A program made the position numbers and the translations under genes. Positions 1 through 64,000 of a stretch of 64,000 bases of DNA are shown piece after piece (the stretch's first letter is position 1; each line of letters opens with the position of its first letter). The stretch comes from Gekko japonicus (taxonomy: Eukaryota): contig NW_015173141.1 in the NCBI RefSeq assembly GCF_001447785.1, positions 1 through 64,000 of the forward strand, written 5' to 3'. Below the pieces are notes generated by a model. That model was not told where the DNA came from. It saw nothing but the letters and a program-made list of their open reading frames with translations, and made no database searches.

Positions 1-155
1 TGGACGTTTTCAAGCGGAGGCTGGACAGTTTTTCATCTTTTCAACATACATCTTTCGGGTAGGGTTATCTTTCAGCTTTGCTCCTGCAGAGTGCAGATGG
101 TTGGACTAGATGACCTGCAAGATCCCTTCCAACTCTAACGTTCTATGATTCTATG
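1..155 (+). mobile_element. CR1 LINE 3' end (RT C-terminus and 3' UTR with ATTCTATG repeat tail)
   Basis: Reads DVFKRRLD, then ggttggactagatgacctgcaagatcccttccaactc and ttctatgattctatga. Same subfamily as 15941-16340 and 50049-50151. Confidence 0.85.
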
Positions 156-732
156 AAGAAATAACATCAAGTATTTTTAAAAATGTACTCCTTCCTCCCT
201 AAATTTTTCTGCTGCGTTTCCCTTTCTATGAGACAGTAGCTGAAGTTTTTGGTTCAGTTATCTATTGTTCCCATAATTTTTTAGTCATTTCCTCCATACT
301 GATCATTAGGGTCCAGGACGGAGCAATTTGAGGCCCTGTACAACAGTTGTGGGGGGTTATTTTTCTCCATTATGTGAACTTTACATAGCTGTATTGTTGT
401 TCACTTGACTATAATATGGAGGGAAATTATTTTATCTTTAAAAAGAACATTTTTAGGCATGCTCGAATGCCCACGGGTTCAGCTTACATCCTGCTTCAGG
501 GTCATGAGAACTGAGAGCTGATTATTCACCGAGCTGTTTGGATAAGTCCAGATGAAACTGGATGTATCTGACTGTTTGCATATTTTCTTGCACAATTAGG
601 TTTTTCTCATCACTCCCCACCACCCGCCATGTCTTATCTGCCACTGTTGCCAACTCCAGTTTTTAAAAGAACAAATAGCATAATGGGGGGGGGGGGAAAT
701 CAGTTTGAGATTGTTGAGTTACTACTGTCTAA

Positions 733-816
733 GAATTAGACTCTAACAGCACCTTAAGAGACCAACAAGCGTTTCAGGGTGTAAGACTTCGAGAGTCAAA
801 GCTCCTTTCATCAGAC
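733..816 (-). mobile_element. Penelope-like pseudo-LTR fragment with degenerate hammerhead ribozyme core
   Basis: Minus strand: tCTGATGAaaggagctttgactctcGAAgtcttac...cttgttggtctcttaaggtgctgttagagtc. Confidence 0.6.
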
Positions 817-1690
817 TTGATACTGTCCAAGAGTATCTGCTCATGAACCCAGCTAAACTTGCAATCAGTTCTTGTGATTACTTCTTCAGCAGATGCCTCT
901 GACTGCACAGGCACAAAAAGCTGACAGTGCATCCTATCTGATATTGATCATTTAAAGAATGCATTTGAGTGTGCAGGCACAAAGAGGGGGTGAATGTCGA
1001 GCGACCTCAATGACTATGGCCCTGGAGGATTCTGCCTTCTCCAGTAAATGAAATTATTTAATTCTTGAACCAGGCTAAAGTAGCTGCCAACTGCAATGAC
1101 CAAGTTGCTACTGTGCAGGCTCAAAGCTTATCAGCATGGCATTGTGTTTGTGTCAAACTTTGCCAAGCTCACCTCATGTGTCACTGACTGAGTACAGGTG
1201 TGTTCACCTGGCATGCATGTTTGCCACAAAGTTTTTGGCAGGAGAAGCAACGACGAGGATAACATTGACTCATTTTCGTTCTGTACTTTATTGACCAACT
1301 AGAGAATGACAAATATAACATCACCAACACTACAGTAAAATAGAGTGTTTTCTTTCCTTTCAGAGATCTGAAGATGGTATGCTAGAACCATTATTGTTAC
1401 ACCATGCACAGCTATTGATTTTATCTCACTATCTTGTTCTGGCTGGAGTTCAAGGCTTTCTGAATCACTAACCAAAAAACTGTTTAACCAGAGACAATAA
1501 CAGAATGAGTGAATGTTTCCTCTATAAAACCTAATTTAATTTTCTGCGGGAACAAAAAACAGTATAATCTTTATGCCCCATTGTTGTCTTTGGTCAAACA
1601 AATGTTAAGGATATTGCTTGAGAAGAGATGATAAGCTGGACAAAATGAGCAGGCATATACCACTGTAGGCAATAGTTGTAACATACACCA

Positions 1691-1980
1691 AGAAGAAGGA
1701 GGAGGAGGAGGAGATTGGATTTATACCCTGCCCTTCACTACCCAAAGGAGTATCAGAGTGACTTACAATCTCCTTTCCCTTCCCCTCCCCACAACAGAGA
1801 CCCTGTGAGGTAGGTGGGGCTGAGAGAGCTCTTTCGAGAACTGCTGTTTCCAGAACAGCTCTGAGAGAACTGTGACTGACCCAAGGTCACACCAGCAGCT
1901 GCATGTGGAGGAGTGGGGAATCAAACCCGGTTCTCCCAGATTAGAGTCCACACTGCTAACCACTACACCAAACTGGCTCT
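1691..1980 (-). mobile_element. tRNA-derived squamate SINE (Squam-type) with (TCC/TTC)n tail
   Basis: Head gccagtttggtgtagtggttag (A box) and gggtttgattcccc (B box). Multiple copies in the window. ACACCAA flanks both sides. Confidence 0.85.
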
Positions 1981-2087
1981 CACACCAAAACTATTGTATG
2001 CGTTGTGTTCTTCAATTGGGTTCAATAAAGTAGCAAGTCTTCCTTTGGCCAAAGAATCCTTTCCTCCAGAGCAATTTTCCTTCTAAT

Positions 2088-2277
2088 CAGGGCTCTTTAT
2101 GTAGCAGGAACTCCTTTGCATATTAGGTGACACACCCCTAATGTAGCAAATCCTCGAAGAATTTACAGAGCTCTTCTGACAGGGGCTACAGTAAGGTCTT
2201 GGAGGATTGGCTACATTAGGGGTGTGTCGCCTAATATGCAAAGATGCAAAGGAATTCCTGCTACAAAAAGAGCCCTT
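2088..2277. mobile_element. Palindromic non-autonomous DNA transposon (hAT-like MITE)
   Basis: Long inverted arms cagggctc..tgtagcaggaactcctttgcatattagg...cctaatatgcaaag..ggaattcctgctacaaaaagagccct. Confidence 0.75.
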
Positions 2278-3849
2278 AGGATTCAAGCCACAGGTCAGTG
2301 ACACTTTCCTCCAATGCAAGGAAACTTCCCCTGACATAAGAAGGTCTTCTACTTAGAACAGTGTATGAGGGGGAGGCTTCTTGCATGGGAGTAAGTGCCT
2401 CCACTAGCAGAATTGCTCCACAGGCTCCAAACCACAATCTAGTCTTGAGAAAAAGAATTCTATATGGATGTGATTTGACTGTAACTTGTCCCTCTTTTAC
2501 ATTGGCTTCAGAAGCTCAGTGCTTAGTTTCTTTTTAACAACATAAAAAGTACCCATCAAAACTAGTTTTTGTGGCTGGAGTTACAATTACTTAAAGACTG
2601 ACTCTTCTCTTTTCTTGTCTCCCTGATTCCCTCCAACTACCCTTTCTTGGCAGTAAATACTGTCTCAAATGTCTACAAATGGTTTGGTCCATTAGAATTC
2701 ATATGACATTTTACATGGGAGGGAAGAGTGTGAAATGTTGTTTTCTCTGTTGCTGCCATATAAATTATTCATCTTTGTGATTTGGAGGATGACTTTTCCA
2801 TGTAGATAAGAAGTCACCTCGTTTACTGTATACATCCCACAGTCAAAACAATCAGAGATACAGAACAAAAGGGTTCAGCTGAACATATACTGCATTGTGT
2901 GGGGACTGCAAATAACACATTCAGGAATCTCTCTTGACTGAACCTTCCATGAAGTTATTTATGAACACAAACTACTCACTGTGATATGTGGTGCCATACT
3001 GCCAAGCAGTATATTGCTCTTTTATTTCATGAAAAAATAAAATGGCTAGGATTTTCTGACATTCAGAGCAGAGATACAGGCTTCTTGTGTAAAGCGAAAG
3101 CCATTGAAGCTAAGGTAGGAAGCAATTAGTTGCAGCAAATAAAACTCCTTACATCCTGTTTCAGTTATCAGTCATGTAGAATGTACAAGGATATATAACA
3201 TGCCTTGAAAATCACACTTAACAACAGAAAGTGCACCACATTGGTTTGTGGACTGATTCTTGTGCTTCATTGATATAAATACTAATTCAGATTCATATAA
3301 AATGTGAATGGCCACATAATATATACATCCATTATACATGAACCAAGAAAAAGAGGCCTGTATTGATTTACAGAAACATTTGAGAAACAAAAAATATTTT
3401 TGTTACCTTTCATTGATGTTCTTTTGTTACTTTTTAAGAGTACCCATCAAAATATCTCCAGTGTGCATACATTTAAATTTTCCAGAACTCTTCATCAGCT
3501 AGCTTTCCAGTTAGCGGTGGGCATGAACCAGGAAAATATGGTTCAGTTTGTGCTTCGTGATATGCCCCAGTTCCAAACCATGGACTGTCACATATTTTAG
3601 CCACCTGACATTTCCCCAGAAAGCACTTTCCTAGGGGCATCTTCTTTGGGGGGCATAATTTGGGTCCCATAAATCCAATCCTCACCAAACCTGGAGAGCA
3701 AATAGAGAAGAGACAGCCAGAGATCCTGTACAAGTTTGGCATTTCTAGCTTACACAGGCTCCATTCTATACACTCCTAAACCTCCTGAACCTGTACCTGT
3801 CAAAATGACAGCTGACAGGCAGTCATTTTGACAGGCTCAGGTTCAGGAG

Positions 3850-4306
3850 TGTCAGCGAGCTGCCATGATTTATCTGTTGTATATATGATTCACCTGTCTG
3901 CGCCTCTTAACCCTGCATTACTATCTGTATTACTTCATATGTTGATAGATGTTACCCAGCAACCCCAGCGCATGCTCAAATGCGAGCAGCTTGTTAGCGA
4001 AATGCATACCATGTCCAGGGCAGGTGGTCAGATAAGGAAGAATGTTTTGGGAACTGCTTTAGTTAGGAGCCTGGGAAAATATATATTTTGAGCAAACTAG
4101 GCCGTTATGATTCTCAGCACTTTGGCGCTATTTACCCTGAGCGGGAAAATGTCCCATTGGTGTAAACCCTGTTTGAATCTCTTTCATGTTACCTGCTTGT
4201 ATTCCTGTACGCCATTCTAAACAGAAATCTTGTAAGTGAAACACCTTTTAATAAAGTCATCCTCTGGACTGAGAGAAGTGGCTCGTTAATCGATGGTATC
4301 ATCACA
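3850..4306 (+). repeat. 5' LTR of chromovirus (457 bp)
   Basis: tgtcagcgagc...gtatcatcaca, AATAAA at 4250-4255, about 7 substitutions versus the 3' LTR by eye. Confidence 0.97.
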
Positions 4307-4357
4307 GACTGTTTAGAATCATTCTTTCCTAATCGTCCCACATCTATCACCACTGAT

Positions 4358-5854
4358 ATGGATGACGACGAGAGGAAATCTCTACCCAAAGACCAGACCC
4401 TGGATGGGGCCGAGTCGAAGGACCTCGCTGCAGAGGAGGGAGCGGAGATGGAGAAATCCGCGCCGGCTACTCCTGCAGGGGCCACCGGAATCAAGAAGGT
4501 GACAGCGACACTGTATATGTCTCCATGGACTAGCCAAGAACCCCCACCGAGTTGGAGCGATTTCGGCGCAGAGGGCCTCAGGCAATCTCAGGAGCTAACA
4601 GGAGCGAGAAGGCGAGAGAGCTCCCACGATTGGAATGTGGCGGCCCATCAATTTGCTGAGACAAGCAGCCGAGTTACGGCAAGGTCGAAAACACGGAGAG
4701 ACCGCATCTTCCCGGAGGAAGGGGTCTGGGAACAGCTCCAAGAGACGAATCGCCTGGTGAGAGATTTACAGCACACACTGAGAGAGGTGGTCGAAAATCT
4801 ACCTCACCTGGTGCGAGACGTTTACGAACAAGTGGAATATGAAGCTCATATCGGAGCAGGCCAAGGCCAGGCCGCCCAGCCGCAGGTCCAAGCCGGCCAG
4901 CAACAGGCGGCCCCGGCCCAGATTCCGGTACAGCAGCAGCAACAGCAACAGCAGCAACAGCTTCCCCTGATTCCACAACAACCCGGGGGCCCGCCGGCAG
5001 TACAGGCTGGGGTGCCCAGGGCTAAAGACCTGATCGAAGCAACCTTTGATGGGAATCCCGACGAACTGCCCTACTTTGTGGTCAGAGTACAGAAGTTCCT
5101 GGATCGGTCGGGACATCTATTCCCTGATGACAGTAGCCGAATTGATGTGGTAGCATCCCGCTTGAAGGGAGCGGCGGCAACATGGTACGTCAGCTTGCAT
5201 GCATCCCGAGGCCCTGAATTGAGAGACATTCAGGCTTTCATGTGGGCACTAAGGCGGCAGTTTGAAGATCTGAATGCTGCCCCTAGAGCCCGAGCCTACC
5301 TACGAACCTTGAAGCAAGGGAAGAAAACGGTATGAGACTACGCAGCGGAATTCAAACTGCATGCAGCAAAGCTGGCTGACTGGCCAGACCATATTTTGGC
5401 CGAGTTTTTCAGGTTGGGATTAAATCAGGAAATCAGAGAGACGGTCCTGAGATCGGTGGATCCTGTTTCCCTGACAGCATGGATCCAAGAGGCGGAGAAC
5501 GCAGAGAACCGGCTGAACACTCTTAGGCTGGATGTAGCGGCATCGAGTGGGAGAAGCGCCACCCCCCACCCGAAACAGAAAATCTACAAGCAACCAGACG
5601 CGCAGAGAGAACAACGGATGAGGCAAGGTTTGTGTCTGAAATGCGGGGGAAAGGGCCATTTTGCAGCCGAATGTGGGAAGAAGCTGGCAAGTGAAAGCAG
5701 CAGCAACCAAGGCACGCCCAAGGCAACCATGAAGAAGAAGCCAACGGGCAAACCCAAATTCATGAAAGCCTTGCAAGCTTCACCCGAAGAAGACGAAGGG
5801 GACTCGAGTGAGGAATCAGAAGGCCATTCGGGAAACGAACTGGTCCTGTTGTAA
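4358..5854 (+). pseudogene. gag: gag (coiled coil, Q-rich linker, PEG10/RTL-type capsid, CCHC knuckle) with in-frame TGA at 5333-5335
   Basis: ORFs 4358-5335 and 5396-5854 share a frame. Capsid motif TFDGNPDEL...FPDDSSRIDVVASRLKGAAATW and zinc knuckle CLKCGGKGHFAAEC. Confidence 0.9.
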
Positions 5855-5893
5855 GAGGGGCAACCCAGCAGGACCCTGAGAGCAACGCGCCTC
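5830..5893 (+). promoter_or_regulatory. -1 programmed ribosomal frameshift signal (G GGA AAC plus stem or pseudoknot)
   Basis: Heptamer 5830-5836 lies in the correct gag phase. Stem ggtcctgttg (5842-5851) pairs with cagcaggacc (5866-5875). The protease ORF is in the -1 frame. Confidence 0.8.
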
Positions 5894-5895
5894 AA

Positions 5896-8800
5896 ATGGT
5901 GAGCAATCCCCCCTCCCTGTTATTCGTGACTGTGTCATTAATAAATCCCCTCCTGGGGACGCATGTGCGGGTGAAAGCCCTGATTGATTCAGGGTGTGGA
6001 AGAGACTTAATCCATCCAGCGGTAGTAGCTGGATTGGAAGCCGGGTTAACCCGCTTAAAAGACCCTATACGGTTTACCCAAATGGATGGGTCCCCAATGA
6101 AGCAACCCTGTCTCCACAAAACAATGCCACTGAGACTGGGGGTGGGAGAGCATTGGGAAGACAGATTGTTTATAGTTACCCCAAATGCAAGGTTCTCCCT
6201 GGTGCTAGGAGCACCCTGGCTGTGGCAGCACGACCCGCACATCATATGGGAAGAGGGGAAGGTGAACTTTGTCTCCCAGAAATGTCTCACCCACGTCGGG
6301 AAGGAAGGGGGGGGAGCAGACCAAGGGAGAACTTCCCCTCAGCTCTTCTGACAGAGGAGGAGGTGTCGTCCATTCCCCCAGAATATAGAGACTTACAGAG
6401 AACGTTTGGGGAGGAAGAAGTGGATGAACTGCCCCCTCACAGACATTCTGATTGTCGGATTGAATTAATACCAGGGGCCAAACTTCCCAAGGGGAAAATT
6501 TACGCGATGGGGCCAGCAGAGAGGGCGGAACTACGGAAATTCATTGATAAAAACCTTGAAAGGGGTTTTATTCGACCCGCCTCCTCCCCATTCGCGGCTC
6601 CCATATTGTTCCGCAAGAAAAAAGATGGGGGGCTACGGCTATGCACGGACTACCGGGGCCTGAACGCGGTGTCAGCAACTAACGCATACCCCATGCCTCT
6701 GATTAAAGACTTACTTGCAGAGGCTTCAAAAGGGAAAATCTTCTCCAAACTGGACTTGAGAGATGCTTACTTCCATGTGCGCATCAAGAAAGGGGATGAA
6801 GCGAAGACCGCTTTCAACACACCGTTGGGGCAGTTTGAGTACCTAGTCATGCCCTTCGGCCTTCAGGGCAGGCCAGGGGTGTTCATGAACTTAATAAATG
6901 AAGTGTTACATAAGCATTTATTCAAGGGGGTCCTTGTGTATCTGGATGATCTGCTTGTGTACTCCCCCGACCTCCCCTCACACGTGAAATTGATGAGGAA
7001 AGTCCTGCAAACATTGTACAAACACAAGCTCTTTGCTAAACTGTCAAAATGTGAATTCCATAAAACACACATTGATTTTTTGGGCTACCGCATTTCGGCG
7101 GGAGGGTTGGAAATGGACCCGAAAAAAGTAAAAGATGTCCTGGGCTGGGAGGTACCTCAGACTCGCAGGCAATTGCAAGCATTCCTCAGATTTGCCCAAT
7201 TCTATAGGACTTTCATCAAGAACTTTGCCCAAGTGGCCCTCCCATTAACTGACTTATTATAAACGAAAGGGAAGGGACCAGAAGCCACGAGACCGGGGGC
7301 CAGATTGGCTTGGTCACCGGAATGCCAGCGGGCTTTCCAAACCTTGAAAACTCTGTTTACGTCTGAACCGGTGTTAGCACATCCAGATGAGATGAAAAAA
7401 ATTGTGGTTCAGACAGATGCTTCGGATGTGGCCATGGGGGGGCTATTTTGCAGGAAAGGCCAGATGGAAAATTACACCCCCTCGCATACGTATCCAAGAA
7501 GTTCACTGAGGCCGAACGCCGCTGGTCTGTGTGGGAGAAGGAGGCGTCAGGGATACACCTCGCGTTGGTGACGTGGAGGCATTGGTTGGAGGGGGCCAGA
7601 GTCCCATTTGAAGTCTGGACTGATCACAAAAATCTAGAAACGCTAAAAAAAACCCGTAGCCTGAATGCGAAACAGCTGCGTTGGGCGGACTTCTTCTCCA
7701 AATTCCAGTTCACCCTTCATCATTTCCCTGGGGTGGCTAATTCTCTGGCAGATGGACTGTCCCGTCTTCCCCAACATGCAAGCCAAAGGGACATTGTCAT
7801 AGACTCTGTTTTCACTCCTGCCCAACTGGGAGGGGCGGTGACGACCCGGAGCCAGGCAGCAGACATTCCTGCGGTGCAGGAAAAAACCCCGGCCCTTTTG
7901 CCTACGATGGAGTGGGAGGGGAGATTTCTCTCGAGCCTTTCTGACCAGGAGCTACAAATCTTGGAAGGGAGGGAGGGGTGTAAACAGAGGGAGAATGGCT
8001 GCTGGTACAAAGACAATAAATTGTATGTCCCTATTTCGCTGAGGGGGGAGGTGATGGGGGCGGCACATGGATCCAAATTGGCTGGCCACTCAGGATTTCT
8101 GAAGACTTTGCAACTGTTGCAACGACAGTTCTGGTGGCCTAGTATGCGCAAGGAAGTCTCCAAATTCGTTCAATCTTGCCAATTATGTGCCATGACTAAA
8201 CCTAGAGGGGGGGAAACCCCGGGATTGCTACACCCGTTGCCAACTCCCAACAGACCTTGGGAAGTGATTTCTATGGATTTCATAACGGATCTGCCCTTGA
8301 GCAATGGGAAAACGGTGATTTGGGTGGTTGTTGACATGTTCTCTAAACAAGCCCATTTTATTCCGTTTCCTTCCCTGCCTACTGCAAAAGCTTTGGCGAA
8401 AGCTTTCCTATCCCATGTAATAAAATTACATATGGTACCTAGGAAGGTGGTATCAGTCAGGGGAACACAATTTGTTTCCAAGTTTTGGGCTGAGGTCATG
8501 AAGTTATTGGGGGTGGAGAGGGGGCTCAGTAGCACTTATCACCCAGAAACCGACGGACAAACAGAACGGGTCAATCAAACATTGGAACAATATATGGTAC
8601 CTAGGAAGGTGGTATCAGTCAGGGGAACACAATTTGTTTCCAAGTTTTGGGCTGAGGTCATGAAGTTATTGGGGGTGGAGAGGGGGCTCAGTAGCACTTA
8701 TCACCCAGAAACCGACGGACAAACAGAACGGGTCAATCAAACATTGGAACAATATCTTCGTTGCTTCACCAATTACCAACAATCGGACTGGTGTGAGTTG

Positions 8801-9451
8801 TTGCCATTGGCTGAATACTGTTACAACAACGCTTATCATGTATCCATTGGTATGTCCCCCTTTAAAGCGGTGTACGGCTACGATAGTCCCCCTCTCCCAA
8901 TGCTGCAAGGGGAGGAAATTGAGGTCGGTGGAGACGCACAGGCTTGGTGTAGAAAGTTGCAGGAGGCCTGGCCAATTCTAGGTAAAACGTTAGACGAGGC
9001 CAAGGCCGCCTACAAAAAACAGGCGGACAGGGGTAGGGTGGAGGGTTGGGCTCTGACGCCTGGAGAGATGGTGTATGTGTTGACGAAAAATATCAAAATG
9101 TTGAGGCCCAGCCGGAAATTGGGCTGGAAGTACATTGGACCGTTTGAGATCAAGCGGGTTATTAATGACGTGGCGGTTGATGTGGTTTTACCAAAGAACC
9201 TGAGAGCTTTACATTCTGTATTTCATTTCAGCCTCCTGAAAAGGGACACGGGGTCCTCGGAGTGGCGAGAGAAACACACCTCGCCTTTACCAGTTTTGCT
9301 GGAGGGGCAAGAACATTATGAGATCAAATGTATTCTGGACTCTAAGCATAGAAATGGGAAATTGTGGTATTTGGTTGAATGGAAAGACTTTGGGCCCCAG
9401 CACCGGGAATGGGTGGAAGAAGGGGATATTCGGGCCCCTTACTTGATCTGA
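5896..9451 (+). pseudogene. pol: pol: aspartic protease, RT, RNase H, integrase, chromodomain; disrupted by frameshifts (~6310, ~7440) and stops (7260, 9449)
   Basis: LIDSG, RLCTDYRGLN, YLDD, QTDASD, TDHKNL, H..H..CQLC, ISMDF, GQTER, GPF motif, YEIKCILDS...YLVEWKDF. Confidence 0.95.
8430..8755 (+). repeat. Perfect 162-bp in-frame tandem duplication in the integrase core
   Basis: MVPRKVVSVRGTQF...NQTLEQY occurs twice, with period 162 (8431 and 8593). Confidence 0.95.
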
Positions 9452-9578
9452 CGGTTTCATCGGGACTTCCCGGACAAGCCGGGAGGTCTCCCGGGTTAAC
9501 CGGGAAATTCGCCATGTGTAGCCGGGAGATTCCGGGAGATTCCGGGAGGAGTGGGAAAAGAGTTTGGAGGGGGCAGAA

Positions 9579-10035
9579 TGTCAGCGAGCTGCCATGATTT
9601 ATCTGTTGTATATATGCTTCACCTGTCTGCGCCTCTTAACCCTGCATTACTATCTGTATTACTTCATATGTTGATAGATGTTACCCAGCAACCCCAGCGC
9701 ATGCTCAAATGCGAGCAGCTTGTTAGCAAAATGCATACCATGTCAAGGGCAGGTGGTCAGATAAGGAAGAATGTTTTGGGAACTGCTTTAGTTAGGAGCC
9801 TGGGAAAATATATATTTTGAGCAAAGTAGGCCGTTATGATTCTCAGCACTTTGGCGCTATTTACCCTGAGCGGGAAAACGTCCCATTGGTGTAAACCCTG
9901 TTTGAATCTCTTTCATGTTACCTGCTTGTATTCCTGTATGCCATTCTAAACAGAAATCTTGTAAGTGAAACACCTTTTAATAAAGTCATCCTCTGGACTG
10001 AGAGAAGTGGCTTGTTAATCGATGGTATCATCACA
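9579..10035 (+). repeat. 3' LTR of chromovirus (457 bp)
   Basis: Direct repeat of 3850-4306, preceded by purine tract ggaaaagagtttggagggggcagaa. Confidence 0.97.
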
Positions 10036-10641
10036 AGGAGTGTATGGAATGGATCCTGTGCAAGCTCGAGACACCAAACTTAAAGGGAATGTAGAGGAGC
10101 ATTGAGGGAGGTGTGCTGTGAGTTTGATGTTTCTAGCTTGTACAGGATCCTTCTATACACTCCTGAACCTCCTGAACCTGCTCCTGTCAAAATGACCGAG
10201 GTTCAGGAGAGTATAGAATGGATCCTGTGCAAGCTAGAAACATCAAAGTCACAGGGGACCTCCCCTGGATGCTCCTCAACATGCCCTCCAAGTTGTTGCT
10301 TTGAAGTTCTGTAAACATTTTGACTGAGCAAGACATTCTGTCAGGAAATGTCTTCCCTCATGAACCAGTACGAACCTCCATGAACAGCTTAAAAGTTCGT
10401 GGAACATTCATGCTGGGTGCCTGCCATCAGCTTGACTTTGGGAAGCACAAACCAGCCAAAATTCATCACAAGCTTTAGTTCATGATCCAGTTCATGCCAG
10501 GATCTATTTCCAGTACAACCACCTCCCTCCTCAAATGGGGAAGGGAATAGGAGACAATGTTTTCCAGTGTGTGGTATGGAAGTCTCAAGTATGGAAGTCT
10601 CAAACATCTTCTAGTTTTAAAATGGAATACAGGGTCTGTTG

Positions 10642-10847
10642 CAATGTTCCCTCTAAGCTGTGGAGTCTTGTGAGCAAAAATTCTACTTTGTGAGCTACTG
10701 GCATTAAAGTTGTGAATGAGTGATTTGGCTACTGCGTAAATTTGTTTGCTCTGGAGCCCTCCTTCCTGAGCTCAGGCAAAAATGTGTGAGCTGGAGGCTA
10801 AAAAACTGTGAGCTAGCTCACACTAACTCAGCTTAGAGGGAACACTG
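10642..10847. mobile_element. hAT MITE
   Basis: TIR caatgttccctctaagctg / cagcttagagggaacactg with perfect 8-bp TSD GTCTGTTG. Confidence 0.9.
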
Positions 10848-12565
10848 GTCTGTTGCAGACTTAATGAGAATGGATGTGGTTCAGAGCAAAACAGACTTTT
10901 AATTTTCACAAAGTTCCATTAAAATGACCTCACATCCTGCACCATAAGTGGGGGGGTTACATTCCTCAGGAGAGCATTTCTTTTCCCTCCCTCCCTGATG
11001 CCCTTTTTTTTGTTCCTTGTACTGAATATCTAGCCTGTTGAAGAGTTTGGGAACTTGAAGTTTACATACTGTTTTCAATATTTTAATTGATCTCAACAAA
11101 AAGTATCAGAGATGCTGTGAATTTTGCAGAAGTGTGATCGATGTTCAAAGCCCACTCCTTTCCCCATTAGTTTTGCAAGGCTCTCCTTGCAGAGAATTGA
11201 GGAAACCATGCAGATTCTCAGGAGGGCATGTGTGTTTCAATGCAAAGACTAGTAGGAGTGGGTAAGTGAAAGCAAGGGGGGGTCCTGTATGCAAGGAAAT
11301 GTTGCAGGGGGTTGCAGGCGAAAGAAACGTTGCAGGAAAAAGAAAATAAATGTGGGGGCTAATGAGAGTAGCCATGAACTGGACAGTGGGGGGAAGTGAT
11401 CAGTAGAGAAGCTACAGACACAGTCATAAGGAGGATCTGTGTAATTCGTTTCCACCAACATTGGTCCATGCAGATTAGGAACAGAGATTAAACCTGGGAC
11501 GTCCTAGGTGCAAAGCAAAGGCTCAGCCATGGAGCCACAGACTGTCCCCTATTGCTGTACAACAAAATCAGGATGTTCAGCATGTGTAACTGACAAATGA
11601 AGTCAAATCTGCAACACTTTGTATTATACAGCCATTGATTATGTTATTGGATATATAGAAATTGCATTACAAAAGACTTAGAGACTTGGTCAGCATTAAA
11701 ATTGGATTTTAATGATATATAGATAGTTCTTAGAGTTATTGAATAAGTAGTCTTGGCATTCTCTTCATTTGTCTGTCCCCTATTGTTAGCTTTCCCACAT
11801 TTAAGGCAGAGTTCCTCTGAACATGGAGGTTTTGCATATCTTAGAGATATGGGCATTAATACAAGGTGTTGCAGATATTGTGACCTTTTATGTGTATTTA
11901 TAGTTCTGAATATGCTGCTTCCTCTATAAATGATGTAACTGGAATAAATTGAATTATTGTACATAATATTTTACATACATAATGGCTTACCCACAAGAAA
12001 AAAAAATATGCCCCACAAGCTACAAAATCCTGCTTTCAGCTGGTAGCTTTTGTACTTCTGCAGTCAGCAAACAGAACTATCTGCATATCCAGTAAAGACA
12101 CACATCCTAAAGCATCATGGTCAAGTGATATACTGTTTGAGCACAGACCACTCACAGTTCATTGTATTTTGGCACCTAGATAGCCAGGTACATTATTTAA
12201 ATGAACTGTTTGTCATTTTTCATTGACAAACACCAGATCGTGCAGACATGATGGGCCAAGAATACAGAGATAACATACAGTTTGAGACACCCCCTTTGTT
12301 AGTCATGAACGTTTTAAACAGTAAGAATTTTGTGGCCAGTGGGCAGGGGGAGCTGGGGGGGGGGAACTACAGTTCCCATGAGGCAGTATGAGAAAATTGT
12401 TTCCACGTCTGAACTGTTCACCTTTACTAGTAACAAATGCTGAATGGGTAACTGTAAAAGACAGAGGAAGAGACTTCACATTTGTAAATCACTAACTGTG
12501 AGATGTGAATGTTTAAATAAATCAAAGAATGCAGGGAACTTTTGAAATATAAATAAAAACAAAGC

Positions 12566-13439
12566 ATGGCGGGGCAGAGAAGGCCGCCCGAGAAGCAGCT
12601 GAAGAAGACGGGCGGGACTTCCTGTCCAAGCCCTTCCCCTGCTGTCAATCAACAAGAGGGTGAACTTTTGAGCCATCTGCTGGAGGAACTGCAAAAAATT
12701 AACCAGAAGCTGGATAGTATGGAAAGTGCTTACACTGTGCAGCAGAAAAAGATGACAGAGACAGCTGACAAGGTAGATGATATTGCAAAGAAATGTTTGG
12801 CATCAACGGAAGAGATACAGAAAGTTAAGAAAAAGGTCATTAAAGTGGAAAAGTACCGACAGGATAATAAACTGTTATTGCTTCAAATGGAGAAAGCAAA
12901 CTTGAGTCTTCGATTCCAGGGTTTGAAGGAAGAGGAAAAAGAGAACCTCAGAGACATTTTGGCAACAGCTTTAGCACCACTGACCGGCAATCAAGCGGAA
13001 AAAATAAAAGAGGAGAAAGAAAAATAAATTGCCTGCAGAAGTGGTAGTGAAATTTACAAAGCAACATCTCAGAGATCAGATTTTAAAAGCAGCTTCGGCA
13101 ACACCCTTGAACATTGGAGATCGACCGATAAGAATTTTGAAAGATGTTTCATTTGAAATCAGAATGAAGAGAAAAAAATATAAAGGGTTGACCATGTTCT
13201 TACAAAATCATCAAGTGAGTTACAGATGGTTGGTGCCAGAAGGACTGGTCTTTAAATTTAAAGACAAAAGAAAAAAGATAGACTCTATCTTTAAAGCTCA
13301 AGACTTTTTGAAGAGGCACGCCATTTCAGAAGAAGAAGCAGAACTTGCCAAGTGGATGTCGGGAAACAGCAAAGAAGACAGCAGTTCTGAGGGAGAGGTG
13401 AAGGATGAGGAAGACAAAGGAGCGACTGGCACAAAGTAA
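12566..13439 (+). pseudogene. L1-clade ORF1p (coiled coil, partial RRM, CTD), broken at ~13027; no ORF2 follows
   Basis: Coiled coil, then LSLRFQGLKEEEKENLRD, EVVVKF...RDQILK, IRILKDVS, SYRWLVPEGLVF. Confidence 0.75.
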
Positions 13440-13876
13440 AGTATAACTTGAGATATAAAAAAGGGAAAGGCCCCAAGAATTAACTGTTTTGGATTATACT
13501 GTAAAAGTAATTCTAACCCCAAAAGGACATTACTAACATATTAACTATTTTTTTTGAAAACTAAAGAAGAAAAAGAAGATCACCTATTCACAGGAAAAAA
13601 ACTTTAACTTTAACTTTAAATTTGAAAAGTTTAATTTACTAATATTTAACATCACTCAACTCTTTTCTCTATCCCTCTATATTCCCTCCCTATGTTTCTA
13701 AGTAAACTAAAATTCTCTCCTTTTTAGGAGAGGGAAATAAAATTTAAAAATGCAGGAAACAATAGGCAGAGATAGAAGGAGGCAACAGTTGATAGTGAAG
13801 GAAGAAAGCCATAGGGAAGCAAAATGAGAACATGAATGTGCTGTCAGCTTTTCTGCACACTCAAGTGTATATGAGC

Positions 13877-15260
13877 TGTCAGTCAGTCAGTACCTTTATT
13901 GGCATAAATTAAAATCAAACAAAACTGGTATTTAAATATACAGAGTACAATCAAAATCAATCATCTCTCCAAAACTTTAGTCTTATATTCCCTGATTCTC
14001 GTAGCAATCAGAAGAAGCCTTGCTACTGAGAGGGTGATATGGGAACACTGATCCAATAAAAGAAGGGAAACAAGCCTGGCTTCTGGGAGGCTATGCCTGT
14101 TATGCAAAATAGGGCTAATTAAGACATCGAAGCAAAATATGAGCAATTGATTCTGGTTTCCTACTACTGCATGGGCAGATTATTTCGTGGTAAGGCAGAT
14201 TCGCAAATCTCCCATGAATAAGTGCTGATGGGAAGACATTACATCATACGAGCATAAAGGCACAATATAATTATGGGGCTGTAAGCTGTGTAAAATAGGC
14301 AGCTGAAAGCCCCTGTCTCAGTGTTATAGTAAACTGCAGAGGGGAACAGGTTTTACCTGCAAGAGACCAGAGGGTTTGTTTCTATGTCGAGGAGTCCCTG
14401 TTTCAAGCATCTAAATATTTGCTGTTCATGTAACATAAAAAGGGAGCTCCTCAAGACAGAATGAAACCAGTTAGATCAAAATGAATCCAAAAGCATCAGG
14501 GATATGTAACTACTAGGCTCTGTCCTGTATTGGAGGTGTAACCAAAATTTCAGTGTTGAGAGCCCAAGTCTCTTGACCCAAGTCTCCAGGCACATGGCTG
14601 CATAGCCTACACAGCTTGGAACCCCAAGGATAGACCGCAAAAATATGCCCTGGATCTGCTCAACATGTGAATTAAATTAGTCGATCCAAATAGGGATACC
14701 ATAAAGGAATTGGGATACAAATTTGGCATTGAAAACTCTCACAGCTGCGGGGACAAATTGGTACCTCTTCACATAAAAAAAAACACACCTAGTGATCACA
14801 AACAAACTACTTTTGGCCATTTTAATGCTTGTTTCCTCTGGGCTGTCCAGTTGCTGTTATACTGGAAGAGGACTCCCAAGTATTTAAAATATTTAACTTG
14901 CTCTATTGGGTTGCCATTAGTGACCCAATTAAGGCACCTCCGACTTTGAAAACACCAGAATTTTTTATTTTTTGAAGTTAACAGATAGAAGGTTGGTCTC
15001 AGAGTAAGATGTAAAAGTAAGTAGGAGGTGCTTGAGACCTTTTTGGGTGTGGGATAATACAACAGCATCTTCCACATAGTAAGGGGACTGCTTGAGGGTC
15101 AAGTTTAGGGAAGTGGTCATCAACTACACGTAAAGTAGAATCTAGGTCATTTAAAAATAGATTGAATAAATAGGGAGCCAAGATGCAACCTTGGGCTGGG
15201 CTGATCTCAATTTGTGGAAGACTTGCAAATTGAACCAGTGGGTGATCCACCCCTGTGCAT
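13877..15260 (-). mobile_element. 5'-truncated, degenerate non-LTR retrotransposon (RTEX-like) with (ACTG)n tail
   Basis: QGCILAPYLFNLFLNDL, IEQVKYFKYLG, C-terminal CPC/HILLRC remnant, AATAAA and tetranucleotide tail at 13877-13900. Confidence 0.7.
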
Positions 15261-15940
15261 TACATGCTTTTGTTTGTGGGATAAACCATTAAATTATTCT
15301 GGTGGTAAACAGGAAGAGACTGACTTGTTATGTATGACATTTTATTATTTATTTGTGGCATTTGTGGGTTGCTATTTTCCCCAAAGGGACCAAAAGCAGC
15401 TCAAAGAAAAATATCAAGATACAATTTAGCAAAAATAACAATGGAAACCGACCCTGGGCTGGCCCTGATCACTGAAGCCACCTGACACAGGCCTGACCAA
15501 ACTAAGAAGCAAGAACCAAGAACTTTGGCTCCTGTCATTTGGCCCATGCCTCTGGTCCCACCCAAGCTATTAATACTTGCAAGGAGAAGAAGACAAACTT
15601 AGTCCAGATAGATGCTGCTAACATGAAGATTTTATGGATTCTCATTTCCCTTGTTTGTGTGTTCCTGTTGCTTTGGGAGGGTTTTTTGTTCTGTATGTGT
15701 TTTGCTCCCTCTCGTGGTTTATTAAATATTACATTTCTTTATGTCTGGCATATCTCCCTGCAGATTTAAATTGAGGTTTTATGCTAGACATAAATCAATC
15801 TAATATCAAGTTGACCACTAGAGACAGAAAAACACATGTGGAACACAAAAAAACCATGAAGCTAACTAACTATGAAGGAACTAACAACTGAGGAAAATGT
15901 GAATGTGGAAAAGCCCATGCTTCCATCAAGTAAGCAAAAT

Positions 15941-16340
15941 ATAGAATCATAGAATGTTAGAATTGGAAGGGACTTTGCAGGTCATATAATTCAACCCCCT
16001 GCACTCTGCAGGAGCATAGCCGAAAGATAGCCCTACAACATACCCGAAAGATGGTCGTCCAGCCTCCGCTTGAAAACGTCCAGCAAAGGATCATCCACCA
16101 CCTCCCGAGGCAGACTGTTCCACTGCTCAGCCACTCTTACAGTTAGGAAGTTTCTCCTGATATTTAGCCGGTAACAACTCCCTTGTAATTTCCACCCATT
16201 AGATCTAGTCTTGCAATCCGGAGCAAGAGAGAATAGATCTGCTCCATCTTCTAAATGACAGCCCTTCAAATACTTGAAGACTGCAATCATGTCCCCTCTA
16301 AGCCTTCTCTTTCCCAGGCTAAACATACCCAACTCTTTCA
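15941..16340 (-). mobile_element. CR1 LINE 3' fragment
   Basis: FSLGKRRLRGDMIAVFKYLKG...RNFLTVRVAEQWNSLP...FKRRLD and (ATTCTATG) tail. Confidence 0.92.
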
Positions 16341-16465
16341 GTCCTGAATGAAAGCTGAATTAAATAAAAACAGTCCTGAATTAAAGCTAATTCACACTGA
16401 AGAATTTCTCCTTGGGAGAGTGGATCTACATAAATTGAATGTTTGGCATGCAATACACCATAAAG

Positions 16466-17639
16466 CAGGAGCCTTCAGAGGGCCCCAATCCATCCCTCAA
16501 GGACCTGGCTGTTTCCTGCTTCCTTTTCCAGTTCTGCTGCTGCTACCACATAACAGCTTGCTTTACCAGTCTCTCTCAATCGACCAGGAGAGATAGACAG
16601 GCAAGCCTCTTCTGTGTAATTAAGACAATCTGGTAAAGAACTGACTGAAGCTTCTCCCCCTCCTCCTCCCAGGGTGAGGAAGGGAACAGCCAGAATTTTC
16701 TTCCTGGCCAGGTTGCAGGAGAAAGGGGAAGGAAGCCTTTCCTTCCTTCCACTGGCTAAGGCTCCTCCCTGAAGGGAGGGAGGGAACAAGGGAGAGCTTG
16801 CTTTGCTGGGCTCAATAGCACAGGAGAAATATCAAGCACCTTTAAGGCCAAAAAAGTTTCATTCAAGGTATGAGCTTTTGTGTGCCTTGCTACAGTGTGT
16901 GTGTGTTTTGTTGGGCTCTTTATGCCAGGGGTCTCCTGGGTGCAACTGGGTTCCCTCCCCCTTTTCACTGTATTCATGCCCTCATGATCCAGTCTTTCTC
17001 AGTAAGAAAGCAATGTGAACTATTTTAGAGGAGGAATAACAAGTCAGTGCGGTGGGTTAGGCTGAGAGTGTGTGTCCAAACCACGTTCACCCAGCACATT
17101 TCCTTTATAGGAAGTTGCAGTTACTTCTCTGGGGAAGACTACAGTTTTGTAGACAAACACATAGCCCTCAGTCTGTGTCAAGATACCTTCTCATGTTCTT
17201 GACCAGCACATGAAGCAACTTATGTACAAAGGGTTGCAAAGCCCAGCCATTTCATATTTTCCCCTGGGTCCTAGGCTCAGAACACTGAGCATGAGATTCC
17301 TGTAATGAAAGTCAGTAAATCACAAGTAGGTTTGCAGCTTACAGATACACACCAGAACATCATATTCAAAATTACTACAGCACAGACATTTTGATGCAAT
17401 AATTCAGAGCAAGAGGTGTCAGTTAATAGAGACAAACAGACAAATATTGCAAGAGTGCTAGTGTTTTAAGCATGTTTTATTTAAAGTTTAAAAAATCTTT
17501 AACTGTGTTTGTCTGGGTCCTTTCTAAAGTTTATATCGCTGCTATTTGGCATTGCATTTTACAACACACATGGCCCGGCCCAACAAGGTCTCATTTATGT
17601 CAGATCAGGCCCTCATAACAAATGAGTTTGCCATCTCTG
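16466..17639 (-). mobile_element. Non-autonomous hAT (Charlie-like) element, copy A
   Basis: Perfect 8-bp TSD CCATAAAG (16458-16465, 17640-17647). Inverted homolog of 20797-22353. Confidence 0.85.
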
Positions 17640-18465
17640 CCATAAAGGCTCCCCAACTTGGCCCCAAGATATATATTTATTCATTCATGCATGCATGCAT
17701 TTATTTATACAGAATATCCCCTGCTCTGAAGACTTTACAATTTAAACATTCAAAATAGGGAATGCAACAAAGAGGAATGTGGAAGATGGAGTGAAGGTAG
17801 CAGGGGAAGAATATGTTTCCAGTTCCATTTACTAGGTGATGAAAATTAAAGGAGTATGTAGAAACAAGTCATTCCCTGGGACCAAAGAGTTCTGAGATAA
17901 ATCTCCCGAAGTCTGGGTGACTAGAGCTGAAAAGCTAGGAAGCCAAAGAAACTTTGAAAGAGGGGCATAGAAAATTTCAGTGTTCAAGAGTGGCAACAAG
18001 ATCATGGAACAAGGGAGAGGGAGGAAGAAAACTAGTCAAAGTTCAGAAGTTCATTTTTGGGTCTCTTGCATGAACTGCCTGGAAATGCAAGGACTTATAC
18101 ATAAATAGACTAAAAAGTTGATACTTAAGTAGCTGCTTCCTTAAGCAACTCACACAACATAGGAACAGGAGCTGTGATAAGAAATCACACCAGAGCTAGC
18201 TAAGATGGCAAAACTTGCTCAAAAGTTTGCACAATGTTTTACATCAATCTGAATGGCCCTAATAAAAGATATAGCATGGACTTCATTCTTGTTTTTGGAT
18301 TTTGCATGGGCTGTACAACTCCTAAAACCTTGCTTTAGCCATTGCTGAGTATTTACCTGCCCACATGCAAAGAATCCTATCACAAGACAACATTCTGAAA
18401 GAAGATTCCAGACATAATGGGCAGCAAGGAGGGGGAAATGTTTTTAAATGCATATATACATATAA

Positions 18466-18692
18466 GTAGAATTGCGAACTCCAAGTTGGGAAATTCCTGG
18501 AGATTTGGGGGCAGAACCCGGGGAGGAAGGAGTTTGGTTAGGGAAAGGAGCTTAGCAGCAAAGTGATCCCCTAGACTGAGTCTACCATCCAAAGGTGCCA
18601 TTTTCTCCAAGGCAAATGATCTTTGCAGTGTGGAGATCAGTTGTAATTTGGGAGGGGGAGCACTAGGCCCCTCTGGTGATTGGCCACCCTCC
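18466..18692. mobile_element. Old MITE-like repeat (tagggttgccaa-type ends)
   Basis: Degenerate ends tagaattgcgaac / gattggccaccct and body gggaaattcctggagatttggggg. Confidence 0.45.
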
Positions 18693-19288
18693 AAATAAGG
18701 TGTGAAACAGTTGGCTGTAGTGACAGAAGTTCTGAACTCAGGCCTAATAACCCCAATTTCACTCAGCTGTGCCACTTGCAAGCTGGGAAATTTGTATATA
18801 CACCAGAATTGGAGCAATTATTAGTGTATGGAGAAGAAAATCAAACCAAGATTTGTTTGTGAAAGCACAATGTAGAGAGCAGGCCGCATGGCAGCAGTAG
18901 TAAGGTACCATTCTGTGATTGTTATAAATATTGTGAGGTAGAATATCCATTTCAGCTCTTAACCTTTTGATCAGTCATGGAAAATTGAGTGTTTAAGGAC
19001 CGGTGAAGGGCAGCCAAGCTTGAATGCTATAATAGGCAAATGCATCACCTAAGCTGTGCTTCAATCTCTGAATGATTATGCTGAAGGTTTAGAGTGCCAC
19101 CTTCACTTCCCAGTTCATCATGGAGGCAATGAGTGAAGGCCTATCAGCTTAGTTTCTTAATGCATTTCTGAGCATGTGACCAGAACACAAAAAGATCTGG
19201 ATTAGAAAGGGTAACAGGGGTTGCCAACTGGAAATTAAAAATGGGACTGCATTGAAGCATGCACATTATTGTTATGTACAGACTTACA

Positions 19289-19703
19289 CAGGGGTCATTT
19301 CGTAGAAAAAGAGGTGCAGGAGCTCATTAGCATAACTCATCAGCATAATTTATTTGCATATGCCACACACCCTGACATCACCGGAAGTGTGTCAGAAGGC
19401 AACACCCACCGCTCAGGCTCCACTGGACTGTTTTGGATTGCTAGCTGTTGGGGGGGGAGACATGCAGATCTGTCCTCACCAAGGAGGGAGAGGTTGTACC
19501 TGAATAAAACTTGGTCTTAAAGGTGCCACTGGAGTGTTTTGGACCGGGGGGGTGGGAGGGGGCTCTGCAACTTACCTGGCTGCTTCTTGCTCGAACTGAG
19601 GGCTGCTGGGAGCAGGGGGCGGGGCTTGTTGCATGTGCCCACCCCCTGGGCTCTTTACTGCTGGAGCTCTGCTCCTGTGCGCTCCTGCAGGAAATGACCC
19701 CTG
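19289..19703. mobile_element. hAT MITE (caggggtcattt TIR), copy 1
   Basis: TIR caggggtcatttc / gaaatgacccctg, TSD GACTTACA/GACTTACC. Confidence 0.88.
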
Positions 19704-20510
19704 GACTTACCGTAAGTGATAAACACACCCACTACATAAAGGGTACCCTAGCTTTTTTGTTAAGCCCTTTTAATGAGGACTTCACACACACTTTGAATCC
19801 TCAGCACGGCTCAGTAGATGACGTTCTTCAACCTGGCATGAGGATGTTTTCCACAAACTCGTGTCATTTCCCCATTGCTACTGAGGCTGCTGATACAGCG
19901 CAGCAGCAAAAAGGCTTCCAAAAGGCAGGTTTCCCCATAGTTTCTCTGCTCCAATCCCCCAACAGCAGCCACTGCCACACTGTTGCCACAGGGCTTTCCC
20001 CCCAGTTTTTATTCATTGGAAACTGAATTCTCATTATATGGGTATAACATTATAACTGTTTATCAGGCTCTCTAAATTCCCAGCTTTCATTTTTTTAAAA
20101 AAAGAAAAACTCTAGCCTCTTTCATAAGAGATATGCCTTTTGCCCTATGTCTCTGCAACAAAAGAGGCTAGAGGTTTTTAAAATGAAAGCTGTGCATTTA
20201 TAGAACTTGTTTCACTTGTAATAATGGTATATCCATATAATTATATGAAATTGTTTATTTTTTTAAAGGCTCCCAGTGGTGGGAGAAAAGAAATGGCCAT
20301 TGCAGGACCAGGGTTGAGAAAAATGGCTACCATGTGGGTGAGAAAATCCAGAAATTTTTCCAATTTCTTCCTTTCTTCTACAGCAATATGCAAAATCCAT
20401 GAGTTCCAGTTCACCCGTCTTTTACAAGACAGATGCAGAAGGACCTCTGAATACCTCTAAATCAAATCCATAAACCAGTGGTGCCAGAAAACTTAGATTT
20501 GATATTGTAG

Positions 20511-20790
20511 AGAGCCAGTTTGGTGTAGCGGTTAAGTGTGCGGACTCTGATCTGGGAGAACCGGGTTTGATTCCCCACTCCTCCACTTGCACCTGCTGAT
20601 GTGACCTTGGGTCAGTCACAAGCTCTGGCACAGCTGTTCCTGAAAGAGCAGTTTGTGTCAAGAGCTCTCTCAGCCCCACCTACTTCACACGGTGTCTGTT
20701 GTGAGGAGGGGAAGGGAAAGGAGTTTGTAAGCCGCTCTGAGACTCCAAGTGAAGGGCGGGGTATAAATCCAATCTCTTCTTCCTCTTCTT
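20511..20790 (+). mobile_element. tRNA-derived squamate SINE
   Basis: Same family as 1691-1980, with A/B boxes and TCT tail. Confidence 0.88.
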
Positions 20791-20796
20791 CTAGAT

Positions 20797-22353
20797 CAGG
20801 GGTATCGAACTCATTTGTAATGAGGGCTGGATCTGACATAAATGAGACCTTGTTGGGCTGGGCCATGTGTGCCATAAAATGTAATGCCAGGTAGTGAAGA
20901 TATAAACTTTATAAAGGACACAGACAAACACAGTTTAAAAATTTAAACTTTAAATAAAACATGCTTAAAACACTAGCATTCTTGCAATATTTTGTCTATT
21001 TAACAGTATCTGATAACTGACACCTCTTGCTCTGAATTATTGCATCAAAATTTCTGTGCTGTAGCAATCTTGAGTATTTGTTCAGGTGCATATCTGTGAG
21101 CTGCAAACCTACTTTTGGTTAATTGACATTCATTACAGAAATCTCATGCTCAGTGTTCTGAGCCTAGGACACAGGGGAAAACATGAAATGGCTGGACATT
21201 GCAACTTTTTGTACATAAGTTGCTTCATGTGCTGGTCAAGAACATGAGAAGGCATCCTGACCCAGACTGAGGGCTATGTATTTGTCTACAAAATTATAGT
21301 CTTTCCCAGAGAAATAACTACAACTTCCTGCAAACGAAATGTGCTGGGTGAACTTGGTCTAGACACACACTCTCAGCCTAACCCACCCCACTGGCTTGTT
21401 GTCATTTCTCCTCTAAAATAGTTCACATTGCTTTCTTACTGAGAAAGACTGGATCATGAGGGCATGAATACAGTGAAAAGGGGGAGGTGTTAGCTGAATT
21501 GCTTTATTTACAGCAACTGGCAATTTATAAATGGGTTCTTGCCAATGTATACCAAGGTCCTGACCCCACCTTGGGTGACCAGCAAAGGATTCTGAGGCTG
21601 TTGTAGTTAAAATAGATGTCTTTTACTAGAAATATATCTGCAGGAGGCAAAGGGAGGCCAGGAAACTCAAACGGGCCCAAATTTGAGGGGTTGCCAACTC
21701 TCCAGGGGGCACCCAAACATTGAGATATCCACTTTCCCGGGTTGGGGAATCGGCCAGAGGGGTCTCACTGTCCCTCTAGAAAGGTGGTGTCAATTCAGTG
21801 AGTGGTTGCAGTGACAGAGGAAGGAGATGGCCCCACCAGGCATGGTGGGCAGGTGAAAACAGGGGCTTTCATGCCACAGAACGGCTGCTCAGTCTCCCAG
21901 AGCTGAGGGCGGGTCCCCATTTTGTCACACCTTGAACAAAACTTTGTTGGTCTTAAAGGTGCTTGGTATTTCTCCCGTGCATTTGAGGCAGCCCAGTAAA
22001 GGAAGTTGCCCCTCATTCCCTCCCTCCCTTCAGGGAGGAACCTCAGCCAGTGGAAGGAAAGAAAGGCTTCACTTTGTCTCCTGCAGCCTGTCCAGGAAGC
22101 AAGCTCTGGCTGTTCCCTCTCTCCCCCTGGGAGAAGGAGGGGGGAGAGCCTCAGCTAGTTCTTTACCAGACTTTCTCAATCACACAGGAGAGGCTTGCCT
22201 ATCTATCTCTCCTGTGCGACTGAGAGACTGGTAAAGCAAGCTGTTACTTGGTGGTGGCAGCAAAAAAACTGGAAAAGGAAGCAGGAAACAGCCAGGGCCT
22301 TACAGGCCAGATTGGGGCCCTCTGAGGGCCTGATCTGAGGTTTGACACCCCTC
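20797..22353 (+). mobile_element. Non-autonomous hAT (Charlie-like) element, copy B, with ~440-bp insert at 21488-21929
   Basis: TIR caggggtatcgaac / gtttgacacccctc, flanks ttctagat / gtttagat, homologous to 16466-17639. Confidence 0.85.
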
Positions 22354-22923
22354 GTTTAGATTCACCATTCCTGGCATTGCATGATGATCCATGAATGGAT
22401 CATAGTGGGCCCAGATTCTTACGGAAGAAAAGAGGAGAAATTTCTAAGTTTTCACCTATGGAGTGATGGCTATTGCAAAAAGTGGGTGGGGGGGAGTGTG
22501 TACATTAAAAATAAATTGAAAAATAAATCTTAGTTCCAGTTAGTTGGAAGCATAGTGATCAAAAAGTTTCTAACTGAGTAATCAAACGGATTAATCAATT
22601 AAACGTTACCATTAAGATTTTAGGGTCACAACAGGCACACTTGAACTGCCTAGCTTGAATGTACTGTTATATGAAAACCCAATTTAAGCCCCATTTAATG
22701 GGTTGGATCCAGCACAATTTTTTCACTCAGTCTCAGCCCCCTTCTCCCTTCTTTCAACACGGAAACGCTGGTTGCATTCAGCCCAATATTTAACAGCAGG
22801 TGATGCAAATATCCTTCTGCAGTTAGAGAAATGTTTAAAATATACATAACTACAGCTATGAATCCATATGCCAAATGACCCAATAGATATACTGCTGAAT
22901 CTTCTTCAGTCATAACCGATTAC

Positions 22924-22965
22924 CTGTAGCATCCCATCCAGCACTAATATTTTAATGCAAGATGG
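22924..22965 (-). other. Candidate 42-nt host exon
   Basis: Minus strand tactgac..gttctcccAG|...GCTACAG|GTaatc. Splice signals only. Confidence 0.25.
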
Positions 22966-23504
22966 CTGGGAGAACACAGTCAGTAACAAAGTTCACACTA
23001 GTGTTTCTTTTTCCTTTCACTGGTTTGTCATTATTATTGGGATAAGAAGCCCATTGAAGAGTGTTAAGTACATTACTGCTTAATCAATCCAAGATAGTAT
23101 GCTTGTATGTGAGTAAGCTACAAGTGGTTTTGCCTAAGAGCAGAAGATTAGCCTACAAATTCATTCTACTGAGATCAGCCCATTACATTTGGAAAAGTTT
23201 AGAAAGCTAATGGCATCCTGGAATACAGGCTGCTGAACATCAATAGCTAATGTTCTCTAAACTACTGATATTCACAGGCTGTTCTATAAAATCAAGCTGA
23301 TTGATATATTCAGAATAACTACGCCATTAGGCACGTACTACCTCAGGCTATAGGTGCCTGCTTTATGTAATAAACTTCCTGTCCTTAGGAAACTAGCATA
23401 TCAGGATAAAGGGTCTATCTTAGCCCTCCCTTTGATATGCTAGATTATTACTTCTTTCTAATTGTTTCTGTGGAGGACTATTCATATAAACAAGCCCTAC
23501 CTGC

Positions 23505-23730
23505 AGAATGAACTAGTGGTTATAGTGTTGAACTATGGTATGAGAGAACCCATCCCCACTATGCCACGGAAGCTTTCTGGGTGATGTTGCACTAGTCACC
23601 CACCCTTAACCTAACCTACCTCACAGGACTCTTGCATGAAGATAAAATGGCAGGTGAGGAAGCAATGTTGTAAGCTGTGTCAAGCCCCATTTAGGATAGA
23701 CTTGTGGTAAAAATATATCTAAATAAAAAT
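23505..23730 (+). mobile_element. Older diverged tRNA-derived SINE
   Basis: tagtggttatagtgttgaacta...cctaacctacctcacagg...tgtaagc and A-rich tail. Confidence 0.6.
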
Positions 23731-23749
23731 ATTTATTGATATGGATAGA

Positions 23750-23945
23750 CCAGGCTAGCCCAATCTTGTCACATCTCAGAAGCTAAGCAGGGTCAGCCCC
23801 GGTCAGTATATGCATGGGAGAATGGGAGACCACCAAGGAATACCAGGGTCGCTACACTGAGGCAGGCATTGGCAAACCACCTCTGATCGTATCTTGCCTT
23901 GAAAACCCTACAGGGTCACCATAAGTTGGCTGCGACTTGATGGCA
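23750..23945 (+). mobile_element. 5S rRNA-derived SINE (5S-Sauria type)
   Basis: gcccaatcttgtcacatctcagaagctaagcagggtc...tgggagacc resembles 5S rRNA. Tail ggcaaaccacctctg..cttgccttgaaaacc. Confidence 0.8.
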
Positions 23946-24206
23946 TATGTAAATTGTGTGATTATTCCGATTCAGCTTTAAGGAAGATTTGGATGTCCTT
24001 GATTCAGAATTTGCAGGCTTATTGCTCCTTCCACCTCGGCTGTCTGGGATAATTAAGCCAGATAACAATGTAGTGGTATAAATGTCAGTGGACCCACCCA
24101 CTCCAAAAGGTTGGACATAATTTCAGTTTGCATTTGGAGCATTTTGACATTTCTTAATGGGCCATGGAGTATGACTAGTAAATAGGCAGCTGTGCATACA
24201 TACGTA

Positions 24207-24385
24207 AGTGCTGTCAAGTCACACCTAACTTATGGAAACTACAGCAAGGGGCTTTCAAGGCAAGTGAGAAGCAGAGGGTGGTTTGCCCATTGCCTTCCTC
24301 TTTAGAGTCTTCCATGATGGTCTCCCATCCAAATACCAACCCTGCTTAGCTTCTGAGATCTGACAAGATTGGGTTATACTCAGGC
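24207..24385 (-). mobile_element. 5S rRNA-derived SINE
   Basis: Reverse complement of the same 5S head (ccctgcttagcttctgagatctgacaagattggg) and tail. Confidence 0.8.
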
Positions 24386-24617
24386 CCGTAGCCCGCGTGG
24401 GGCCCAGGGGGCTGGGGCCCTCCCCACTGGTTTTGCGGGGCCCCTCCCTCCCGATCCTCTGCTCCCCCTCCCCCCGCCCATCACCGCTGCCGCCGCCTCC
24501 GACATCCCGTGGGCTGCTGGGCCGTCCGGCTGCTCCGGGAGCGGATCGGCGGCGGTGGCAGCTTCTCGTGGGGATTCGAGCGTTGGTGCCGGCGTGCTGC
24601 ATGGGGAGGGGGCTCAC

Positions 24618-24693
24618 CTTCCAGAGAAAGGAGCGAAGGAGGACGAGGACCACGTGCACAGCAGAGGGCGAGGGAAGGCACACAGCCGCAGGT
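24618..24693 (-). other. Candidate non-coding 5' exon of host gene
   Basis: Strong donor GAAG|GTGAGC followed by GC-rich intron-like sequence. Possible acceptor ttttcctcacAG. Confidence 0.45.
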
Positions 24694-24711
24694 CTGTGAG
24701 GAAAACTTCTC

Positions 24712-25214
24712 GGTGACTGGCGTTAAAGTTGGGAGCGAGTGATTGGGCTGCTGCATTAATTAGTCTACTCTGGAGCCATCCTTCCTGAGCTGAGACAAAC
24801 GTGTGTAAACCGGAGGCTACACCACCACCACCCTGCGTTGGCTCTGCTCTCCTTCCTTGTAGGTGACTGGTGTTAAAGTTGGGAGCGAGCGATTGGGCTG
24901 CTGCATTAATTAGTCTACTCTGGAGCCATCCTTCCTGAGCTGAGACAAACGTGTGTAAACCGGAGGCTACACCACCACCACCCTGCGTTGGCTCTGCTCT
25001 CCTTCCTTGTAGGTGACTTGTGTTAAAGTTGGGAGCGAGCAATTGGGCTGCTGCATTAATTAATCTACTCTGGAGCTATCCTTCCTGAGCTGAGACAAAC
25101 GTGTGTAAACCGGAGGCTACACCCCCCACACACGTTGGCTCTGCTCTCCTTCCTTGTCGGTGACTGGTGTTAAAGTTGGGAGTGAGCGATTGGGCTGCTG
25201 CATTAATTAGTCTC
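24712..25214. repeat. 150-bp tandem repeat, about 3.4 copies
   Basis: Units start ggtgactgg at 24712, 24862, 25012 and 25159 and are near-identical. Confidence 0.95.
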
Positions 25215-25338
25215 CTTTCCATCGTGGAAGGTGAGCCCCCCCCCCACGCAGCACGCCACCACCGACAGCCATGAGTCCCGATGAGAAGCTGTCTATTGGA
25301 GGGGGGGAGCTTGGAGAGAGAGAGAAGGGGGGAGGGCA

Positions 25339-25395
25339 TTACGTCACTTCCGGGGTGATGTGTGTGTGGCGCGCGCGCTTTGCGTGCGCGCGCGC
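25339..25395. promoter_or_regulatory. Overlapping CRE-ETS motif plus NRF1-like GCGC tracts
   Basis: ttacgtcacttccgg (CCGGAAGTGACGTAA on the minus strand) and gcgcgcgcgc..tgcgtgcgcgcgcg. Confidence 0.75.
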
Positions 25396-28300
25396 CCACA
25401 CTCCAGCCTCCCCACTTTCCCCAGAGCCCTCCCACTAGGAAAGCTTTAGCTACGGCCCTGGTTATACTATGCCGCCTTTACTCCCTCAACTGTACGTACC
25501 CAAGACTTTCAGTAAAATCTTCCCATATTTCCAGTGCTTATTCAGGGATCATTGGGAAAATTAAAAGTATTCAGGTGTACAGGAAGAACAGCTATCACAT
25601 TGCTAACTGGCCAGGATCATGCATGAGACCAGTTCAGGAAACACTGTCCTCACTCAACGTTTGCTTTCTTTGCCATAATTAAAGTCAGAACAGAGCCAAA
25701 TCAGGTGTTCTGTGTAGTGCCTTGATATTTACTCTGTGATTCCTAGTTGTATGGGATCACTCCATGAAGAAACTGTGCAACAAAAGAAGAGAAATGGCAA
25801 CAAAACAGCCACGGATTCAAGAAACAGTGGCAGTGAACAGGCACAAAAAATATGCGAATATGATCAGTCAAAGAGGCTTGGAAAAAATAGTTTGAAGCCC
25901 CCCAAAATACTGCTTTCATCCTGAAAACCAAAATGGGGGAACATTCATCACAGCCCTACTTACCACTAATCCTTATCAGGAGAATGAAGAATGCCATTTT
26001 TTTCATATCAGAAGATAAATACATCTCTAGAGAAAAAGGGATGAGAAAGGAAATCATCACTGAGACTTTTATAAAGCTAAATGATGTACTACAGTTGTAT
26101 GCTTGGAGAAAATGGGTCTGTATGCACTGATTAATTACCAGCTAAATGAAATATGCTGCCCTTAATATGTGATTTTTAGGTTCTTTGAAAGATGAAGTGT
26201 CATGCCTTAGGAAATCTGATTGGTTAGTTTTACAAGGGGCACAAATCACTAAACAAACCCTTTATTACAAAGGAGAAAACAGTTTTGCTTTCAGAATTTA
26301 AAGCAAACAACAAAGGTTTGCTTTCCAGTAAATAATCTTTGGCAACCCTAACCTGCTCATGCCCTCTTCTGCCCAATACCAGTGGGACTAGTTGTCAGAT
26401 ACCGTTCATCCCACAAAGCTATTACTCCTTCAGAGAAATTGCTTGAATGTGAAACATAGCCTTTTTTCCAATCAAAACCTGTTTGGAAAGGAAAGGGCAT
26501 CCTTTTGAACAACTCTGCATTTAAACAACAGGCTATTTTGAGCAGCAACAGTATGTTAAGTGAGTTGGTAGCTAACAGAGATTGTAAAAATGTCAAATCC
26601 TTGAGGTATATGCTGCTTTAAACCATAAAATCATGAAAAGTTTGTATGTAATAATGATTCCTCTGACTCTCTGTGTATAATGAGTAGGAATGCATTATTG
26701 TTAACTATTTTGATTTAAAATAGGCCTTGCTCTAGCAGCCAGACATGTTTGAATTTTGTTTCACTAAAAGCTCTGCAAATTCCCATACCAAGCCCGAGCT
26801 TAGTTATAAGCAACTGAGACATTTTAAAAAGGAATACTTTGGTAGTGAAAATTAAGAAACAGTCTGGGAACACTTGTGGGGGGGGGAAACTACTGCTATA
26901 ATGAACTTTCACTGTGGAAACCATTTTTTGTGAAACTGTGTTGTAAAACAAACCCATTCTTTAACATTTTAATCAAAGGGAGTGTGTAGCCACTTCCCAT
27001 GTTAATTCTCTGAAGATGCAGAGTCCTCAAGAATACGCTACTCAAGTCTTCAGGTTCATGAAAGTGGAACACAGCATACAAGAAATCAGAGGAGTATCAG
27101 GAAAATGACTTTTCTAATCCCACAGAGCAGGTTTACAAACTCTGAAATTTAAAAACTCTTTGGAAGCTCAAGTTCCACACATGCATGATGAATCTGATAT
27201 TACACCCCACAGTTTGATGTGGCCCTCAAGAGCACACTGGTGCCTTGCCAGATGACCTGGGAAACACTCAAACCATGATACATTTAAACTCAGCAGCCCA
27301 TCAACAGACACAGACCACTGAAACTTAACAAGCGTCCTGTTTGGTTAGTCATCTGGATCTGCAAAATTAAAAGGGGTCAGTTGGCAAGCACTTGGCAGCC
27401 CACAATGCATGGCTAGTTGTCTGTGTCTGGCTTAGTAAGTCACAAAATGTCCAGGCCTTGCTAAAAGTGAGAAGAGACATTATCTGAATGGTTGCTCATG
27501 TCTGTTCACATATTTGGATCTAAACAAAAAATATGGCACCGATTTACCAAGAGTCATTGGTTGAGGTTCAGGAGGGGGGCAAGGCAGAGAAAGCATGGGT
27601 TCAGAGTCTCATGCTGCCCACGGGCTTGGAGGGTCCCACTTTTGAGACCATCTTTTGGGGGGCAACCTTTACCTTGGCTTTCTGTTGGCTACATCATGAA
27701 CTGTTGGCTACATCATGCCATGATCACAGTGGGTGGGCTTTGGCCCTTGGGGATATTTCATTGCAGGGTTCCAAGCTCCATATTGTACAACATAGATCCA
27801 AAATGGGTCAGGGAAATGGCTCCCAGATCCTCTTTAGTTCCATGACTGCGTGCTCGCCCTGACCAGTACAGAGCACATCTGACAACCTTTCAGTGCAATC
27901 CCCAAGACTTTCTTCATGCATGCTGATGGGTCGTGCTTGTCTCATTTTCTCCAAATATTGGTTTCTATGGTTTACCTTCTGCCGCATTGCCTTCTTATCC
28001 TCCATAAATCCACAATAAAGATTGTTTTGCTCTGCATCAATACTACAGGTACTCTCAATCAGGTACTACTCAAAGATAGACATTTTGCAAGAAGGCAAAG
28101 CAATCCATTTGCCCCAGTGTGTAGAGAGTCATGGTGGTGTACCTAAGGTCCACAGAGTTCTAGCCTTACATCCCATATGCAAAGAATTAAAGCTGCCTTT
28201 GTTTGAGATATAAGTCATAACAACCCATCAAAAACAAAAGGAAAAGCCCACCTGGACCAAAAATGAACCTTAGATTAGGGATACACAATGAAAATGTTTA

Positions 28301-30619
28301 TCCAAATGGAAAATAATGATAGCAGCATCCCTAATATTCTGATGTAGCTGGGCTAATACTAACGCAAGAAAGCCAAATTTGTATAAACCATTTATTAGCA
28401 TTTGAAAGCAGAAAGTCTTTTTTCCCAGAATGCCTCTCTTCAACAATTGAGAGGAATGGGTCCCAATTTGCCGGATGGGACATTTGCACCCCACAGGGTG
28501 GATGACTTGCTGAGCAAAGCACCATCATTTTGGGGAGTGCTGGAATTTCCATGAGCCCTCCATGGCTTGCACAGGCCCCTGGGACTGTCCTCAGCCAGCC
28601 AGTCAAGGGGCTAGCCAGGCTAACGTCAGGGTGGGGCTAGGCAGGTGGACCTGAGGTGGCCAGTCTTTAGTCCAGTCCATCTGTGTGACCTCCCCAGTGC
28701 ACCTGGGCCATGTTCACCTTGACAGCATTCCCACCCAACTTTGGCTGCATGTGTTGCTCACTTACTCATTTGTACAGTTCTGTTGATAGCTTTTTCTATT
28801 GTCACAACTTGGTAGGAGGTTTTGGCACTGAGCAGGATCCTTCAGGGGGAAACTCAGCCTGTGCGCCCATCATCCCAGTTGGGAGTCTTGTAAATTTGCC
28901 AAGAAGTCCTATTAAGGGGCCTTGGGGGTGGAGGCTTGAAGAGGCACATCCACCTTGGGAGCTGCCAGGCTCTCATCTCCCCCAGGAGACAAGAGGATCA
29001 CACAGTGGCCTGTGTCCAGGTATTCCCATTTGTCTGCCATCCCAGGTTCTTTTTTCCCTCAGCAGGCAGTATGGGTTTTCATCAGGCCACAGACAGATCT
29101 CTCAGTGCCTTGGATCTATTGCCCTATGCCAAGTCAAACCTCTACAGCTCTAATCAATAAAGCTGTGGCCTGCTATATCAATATAAGGTGTTGTCTCTGG
29201 TTTCTGCCTTGCATTTAGCAACCCATTCATTAATGGGGCCACAAATATTATTTTATGCATTTTCAGTTATGGGATAATAAAACAAGTAATGTGGGATGTC
29301 CTCTAGCTCTTCTTCCCCTTGGATTCAGTGCCTTAAATTATATATTATAGTACCTTCCTTCTGAAATGGTATTACACATTCGCTAGAATCTAAAGAGATT
29401 AATCTCGTCAGCAGTGGTTAAATAATTTTCAAAAGCTTGTCGATACTGAAACGTGACACACCAAGGGGCTATCCTAGAGCTGCCCAGAAGGGTAGATCAT
29501 TCTGTATACAAACATCTCATACTCTGCTTTTGAATTCCAATTTGGCAGTAGATACCCTTGCTCCAGAGGAAAAAAGTCAACTGAAAAGCCAAAAGACTGA
29601 ACCATCTGTTCTACACCTTGAGACCAAAACATGTGACTAACTGAATAAGACTGCATGTGTTCCCTAAAGCAAATTTTAGGTAGTCTGTACTCAGATACGA
29701 ACATCAATATGATCCAGTAATTTAAATATGTAAAAGGATTCTCATTGTAACTGTCAAAACCCCAGTTCCTACTCTTCAAAAAATCTTAAGAAGTGCATTA
29801 GAGGGGGTGTGCAGAACCCCCATACACTCTGAGTTTCAGTTCAATTGACTGCTAGATAACATCTATACATATGCTAATAGCCCTGGTAGGAAAACCAACT
29901 AAGGAATTTGGTGCTAGGAAGTCTGCAGGCTATTCCTGGAGATTTCCCAGAATGCCTTCCAGGAGGGCTCCCAGGATACACCTGTGACCTGGGCGGACCA
30001 AATCAAGGGGGTGGAGAGAGTGATGTAAAGTGGGTGGAGACAGTGGGTTAAGAAAACTTCCTTGCAAGGGGAAGATGGCCTCTCTTCCTTGGAATGTTGC
30101 ACTGGGACCTAGCAGGACCCCCCCTCCCAAAAAAATGGCAGGTGGCAGCAGCGAGTTACCCTAGTGGAAGGAAGAAGTAACCCCCTCCAGGAGCTGGCAA
30201 TGCCAAGGAGGGGTGGGCAGAGCAGCATCTGCAAGTCAAAGCAGGTCTGTTCCATCACAGGGGGTATCCAGAAAAGTTTTCAAACTTGTATTCTAGAAAG
30301 TCTCATGCTCAGAAAGAAGAAGAGTTGGATTTATACTCCACTTTTCACTACCTGAAGGAATCTTGGAGTGGCTTACAATTGTATTCCCTTCTTCTCCCCA
30401 TAACAGAAAGACCCATGAAGGCCCATCTTGGTTTGATGATGAAATAAATCTCCCTTTTATAATATTATAACCTTTAAACTTCTGTTATTACGAGTCTTTT
30501 CTGGTTCTTACCAGGTAGGCTATTGTTGGCAATTCTTTCTCATTGTATTTCGAATTTATTGAATTGTACTGGTCAATGACTGTAATAATAATAAACTGAA
30601 CTGATAAACAGTCCCGTTG

Positions 30620-31410
30620 TACTTGATGGTGATAACTGCCATCTGCACCATAAGGCAATCTGAGGGCAGTTTGGGCAGGAGGGGCCTAAATGAATGGCCG
30701 CCTGCCAGTTAGCTGAAAGCCTGGTGGAACAGCTCTGTTTCACAGGCCCTGCAGAGCTGTAATAAATCCCTCAGGGCCCTGATCTAAATTGGGAGCATGT
30801 TCCACCAGATTGGGGCCAGGATGGAAAAAGCTCTGGCTCAAGTCGAGGCCAGGTGGGCATCCTTTGGGCTGGGGACTTCCAGTCAATGGTGCTCTGCTGA
30901 GCATAAAGCTTTCTGGGGCACATATAGGGAGAGACTGTCCTGCAGATATGTTGGTCCCTGGCTGCATAGGGCCTTAAAGGTTAACACCAACACCTTAAAC
31001 CAGACCTGGTACACAACTGGTAGCCAGTACAATTGACAGAGCACCGGCTGAATGCACACTCTCACAGACGTCATAGTCAGAAAGTGCCCCGCCACATTTT
31101 GCACCAGCTGGAGTTTCCAGGTCGGATTCAAGGGAAGACCCACACAGAGTAAGTTGCAGTGGTCTAAGCTGGAAGTGACCGTTGCATAGATCACTGTAGC
31201 CAAGTCCCGGGGGAGAGATAGGGAACTAGCTGCTGAAACAGTCGAAAATGGTAAAAGGCTGATTTGGCAGCACTGGTGACCTGGGTCTCCATAGTTAATG
31301 AGGTATCCAGTATCACTCCTAGACTCCTCACCCTTGGTTCTGGCACTAATGGTGCCCCACTAAGGGTTGGGCACTGGATTACCAAATCCACCCCCCACAA
31401 CTCAGGAACA
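30620..31410 (-). mobile_element. L2 LINE 3' fragment
   Basis: VRSLGVILDTSLTMETQV..SAFYHFR, ATVIYATVTSSLDHCNLLCVGLP..KLQLVQN, LYWLPV. Confidence 0.88.
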
Positions 31411-31924
31411 TGACCTGCTTGGCACCTATTATGGTGTGTGGGTGTAAATAATATATATCATGATATATAATATATCATCTGAAGGAAAGCCTTGTGGAGG
31501 TAATGCCTCCTCCTACCGAGCCACCTTTGGGTCACCTTTGAATGTGCTCCATTACCCTTTTTCCTGAAGGACTGGTGAGATACATATGCTGCTTGCTGTG
31601 TTCTGATTTTATTTTTCATGCTCTATGCTGCTTATGCTTTATGCTGCTTTAAGTGAAAGTAATGCTTCAGTATAGTCAAGGATATCTTAGGTTTTAGCTA
31701 AGTTACATGCTTTCAATGTTTTCTTCTGTACTGGAGTATGATCTGGAAATGTTGAATATGAATAAAAAATTAAATCCTTGTTAGAGTTTATGTATTAATA
31801 GAATCCCATAAAATGTATGGACCTGGTGTCCAAGTTCTTTTCTTTTCATGGAAGTATCTTTCCCAGAGAAAGATTCAAAAGATCCCTCTTGCAAGCACAG
31901 GCTTAGCCTGGAAATAACAGAGGT

Positions 31925-32665
31925 TAAAACTATGCTGGGAATTATAAGGAAGGGGATTGAAAACAAATCAGTCAGTATCATCATGCCCCTGTATAAATCT
32001 ATGGCGTGGCCTCATTTGGAATATTGTGTACAGTTCTGGTCACTGCACCTCAAAAAAGATATTATAACATTGGAAAAGGTGCAGAAAATGGGCAACTGAA
32101 ATGATTAAGGGGATGGAACATCTTCCCTATGAAGAAAGGTTAAAGAGGTTAGGGCTGTTTAGCTTGGAGAAATGATTGAAGGGTTACATGACAGAGGTTT
32201 ACAAAATTATGCATGGGATAGAGAAGTTAGAGAAAGAAGTGCTTTTCTCCCTTTCTTACAATACAAGAACTCATGGGCACTCAATGAAATTAATGAGCAG
32301 TAAGCTTAGAACAGATAAAAGGAAGTACTTCTTCACCCAAAGTGTAATTAACACATAGAATTCACTGCCTCATGAAGTGGTGGCAGCAACAAGCATAGAG
32401 AGCTTCAAGAGGGGGACTAGATAAACATATGGAACAGAAGTCCATCAGTGGCTATAAGCCACAAGGTATAGATGGAACACTATGTCTGGGGCAGTGATAC
32501 TCTGTATTCTTGGTGCTTGGGGGGCAACAGTGGGAGGGCTTCTGGAGTTCTGACCCCGTTGGTGTACTTCCTGATGGCACCTGTGTTTTGGCCACTCTGT
32601 GATACAGAGTTTTAGACTAGAAAGGCCATTGGCCTGATCCAGCATGGCTTCTCTTATCTTCTTAC
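31925..32665 (+). mobile_element. CR1 LINE 3' fragment (second subfamily)
   Basis: MLGIIRKGIENK..PLYKSM..PHLEYCVQFWSLHLKKD, with 3' UTR ending ttctcttatcttctta. Confidence 0.9.
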
Positions 32666-34185
32666 ATCCATAATTTCATCGGCAACTGGACCCATACCAG
32701 AAAACCACCCTAGTGTGGAAACAGTGCTGAATACAGGAATATCTTGATCTTTACATAAGCCTTTATCCTTCACAGAATTTCTGCGCAATTGTAATTTTGA
32801 AAATATCCTTTTTTGAAGAGAGTGGCATGATAGTAAACTCTTTGAATAACCTTAATATGCATCAAACTATTCAATCAATTTAACCAGCTACAGTGAGTGG
32901 TGTCTTTAAAGCAGGGTTGACACATTTTAAAAAAAAAAAGCTAATCCACTTGCTGATTTATCCTTATCACCTAAACCTATACTAAATCTTTCCTTCTTCC
33001 TGTATAGATCTTGCTTTAAGCATAGAATATTGTTGCTGTTAAATCCTCTCTCCCTTATCACTAAGAGGCATTCTTTGATGCAGTTATCCACCCTGGGTTT
33101 CTTGCTACACTTGTTTTACAATTTCCTCTCAAATCTGAGAAGACAAAGAGGTAACTAGAGGTGACTCAGCTACTGAATTTCACCTCAGCTCCCCAGGTCC
33201 ACTCTTAGGCTGTAATTGCAAAATACCCCACTGTCTCAACTCTGATAACTGGTTCTCAGCAAAAACTAAATTTCAGTAGCCCACAAATTAGGATTACTGT
33301 TATTAAATGTAAAATCAGCAGCACCCTCAGGTGCCATACTGAGTTCAAGGGTCACTTCTTTAGTAAGATATCTCACTTAAAAAAATAAACAGTGGGATTG
33401 ATGTCTGCTTCAGCTAAATAAGAGAATATACCCACTTGAATCAAAATGGAATGTATCTATCTGAATGAATGAGAAATAAAATTCAATTTGTCACTAGATT
33501 GAACATTTGATATTAAAGAACAGTCATCCGAATCATCGAAAGTAAAGAGCCATGAAACAGGCCAAGCAATATTGTTGAAAAACTTCTGCAAGGAGTGGCC
33601 AGAGTTTTATATATATATATATATATAAAAGCTGGTATATTAAATCATTAACATTTTTTATTTCCTTGAACTATTTCTGTGCCAAACTGCTGATGAGAAC
33701 ACATGGGGCTTCCAAAGGCTCCAGAACTGAGAGAGGAGTCCTATCTTCCACAATAAACGATTGATGTTTATCAAACTCAGGAAAATCCAATTATGGATGA
33801 TCACAAGGTGGATTTTTCAGATTTTTGCTTTTATTCCCTTGCATAGAAGGTGAACGTAATCTACAGGAATCCTGTGATTCTTCTGTCTAGAGATTACACT
33901 TTGCTCCCTTGTCTATCCAGTGTCTGAGATATTTGTGTGTCTGCATGCTGTGAGGGCATACTTTTGTTCTCCAGTGATCATGGGGTAAGTGTACACAGAT
34001 GTTTACTAAAGTCCTTCAGAGTTTACCAAGTGCAGGTACCTAAGAGTATTTTTAAGTCTGCAGACATGCATTTCTGTGATTCAAGGATCACTGAAAAAAC
34101 ACATCCAAGTTTTCAGAAAGATTCACTGATACTGTACCTTTCTAATATCACTTTAGAAAGTCCATGCGTGAATTCAAAAAATGAT

Positions 34186-34193
34186 TGATAGAT

Positions 34194-34233
<40 letters not shown>
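34186..34233. repeat. (GATA)n(GACA)n microsatellite
   Basis: Direct sequence. Confidence 0.9.
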
Positions 34234-34236
<3 letters not shown>

Positions 34237-34254
34237 ATCCATAGAAGCTGGAAT

Positions 34255-35605
34255 AAAGAAGAGCATTCTTCAGCCACCCCTCATAGGAAAGGTGCTCTAA
34301 AGCTTTGATCATCCTAGTTGAGTTATTCTGTATTTTTCCCAGATCTTCAATATCCTTTTTGAGATATGGAGACCAGAACTGTACACAGTAGTCTAAATTA
34401 GGTGGCACCATGTCTCTGTACAAGGAGATCACAGTATTGGCCATTTTATTCTCGATCCCTTTCCTAATAATCCTAAACCTAAATACACTTTTCATTGTTG
34501 ACATTTTCATCGAGCTATCCACTATCACCCTAAATTCTTTCTCAGTCTTGTTCGTAGCTAGTTCTCAGCATATCAGCATATATTTAAAATTAGGATTTTT
34601 TTGTTCCCATGTGGATTTCTTATACTTAGCAACATTAAACTTTATTTGCCACATTGTTGACCTCTCGCCCAATTTCAATAGATTCTCTTATAGCTCCTCA
34701 TAATCCAATTTGGTTTTCACTATCCTGAATAATTTGGTATCATCTCCAATCCTGACCACCAAAATCATTTTAAAATAAATTAAGTAGCACTGGTATTAAT
34801 AATGTTCTTTGTGGGACCTCAGTGTTCACTCTTCTCCATTGTGAGTACTATCCATTTATTCCTTTTCTCTCCTTTCTGTTGTTTAAACAATTTTTAATCC
34901 ATAAAAGGACTGGTCCTCTTATCCCATAATGACAAAGATTACCCCAATGTCTTTGATGAAAGCCTTTTACAAGTCCACATATATAATGTCTACCAGGTCA
35001 CCTTATCCATGTGATTATTAATATGCTCAAAGAACTCCAAAATGTTAGTGAGGCAGGATTTATCTTTGCAGAAGATTTTATGATTTTCCCTCAGCAGGCT
35101 TTGTTCCTAGATGTGATCAATATCTTTAATAATAGTTTCTACTAATTTACCTGGAACAGATGTTAGGCTAACTGGCTTGTAATTCCCTGGATCCCCTCTG
35201 GAACCCATTTTAAAAACTTGTGTGACATCTGCTTCTTCCCAGTCTTCTGGCACAGAGGCTGATTTTAGTGACAAGGTACATATCCTCATTCATAGATTAA
35301 CAATTTCATATTTGAGTTCTTTAAGAATCCTTGGATGTATGCCATCTGGACCTGCAGACCTATAGGTTTTCAGTTTGCTTAGTAGTACGAGAACTTCATC
35401 TCTCATCTCCACAATTTAACTCAGTTCTTTGGACACCCTTCCCAAATATAGTGACTCTAGTATGGGTACATGCTCTGCAGTTTCCACTCTAAGAACAGAT
35501 GCAAAAAAATTATTCAATTTCTCTGACATCTCCCTGTTTTAAGCAATCCTTTTATTCCTTTGTCATTCAAAGGCCCAACTGCCTCCCTAGCTGTTTTCCT
35601 GCTTT
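34255..35605 (-). mobile_element. Degenerate CR1 ORF2 (RT) with internal deletions
   Basis: VPEDWEEADVTQVFKMGSRGDPGNYKPVSLTSVPGK and LDYCVQFWSPYLKKD. Confidence 0.85.
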
Positions 35606-35873
35606 CATCTCTATCTCCATTCCTCACAGAGATATGCCTTTTTCCTTATATCTACATAAGGAAAAGTGATACAGATTTACATTGTTGTTTTTTAAAAAAT
35701 GAAAGCTGGGAATTCACAGAATTGGCTTAAACTATCATTAAACTATCATTTAAACTGGTATAATTGTTTGAATGATGTTTTTTTGAATGATGTGTGTTTG
35801 TTTGCTATTAGTGTTTTGAAGAAGAGGAATAAAAGAATAAATGAGATAGGAACATGGTCCCTAGGTTAGATAA

Positions 35874-36230
35874 TGTAATGTATTGAAATGATTACATGAA
35901 TCACCTCATAGGACTCCCATGTTAAGCTTCAAGCCAGACCAGGGCTCCTCTGAGCGAACTTCCTATTGGTCGCTTCGTAACAGCGACCAATCAGAACGAT
36001 ACCATTCCCTAGGAGGGAAAGACTCCCATTGGTCTTTATTCTAGCAATCTCATTGGTTGTTATTTGTAAATAGGCGTGGCTACATTAGCCCGGTTATGTT
36101 TAAAAGGAGCATAAGCTCCCACTGTTTTCTGTTCTGGTTTCTTACTGAGTTAGTGCTTGTTCGTTACTTCCAATAAAGCTGAATCACTTGCTGAATCACT
36201 GTACGAGTCCTTTGTTAGCGCGATCTAACA
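35874..36230 (+). repeat. 5' LTR of Mag element
   Basis: tgtaatg...ctaaca, several CCAAT/ATTGG boxes, tttaaaa TATA-like box, AATAAA. Confidence 0.97.
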
Positions 36231-36232
36231 AT

Positions 36233-36250
36233 TGGCGACGAAGGTGGGAT
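36233..36250 (+). promoter_or_regulatory. Primer binding site, tRNA-Ser(GCU) type
   Basis: TGGCGACGAAGGTGGGAT, 2 nt after the LTR, complementary to a tRNA-Ser 3' end ...ATCCCACCTTCGTCGCCA (tRNA sequence recalled, not searched). Confidence 0.85.
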
Positions 36251-39200
36251 GTTAGAGCAGGTAGGCAGCCCTGCGGACATCCACACTTCGGACTCGGAAG
36301 AAAGCGAGCAGAGCACAGCAGCCGATCCGGCGGAGGCGCCACCAGCTCCGGTGCCCAAGTCTCCCCCGATGGCTGGAAGCCAGAAGTTCGAGTGCTTCGA
36401 ACCCTCCTCAGAAGACTGGGACTCCTACCTGTCCAGGTTCGAGTTCCATCTGGAGACCCACGACATCACCGATGAGGCGAAGAAACGAGCATGCCTCCTG
36501 AGTTCCTGCGGGAAGGGGACCTTCGACATAGCCAGGTCGTTGGTGGCCCCAACTGATATAAAGACTGTCACCTACGCTGACATCACGGAGAAGCTTAAGG
36601 CTCACTATTCTCCACAACCGTCGGAGATCGCCTGCCGGCACGCTTTTTACAAGCGGAACCAGGCCGGAGGCGAGACCATCGCAGATTTCGTGGCGGCCCT
36701 TCGCAAAGCCGCACGGCCATGTAATTTCCACAACGTGGAGGAAGCCCTCAGAGACCGTCTCGTCTGCGGTCTCAAAGATGAAAGGCTGCAACAGAGGCTG
36801 TTCGCCCGCACCACCCTGACCTGGGCAGTGGCCTACGAAGAGGCCGTGGCCGCGGAAGCAGCGGAGAAGTCCACGAAGGAGGTCCGCCAGCGGGTGGCAG
36901 AGCCCAGTATACACGCTCAACGAGACAGCGAGGGCGAAGACGCGGATGATGACGTCAACGCGGTTCGAGGCAAGCGGACCCCAGCGAAGACTACCAACGT
37001 CAAGCCTTGCTCCGGTTGTGGCGGGAAACACCAGCGCGACTCCTGTTGGGCTCGTGATGTCGACTGCAGAGCGTGTGGGCGGCGTGGTCATCTGGCCAGA
37101 GTCTGCAGATCAGCAAAGAAGGATCCCTCAACTAACAACCGGTCAGCGCAGAGGGGCACTCCAGTCAGCACCCAAGGCAAGACCCGTTCCTCAGCATCGG
37201 AAGCAAGCTGCCAGTTGACGGCGACCTTGTCGAGCGCATCGGCCGTAAATCGCACCAGCAGCCAGGGCAAGATCACCGTGACTCCACTCCTCGACGGCCG
37301 ACCCTGTACAATGGAGGTGGACTCAGGATCGTCCGTGACGGTGATTTCTGCCGCGTCCTGGCGCCAGTTGTTCCCGAACCGAAGCCGGCGGCGGCTCCAG
37401 CCTGCGGGAACCAGAGTGTCCGACTTCCAGGGCAACCGAATTCCCTTGGCCGGACGGGACTCTGTTACTGTTGAGTATAAGGGGAAATGTGTTAAACTGT
37501 CATTCCTGATTGCAGAGGGAGACCGGGTTAACCTGCTAGGGTTAGATTGGTTTGAGCCATTGGGCATTGGTATTTCTGGGATTAACAGGATGTCTGAAAA
37601 TAAATGGGGCATGCTGTACGACCTGTTCCCTGATGTATTTGCCGAAGGGTTGGGGAGGTACAAGGGCCCCCCGGTTGCGTTTGACTTAGATCCGTCAGTC
37701 AAACCTATTAGGTTGAAGTATCGGAAAGTACCTGTGTCTCTCAAACATAAGGTGGAAAAAGAGATTGACAAACTAGTTGAGCAAGGGGTTTTAGAGCCAG
37801 TACCATACAGCAAATGGGAGACCCCGATCGTAACCCCTGTCAAATCAGATGGGTCCATACGACTATGCGCCGATTACAAATGTACGATTAACAAGGCGCT
37901 GCAGCAACATTCGTACCCGGTCCCGGTAATAAGCCACATTTTGGCTTCCCTGGGGGGTGGCAAGATTTTCGCCAAATTTGACCTGGCCCAGGCATACCAG
38001 CAGTTGCCTGTCACCCCGGAGGCTGCCGAGGCCCAAACAATTGTAACCCACCAAGGGGCTTTTAAAGTGAACAGGCTGCAATTCGGGGTCAACGTAGCAC
38101 CTGGGATTTTTCAGGGCCTCATGGAACGTCTACTAAGGGGGGTACCTGGCACAGTGCCCTATTTTGACGACGTGCTGATTGCGGGCGGGTCTGAACAGGA
38201 ACTACTGGACCGGGTTAAAGAGGTCCTCAGGCGTTTTCAAAATGCCGGTCTCAGAGTTAAGCGCTCAAAATGCACGCTCGGGGTGGAAAGTGTGGACTTC
38301 CTGGGGTTTCGCATTGACGCAGAGGGAGTCCACCCCACGGATGAGAAGGTATCTGCAATCCAAAACGCCCCCAGGCCGGTGAGTAAGAAGGAGCTCCAAT
38401 CCTTTTTAGGACTCCTGAATTTTTATCATGCGTTTTTACCGCATAAGGCATCAGTGGCGGCCCCTTTGCACGCGCTTTTGCACAAGGAGGCAAAATGGAA
38501 GTGGGGGCAGGCCGAGGAAAAGGCTTTTGTGGGAGTCAAGGAGCTGCTGACATCTAATGCCGTACTCACGCATTATGATGAACACAAGCTCCTGGTGTTA
38601 GCTGCTGACGCTTCACCTTTTGGAGTAGGCGCAGTTTTAAGCCATCTGATGCCTGATGGGAGCGAAGCGCCTATCGCTTTTTATTCTAGATCACTATCTG
38701 CGGCAGAGCGGAACTATGCCCAGATAGACAAGGAGGGTCTGGCGTTGGTAGCGGCTGTCAAAAAGTTCCATGATTTTATTTTTGGCAGACGATTTTTGCT
38801 GGTCACTGACCACAAGCCGCTACTGGGGATTTTTGCGCCCGATAAGCAATTGCCAAACATCATGTCCCCACGCATGCTTAGATGGGCGATATTTTTGCAG
38901 GCTTATGATTTTGACTTAGAGCACCGGCCTGGGAAAGCGATTGGGCATGCGGATGCCCTCAGCCGGTGCCCGGTGCCGGACATTGGCGCAGACCCTGCCC
39001 CCGCCTGTGAGGTCTTGGCAATTGAGGAGCTTCCTCGACCCCCGGTATCATCCAGGGACATTGCAGCACACACGGCCAAGGATAGCGTGCTGTCCCGAGT
39101 ATTAAACTGGGTTTGGAGGGGGTGGCCGGTTGGAAGCGTTGAACCGGAGTTCGGCCCTTACAAAAGCCGTCAAAATGAACTATCCATTTCTAAGGGCTGT

Positions 39201-40412
39201 GTATTATGGGGGAACAGGGTGGTGGTTCCTGACAAACTCAGGACGAGAGTGTTAGAGTCGCTGCACGAGGGTCACCCCGGTATGGTACACACCAAAGCGT
39301 TGGCCAGAGGGTATGTCTGGTGGCCGGGGCTGGACAAAGAGATCGAAGAATGGGTACGAGGGTGTCCCAAATGCCAGCAAGTCAGACCCGATCCCCCACA
39401 AGCTACACCCCAAGGCTGGGAGTCATCTGGTAAACCCTGGGCCAGATTGCATATAGATTTTGCTGGCCCTCTCCAAGGGCAAATGTTCCTAATTGTGGTG
39501 GACGCTATGTCCAAATGGCTGGAGGTCGTGCATATGAAATCGACCACATCACTTGCTGTGATCCATGCGCTCCGCCGACTTTTTGCCACCCACGGGTTGC
39601 CTGACGTCATCGTCAGTGACAACGGGCCTCAATTTGTGTCTGAGGAATTTAGGCTCTTCCTCACGAGTAATGGCATACGCCAAATGACTTCGGCCCCTTT
39701 CCATCCGGCATCTAATGGCCAAGCCGAACGGATGGTCAGGACGGCCAAAGAGGCCCTGGGTAAAATGGACGAAGGGGACTGGAGCCAGAGGCTGGGCTCC
39801 TTTCTTTTGCTGCAGCACACCACCCCCTGTAGTGCTACAGGCCGTAGTCCGGCCGAATTGTTAATGGGGCGGAGACTCACGACCCGTTTGAACCGAATGC
39901 ACCCAGACCTCACTGAAGAGCAATCCGAGCGTACCACGGCGCAACCGAAGGTGCGCATGTTTGAAAAAGGGGACAAGGTTTTCGCACGAAATTATGCAAA
40001 CGGGCACTTATGGCTTCCTGGGGTTATATCCGACTCTGTGGGTACTCGAATGTATGTGGTGCAGTTAGCTGACGGTCGAATATGGCGGCGCCACATAGAT
40101 CAGTTAAGGAGACGTTGGGCTAGGGACAGCGCTGACTCTCCGACGGCTGAATCCCCTGATGTCGAGTGGACACCCCCAGAGCAGGCGGTGAGTACCAAAA
40201 GGCCCGGTACTGTCCCCGAGTCAGGGCAGAACCCTGTGTGCGGGGCTGAAATCCCAGTCGAGTCTGTGCCTGATCCAGGCTGTAGTGAACCCCACTCTGA
40301 CCCACAACCTTGTCTGCCCGTGGAGCCTGCACCGCTCCGCAGGTCCCAGCGTTCGCGGCAAATGCCGACTTATCTGAAGGACTATGAGTGTAAATACTGT
40401 TGGAATAACTGA
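36249..40412 (+). CDS. gag-pol: Gag-Pol polyprotein, 1387 aa (alternative start ATG at 36369)
   Basis: Two Zn knuckles (CSGCGGKH..C and CRACGRRGHLARVC), VDSG protease, YFDD RT, ADAS and TDHKPL RNase H, H..H..C..C plus HIDF, SDNG and GQAER integrase. Confidence 0.96.
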   Translation: MLEQVGSPADIHTSDSEESEQSTAADPAEAPPAPVPKSPPMAGSQKFECFEPSSEDWDSYLSRFEFHLETHDITDEAKKRACLLSSCGKGTFDIARSLVAPTDIKTVTYADITEKLKAHYSPQPSEIACRHAFYKRNQAGGETIADFVAALRKAARPCNFHNVEEALRDRLVCGLKDERLQQRLFARTTLTWAVAYEEAVAAEAAEKSTKEVRQRVAEPSIHAQRDSEGEDADDDVNAVRGKRTPAKTTNVKPCSGCGGKHQRDSCWARDVDCRACGRRGHLARVCRSAKKDPSTNNRSAQRGTPVSTQGKTRSSASEASCQLTATLSSASAVNRTSSQGKITVTPLLDGRPCTMEVDSGSSVTVISAASWRQLFPNRSRRRLQPAGTRVSDFQGNRIPLAGRDSVTVEYKGKCVKLSFLIAEGDRVNLLGLDWFEPLGIGISGINRMSENKWGMLYDLFPDVFAEGLGRYKGPPVAFDLDPSVKPIRLKYRKVPVSLKHKVEKEIDKLVEQGVLEPVPYSKWETPIVTPVKSDGSIRLCADYKCTINKALQQHSYPVPVISHILASLGGGKIFAKFDLAQAYQQLPVTPEAAEAQTIVTHQGAFKVNRLQFGVNVAPGIFQGLMERLLRGVPGTVPYFDDVLIAGGSEQELLDRVKEVLRRFQNAGLRVKRSKCTLGVESVDFLGFRIDAEGVHPTDEKVSAIQNAPRPVSKKELQSFLGLLNFYHAFLPHKASVAAPLHALLHKEAKWKWGQAEEKAFVGVKELLTSNAVLTHYDEHKLLVLAADASPFGVGAVLSHLMPDGSEAPIAFYSRSLSAAERNYAQIDKEGLALVAAVKKFHDFIFGRRFLLVTDHKPLLGIFAPDKQLPNIMSPRMLRWAIFLQAYDFDLEHRPGKAIGHADALSRCPVPDIGADPAPACEVLAIEELPRPPVSSRDIAAHTAKDSVLSRVLNWVWRGWPVGSVEPEFGPYKSRQNELSISKGCVLWGNRVVVPDKLRTRVLESLHEGHPGMVHTKALARGYVWWPGLDKEIEEWVRGCPKCQQVRPDPPQATPQGWESSGKPWARLHIDFAGPLQGQMFLIVVDAMSKWLEVVHMKSTTSLAVIHALRRLFATHGLPDVIVSDNGPQFVSEEFRLFLTSNGIRQMTSAPFHPASNGQAERMVRTAKEALGKMDEGDWSQRLGSFLLLQHTTPCSATGRSPAELLMGRRLTTRLNRMHPDLTEEQSERTTAQPKVRMFEKGDKVFARNYANGHLWLPGVISDSVGTRMYVVQLADGRIWRRHIDQLRRRWARDSADSPTAESPDVEWTPPEQAVSTKRPGTVPESGQNPVCGAEIPVESVPDPGCSEPHSDPQPCLPVEPAPLRRSQRSRQMPTYLKDYECKYCWNN

Positions 40413-40485
40413 TGTACAAAGGTTGATTGCATGTATGTAAATAATAAAACAATTGGGATGATGGCTTAATTTAGGGGGGAGGAAT

Positions 40486-40842
40486 TGTAATGTATTGAAA
40501 TGATTACATGAATCACCTCATAGGACTCCCATGTTAAGCTTCAAGCCAGACCAGGGCTCCTCTGAGCGAACTTCCTATTGGTCGCTTCGTAACAGCGACC
40601 AATCAGAACGATACCATTCCCTAGGAGGGAAAGACTCCCATTGGTCTTTATTCTAGCAATCTCATTGGTTGTTATTTGTAAATAGGCGTGGCTACATTAG
40701 CCCGGTTATGTTTAAAAGGAGCATAAGCTCCCACTGTTTTCTGTTCTGGTTTCTTACTGAGTTAGTGCTTGTTCGTTACTTCCAATAAAGCTGAATCACT
40801 TGCTGAATCACTGTACGAGTCCTTTGTTAGCGCGATCTAACA
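40486..40842 (+). repeat. 3' LTR of Mag element
   Basis: No difference from the 5' LTR found by eye. Confidence 0.97.
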
Positions 40843-41039
40843 GATAATATGCCTGTTAACCTGCTTCAAACACAGTAATTCAGCTATTGTAGATTGTAGA
40901 TAACTTCACACAAAAATGGCAGACCCTAAAGCCTGCTTTGCTAATCTTAAAGACAATTGTTTTAAATTGAAAGGGATTTTTGATTCCAGTGCAAGATGAA
41001 AGCTTTTCTGTTAAGTACTGAATTACTGGATACCAGACC

Positions 41040-43434
41040 CCCACAGATTTTAAGGATGTATTTTCCTGTTTGTTTAAGGTATTATGTTGTGTTATCTTTC
41101 ATAATACAAAATATTCTCACAGTTTTCCTCTCCATATTGTTATAGAAAGGGCTTGTATGTTTCTCCAGTATGCTGCAAGTAAGATTCTTGCCACTGCTAG
41201 AAAGATTGCTATCAATTCTTTTTTGCCTTGTTAGAAAAAGAATTTTCTGGTATCAAAGGTAGTTTACTGCCCATTATTGTATGCATTTCCTGCAACACTT
41301 GTCTCTAGAAAATATGAACATACGCACACACCCACCAACTGTGCAGGAAGTCTCCTGTTTGACCACATTGTTTCCAGCATTTTTTTTTTGGCCACTTGTT
41401 GCTTTTATTCTATTTAAATGTGTTGGCATTATGTACCATCTAGTTGTCATCTTAGACATTTGGAATCGAATGTTAAAGATATTTGATTTAAGGCTAGAAG
41501 TAATCTTGTCCAGTCATCGTCTGTTAATCTATTTTGGCAGTCTACATTCCATTGTTTTTGACTTTTCAAAGTCTTGAAGCTACCAATGGAAAACAATATT
41601 TGATATATTTTAGAGATGAGACCTGATGAAGATCCATCATTTTCTTTCATTAGTTGTTCAAAATCATTTAAGGATAGGGGCCTAGGTTGTCAATCAATCA
41701 ATCAATCAATCTAATTTATTGCGGCAGGAGCCAGTAAAACAATACAATTCTGATATAAAAGGGATTAAAACAGTAATAACATGGGAATAATATAAAAACA
41801 TTAACAGGAGAGAGTTAATAACATTAGTAAAGTAAAATAGTGTTAATAAGAGAATCATACAATTTTTTCAGCTAAAATAAGTTTGCATTTCCTAATAGCT
41901 AAGCAACAAAATTTTGCCACAGTGTAAGTCACTGAGCTCTGAATGTCTTCTAAGAGGAATTTGCGAAGGACTTCTGGCCTAAAGTCAAGATAAGACTGCA
42001 AAGGGCTAAATCTAGACAGAAGGAGTAGTATAAGATGGTTTCGTTCCTCCTGACAGAATCTGCAGAACAGGAGGACATGAGTAATTGATTCCACCATATT
42101 AGCCATGCATGGGCATATACGTTCATGCATTGGGACTCGGGTGAATTTACGTTGCAGTGCAGCGGAAGGAAGTGCCTCAAAACGGGCTCTGGAAAAGGCC
42201 CATCTATAGGGTTCATAGGCAATGTTAACTATATAAGGGGCAACAGTAAAATTTGGCCAAGACTTTATGTTTCTGTAGTTCTCAGGTAGCAAAGCTTCTC
42301 CATTTTGTGATTCAATATGATGAAGCCTCTGCACGACAGCTGTTCTTGCCTTGTATAGGCTTCCATAGAAGAGATCTTCTGGGAGTAGGCCAATCTGATT
42401 TAATTTATTAAGAATTTGTGTGGACCAGGCAGGGTAAGGATCCAAGGCTAAAAAGTAAGGTATTAAACCCTTTGGGTTGTAATGAATTTTTAGCCAGAGC
42501 ATTATAGCCTGCTCCCAGACCTTTGTTTCAACTCTGAGTAGCCCAGCCTAAGTGACATTAGAGGTACTTCTAGGAACGCCAAATAGAGATCTAAGAAATT
42601 TAGACTGAACCTTTTCAAGGGTCTTTAGATTGGCAGAAAGTCCGATTTGTGAGCCATACAGGAGTTGAGCCAATGATTTTGCCTGGAAGTTTAAGGCCAT
42701 GGGGAGAAAGCCTGCACCTTTCCTTCTGGGGCCTAGGTTGTATTGTTTGTGAGTTCCTTAACATGTGTGCAGTCTGCAGGAATCTACACCAAGGAATTGT
42801 TTGCCCCACCTTTACTTCCAGTTGGGTCTTTTCTAAGATCTTGCCCTTATCATATGTCTCGTAATCTGGTTATCCCTGCCTGATGCCATTTCAAGAAAGC
42901 TGCATGTTCTTTCTCTTGGGGGAACCACTCTTGATTTTAAAAAAACTTTAGTACTGAGTTCTCTAGGGCTAAGATCTGCTTCCGTTTATCCCAAATTTTG
43001 CAGGTTGTATCCAAGAGATGATCTTTAATTATTAGAGGTCCGTGTTTAGATTCCCCCCACCCATAAGCCTCTGCAAGCAAAAGTGGAGTTGAGAAGAAAC
43101 TTTCAATTTGCAGCCAGTTTTCCTCTACATTCCCTGTGCATGATTGTATAACATTTTCCATAATGGAGAACTCATAGTATTTTGTTAAATCTAGTATTCC
43201 TAACCCTCCTCTTTCTGTTGGTCTACAAATTGTTTCAAAGCTCACCCTTGGGATTCTATTTGCCCAGAAAAATTTGTTGATTGATTGTTGCCACTTTTGT
43301 AAGTCTTTTTTTGTGTGTGTGTGTGATGTTGATTGGGACCATGCCTGAACAAGAATAAATATTTCGAAAGTATAAAGCTTTTCACCTAACTTAGCCTATC
43401 TCCCCACGTTAATTTTAGTTGATTCCATTTTTTT
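41040..43434 (-). mobile_element. Degenerate L1-clade ORF2 3' part, interrupted by an RTEX-like insertion
   Basis: ICRPTERGGLGILDLTKYY, LISKIYQIL...QKQW, TRWYIMPTHL and CWK..C remnant. Confidence 0.75.
41690..42614 (-). mobile_element. RTEX-like non-LTR 3' fragment with (ATTG)n tail
   Basis: RWAFSRARFEALPSA...HERICPC...ESITHVLLFC, tail tcaatcaatcaatc. Confidence 0.75.
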
Positions 43435-43729
43435 AGTTTGGTGTAGTGGTTAAGTGTGCAGACTCTAATCTGGGAGAACTGGGTTTGATTCCCCACTCCT
43501 CCACTTGCACCTGCTGATGTGACCTTGGGTCAGTCACAAGCTCTGGCACAGCTGTTCCTGAAAGAACAGGTTGTGTCAGAGTTCTCTCAGAGGGGAAGGG
43601 AAAGGAGTTTGTAAGCCGCTCTGAGACTCCAAGTGAAGGGCAGGGTATAAATCCAATCTCTTCTTCTTCTTCTTCTTCTTCTTCTTCTTCTTCTTCTTCT
43701 TCTTCTTCTTCTTCTTCTTCTTCTTCTTC
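43435..43729 (+). mobile_element. tRNA-derived SINE (internal deletion) with expanded (TTC)n tail
   Basis: Same family as 20511, with ~70-bp TTC run. Confidence 0.88.
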
Positions 43730-45420
43730 GTTGAGTCAAGGTTTCTAAATATGTTTTTTTTTCAAAGTTTTGTTTTTAATGTCTGATATTTCAACTGGAA
43801 TCTGTACTCCTAAGTGTCTCCGCATTGTTTCTGTCCATTTGTACTTATATTTAGCTTTCCTGTGCATTCCTAAGCAAGCTTTGTTCAGAGTAAACCCCAC
43901 TGAATAAAATGAGACTCACTTCCACATAGACATGCTTAGGAGTGTTCCCTTTATATATTAACCTAACAGGTAAAAAATAAGACGCAGAGAGATGCAGTTT
44001 AATATTTGGCATCTTTGTCTTGTTATGTGATATCCATTTTTCAGCAGCCATCATAGTAACTGATCTGTACTTTCCCCATCCAGTGTTTTAAAAGGCCTGC
44101 TGGCTACAAAATAACATTGTTTAATGTTCTCCCCTTCAGTCAATGAACTTTAACAGAAACTAATGCATTTTAACTGAATTTTTGTTTATCTCAAGGAGCA
44201 TATTGTAATAAAATCAATACATTCTTGCTGAAAGCCACACAAATCCACTGGAAAGAATACATTGTTACCAGAAATAATACACAGTTTTATAAAATCTGTA
44301 TATTTTAGTGAAAGCACAGTAATACATTTTAAGTGCAACCAAAATGTTTCCCCAGGGCTGATACCAACAAAATGTTCATTTTTAGCAAAACCAATATAAT
44401 CTTGCAGCAATAATTATTCTGTTTTTGAGTTGCCATTGTCAAACTTCATCAAAATTAATGTTAGTGACTTAGATGTATTTCTAAAATAATCAGAAATTAG
44501 ATAGTACTGCAAAGTGCACATTTTAGAGTGGACATCAAAAAATTGCAGAACATAAAAGTATGAGCCTCTGTAAGATCATAACATTAATTGCTTCTACACA
44601 TAGACGTATCATCAGTGATGAGTGGCAGAAATAGAAGCTTATTTGCATTGCATTGTCAATTATTATTATTGCATTTGTTTTTGTCTGTACATGCAAACAG
44701 TTTAAAAGCCATTTGGGCTGATCTGTATCTCAAAACATGAGTACAAATCTATAGGAATGAGTAACACAAAGCCCTTTCAGCTCCTGCCAAGAACAACGGA
44801 TTGAATATTGAGCTTCTGTGATGGGGAAAACATGCAACTAATATCTTCCAGAACCAATAAGATGGTAGCTCAGTTAACTTGATCTCACCTGAGAAACAGG
44901 CACAGCAATCCTGTGTTGTGCCTGTGCTGTGGCCGTGGTGCAGCTGCAGCTGCAGCATCGCTAGTTGCCTTGCTAAGGGGATAAGTACATGACAGCTGAA
45001 TGGGGAAAAGGTGTCCCAACAGTGTTGTCAGATACTGCCACAGCGACATCCATGACAATCCTGCCACAACTTTTCCTCCTGACATTTTTGTGAGGCAGGG
45101 GCAGCATGATAGACAGCGCAGGCAGGACCAATGGGAGCCATGAGTCCAGGAGGCTGAGCCAAGCATCTGTCACTGGCAGGGGGCAGAGAAAAGCAACACT
45201 CCTCCTCTGTCACATACACACCCTTAAAGAGACCAGCTCCCATCACAAGCCCTGGCCACTTGCCAGTGGAGAGGGGGGCATCACCTGTCAGCCCCGCAGG
45301 CACCCCGTGGTGACACTCCACACACAGAGTGCACCGGGCCCCAGAGGGTGACAATGGACAAGAACATAAATTTGAGAGTGCCTTCCACTCACTACTGGCT
45401 GCAGTGGCCAGACCTGTACC

Positions 45421-45790
45421 CAGGGGTCATTTCCAGGAGGGGAGCTCCGGCAGTAGGGAGCCCAGGGGGCGGGCATATGCAACAAGCCCCGCCCCCTGCT
45501 CCCAGCAGCCCTCAGTTGGGCCACGAGGAGCAAGAAATAGCCAGGTAAGTTGCAGAGCCCTCCCCCCGGCCCACCTTCAGGTACAAGCTCTCCCTCCTCT
45601 GTGAAGGCAGATCTTCATGTCCCCCCCCCAATACCTAGCAATCCAAAACAGTCCAGTGGAGTCTGAGTGGTGGATGTTGCCTTCTGATACACTTCCAGTG
45701 GTGTCAGGGGGTGTGGGATATGCAAATAAGTTATGCTAATAAGTTATGCTAATGAGCTCTTGCACCTCTTTTTCTACAAAATGACCCCTG
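45421..45790. mobile_element. hAT MITE (caggggtcattt TIR), copy 2, opposite orientation to 19289
   Basis: Perfect TSD CCTGTACC and TIRs. Confidence 0.9.
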
Positions 45791-46649
45791 CCTGTACCCA
45801 TGCTGCTGAGTGCATCCCTGTGCCAACCTGTGTGCCACCCCCACCTGAAGCTTAGCACGAGGAAGGGTGGAAGTGCCAGAAGCCCTAGAGAGACTGGGTG
45901 GTCCCCTGGCAGCTTCTCAATGCACCCCTGTCCCTCGCCCACATCCCTCACTATGGTAAGAAGGTCGTCCAGGTGCCCAGCAGCTGCCGTTACAGATGCT
46001 GCCAATCTCTACATTCAGTGCTGCCCCCTGGAAAAGGCTTCCTGCAACTCGCAATGGCCCTTACCATGGCTGCCAATGGGCTGTGCTGGCATTTTTGCCG
46101 ACACAATTTTGCACCTGTTCTAGGGAGTGTTCCCATGCTGAAAATGTTTTGGGAGATGACTGACTGGCACCATGCTCCCTGACATACCCACATTTTGGAT
46201 GGAGCAGGGGTTTGCACTGTTACTCCACCAGTGTGCAGCTGCATGCCCTGTGCTGGCATATATGCCTTTTACCCCAGCATAAATCTGAGTTATGCTAGCA
46301 TAGGGGTTAGTTGGCTCCCTATTCTGATTCACACACACACACCCAGGATTACTCTGTAAAGGAACCAACTTTTCCCCAGTAATATCTTGGGAAAGTGATC
46401 GATTCTGTGCAAATGACTCAGCTGAACTGTGCAGTATTGACAGTGCAATCCTACGTGGAGTTACACCCTTCTACATACTCTGAAGCCAACAGAATTAGAA
46501 GGGTGCAAAGGGTGCAAAAAATTAAAGATTTTTCTTTATCTTTAATACATAAATCCCAGATGTCTTCTCCCATTGCTTTATCTGTGGTATTATCCTAGTT
46601 TATAGATGCTCCAAGAGAGATGGTGAAAGAATGATAATCTAGAATGTAA

Positions 46650-46784
46650 AGGTAAAGGTAAAGGTTCCCTTGCTCAAAAGCCAGTCGAATCCGACTCTAG
46701 GGTTGCAGTGCTCATCTCCGTTTCAAAGCCGAAGAGCCAGGGCTGTCCGAAGATGTTTCCATGGTCATGTGGCCGGCATGACTA
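46650..46784 (-). mobile_element. 5'-truncated Sauria SINE with (ACCTTT)n tail
   Basis: aaggtaaaggtaaagg...ggtcatgtggccggcatgact, 14-bp TSD AATCTAGAATGTAA. Confidence 0.88.
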
Positions 46785-48285
46785 AATCTAGAATGTAAGT
46801 GGTACCAATTCTGGTCATTTTATATCTATTATTTATTTATATCTATTCTTTTAAACTCAACTATGTATCTGTCTACATTTTTCCTCCTCTCTTTCATGCT
46901 TCATTTCTCCTTTCCCATTTTTGTCCCCCTCCTCTCTTTCTCCTTAGTTGTCTCCAAAAGTTGCTATAATGCTTTTAGTGAAATTCACCTCAGGTCAGGT
47001 TGCAGCTCACCAGTCAAAGACAAATGATACAGATAAATGGCTAAATTTTTCAGTAAATAAGCCACTTTTCATGTGTTACTGACAGTCTGACAGAACAAAT
47101 AATCATTTGGTATCCCCACAACATTTTTATGTACCTTCCCTTAACTACAAAAATGTGTGAAGTGTTGATTAATATGCAAATGAGTCAAAAAGGGAAAAAA
47201 TAACAGGAAAATAAATAGTACAATTAAACTGCTAGGATAGAAAAAGGTTAATTGGATTCCTACTGCCACCACTCCAGGATGGTTTTCATCCTCTGAAATA
47301 GGTTGTTTTCACTTTGGAGTAATTGATCGAGTTCCAAAAAGCATAAGCATTGGATTCCAAAAGATCAAAAAGACAAATTGCAGCAAGACCCATACACTGC
47401 AGTAATACCAGATTTTACCTGCATTCATTATATTTCCCCCTCTGGCATTTCTCCAATAATGAGCTCCTCATATTGTGTTTCTTAACTGAATTTCACTTTT
47501 TAAAAAATACTTTATTTTTCCAAATGGATCTGTCCAGCTTTTATGACAGACAGTGAGAGGAGCTTCTAATTGCTGTCCTCAGCACAACATCAACTCTTTG
47601 AGATACTGGAAGTCAGTTGTAGCACTCATTTTGCCTTAGAAATTATGCTTTTGGCAATCTCGCTCTCTCTCCCCCCCCCCTCTGTGTCACACACACACAC
47701 ACACACAAAGCGCACACACATTCACTCACTCACTCTCAGCCTCAGGTTTTGTCCCATACCAAAAAATAAAACATTTCTTGTTCAACATCTTCTCCTCTCT
47801 CACATATAGAAGAAGTTTAATTCATAGAGAAATTCCTGTTGAGATCCTGACCATCAGCCTTCATTTCTTTTTAAGGAGATCTGAACAGAATTCTTCTAAC
47901 TGATTAAAAATATTAGTCTATAAGTGGCCATGTATGTAAAGTCATCCTTGAATATTCCTGTAATAAATGATGCTGATATGGGAAGATCAAACATTTATTG
48001 ATTAATTAGTATATGAGAAATGGGGAAAAATAAAATATGTGATAATCAGTGGTACTGACCAAAACAGGCTGGTCCCAATCATTGTATAATAAGCCACAAT
48101 CTCCAAAAGATTAATCGGTGTGCTGATTCTCACAGTATTATCAAAGTGTGTTTTAATCAAGAATGTACAAATAATAAATAAATAGAAAATGCATGAGACA
48201 AGTGTAAGCAAAACTCACATCAAAAGTAGATGTTAGAAATAACATATATCATCTTATGTTTTGTTTGATTAGATTCAGGTGGGGT

Positions 48286-48372
48286 ATCTAAGGAAGTATG
48301 CTTGCACATGAAAGTTTATACCGTGAGTAAAACTTTGTTGGTCTTAAAGGTGCCACTGGACTTAAACTTTGT
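48286..48372 (+). mobile_element. Penelope-like pseudo-LTR fragment, degenerate hammerhead
   Basis: ctaaggaagtatgcttgcacatGAAAgtttatacc..aaaactttgttggtcttaaaggtgccactggac. Confidence 0.55.
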
Positions 48373-48525
48373 TTGAACGATTACTAGCATTTTATTATGT
48401 TCAAATGGCTTAGATGGTTTTAGAACTGTTTTAACTGTAATTTATGTTTTTATTGTGATTTATGTGTTTATTCTTATACAAGCCGCCCTCAGCTGGCCTT
48501 GGCTGGGAGGGTGGGGTAGAAATTT

Positions 48526-48574
<49 letters not shown>
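48526..48574. repeat. (GATA)n microsatellite at an L2-like 3' tail
   Basis: Direct sequence, preceded by aagccgccctcag...gggtggggtagaaa. Confidence 0.85.
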
Positions 48575-48575
<1 letters not shown>

Positions 48576-50048
48576 AAATACATTTGTTCTGTTTCTTTGA
48601 TTTGTCAGATTAATGACAAAACACACAAACACAACAGGATTTATAAAGCAGTGGCTTGGATTTTTTTTAAATGATGTATGGGAGCAAGCCTAAGCAGGTC
48701 TGTTCAGAAGTAAGCTTCATGTTATTTAGTGGGTCTTACTTCTGAGAAAGGGCCCTGAGGATTGTAGCTTATGTACTAAAGGATTTTGCATAGGCCATGT
48801 ATTGGGTTATGCTAAAACATCCAAGGACTCGAGGAGACAATTTTCTCTGATTCCCCTTTTCCACAGCAGTCATCTGACTCTCCCCCTCCCCTAAGCTATT
48901 CCTGAAGGTCACCCATCTCAGGAACATCATTTCAGGGGACACTAAGCTACAGGAGTGGGATGAATACAGGCAAGGTGCATTGCCATGGATTGAAAGCCTT
49001 CTGCATGGGGAAATTCTAGGTAAAATCCAAGTCATGATTTCAACTGCATGGACATCTTACATTGTTTTCCTTTTTGACATTAACCATCGCTATATGTGCT
49101 ACTTTCTATCATTTACGATTTCTGCACATAAAAGGAAATGGCTTGAAATGCATTTCTTGCATGTGTCTCTGTATAATGACATCTCTGAAAATCACAGGCT
49201 CAGAAAATTTTGCTCTTTGACAAAGTATGATGACAAACAAATCAATGGTTTCATTTCACTGTTGGCATGCCTGACAGAATCCATGTTATTTCAGATGTCA
49301 TGTTCTTTTTAAGCTGGCTATATTGATCAAGCCTGTCCAGGGCTTTTAGTGCCCCCCCCCCCCGACCCTAGGATTTCTGAAGTATATAAAAATGTTCAAA
49401 GTTCACCAAAGTTGAACATATCACTCATTTCTGTCTGTCTGTAGATATGATTGCTACTAACAGCTGCATAGTCATCCGAATTTATTCTTCACGTTGGCCA
49501 ACCTCTGTCAAATGTATTTTAGAGTCCATACCAGTGACAGTGATCAGTGCACAGGGGCAGTCAAATATTCTTGGCACAATGTTTGTTAGTAATGTTTTGG
49601 TCATTCTCCCAACTGAGCTCCAGCCATCTGGATCACAGATCTGAAATGAACAAGAGAGAACAGGTAAACATCCCAGTGTCAACAGCTGGCCCAATAGTGA
49701 ACCCATTGATCAGTGTACTACTTTGTGGCTTGGTGGATTGAGAGACTTCATGTCAGGGCTACACATTCCTGGCTGACTAAGAAAACAAAAGCTTTGGTGT
49801 AATGTAGCCAAACTGGGATGTCTGGGAACAACATACCAATCCTGCAAATTTCAGGCAATTCAGCCTGTCTCTGAAGTTTTTGTTGTACAAAAATGATCTC
49901 CATAGCACAATGAATGTTACTTTCCAAACCTCAAACATGAGTAGCCTGTATAGGCAGCACTGGAGAAAAACAAAGTTCAACACTTACACATGAAAGGCAC
50001 ATATAAGTCTCCTATAGCAGGTAATTACCGGAATATTGTGATGTGCAC

Positions 50049-50151
50049 ATAGAATCATAGAATCATAGAATGTTAGAGTTGGAAGGGACCTTGCAGGTCA
50101 TCTAGTCCAACCCCCTGCACTCTGCAGGAGTATACTGAAAGATAGCCCTAC
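50049..50151 (-). mobile_element. Short CR1 3' end
   Basis: catagaatcatagaatcatagaatgttagagttggaagggacc. Confidence 0.85.
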
Positions 50152-51334
50152 ATACCTACATGTCTAGCCAGAGATCAGTGAGGAAGAGGAAAGGGAGGGG
50201 GAAAATCTTCAGTTAAATCTACATGATATCCTCCCATACACAAAGCTTTATTCTTCACATTGGCCAACCTCTCTCAAATGTATTTTAGTGTGTCCATACG
50301 AGTGAAAGTGATCGGTGCACAGGGGCAATCAAATTGTGCTCTATGTTATTTAATAATGTTACAAACTTTATTTGGGAATTTGCCTTCATCTTTAGGATCT
50401 TGACCCCTCCCCTTGTGCATCTTTATTCATCTTGTTTAAGATATATTTGCTTTTATACTTTAATATTCATTACTAATTGATAAGTAATTGTAAGGAATAA
50501 TTAAGTGCCAAAATATAAGTTAACAAGTTAGTTTTTGCCCAGTTCTACAAACCAGAGAGGATATTGTTAATGGTACCCATTATTTGTGTTTCTGCTGTGA
50601 AATATCTTTCACCTACTGCCCTACTGAAGGGACAAAAGGTAAGTTGCCTGGGTTTTTTAAATAAAATAAAGGGGGGGAAACTTACTCAAAAATCAGTTGC
50701 TTAATTTTCAAGGATTTTAAAAAATCATGTTGAGCAACTAGAGCAATGGTGACATCAAGTGGTTGTTAAGGTTATTTCAAAACTTCTGTTTTTCAATTTG
50801 AACACATTTTTATCTCCCACATTGATAACTCCTAAGAAAACTTTCATTTGCATATCATGTAATATAGTAAGACAATAAAACCCCATTTGGATCCCCTAAG
50901 GTTTGTCCAGTATTCTTAAAACCACGCCTTTATTAGCTGAAGAAAGTGGTATATCAAATTAAAGTGTGAAAGGTGAGAGAACCATTGCTGAAAGAAGACA
51001 GAGGATGTCTCTACCTTCTTCAGCTCCCATGTGCAGGTTTTCTATTGGACATCTCCACCCTCTCCACCCTCTCCTTCTATCAGAAGGACCTGCAAAATCT
51101 AGCTCCAGTGAGCACAGGGTTATAGCTAATTGCAAGGGTTATAGCTAATTATTTAATTGTTTTAACAAGTAGAACAGTGCCAATCAGCTCTGTCCTACAT
51201 ACTAATTTTTTATGCCTGCACTGAAGGCTCAAGCTATGTAATAATTTTATTAACCTTATAGAACTATTACAAATATTCATTTCACCAGTCAAAGGATGCT
51301 GTTCATTTCTCAGGAAACCTGGTCACCTATTACA

Positions 51335-52925
51335 CTTACCATGTTCGACAGACATGATCAGACGGTGAGCCGATCAGGGATATGTTCATACTGCATCAAG
51401 CACTTTCATAGGCCAACAATGGTTTAAACCTGCGAAAGAACATAATACGTACCTTACCTGGAGATTGGCCGGCATTACTAGAATAATTAATTCAAAAAGC
51501 ATAAGATTCTCACAAAAACTGAAATAGAAAGAAAACACATTATTAAAATTCATTGAATACTTACAATTAAGGCATTGACTAGAATCCACCGGATTTAAGC
51601 AATCAGTCTCACTTCCCATTACGGACTTTGAATGCATACTATTTAAAGGCTATAAGAAAAGAGGTTTAATCTCCAAGATTTATCCAACTATTGCTTGAAT
51701 GATCCAATATGAAAATAATGTGTTATCAATCACCCAAAGAGTGATTAACACATGGAATTCACTGCCACAGGAAGTGGTGGCGGCTACAAGCATGGACGGC
51801 TTCAAAAGGGAATTAGATAAGCATATGGAGCAGAGGTCCATCAGTGGCTATTAGCCACAAGGTATAGATAGGGGCTCTAGGGCAAGTGATGCTCTGTCTT
51901 CTTGGTGCTTGGGGGGGGGGGTCAACAGTGGGAGGGTTTCTAATGTCCTGGCCCCACTGGTGGACCTCCTGATGGCACCAGGTATTTCTGGCCACTGTGT
52001 GACACAGAGTGTTGAACTGGATGGGCCTTTGGCCTGATCCAACATTGGCGTCTCTTATGTTCTTAGTGTGGCATTCAGATCTCCAACAAATAATTAGTGA
52101 AGAACAATGGGAAAATATATGGAGAACTCAAAATAATATCTTAAAATCCCTAGAAATTCAAGAAGCATCTAATAAAGTGCTGTTGAAGCGGTATTTGACA
52201 CCGGCAAAAATCTCGCATATAGTCCCACAAGTTTCACCGTTATGTTGGAAAAGCTGTTGGGGAACGGGCTGATTATTGGCATACTTGGCGGGCCTGTAAA
52301 CATATTTTAAACTTTTGGAAATCAGTTATAAAACACATTCAAACACTTACCAGCTATGAAGTTCCTCTTGACCCGAAAATTTTATTTTTAAATCTTTGGC
52401 CTAATGAAAGTCCACCTATCATAAGAAAAAAGCTGATTGATGTATTATTAACGGCTGCAAAAGTTACAATAGCCAAAAATTGGAAAGAGAGTCACCCTCC
52501 TAACATTACTCAATGGCTTCATAAGCTATGGGACTTTTTCCTATTAGAAACAATTTCCATATATAACACCAATGACCAAAACGATTGTGAGATCTATAAC
52601 CCTTTGGGGAAATGGTACCCTATACTAGAAAAGATAACCTTTGATAAATTTGACTGGGAAACCATTACCGAAGCCAAATATAAAATAATGTTATATGGTT
52701 GAAATGGTTCTTGCTAAAGTTCTACCCAGTTTCATTGTATTAGTACTAATGTGTTACGTTCCTTGTTAACAGAATTTAATCCATTTAACCGAATATTACT
52801 ATATGTATTCCTAGGGGGGAAATGTTAATACATAAGAACTGTTATATACCGAATAATAGGTGAAGAATCCGCTGTATGATTAAGTTCTATTTACTTTTGT
52901 TATGTTTTTGAAAATTAATAAAATA
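51335..52925 (+). mobile_element. L1-clade ORF2 3' fragment, interrupted by CR1
   Basis: ISEEQWENIW...YLTPAKISHI..SPLCWKSC, AAKVTIAKNWK, AT-rich 3' UTR ending aataaa. Confidence 0.8.
51728..52065 (+). mobile_element. CR1 3' fragment nested in L1
   Basis: Homologous to 32330-32665, ends ctcttatgttctta. Confidence 0.85.
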
Positions 52926-54704
52926 TCTTGGGGGGGAAACATGTAAAATTAATGGAATTAATGATTTCTTAAATCTAAAATCATGCTGGCTAGAACTAAT
53001 AATGCAAACAACTCAAGTGAATTCTTCTTATTCCTTGTTCACCCAATGAAACAAAGCGACGATCTCTCTGGCCTACCTCGCGGAGCTGGCATAGGCTAAA
53101 ATTTCCAAAAACTGCTGTAAACCCTTTAAATCGTTATTATTTAGAAGTTTAGAAAACTATGGAAAGCTTTCTCAACCAAGCCATCAACAGTAGCATAGAT
53201 TACTCAAAATAGAGTGGTGCTTTTGTGCAACCATTACACTTCCTTTTTCAGCATGTGGGTCTCCCTTGTTCCTATCTCCCCGCACCTTGTGCTCTAGCCC
53301 CCGACTGATATCTATGCCCTAACAACCCAATGCAGCTGGTAACAGATCCTGATATAGGCACAGACTCTTCTTTGGATCATGCTTCTGTTGAGCTAATTCA
53401 AGATTGACTCAACAGTCTGATGTTACGCTTTTAAATGATTCTGCTTCAATTTTTAAATATATAATGATCCTACCCGTTTAGATAGCAAGAGTAACTAAAC
53501 AGGTCAACAGATAAAATACGTGGAATTATTGTTACTGCTGTTTCTACTGCAGAGGGCCGATGGTTGATTAATTCCATCTTTTATTGGGTGCCTACGTCTC
53601 AGGAGGTGAGCTGGGAAAAGCTGTATGTATACATTATACTTCAAGGTATTTGCTTTAAAGGGGCAGTGCCTTAAGTGGGTAAATATATTTATGAAAAGTA
53701 TCAGAGTTCCAGGTGTAGCATAGTGAAATCAGCTCTCATTTATTAATTACATCAGAAGAAACAAAGATAACTTAGCCAGCGAGAGCCCGATTTATTTCAG
53801 TGCACACACACCCGACATACCCCCACTTCCCGTGATAGGTTCTATGTACAGAGCCCCTGTAATTATAGGTTCTCTTCAGGATCCTAGCGCTCCCTTTGGT
53901 TCTTGCTAGGATCCGTTGGGGCTATTGTTCTAGACCCGAAGGTCCGTGAGTCCTGTAGACCGCATGGCCTGGCACACGTTGTCGTGGCCGTCTTAATACA
54001 TGAGAATTTATATATGTATAACAAGGGTCTCTATGGAGAAGTTTGTCTATGCAATTTTCTTTAAATCTTGTTGTAGGCTTGGTTATTGTTTCAGTGTCAA
54101 GCTTTGCTACATTAAGCCAATTGTCCCCATTTGCACCACACTAATTTTGTTTGTGTGTATGGGTGAAGGGGAATTTTAATAGTTCAAGCAACATTCCTCT
54201 TTCAAGCTCCTTTTTTCCCCCTATTGAAAATACAAGCAGGTACTGTAGTGATAATCATGCAGCACACAGGGTTAAAACTGTGCAGTCGTGTAATTTCTGT
54301 GTGATGGGAAGAAGGTGGCAATTGCATTCCCTTTTGCCTTGTCTAGCATGTAGCTTTCTGGACCTGGAAGTTACAGAACAGGAACAATGGAGCCGTGTCT
54401 TCGGAAAGGCAAATTAGTTCAGAAAAGGAATGAAAGTCATGCCAAACAACGCTGAGCATTTGAGTTTCCTACACAAAAAACTCAGAAGGAAGGTTATGGT
54501 ACAACCTGTGCCTTGTTGGCATACGCTGGCTATATAGAAGATTTAAGTAGCTGTAGCACATGTGGGGGTGGGGTCACGACAAAACTTTCTTCTCCACTGT
54601 GTTTAAAAAACAACAAACATTGGTACAAGAAATTCATTAGGTTTATCCTCTGGTTACAGTAACATCTGAACTGAACTGAACTGCTGTCAGTTCTAGCCCG
54701 TGCT

Positions 54705-54830
54705 GGTGTGAGCTACCAGCCTTGTCCCCAGCTCGTCGTCCACCCAGCGGTTCGAAAGCTTCACCGAGTAGATAAAATGGGTACCACTCCTTAGAGAGGG
54801 TGGGCACACTAACCCCCCCCCAGTGGAGGG
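54705..54830 (+). mobile_element. Sauria SINE-like central domain
   Basis: gtgagct..ccagct...cagcggttcgaaagc..gagtagataaaatgggtaccac. Confidence 0.6.
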
Positions 54831-55159
54831 AGGTGTTAGCCGACGAAATGGAATGTCCGACGAAATGGAATGTCCAGCTCGGAAGCTCGGAAGCCACCCT
54901 TCTGAAGTGTATGGCTTTTATTTTCCTTAAGATTTCCCTGTCTCTAAAAATGTGTATGTGTGTGTGTGTGGTGTAATATAATCTACCAGACCCTGCACAC
55001 TTGCAAAAAACTAATTTCACCCAAACTGAATCACCTTTCTTTAATACATGCAAATAGGGAAGACTTTCACAGGCACAGAAGCTGGTGTGTGTGTGGGAGG
55101 GGGGAGTCTTGTGGAGTGTGAGGCTCCTGATAATAAACTCCATCCTGTCACACCCACTT

Positions 55160-55740
55160 AACAGCTGCAGGCTGTGATAGCTGAAGATGCTTTGGAGGGG
55201 GGACTGTTTGTGTGTACTGCTTTGGAGGGCAAACCTGGAGATGGTTGCAGGCAAGCAGGGGCAGGGAGGGGCTGGGGGGCAGAGGAGAAAGTGCACATGT
55301 TTCTCTGCCTATCAGCGACATGACAGGTCAGTGATATTTTCCATGGCTGGGAAAAGCAAGAGCGTACATTGGTCGGCTTTGAACTGACAGTCTGCAATTG
55401 GCTAAATGAATGTGTGGCCCTCCCTCCTCCCCCTCCTGGCAGGCTGTACACAGCCTCTGTCTCTCTGCCTGCTAGGGATTCAAACAGGCTCTGACCTGTT
55501 GCTTACATGCCTCTCTCTCTCTCTGTCTCTCTCTGTGCGTGGTTCAACTTTCCTTTGTGGAACCAGAGACTGGAATTCCTTTCTGCTAAGGGGCTGCTGT
55601 TTCTCCCCTTGACTCTATTTGTAGCATAGAAAGCCTCTGGAAAAGTTTCCCCTCTGCCTCTCTGCCAGGGGGGGGAACGGGGGGCTGGCGTGTGTGTGTG
55701 TGTGCGTTTGTGTGTGTGTGCATCCCACCCTCTCGGCTCT
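55160..55740. promoter_or_regulatory. Possible non-CpG promoter or enhancer
   Basis: Repeat-free GC-rich block with ATTGG boxes, TGACAG motifs and CT/GT tracts. Confidence 0.3.
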
Positions 55741-56422
55741 GCCGGCTTATCAGCTCCTGGCAGAACAGCACAAAAAATGCAGACAACGTTTTTTAAAAGT
55801 GCAGTTTTCCCCCCTTTTGCCTGCCAGTCCCCAGCTGCCTGGCTTTGGGGCTTTCAGAAGGAGGGGAGGTGGTGGTGGAGGTCCCCTGGCTCTTTCTTGG
55901 TGGGGCTGGGGCTCCACAGGGAGTCCTGGAGAGGAGGGGCCAGTCTGCACTAAAACTGCACTAATGTTTGGCTCTGGGGCTTACAGAGAGTGGTTGGCCA
56001 TGTCTGTAAAGAGTAGAACTTTTTTCCTTTTGGCTCTCTGTGAGGAGGGGGCTCTCAGTACCCATCCAAGAGACACTGGAGGGGCAGTCTGCACTACCCA
56101 ACGTTAGCACAAGCATTGTACAGTTGTCACACATTCACAGCAAAAAGCCAGCCGATTAAAAGCATTCCCCAGTCACAAAACACGATCACAAAAGTCCCCT
56201 TTGCACCCGAAAATATTCAAAACATCCAGGGACTCCATTTTCTCAGCCCCCAACCCACAGCCGGGTGCTACACCCTCGGGGGAAAGCCGACACATGGCCT
56301 CCATGCTTCCCAGGGCTGCCAGCCACCGCCCTCTTGCCCTCCCCTTTGAGCAGGGCCCTCAGGGAGGTGGGACTTCTGGTGGAGGGGGGAGCACTCATCA
56401 AATCTTGTCATGGCAGAAGGGG

Positions 56423-56713
56423 GGTATTAGATCCTCCTGACTTATACCCCACCCTTCACTACCTGAAGGAGTCTCAGAGCAGCTTACAGTCTCTTTTCCC
56501 TTCCCCTCCCCACTACAGATACCCTGAGAGGTAGGTGGGGCTGAGAGAGCTCTCTCGTGGACTGCTCTTGAGAGAACAGCTCGGAAAGAACCTGTAACTC
56601 TGAAAGAACTTGTGACCCAAGGTCACACCAGCAGCTGCATGTGGAGGAGTGGGGAATCGAACCTAGTTCTCCCAGATTAGAGTCCACAGTCCTAACCACT
56701 ACACCAAACTGGC
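56423..56713 (-). mobile_element. tRNA-derived SINE
   Basis: Same family as 1691-1980. Confidence 0.85.
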
Positions 56714-57457
56714 CCTGATCTAGTCAAGCCTGATCCAGTCAAGCCATCAATGAAGGTGTAAAAACATTGCTAGTTCCCATACAAGCATGAGCATCTGTGT
56801 GGCTGCTTCATTCTTCACAATACCTGCCTTCACATGGGTAGATCCAGATAAGAAACAGAAGTATTACTATTAGCTCATTGAATTTGTAACATCTTATGCA
56901 AAACTGCTCCAAGGATTGGGGGGGGGGGCTGAGGGGAAGGCACTTTTAGGACTGAATGCCACCAACTGATACTGTGTGTAGCCAGATTCTGCTGCCGGAT
57001 TTTTTTCAGAACCTGACGGGAGAGGAAGACGTAGACATGAATTAAACATGGTGAGGCTGCTTCCCAACCAGCCCCATTGCTCTATAATGGTTACATTTAT
57101 CTTCCCACATATACGCCTATCATCCTGAGCTATGTGTACTGTTTTCCTCCACCTCCATTCTTCTGTTATTCTAAATTATTGCTGACTTGTCATAATTTAT
57201 ATTTTCACTACCACGCTTACAGGCAGCAGTCAATTTCACAGAACTGAAGAAGCATGTCACTTTTCAAATTTAAAAAATGGCTCACATTTTCTACTACCAA
57301 AGCTGCTGTCTGCCAAAAAAAACCCCACCAGAACTTTTTAAGTTTCCAAGCTCAGTGTGTCATTCCCATGTATACATTATGGTGATGCCATTTACATTGC
57401 AGCCCTTTTGCCCCCATAGATGGAAGAAAGAGTCATACAACAGTAGTTGGGAAACTA

Positions 57458-58238
57458 AAGGCCACTTTATTTATTTACAAAACAATGGCAAGGGCTAACA
57501 GTATGAAGCGGCATGGTCAAGGCCTGGGCTCACTCAAACTCAAACCCCACCCTTGCCATAAGATGGGCAATGCACCTGGCCCCCAGGACGTAGCCCGCTG
57601 TAAGCGGCTCACACCCGGGCAGCCCAGCCTCGGAACATGCCATGACGATCCCTCAAACACAGCCGCAAAGCCTGTGTAGAGTATCCATCAAAGGCACTTC
57701 AAAAGGCAGTCTGCCCATCTCATCCCTGGCCGCAAGGCCTCAGTGATGATCCTGACAGACCCCTCCACCCTACAAGGCTGCTGAGAGGTGCTTACCGAGC
57801 CACAACAAAGTTTTTCTAACAAAACTCAGCCACCGCAAGGGTCAAGCCTCTGCTTAGACCCCTGAGCCCACTACACCCCTAATACTGCCAAAAGCCCTTG
57901 CCACAAATCCTGCAGAAAAATGTCGCTCCCTTTTTCTGTACAGGTCTGCGCCATCAACCCAAATTTTTTGGGGTGCAGCACATAGTGGCCCAACCCTCAA
58001 GATGTGCCTAAGCCCCTTCGATCCCCTTGGGATCAAAAACGCCCCCACCTTTCCCTGTGCGGGATCATGGCTGACCAAACAGTTGTTGTATTTGGCCACT
58101 GGTGCAGAATAAATACTAGGGCCTTTCCTTTCAAGAAACCCAAGTCATTGCCACCCAGGGGGATGAGAAGCACATCGGGAGGAGAGCCAGTGCTCTTTCC
58201 AAACAGAAGGTGGAGCAGGCCCACCCAGCGTAGGCTCC
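57458..58238 (-). mobile_element. DIRS/Ngaro-type retrotransposon 3' fragment with SGNH-hydrolase remnant
   Basis: PPDVLLIPLGGNDLG, WPNTTTVWSAMIP, DLYR...HFS, terminus aataaagtggcc. Confidence 0.6.
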
Positions 58239-58239
58239 T

Positions 58240-58521
58240 GCCAGTTTGGTGTAGTGGTTAAGTGCGCGGACTCTAATCTGGGAGAACCGGGTTTGATTCC
58301 CCACTCCTCCACTTGCACCTGCTGATGTGACCTTGGGTCAGTCACAAGCTCTGGCACAGCTGTCCTTGAAAAAGAGCAGTTTGTGTCAGAGTTCTTTCAG
58401 CCCCACCCACCTCACAGGGTGTCTGTTGTGGGGAGGGGAAGGGAAAGGAGTTTGTAAGCCGCTCTGAGACTCCAAGTGAAGGGCGGGGTATAAATCCAAT
58501 CTCTTCTCTTCTTCTTCTTCT
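58240..58521 (+). mobile_element. tRNA-derived SINE
   Basis: Near-identical to 20511-20790. Confidence 0.88.
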
Positions 58522-58536
58522 CCATTCAACCGCAGC

Positions 58537-58600
58537 NNNNNNNNNNNNNNNNNNNNNNNNNNNNNNNNNNNNNNNNNNNNNNNNNNNNNNNNNNNNNNNN
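58537..58600. other. Assembly gap (64 N)
   Basis: N run. Confidence 0.99.
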
Positions 58601-58945
58601 TTTCTGTGGATCTTTTGGCAACCCTACACACTGAAAGATAAGAAATGAGGCCTAAAATTGTCACTGGCCCAGGTCTATATCAAAATAGAGCCTCTCTGGT
58701 CCAGTTACCAATCCACTGGATTGTCAAACTGTGGAAACAACACCAATATAAAAGCTGGTTCATTTACTCAGTGCCCTGGAGCTCTTTGAAGAACAGGCAT
58801 CCATTGTTTTAAAACTCAAGTGCATTTCGAAATACTTCTTGGTATTTAATTTTCTCTAGTTCTTTAATAACCATGGGAAATCATCATAGCAAAAGTTGAG
58901 ATTGCCAATCCAGAATGTGGTGTCACTTTAAAAACCTGCATAATC

Positions 58946-58983
<38 letters not shown>

Positions 58984-59149
58984 AAGCCACCTAATCCTGA
59001 AGAGTGCACAGCTATCCCTTCTTATTGTAACTGGGTTCCTATCTTAAACTAAGCTTCAGTAGAACCTGACAGTAGTTTGTTTGCATTGATTTCGATTTTT
59101 AATTTTCAACATCCTCTGAATAAATTGTCTGACTAAAATGGTTATAAAT

Positions 59150-59154
59150 CTAAT

Positions 59155-59191
<37 letters not shown>

Positions 59192-59816
59192 TCCTTCAAT
59201 TTATATACCGCTCGAACCCCGAAGGGTCTCTGAGTGGTTTACACACAATTTTGGTTCCTAACTAGGGCCACAATTATAGAGGGGGGTGACTTCCTACCAG
59301 CACCCGGCAGCAGGGCTTGTTGTCTGGCTCCTTCTGGCGGCCTTGGATGTCGGCGTTCCACTTCCAATGTCCTGGGGCAGATCTCTTCCGGTCCAGTGGC
59401 TTCCTCCGGCTGGCTCATCCGGTGCATGGTCCCGTGACCGATGCAACTCCGACCATCGTCCCTTCGGCTCCGTCATGCTGTGCCGACACGCCACCGCACC
59501 TCCGTGACTCCACCTCTGCCAGATTCTGCCACTCAACACTGCGCTCATAGGGCACTCCTCAGCTACTCCATCGCTCTGCTCCATTGCCGCCACCGATGCC
59601 TCAGCTGCACACCCCACCGGAGAAGGGTGCCCCCTGCCACCTAGGGCAGGTACCCATTTATCTACTTGCTGGATGTTAATGCTTTAGAACTGCTGGGTGG
59701 GCGGGAGCTGGGACTAGGGCCGGGAGCTCACCTCGGCCATGGTGGGTCTCGAACAGCCATAGTGGCTGTTCGTTGATGTTATAGCAGGCGTTCTTACTGC
59801 CTGCACCACCGCTCCC
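59150..59816 (-). mobile_element. ~660-bp SINE-like element: Sauria-type 5' half, GC-rich body, L2-like 3' tail with (TAAA)n
   Basis: Head gggagcggtggtgcag..gttcgagacc, gtagataaatgggtacc, tail tgtaaaccactcagag...gcggtatataaat. Confidence 0.6.
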
Positions 59817-60720
59817 TAATTTTAATTTTAATATTTGTACAGTGTTTGTAGTGCTTTTTGCTTTGGAAATTAACTATATGCACTGCCTCTGTCTTACAAA
59901 CAGGTGTATGCACCTACATGCAGGCTGTATGTCCATTCATGAACAGGACTTCAGTGGAACCTGTTCACAAATATACCTGAGTAAGGCTGTGCTGCCTGTC
60001 ATGGAAGAAGTTTTGTTCCTGGCCCAGTGAGTGGACAGAACCGCTGTCAGGTTTTCTGGCCTCCAAAACCTTGCCAACCCTCCGATGTGTGATGGGTCTT
60101 GCTTAACCCTCACCCCCACCAGAACCTACTTGGAAGACACCTGCATCAATTCCTGGTGCTATGGCTGCACCACTGCATCCCAGCCAGCACCATCCATAGC
60201 CTATAATGACCAACGCCACTCTTCCAGGCCCTGGCAACTCACTGTACCTCCCTTCAAAGACAAATGCTCTATTCAACCGGTGTATTACGCTCATTAGGAC
60301 CAAACCAATGACATGCAAAGGCGTGCCGACAGTCAAATTCCCAGATCACTGCATCAGGCTGGAAGTCACACCCTATCCCTGCTAAAACAGAAACAGAAGG
60401 TACTAATGACATATTGCAATAGATATATTCAAATCCTAACACATGAAAAGGACTAAGCCAATTTGCCAACTCAGAGTGCATTCACCTTGGCAAATTCACA
60501 TGTTGCTGACAAGGATTACTTCACAGGAGGAAACCATTAGAAGTTCAGTTGTCGTCCATTCAGATTACACTTGATTTTAAGCCACACACTAAGTGCTCTA
60601 CCAAGCTACCCAATTTCAATGAGCTGATCCCATTGGCTGCACTCCCACACCTCAAATTATGTTTCTGTTTGCAGTTTACAGTTAGATACCATTAAAGGCT
60701 CCTATAGCATTCCGCAAAAA

Positions 60721-60950
60721 AGAAGAGACCAGATTTATACTCCACTCTTCACCCAGAGTGGCTTACAATCACCTTTCCTTCCTCTCCCCACAGACATCCC
60801 ATGAGGTAGGTGGGGCTGAGAGAGCTCAGAGAGAATGGCTCCAAGAGAACTCTGACTGACCTAAAGCCACCCAACTGGCTTCACGTGGCAGAATGAGGAA
60901 TCAAACCTGGCTCTCCAGAGTAGAGTCCACTACTCTTAACCACTACACCA
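60721..60950 (-). mobile_element. tRNA-derived SINE
   Basis: Same family, diverged. Confidence 0.8.
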
Positions 60951-61404
60951 GAAATAATTTCTTTGCATTAGGGCCAAATATTGCAATTTAAGATCGGCAA
61001 GTTATGTTGTCTGTTTCTGAATAAAACCCTGTAAAAATATCAATTAGAATAGAAATCCCTTTCTCCAGCCCCAACTATAAATAAGCCCTGCTGCAAGTTT
61101 TATTCATATGAGGAATAGCACCGTACACTTTCAAGCTTGCTAAAATGAGTATCACCTACTCAGACTGGGAAATGCTTTCCAGGTCCTAGGCATAGGTCTT
61201 TCATATCACCTACTGCCAAATCCATAACTAAATATGCTGGGGATTTAACCTGGGACCTTCTGCACGCCAAGCAGATGGTCTCTCACTGAGACAGATCCCC
61301 TCCCAAAACGTTAGTACAGAGGTTAGATCTCTCATAAATCCTAGCATAAAAACCCATGCCAGCACAATGGATGGAGGAAGGAAGGAAGAGAGAGAGAAAG
61401 TGGC

Positions 61405-61672
61405 CCACAAACTCCCTCCTCTCCCATCCCCACAGCAGACACCCCGCGAGGCAGGCGGGGCTGAGAGAGCTCTTTCCAGAACTGTCCTTGAGAGAACAGC
61501 TCTGACAGAACTGTGGCTCACCCAAGGTCATACAGCAGCTGCATATGGAGGCATGGGGAACCAAGCACAGCTCTCCCAGACCAGAGACCGCAGCAGTTGC
61601 AAGTGGAGGAGTGCGGAATCAGGCATGGTTTTTCCCGATTAAAGACCACATGCTGAACAACTACACCACACT
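61405..61672 (-). mobile_element. tRNA-derived SINE, diverged
   Basis: ggggctgagagagctc..ccaaggtca..caactacacca. Confidence 0.7.
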
Positions 61673-62317
61673 GGTCTTTAGAAAACAAGAATTTAGTATT
61701 AGATACTCCCTTCCTTTTCAGAAGATTCCTCCCAAGCATCTGGTGCCCACGTGTTGTGTGAGCTCAGCAGGGCAGTCCTTTTAATATAAAGGGGGGGCAG
61801 GAAGAGAAAGGGGAGGGGGTTGATAGAGCTGGCATGTAAATTTGGTAATTATCCACACCTTGAGCATCAACTCAGGCAGAAAGATAAAATTAAACTGCAT
61901 GAAATATAATTAAGTTAAGGGAGTATCTCACCCCCTGCAACAAGAGCCCCAAACCCCAAATAAAATTGGGCCCCATTTGCCCCCTGGCCTGCTTGATGTC
62001 GCTGCACTCCCAAGGAGTTTGCAGCTGCCAAACTTCTAGATTAGCTGCAGCCTCAAGGTCTCTGCCAAGCACCGCTCCTCCTGTCAAGCAGGAGGCAGCC
62101 AATGCACTGCTGCCCTTACTGGCCAGCGCAGCAGCTGCCTGCAATCTGGAACCAGGCCCTGCTAAAGTGTGGGGGGGGAGCCACCAAGTGCCCCGGCACC
62201 CGCTGTCAGGCTCCTGTGAGTACTCTCATGGCACCTTTTAAGGTGTTTGTTATGGGGGAGGATTTGCCCTGCCCCTTCCTGGATGCCATAACTGTTCAAC
62301 GTATGAAGGACATCTGC

Positions 62318-62465
62318 AAAATGGCCACCTGTATTAGACCTCCCCAAAATGGCCACCAGTATTAGACCTCCTCAAAATGGCCGCCTATATTAAACCTCCC
62401 CAAAATGGCTGCCAGGCCTTCCAAAGATGGCCACCAATCACAGACCTTCCCAGAATGGCCACCTA
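62318..62465. repeat. 28-bp tandem repeat carrying AA(A/G)ATGGC motifs
   Basis: Units at 62318, 62346, 62374 and 62402, then degenerate at 62423 and 62452. Confidence 0.8.
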
Positions 62466-63333
62466 ACTGCCAGCACTCCCCAGCAACAGAACCAGACAAA
62501 TTACACCAGCAGGGTACTAGCCTGCCAAAATACCAGGGCCGTTTGTTCAACTGAGAGTGGAGTGGCAGGGGGGGATTGTGCTAGGCTGGCAATTGGACCT
62601 TATGGCTATTAAGCCACCACACAGGCCACACATAGAAGCTACCAGTGGGGGAGGGTATAATAGAAAGGAAAAACCGGGACCCCAGGCAGCCTCACCAACT
62701 GCCCCTATACCCACAGCCTCTCCCAATTCACCCCACACGACAGGAGCAGGTTCCTTCCCGCTTTTCTTTTCTTTTTTTAACAAAAAATGGATGGAACTGC
62801 CCCAAAGCAGCCCAGCCAGCCTCTGCCACCAATGCAGAGCACACCACAGCGGTCAGCATCCCCACTGCCATGCCTCCATGTTTCCTCAGTGTCACCGCTA
62901 ATGACAGACATGCCAACGCAACTGCCGCAAATAAGCCGCTACCACCAAGAGCCTCTTCAGGTGGTTGTCCCCGTCACCGTGGTGGTCCCAATGCTGGTGA
63001 GATCCACCGCCCAGGGCCCAAGCCTACAGTGGCTCCCTAACTGCCTCGTGCTCCTTCCTGTCCGAGCACAAGGCAAAGACTGCCTAATTCAGAGCAGGTG
63101 ATGCAGAACATTGATTGTTAATCTCTGCACACAATGGCAAAGGTGGGAATAAGTAATCACACAAGGGTCATTTCAAGCACTATTTACACACTAAGCATAA
63201 CCTAGAGGACTCGGCTGGCAGTGTTGAAAGCTTTGTAAAAATGACCATGGTCTGGATCCTAGCATTCTGTTCAGCAAAGCCTTCCCCTGGAGACAGAGCC
63301 ACTTAAGATGAAGGACAGCTCCTTAGGCTAGAG

Positions 63334-63750
63334 CAAGTATGTCCAACAGGTAGATCGCGGAGGGGTCAGAGGTAGATCACCAGCCCCACTTGGTCTCCTG
63401 GTTTGCTGGACAGGTGTTTGGGGTTTTTTGATGATTGTTTGGTGGTATTTGATTATTGGTGCCAGTATGATGAATTCTTATTTTTACTTTTAGAACTCCA
63501 TGTGTGGTTTTGGCATCATCCAGAAGTCTTCAGTTCCTGTTGATCTTTAATACTTTGGGTTAGGGTTAGACTTAACTGCCAGTTTTGGACCAGATTCAGC
63601 CAGTGTTTATACTAACCTAGCACCCCCCAGCCACCCCAGTATAACGAAGATGAGTGTTCCAAAGAAGAGCAAAACCTACCACTTTCATGATGAATGGGAA
63701 ATGGACTACTTCTTCATCATGGTGAAAGACAAGTGTTGTTGTCTAGAGGA
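63334..63750 (+). mobile_element. hAT (Charlie/SPIN-like) 5' end with transposase N-terminus remnant
   Basis: ATG at 63650 gives MSVPKKSKTYHFHDEWEMDYFFIMVKDKCCCL. Repeated ggtagatc subterminal motif. Confidence 0.7.
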
Positions 63751-64000
63751 CAGCTTCAAACTTTGCTGAATGCAGTCCTGTAACCAGGCCAATATGTGTC
63801 AATTAAATATGAAATAAAACGACATCCATATATGCGAGAAGTGCCTTAGAAATCTCATTCAACAGGAAATGAGAAGAATTATGGTGAACAATGTTATTTG
63901 GGGTGTCTGAACTATGAAATGATACAATCATATCGTATTGTTATTATATAACCTGCACACTATGACGTCTCCTGTCTTGACATTATTTTGGGGGGGAAAT

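What the first reader, a model, noticed from the sequence alone, without database searches (positions are those of the whole stretch)
4214..4319. tRNA-independent self-priming signature (Tf1-like) in a reptile LTR element
Seen: no TGG-type PBS follows the 5' LTR. Instead CTGTTTAGAAT (4309-4319, 2 nt after the LTR end) is the exact reverse complement of ATTCTAAACAG inside the LTR (4214-4224), which sits in an initiator-like gccatt context about 36 nt upstream of AATAAA. Known: S. pombe Tf1 primes reverse transcription with the first 11 nt of its own transcript, and this was proposed for the Tf1/sushi group. Inference: the TSS is near 4214 and the element self-primes. The 11-nt length matches Tf1.
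Basis: partly seen in the sequence, partly recalled or inferred. Interest (0 to 1): 0.75.

Follow-up and report, generated by a model that had tools for sequence, protein, structure and literature searches.

The report
Self-priming lizard-type jumping gene
This vertebrate jumping gene, closest to lizard elements, lacks the usual tRNA primer site and instead carries 11 bases that exactly complement the predicted start of its own RNA, so it likely primes its own copying into DNA, a trick shown in fission yeast and already inferred in print for this group.

Summary
Observation confirmed. 4309-4319 is the exact reverse complement of 4214-4224, begins 2 nt after a 457-bp 5' LTR (3850-4306), and has no TGG; 11 of 20,000 shuffled LTRs match as well. 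The element (3850-10035) is a young but broken Ty3/gypsy chromovirus whose RT groups with Anolis proteins. Added here: (1) 4214 is one of only two strict initiator matches in the LTR; (2) in related elements whose LTR end is fixed by two copies, 8 of 9 loci (6 of 7 families) have a 9-13 nt self-complement at the same place, each family with different letters, none with TGG; (3) an unrelated gypsy element in the window has a TGG site and no complement. Not shown: the start site (RNA reads too few), the cut, the primer, or a host-tRNA exclusion; the flanking 'pretzel' helices are not above chance. Self-priming is already described as common to the Tf1/sushi group, fungi to vertebrates, and this scan noted it before in moss and diatom elements. 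Verdict: real, likely self-priming, a new member of a known kind.

The parts
3845..3849 (+). 5-bp target-site duplication, left copy
   Evidence: identical to 10036-10040
3850..4306 (+). 5' LTR, 457 bp, TG...CA
   Evidence: 98.5% identical to 9579-10035, 7 differences (4 transitions, 3 transversions)
4212..4218 (+). strict initiator-type motif YYANWYY with the A at 4214; predicted transcription start
   Evidence: one of 2 matches in the 457-bp LTR, the other at 3932; motif definition recalled; start not measured
4214..4224 (+). predicted self-primer arm (11 nt)
   Evidence: exact reverse complement of 4309-4319; duplex -11.4 kcal/mol, pair probability 0.94-0.97
4250..4255 (+). AATAAA polyadenylation signal (LTR R region)
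   Evidence: only AATAAA in the LTR; partly paired in the predicted R/U5 hairpin
4271..4280 (+). possible U5 arm of a U5-leader helix with 4320-4328 (Tf1 'pretzel'-like), unproven
   Evidence: 9 bp, -7.1 kcal/mol, but 472 of 2000 shuffles do as well
4307..4308 (+). 2-nt spacer between LTR end and primer-binding site
   Evidence: offsets of 0-3 nt in relatives
4309..4319 (+). self-complementary primer-binding site, no TGG
4358..5854 (+). gag (capsid-like region and CCHC knuckle), interrupted by a stop at 5333
   Evidence: PF03732 E 1.7e-6; stops and knuckle motif
5812..6351 (+). protease frame (DSG motif), out of frame with RT
   Evidence: no Pfam hit
5988..7262 (+). reverse transcriptase frame (YLDD; RVT_1 about 6615-7094), ends in a stop
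   Evidence: PF00078 E 2.6e-27; 60% identical to Anolis proteins P0001, P0012
7263..9451 (+). RNase H (split over two frames), integrase, SH3, chromodomain; 162-bp tandem duplication at 8430-8753 inside the integrase core
   Evidence: PF17917, PF17919, PF17921, PF00665, PF24626, PF00385 (chromo 23.3 bits, just under the 25.1 cut-off); duplication
9560..9578 (+). polypurine tract and 2-nt spacer before the 3' LTR
9579..10035 (+). 3' LTR, with the arm's second copy at 9943-9953 unchanged
10036..10040 (+). 5-bp target-site duplication, right copy

Best explanation
This is a Ty3/gypsy chromodomain LTR retrotransposon with no tRNA-type primer site, whose family likely primes reverse transcription from its own RNA: transcription is predicted to start at 4214, and the first 11 nt would fold onto the complementary site 2 nt past the LTR. 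By analogy with Tf1, RNase H would cut after base 11, leaving an 11-nt primer that RT extends back through U5 and R (about 84 nt, 4308 to 4225) before strand transfer to the 3' LTR. Shown: element anatomy, the exact complement, its rarity, absence of TGG, recurrence with changed letters in relatives. Inferred: start site, helix in vivo, cut, priming. This copy is itself defective (stop in gag, frameshifts in pol).
For: Exact 11-nt complement 2 nt after the LTR end, 11 of 20,000 shuffles. Arm begins on one of 2 strict initiator motifs in 457 bp. Of 9 related loci with an LTR end fixed by two copies, 8 (6 of 7 families) carry a 9-13 nt exact complement starting 0-3 nt after the end, 0-24 of 1500 shuffles each, none with TGG; 1 of 27 control positions in those loci reaches 9 nt. 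The families differ in letters on both arms, including three loci that group with fish proteins. Motif-anchored look in the L030 clade: 9 of 10 loci have a 10-12 nt complement after ACA|GT. An unrelated gypsy element in the window has a TGG site and only a 5-nt complement. In organism A's DNA contigs and RNA reads, diverged subfamilies differ at 4204-4208, 4234, 4240, 4244, 4266 but none of the 40 listed variant rows falls in either 11-mer, and matches begin at 4213 or 4304 and end at 4320 (31 rows hidden). RT groups with two Anolis proteins, SH-aLRT 100. Papers state self-priming is common to Tf1/sushi elements of fungi and vertebrates (PMC10085805, PMC6317226, PMC4600332; passages).
Against: No measured start site, primer or cut. 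The two flanking helices that Tf1 needs are weak here: U5-leader -7.1 kcal/mol, matched by 472 of 2000 shuffles and 302 of 750 window segments; U5-IR about -3 to -4.5. No TATA box at -25 to -30; the AT-rich box is about 130 nt upstream. In the three fish-like relatives the arm starts at G after T, not on an initiator A. One family (L017) lacks the complement (6 nt), though its LTR end is doubtful. Host tRNAs could not be screened.
Confidence: 0.85

Rival explanations
1. Transcription starts upstream (for example about 25-30 nt after the AT-rich box at 4076-4089); the 11-bp helix is an internal R/leader helix, and any primer would be released by an internal cut rather than being the RNA's capped 5' end.
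For: The helix is predicted equally (0.94-0.97) from starts at 3932, 4105, 4115 or 4214; no TATA near 4185; fish-like relatives' arms do not start on an initiator A.
Against: The arm's first base coincides with a strict initiator (2 matches in 457 bp); arms of 8 of 13 listed elements begin pyrimidine-A against a 14% background, and 11 of 13 begin pyrimidine-purine (six of the 13 came from a blind scan); some diverged subfamilies begin to match exactly at 4213.
Confidence: 0.09
2. A host tRNA fragment or other small RNA primes at 4309-4319, and the LTR complement is a by-product (for example primer sequence copied into the element) or a packaging structure.
For: Half-tRNA priming without TGG exists in Ty1/copia lineages (PMC6317226 passages); host tRNAs could not be screened (no genome; no tRNA gene in the window).
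Against: PMC6317226 reports half-tRNA sites only in copia; the site differs freely between related families while always matching the family's own LTR, which a fixed host RNA would not predict; Rfam gives no meaningful match in 4150-4450.
Confidence: 0.04
3. Chance complement or a one-off micro-inversion in this copy, without function.
For: Blind scans without a defined LTR end find many 9-11 nt complements (22 of 69 upstream regions against 9 of 69 pol regions), so short complements alone are cheap.
Against: At a fixed LTR end the chance is about 0.05%; both LTRs keep the arm; 6 of 7 related families show it at the same place.
Confidence: 0.02

Closest known systems
Tf1/Tf2 of Schizosaccharomyces pombe (and Tj1, Tosmo1-3, Tcry1)
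   Same: Ty3/gypsy chromovirus; site after the 5' LTR complementary to a stretch of the LTR; 11 nt, as for Tf1, where RNase H cuts between bases 11 and 12 (PMC7175516 passage); SH3_Tf2-1 domain.
   Different: Vertebrate host; gag and pol in separate frames; the two flanking 'pretzel' helices required by Tf1 (PMC10085805) can be drawn here but are not above chance; start site, cut and primer unmeasured.
[quoted passage not shown]
   Same: Chromodomain integrase, vertebrate relatives in Anolis, Crotalus, Xenopus, carp; AATAAA close to the LTR 3' end as in the Sushi LTR model (PMC3601003); self-priming reported for the group from yeast and vertebrates (PMC6317226, citing Butler 2001). Amn-ichi's source paper is titled as a full-length chromodomain gypsy element of Anolis (reference list).
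   Different: A distinct squamate-type family (60% RT identity to the nearest named proteins); no named sushi or Amn reference was in my tree; whether Butler 2001 or Piskurek 2009 describe the site in reptiles I could not read.
Plant Tcn1 chromoviruses and TAR copia elements
   Same: Predicted self-priming by the same criterion, a complement of at least 10 nt starting 0-5 nt after the LTR (PMC6317226), which this element meets.
   Different: Different hosts and, for TAR, a different superfamily.

Membership tests
Ty3/gypsy chromovirus | LTRs TG...CA, TSD, PPT; gag-PR-RT-RH-IN order | tested here: met
Ty3/gypsy chromovirus | chromodomain at the integrase C-terminus | tested here: met
   PF00385 E 6e-5 at residues 643-681 (just under the curated cut-off); most close homologues carry PF00385
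Tf1/sushi group (V-clade) | RT phylogeny with vertebrate/fungal chromoviruses | tested here: inconclusive
   groups with two Anolis proteins at SH-aLRT 100, inside a vertebrate set at only 84; quick tree, no named Tf1, sushi or Amn reference
Tf1/sushi group (V-clade) | no tRNA-type (TGG) primer-binding site | tested here: met
   no TGG in 4307-4325; control element has one
Tf1/sushi group (V-clade) | site 0-5 nt after the 5' LTR complementary over at least 10 nt to the LTR | tested here: met
   11 nt at offset 2; 11 of 20,000 shuffles
Tf1-type self-priming mechanism | the complementary arm is the 5' end of the transcript | tested here: inconclusive
   strict initiator at 4214; RNA reads too few, no start pile-up
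Tf1-type self-priming mechanism | three-helix 'pretzel': two flanking helices beside the primer helix | tested here: inconclusive
   U5-leader 9 bp, -7.1 kcal/mol, not above chance; U5-IR weak; a nested R/U5 hairpin is predicted instead. The leader helix beats shuffles (5 or fewer of 300) in 4 of 12 relatives
Tf1-type self-priming mechanism | RNase H cut after the primer; primer attached to minus-strand DNA | not testable with these tools
   needs biochemistry or particle cDNA
Tf1-type self-priming mechanism | no host tRNA or fragment matches the site | not testable with these tools
   no host genome held; no tRNA gene in the window

The most novel reading that the evidence does not exclude
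A recently active squamate-type family self-primes with a capped 11-mer but without Tf1's pretzel pseudoknot: the primer helix instead closes a nested R/U5 hairpin that also masks the 5' LTR AATAAA, coupling priming to poly(A)-site choice. That would be an amniote variant of tRNA-free reverse transcription, out of reach of 3'-tRNA-fragment silencing.
Probability: 0.2. Interest if true: 0.5.

Novelty: new member of a known kind. Interest (0 to 1): 0.27.

Why it matters
It extends sequence-level support for tRNA-independent priming to a young squamate-type chromovirus family and adds cross-family compensatory evidence, which earlier vertebrate claims (as cited in open papers) rested on by inference only. 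If confirmed by CAGE and primer mapping it would give an amniote example of self-primed reverse transcription; elements that do not use a tRNA site would not be expected to be targets of the 3'-tRNA fragments that act on mammalian ERVs (abstract start of PMC7472051; the escape is my inference). It also matters for annotation: PBS finders keyed on TGG miss such elements. It is not a new mechanism.

Tried and rejected
Own genome not held, so no copy-by-copy covariation in the host. The look-up of sequencing runs: no RNA holder listed. Laying three RNA runs gave 35, 4 and 19 reads, mostly from diverged subfamilies, no start or end pile-ups and no depth at 4326-4418: no verdict on the start site or expression. 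Single-protein scan of viral contigs found no relative; the two-arm pattern found 0 matches there. Blind inverted-repeat scans without a defined LTR end are too noisy to count as evidence. Left out of the two-copy test: L014 (AT-rich, short repeat, end unclear), L018 and L022 (3' copy cut by the contig end), L039 (LTR pair broken by indels; it does show the L030-family site), L068, L023 and L080 (repeats are not clear LTR pairs), and loci whose only repeat is a contig-end overlap or that have no LTR pair; 9 of 89 loci qualified. Rfam: only a chance match, E 5. The careful tree did not finish; the quick tree is reported. Pretzel flanking helices not above chance in this element. Butler 2001 and Lin and Levin 1998 are not held; seen only as citations. 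PMC4340606's 'self-priming' is an RT-PCR artefact, irrelevant. Searches listed no paper on self-priming in a reptile element (one search listed 25 of 7,294, none with the term), which does not cover subscription journals. No supplements were read; those of PMC6317226 hold only plant data by the passages seen.

Full report
Observation. The stretch 4214-4224 is the exact reverse complement of 4309-4319, 11 nt with no extension either way. The 5' LTR is 3850-4306 and the 3' LTR 9579-10035, both 457 bp, TG...CA, differing at 7 places, with a 5-bp target-site duplication and a polypurine tract. The second 11-mer therefore starts 2 nt after the LTR end; there is no TGG in 4307-4325; AATAAA lies at 4250. 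With the published criterion (complement starting 0-5 nt after the LTR; PMC6317226 methods passage), 11 of 20,000 dinucleotide-shuffled LTRs reach 11 nt or more, as do 10 of 10,643 mock sites in the window.

What the element is. Pfam finds retrotransposon gag, RT, RNase H, integrase zinc finger and core, Tf2-like SH3 and a chromodomain in that order: a Ty3/gypsy chromovirus. It is young (LTRs 98.5% identical) but broken: a stop in gag at 5333, protease, RT and RNase H in different frames, and a 162-bp tandem duplication in the integrase. Best protein matches are from Anolis and Crotalus (41-44% over RH-IN); in a quick RT tree of 52 rows it groups with two Anolis proteins and one unnamed protein at SH-aLRT 100, within a weakly supported (84) set of reptile, amphibian and fish sequences. 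'Reptile' is thus likely, not shown; no named Tf1, sushi or Amn sequence was in the tree.

Test 1, start-site context. A strict initiator motif (YYANWYY, recalled definition) occurs twice in the 457-bp LTR, with the A at 3932 and at 4214, the first base of the arm. There is no TATA box at -25 to -30; an AT-rich box lies at 4076-4089. RNA evidence gave no verdict: 35, 4 and 19 reads from three runs, mostly diverged subfamilies, no start pile-up. Folding cannot place the start, because the helix has probability 0.94-0.97 from any of four starts tried.

Test 2, relatives. I fetched 89 related loci (10, 79). In 9 the LTR 3' end is fixed independently by two copies with different flanks. Eight of the 9 (6 of 7 families) have an exact 9-13 nt complement to their own LTR starting 0-3 nt after the end, each reached by 0-24 of 1500 shuffles, and none has TGG. 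The letters differ between families on both arms, which is compensatory change at family level; three of these loci (L011, L021, L027) group with fish proteins. The miss, L017 (6 nt), has a doubtful end, since its 3' flank is an inverted piece of the LTR. At 27 control positions in the same loci only that artefact reaches 9 nt. In the clade of L030, anchoring on the shared LTR-end motif gives 10-12 nt complements in 9 of 10 loci (six are one family). Arms begin pyrimidine-A in 8 of 13 elements listed, but in none of the three fish-like ones. Blind scans without a fixed end are noisy (22 of 69 upstream regions against 9 of 69 pol regions) and are not counted.

Test 3, subfamilies in one organism. 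Contigs and reads of organism A laid at 85% likeness pile up on 4200-4300, showing diverged subfamilies that share this region. Listed variants fall at 4204, 4205, 4208, 4234, 4240, 4244 and 4266, none in either 11-mer among 40 rows (31 rows hidden); some records begin to match at 4213 or 4304 and four contigs stop matching at 4320. This fits conservation of both arms, but invariance says nothing on pairing.

Test 4, internal control. A second, unrelated gypsy element in the window (35874-40842, identical 357-bp LTRs, one open frame, no chromodomain hit) has a TGG site 2 nt after its LTR and only a 5-nt complement.

Test 5, the Tf1 'pretzel'. Tf1 needs two helices beside the primer helix (PMC10085805 passages). 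Here 4271-4280 can pair with 4320-4328 (9 bp, -7.1 kcal/mol), but 472 of 2000 shuffles do as well, and the U5-IR stem is weak. The nested prediction is instead a long R/U5 hairpin inside the primer helix (z -2.0, 6 of 200 shuffles) that pairs four of the six AATAAA bases. In 4 of 12 relatives the leader helix beats shuffles. This feature is inconclusive and is the only opening for a variant mechanism.

Mechanism. Most likely (0.85) the family's RNA starts at about 4214, its first 11 nt anneal to 4309-4319, RNase H cuts after base 11 as in Tf1 (PMC7175516 passage) and RT extends the 11-mer through 4308-4225; the stretch from 4225 to the poly(A) site 15-30 nt after 4255 would serve for strand transfer. 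Anatomy, complement, rarity and recurrence are shown; start, cut and priming are inferred. Rivals: upstream start with an internal helix (0.09), host tRNA fragment (0.04), chance (0.02).

What is known. [quoted passage not shown] The V-clade of Amn and Sushi elements spans fish, amphibians and amniotes (PMC2774666). My searches listed no paper on the site in a reptile element, but subscription papers were out of reach. Earlier notes of this scan report the same layout in moss chromoviruses and diatom copia elements (unchecked), none in this element's relatives.

Verdict. Real feature, interpretation supported, new member of a known kind; interest 0.27.

Noticed in passing
window 35874-40842: Second, unrelated Ty3/gypsy element with identical 357-bp LTRs, 5-bp target duplication, TGG-type primer site and one uninterrupted 1387-aa gag-pol frame without chromodomain hit: a very recent insertion; used as internal control.
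   Followed up: partly
window 3733-3849 and 10036-10294: The chromovirus is inserted into a short element rich in direct and inverted repeats, MITE-like.
   Followed up: no
window 8430-8753: Perfect 162-bp in-frame tandem duplication inside the integrase core.
   Followed up: no
window 4076-4089 (and 9805-9818): Perfect 14-nt AT palindrome in U3, the only TATA-like box near the predicted start, about 130 nt upstream.
   Followed up: partly
window 4248-4289: Predicted hairpin pairs four of six bases of the LTR AATAAA, which could mask the 5' LTR poly(A) signal; prediction only.
   Followed up: partly
L011, L021, L027 (3' LTR arms at 4670, 5743, 4559): Fish-like relatives have their arm 316-415 nt from the LTR end (93 nt here) and starting at G, so R is much longer or the start lies a few bases upstream of the helix.
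   Followed up: partly
window 12557-13439, 41855-43395, 52223-52702: Decayed LINE-like fragments (ORF1- and RT-tail-like by eye); no Pfam hits for those tested.
   Followed up: no
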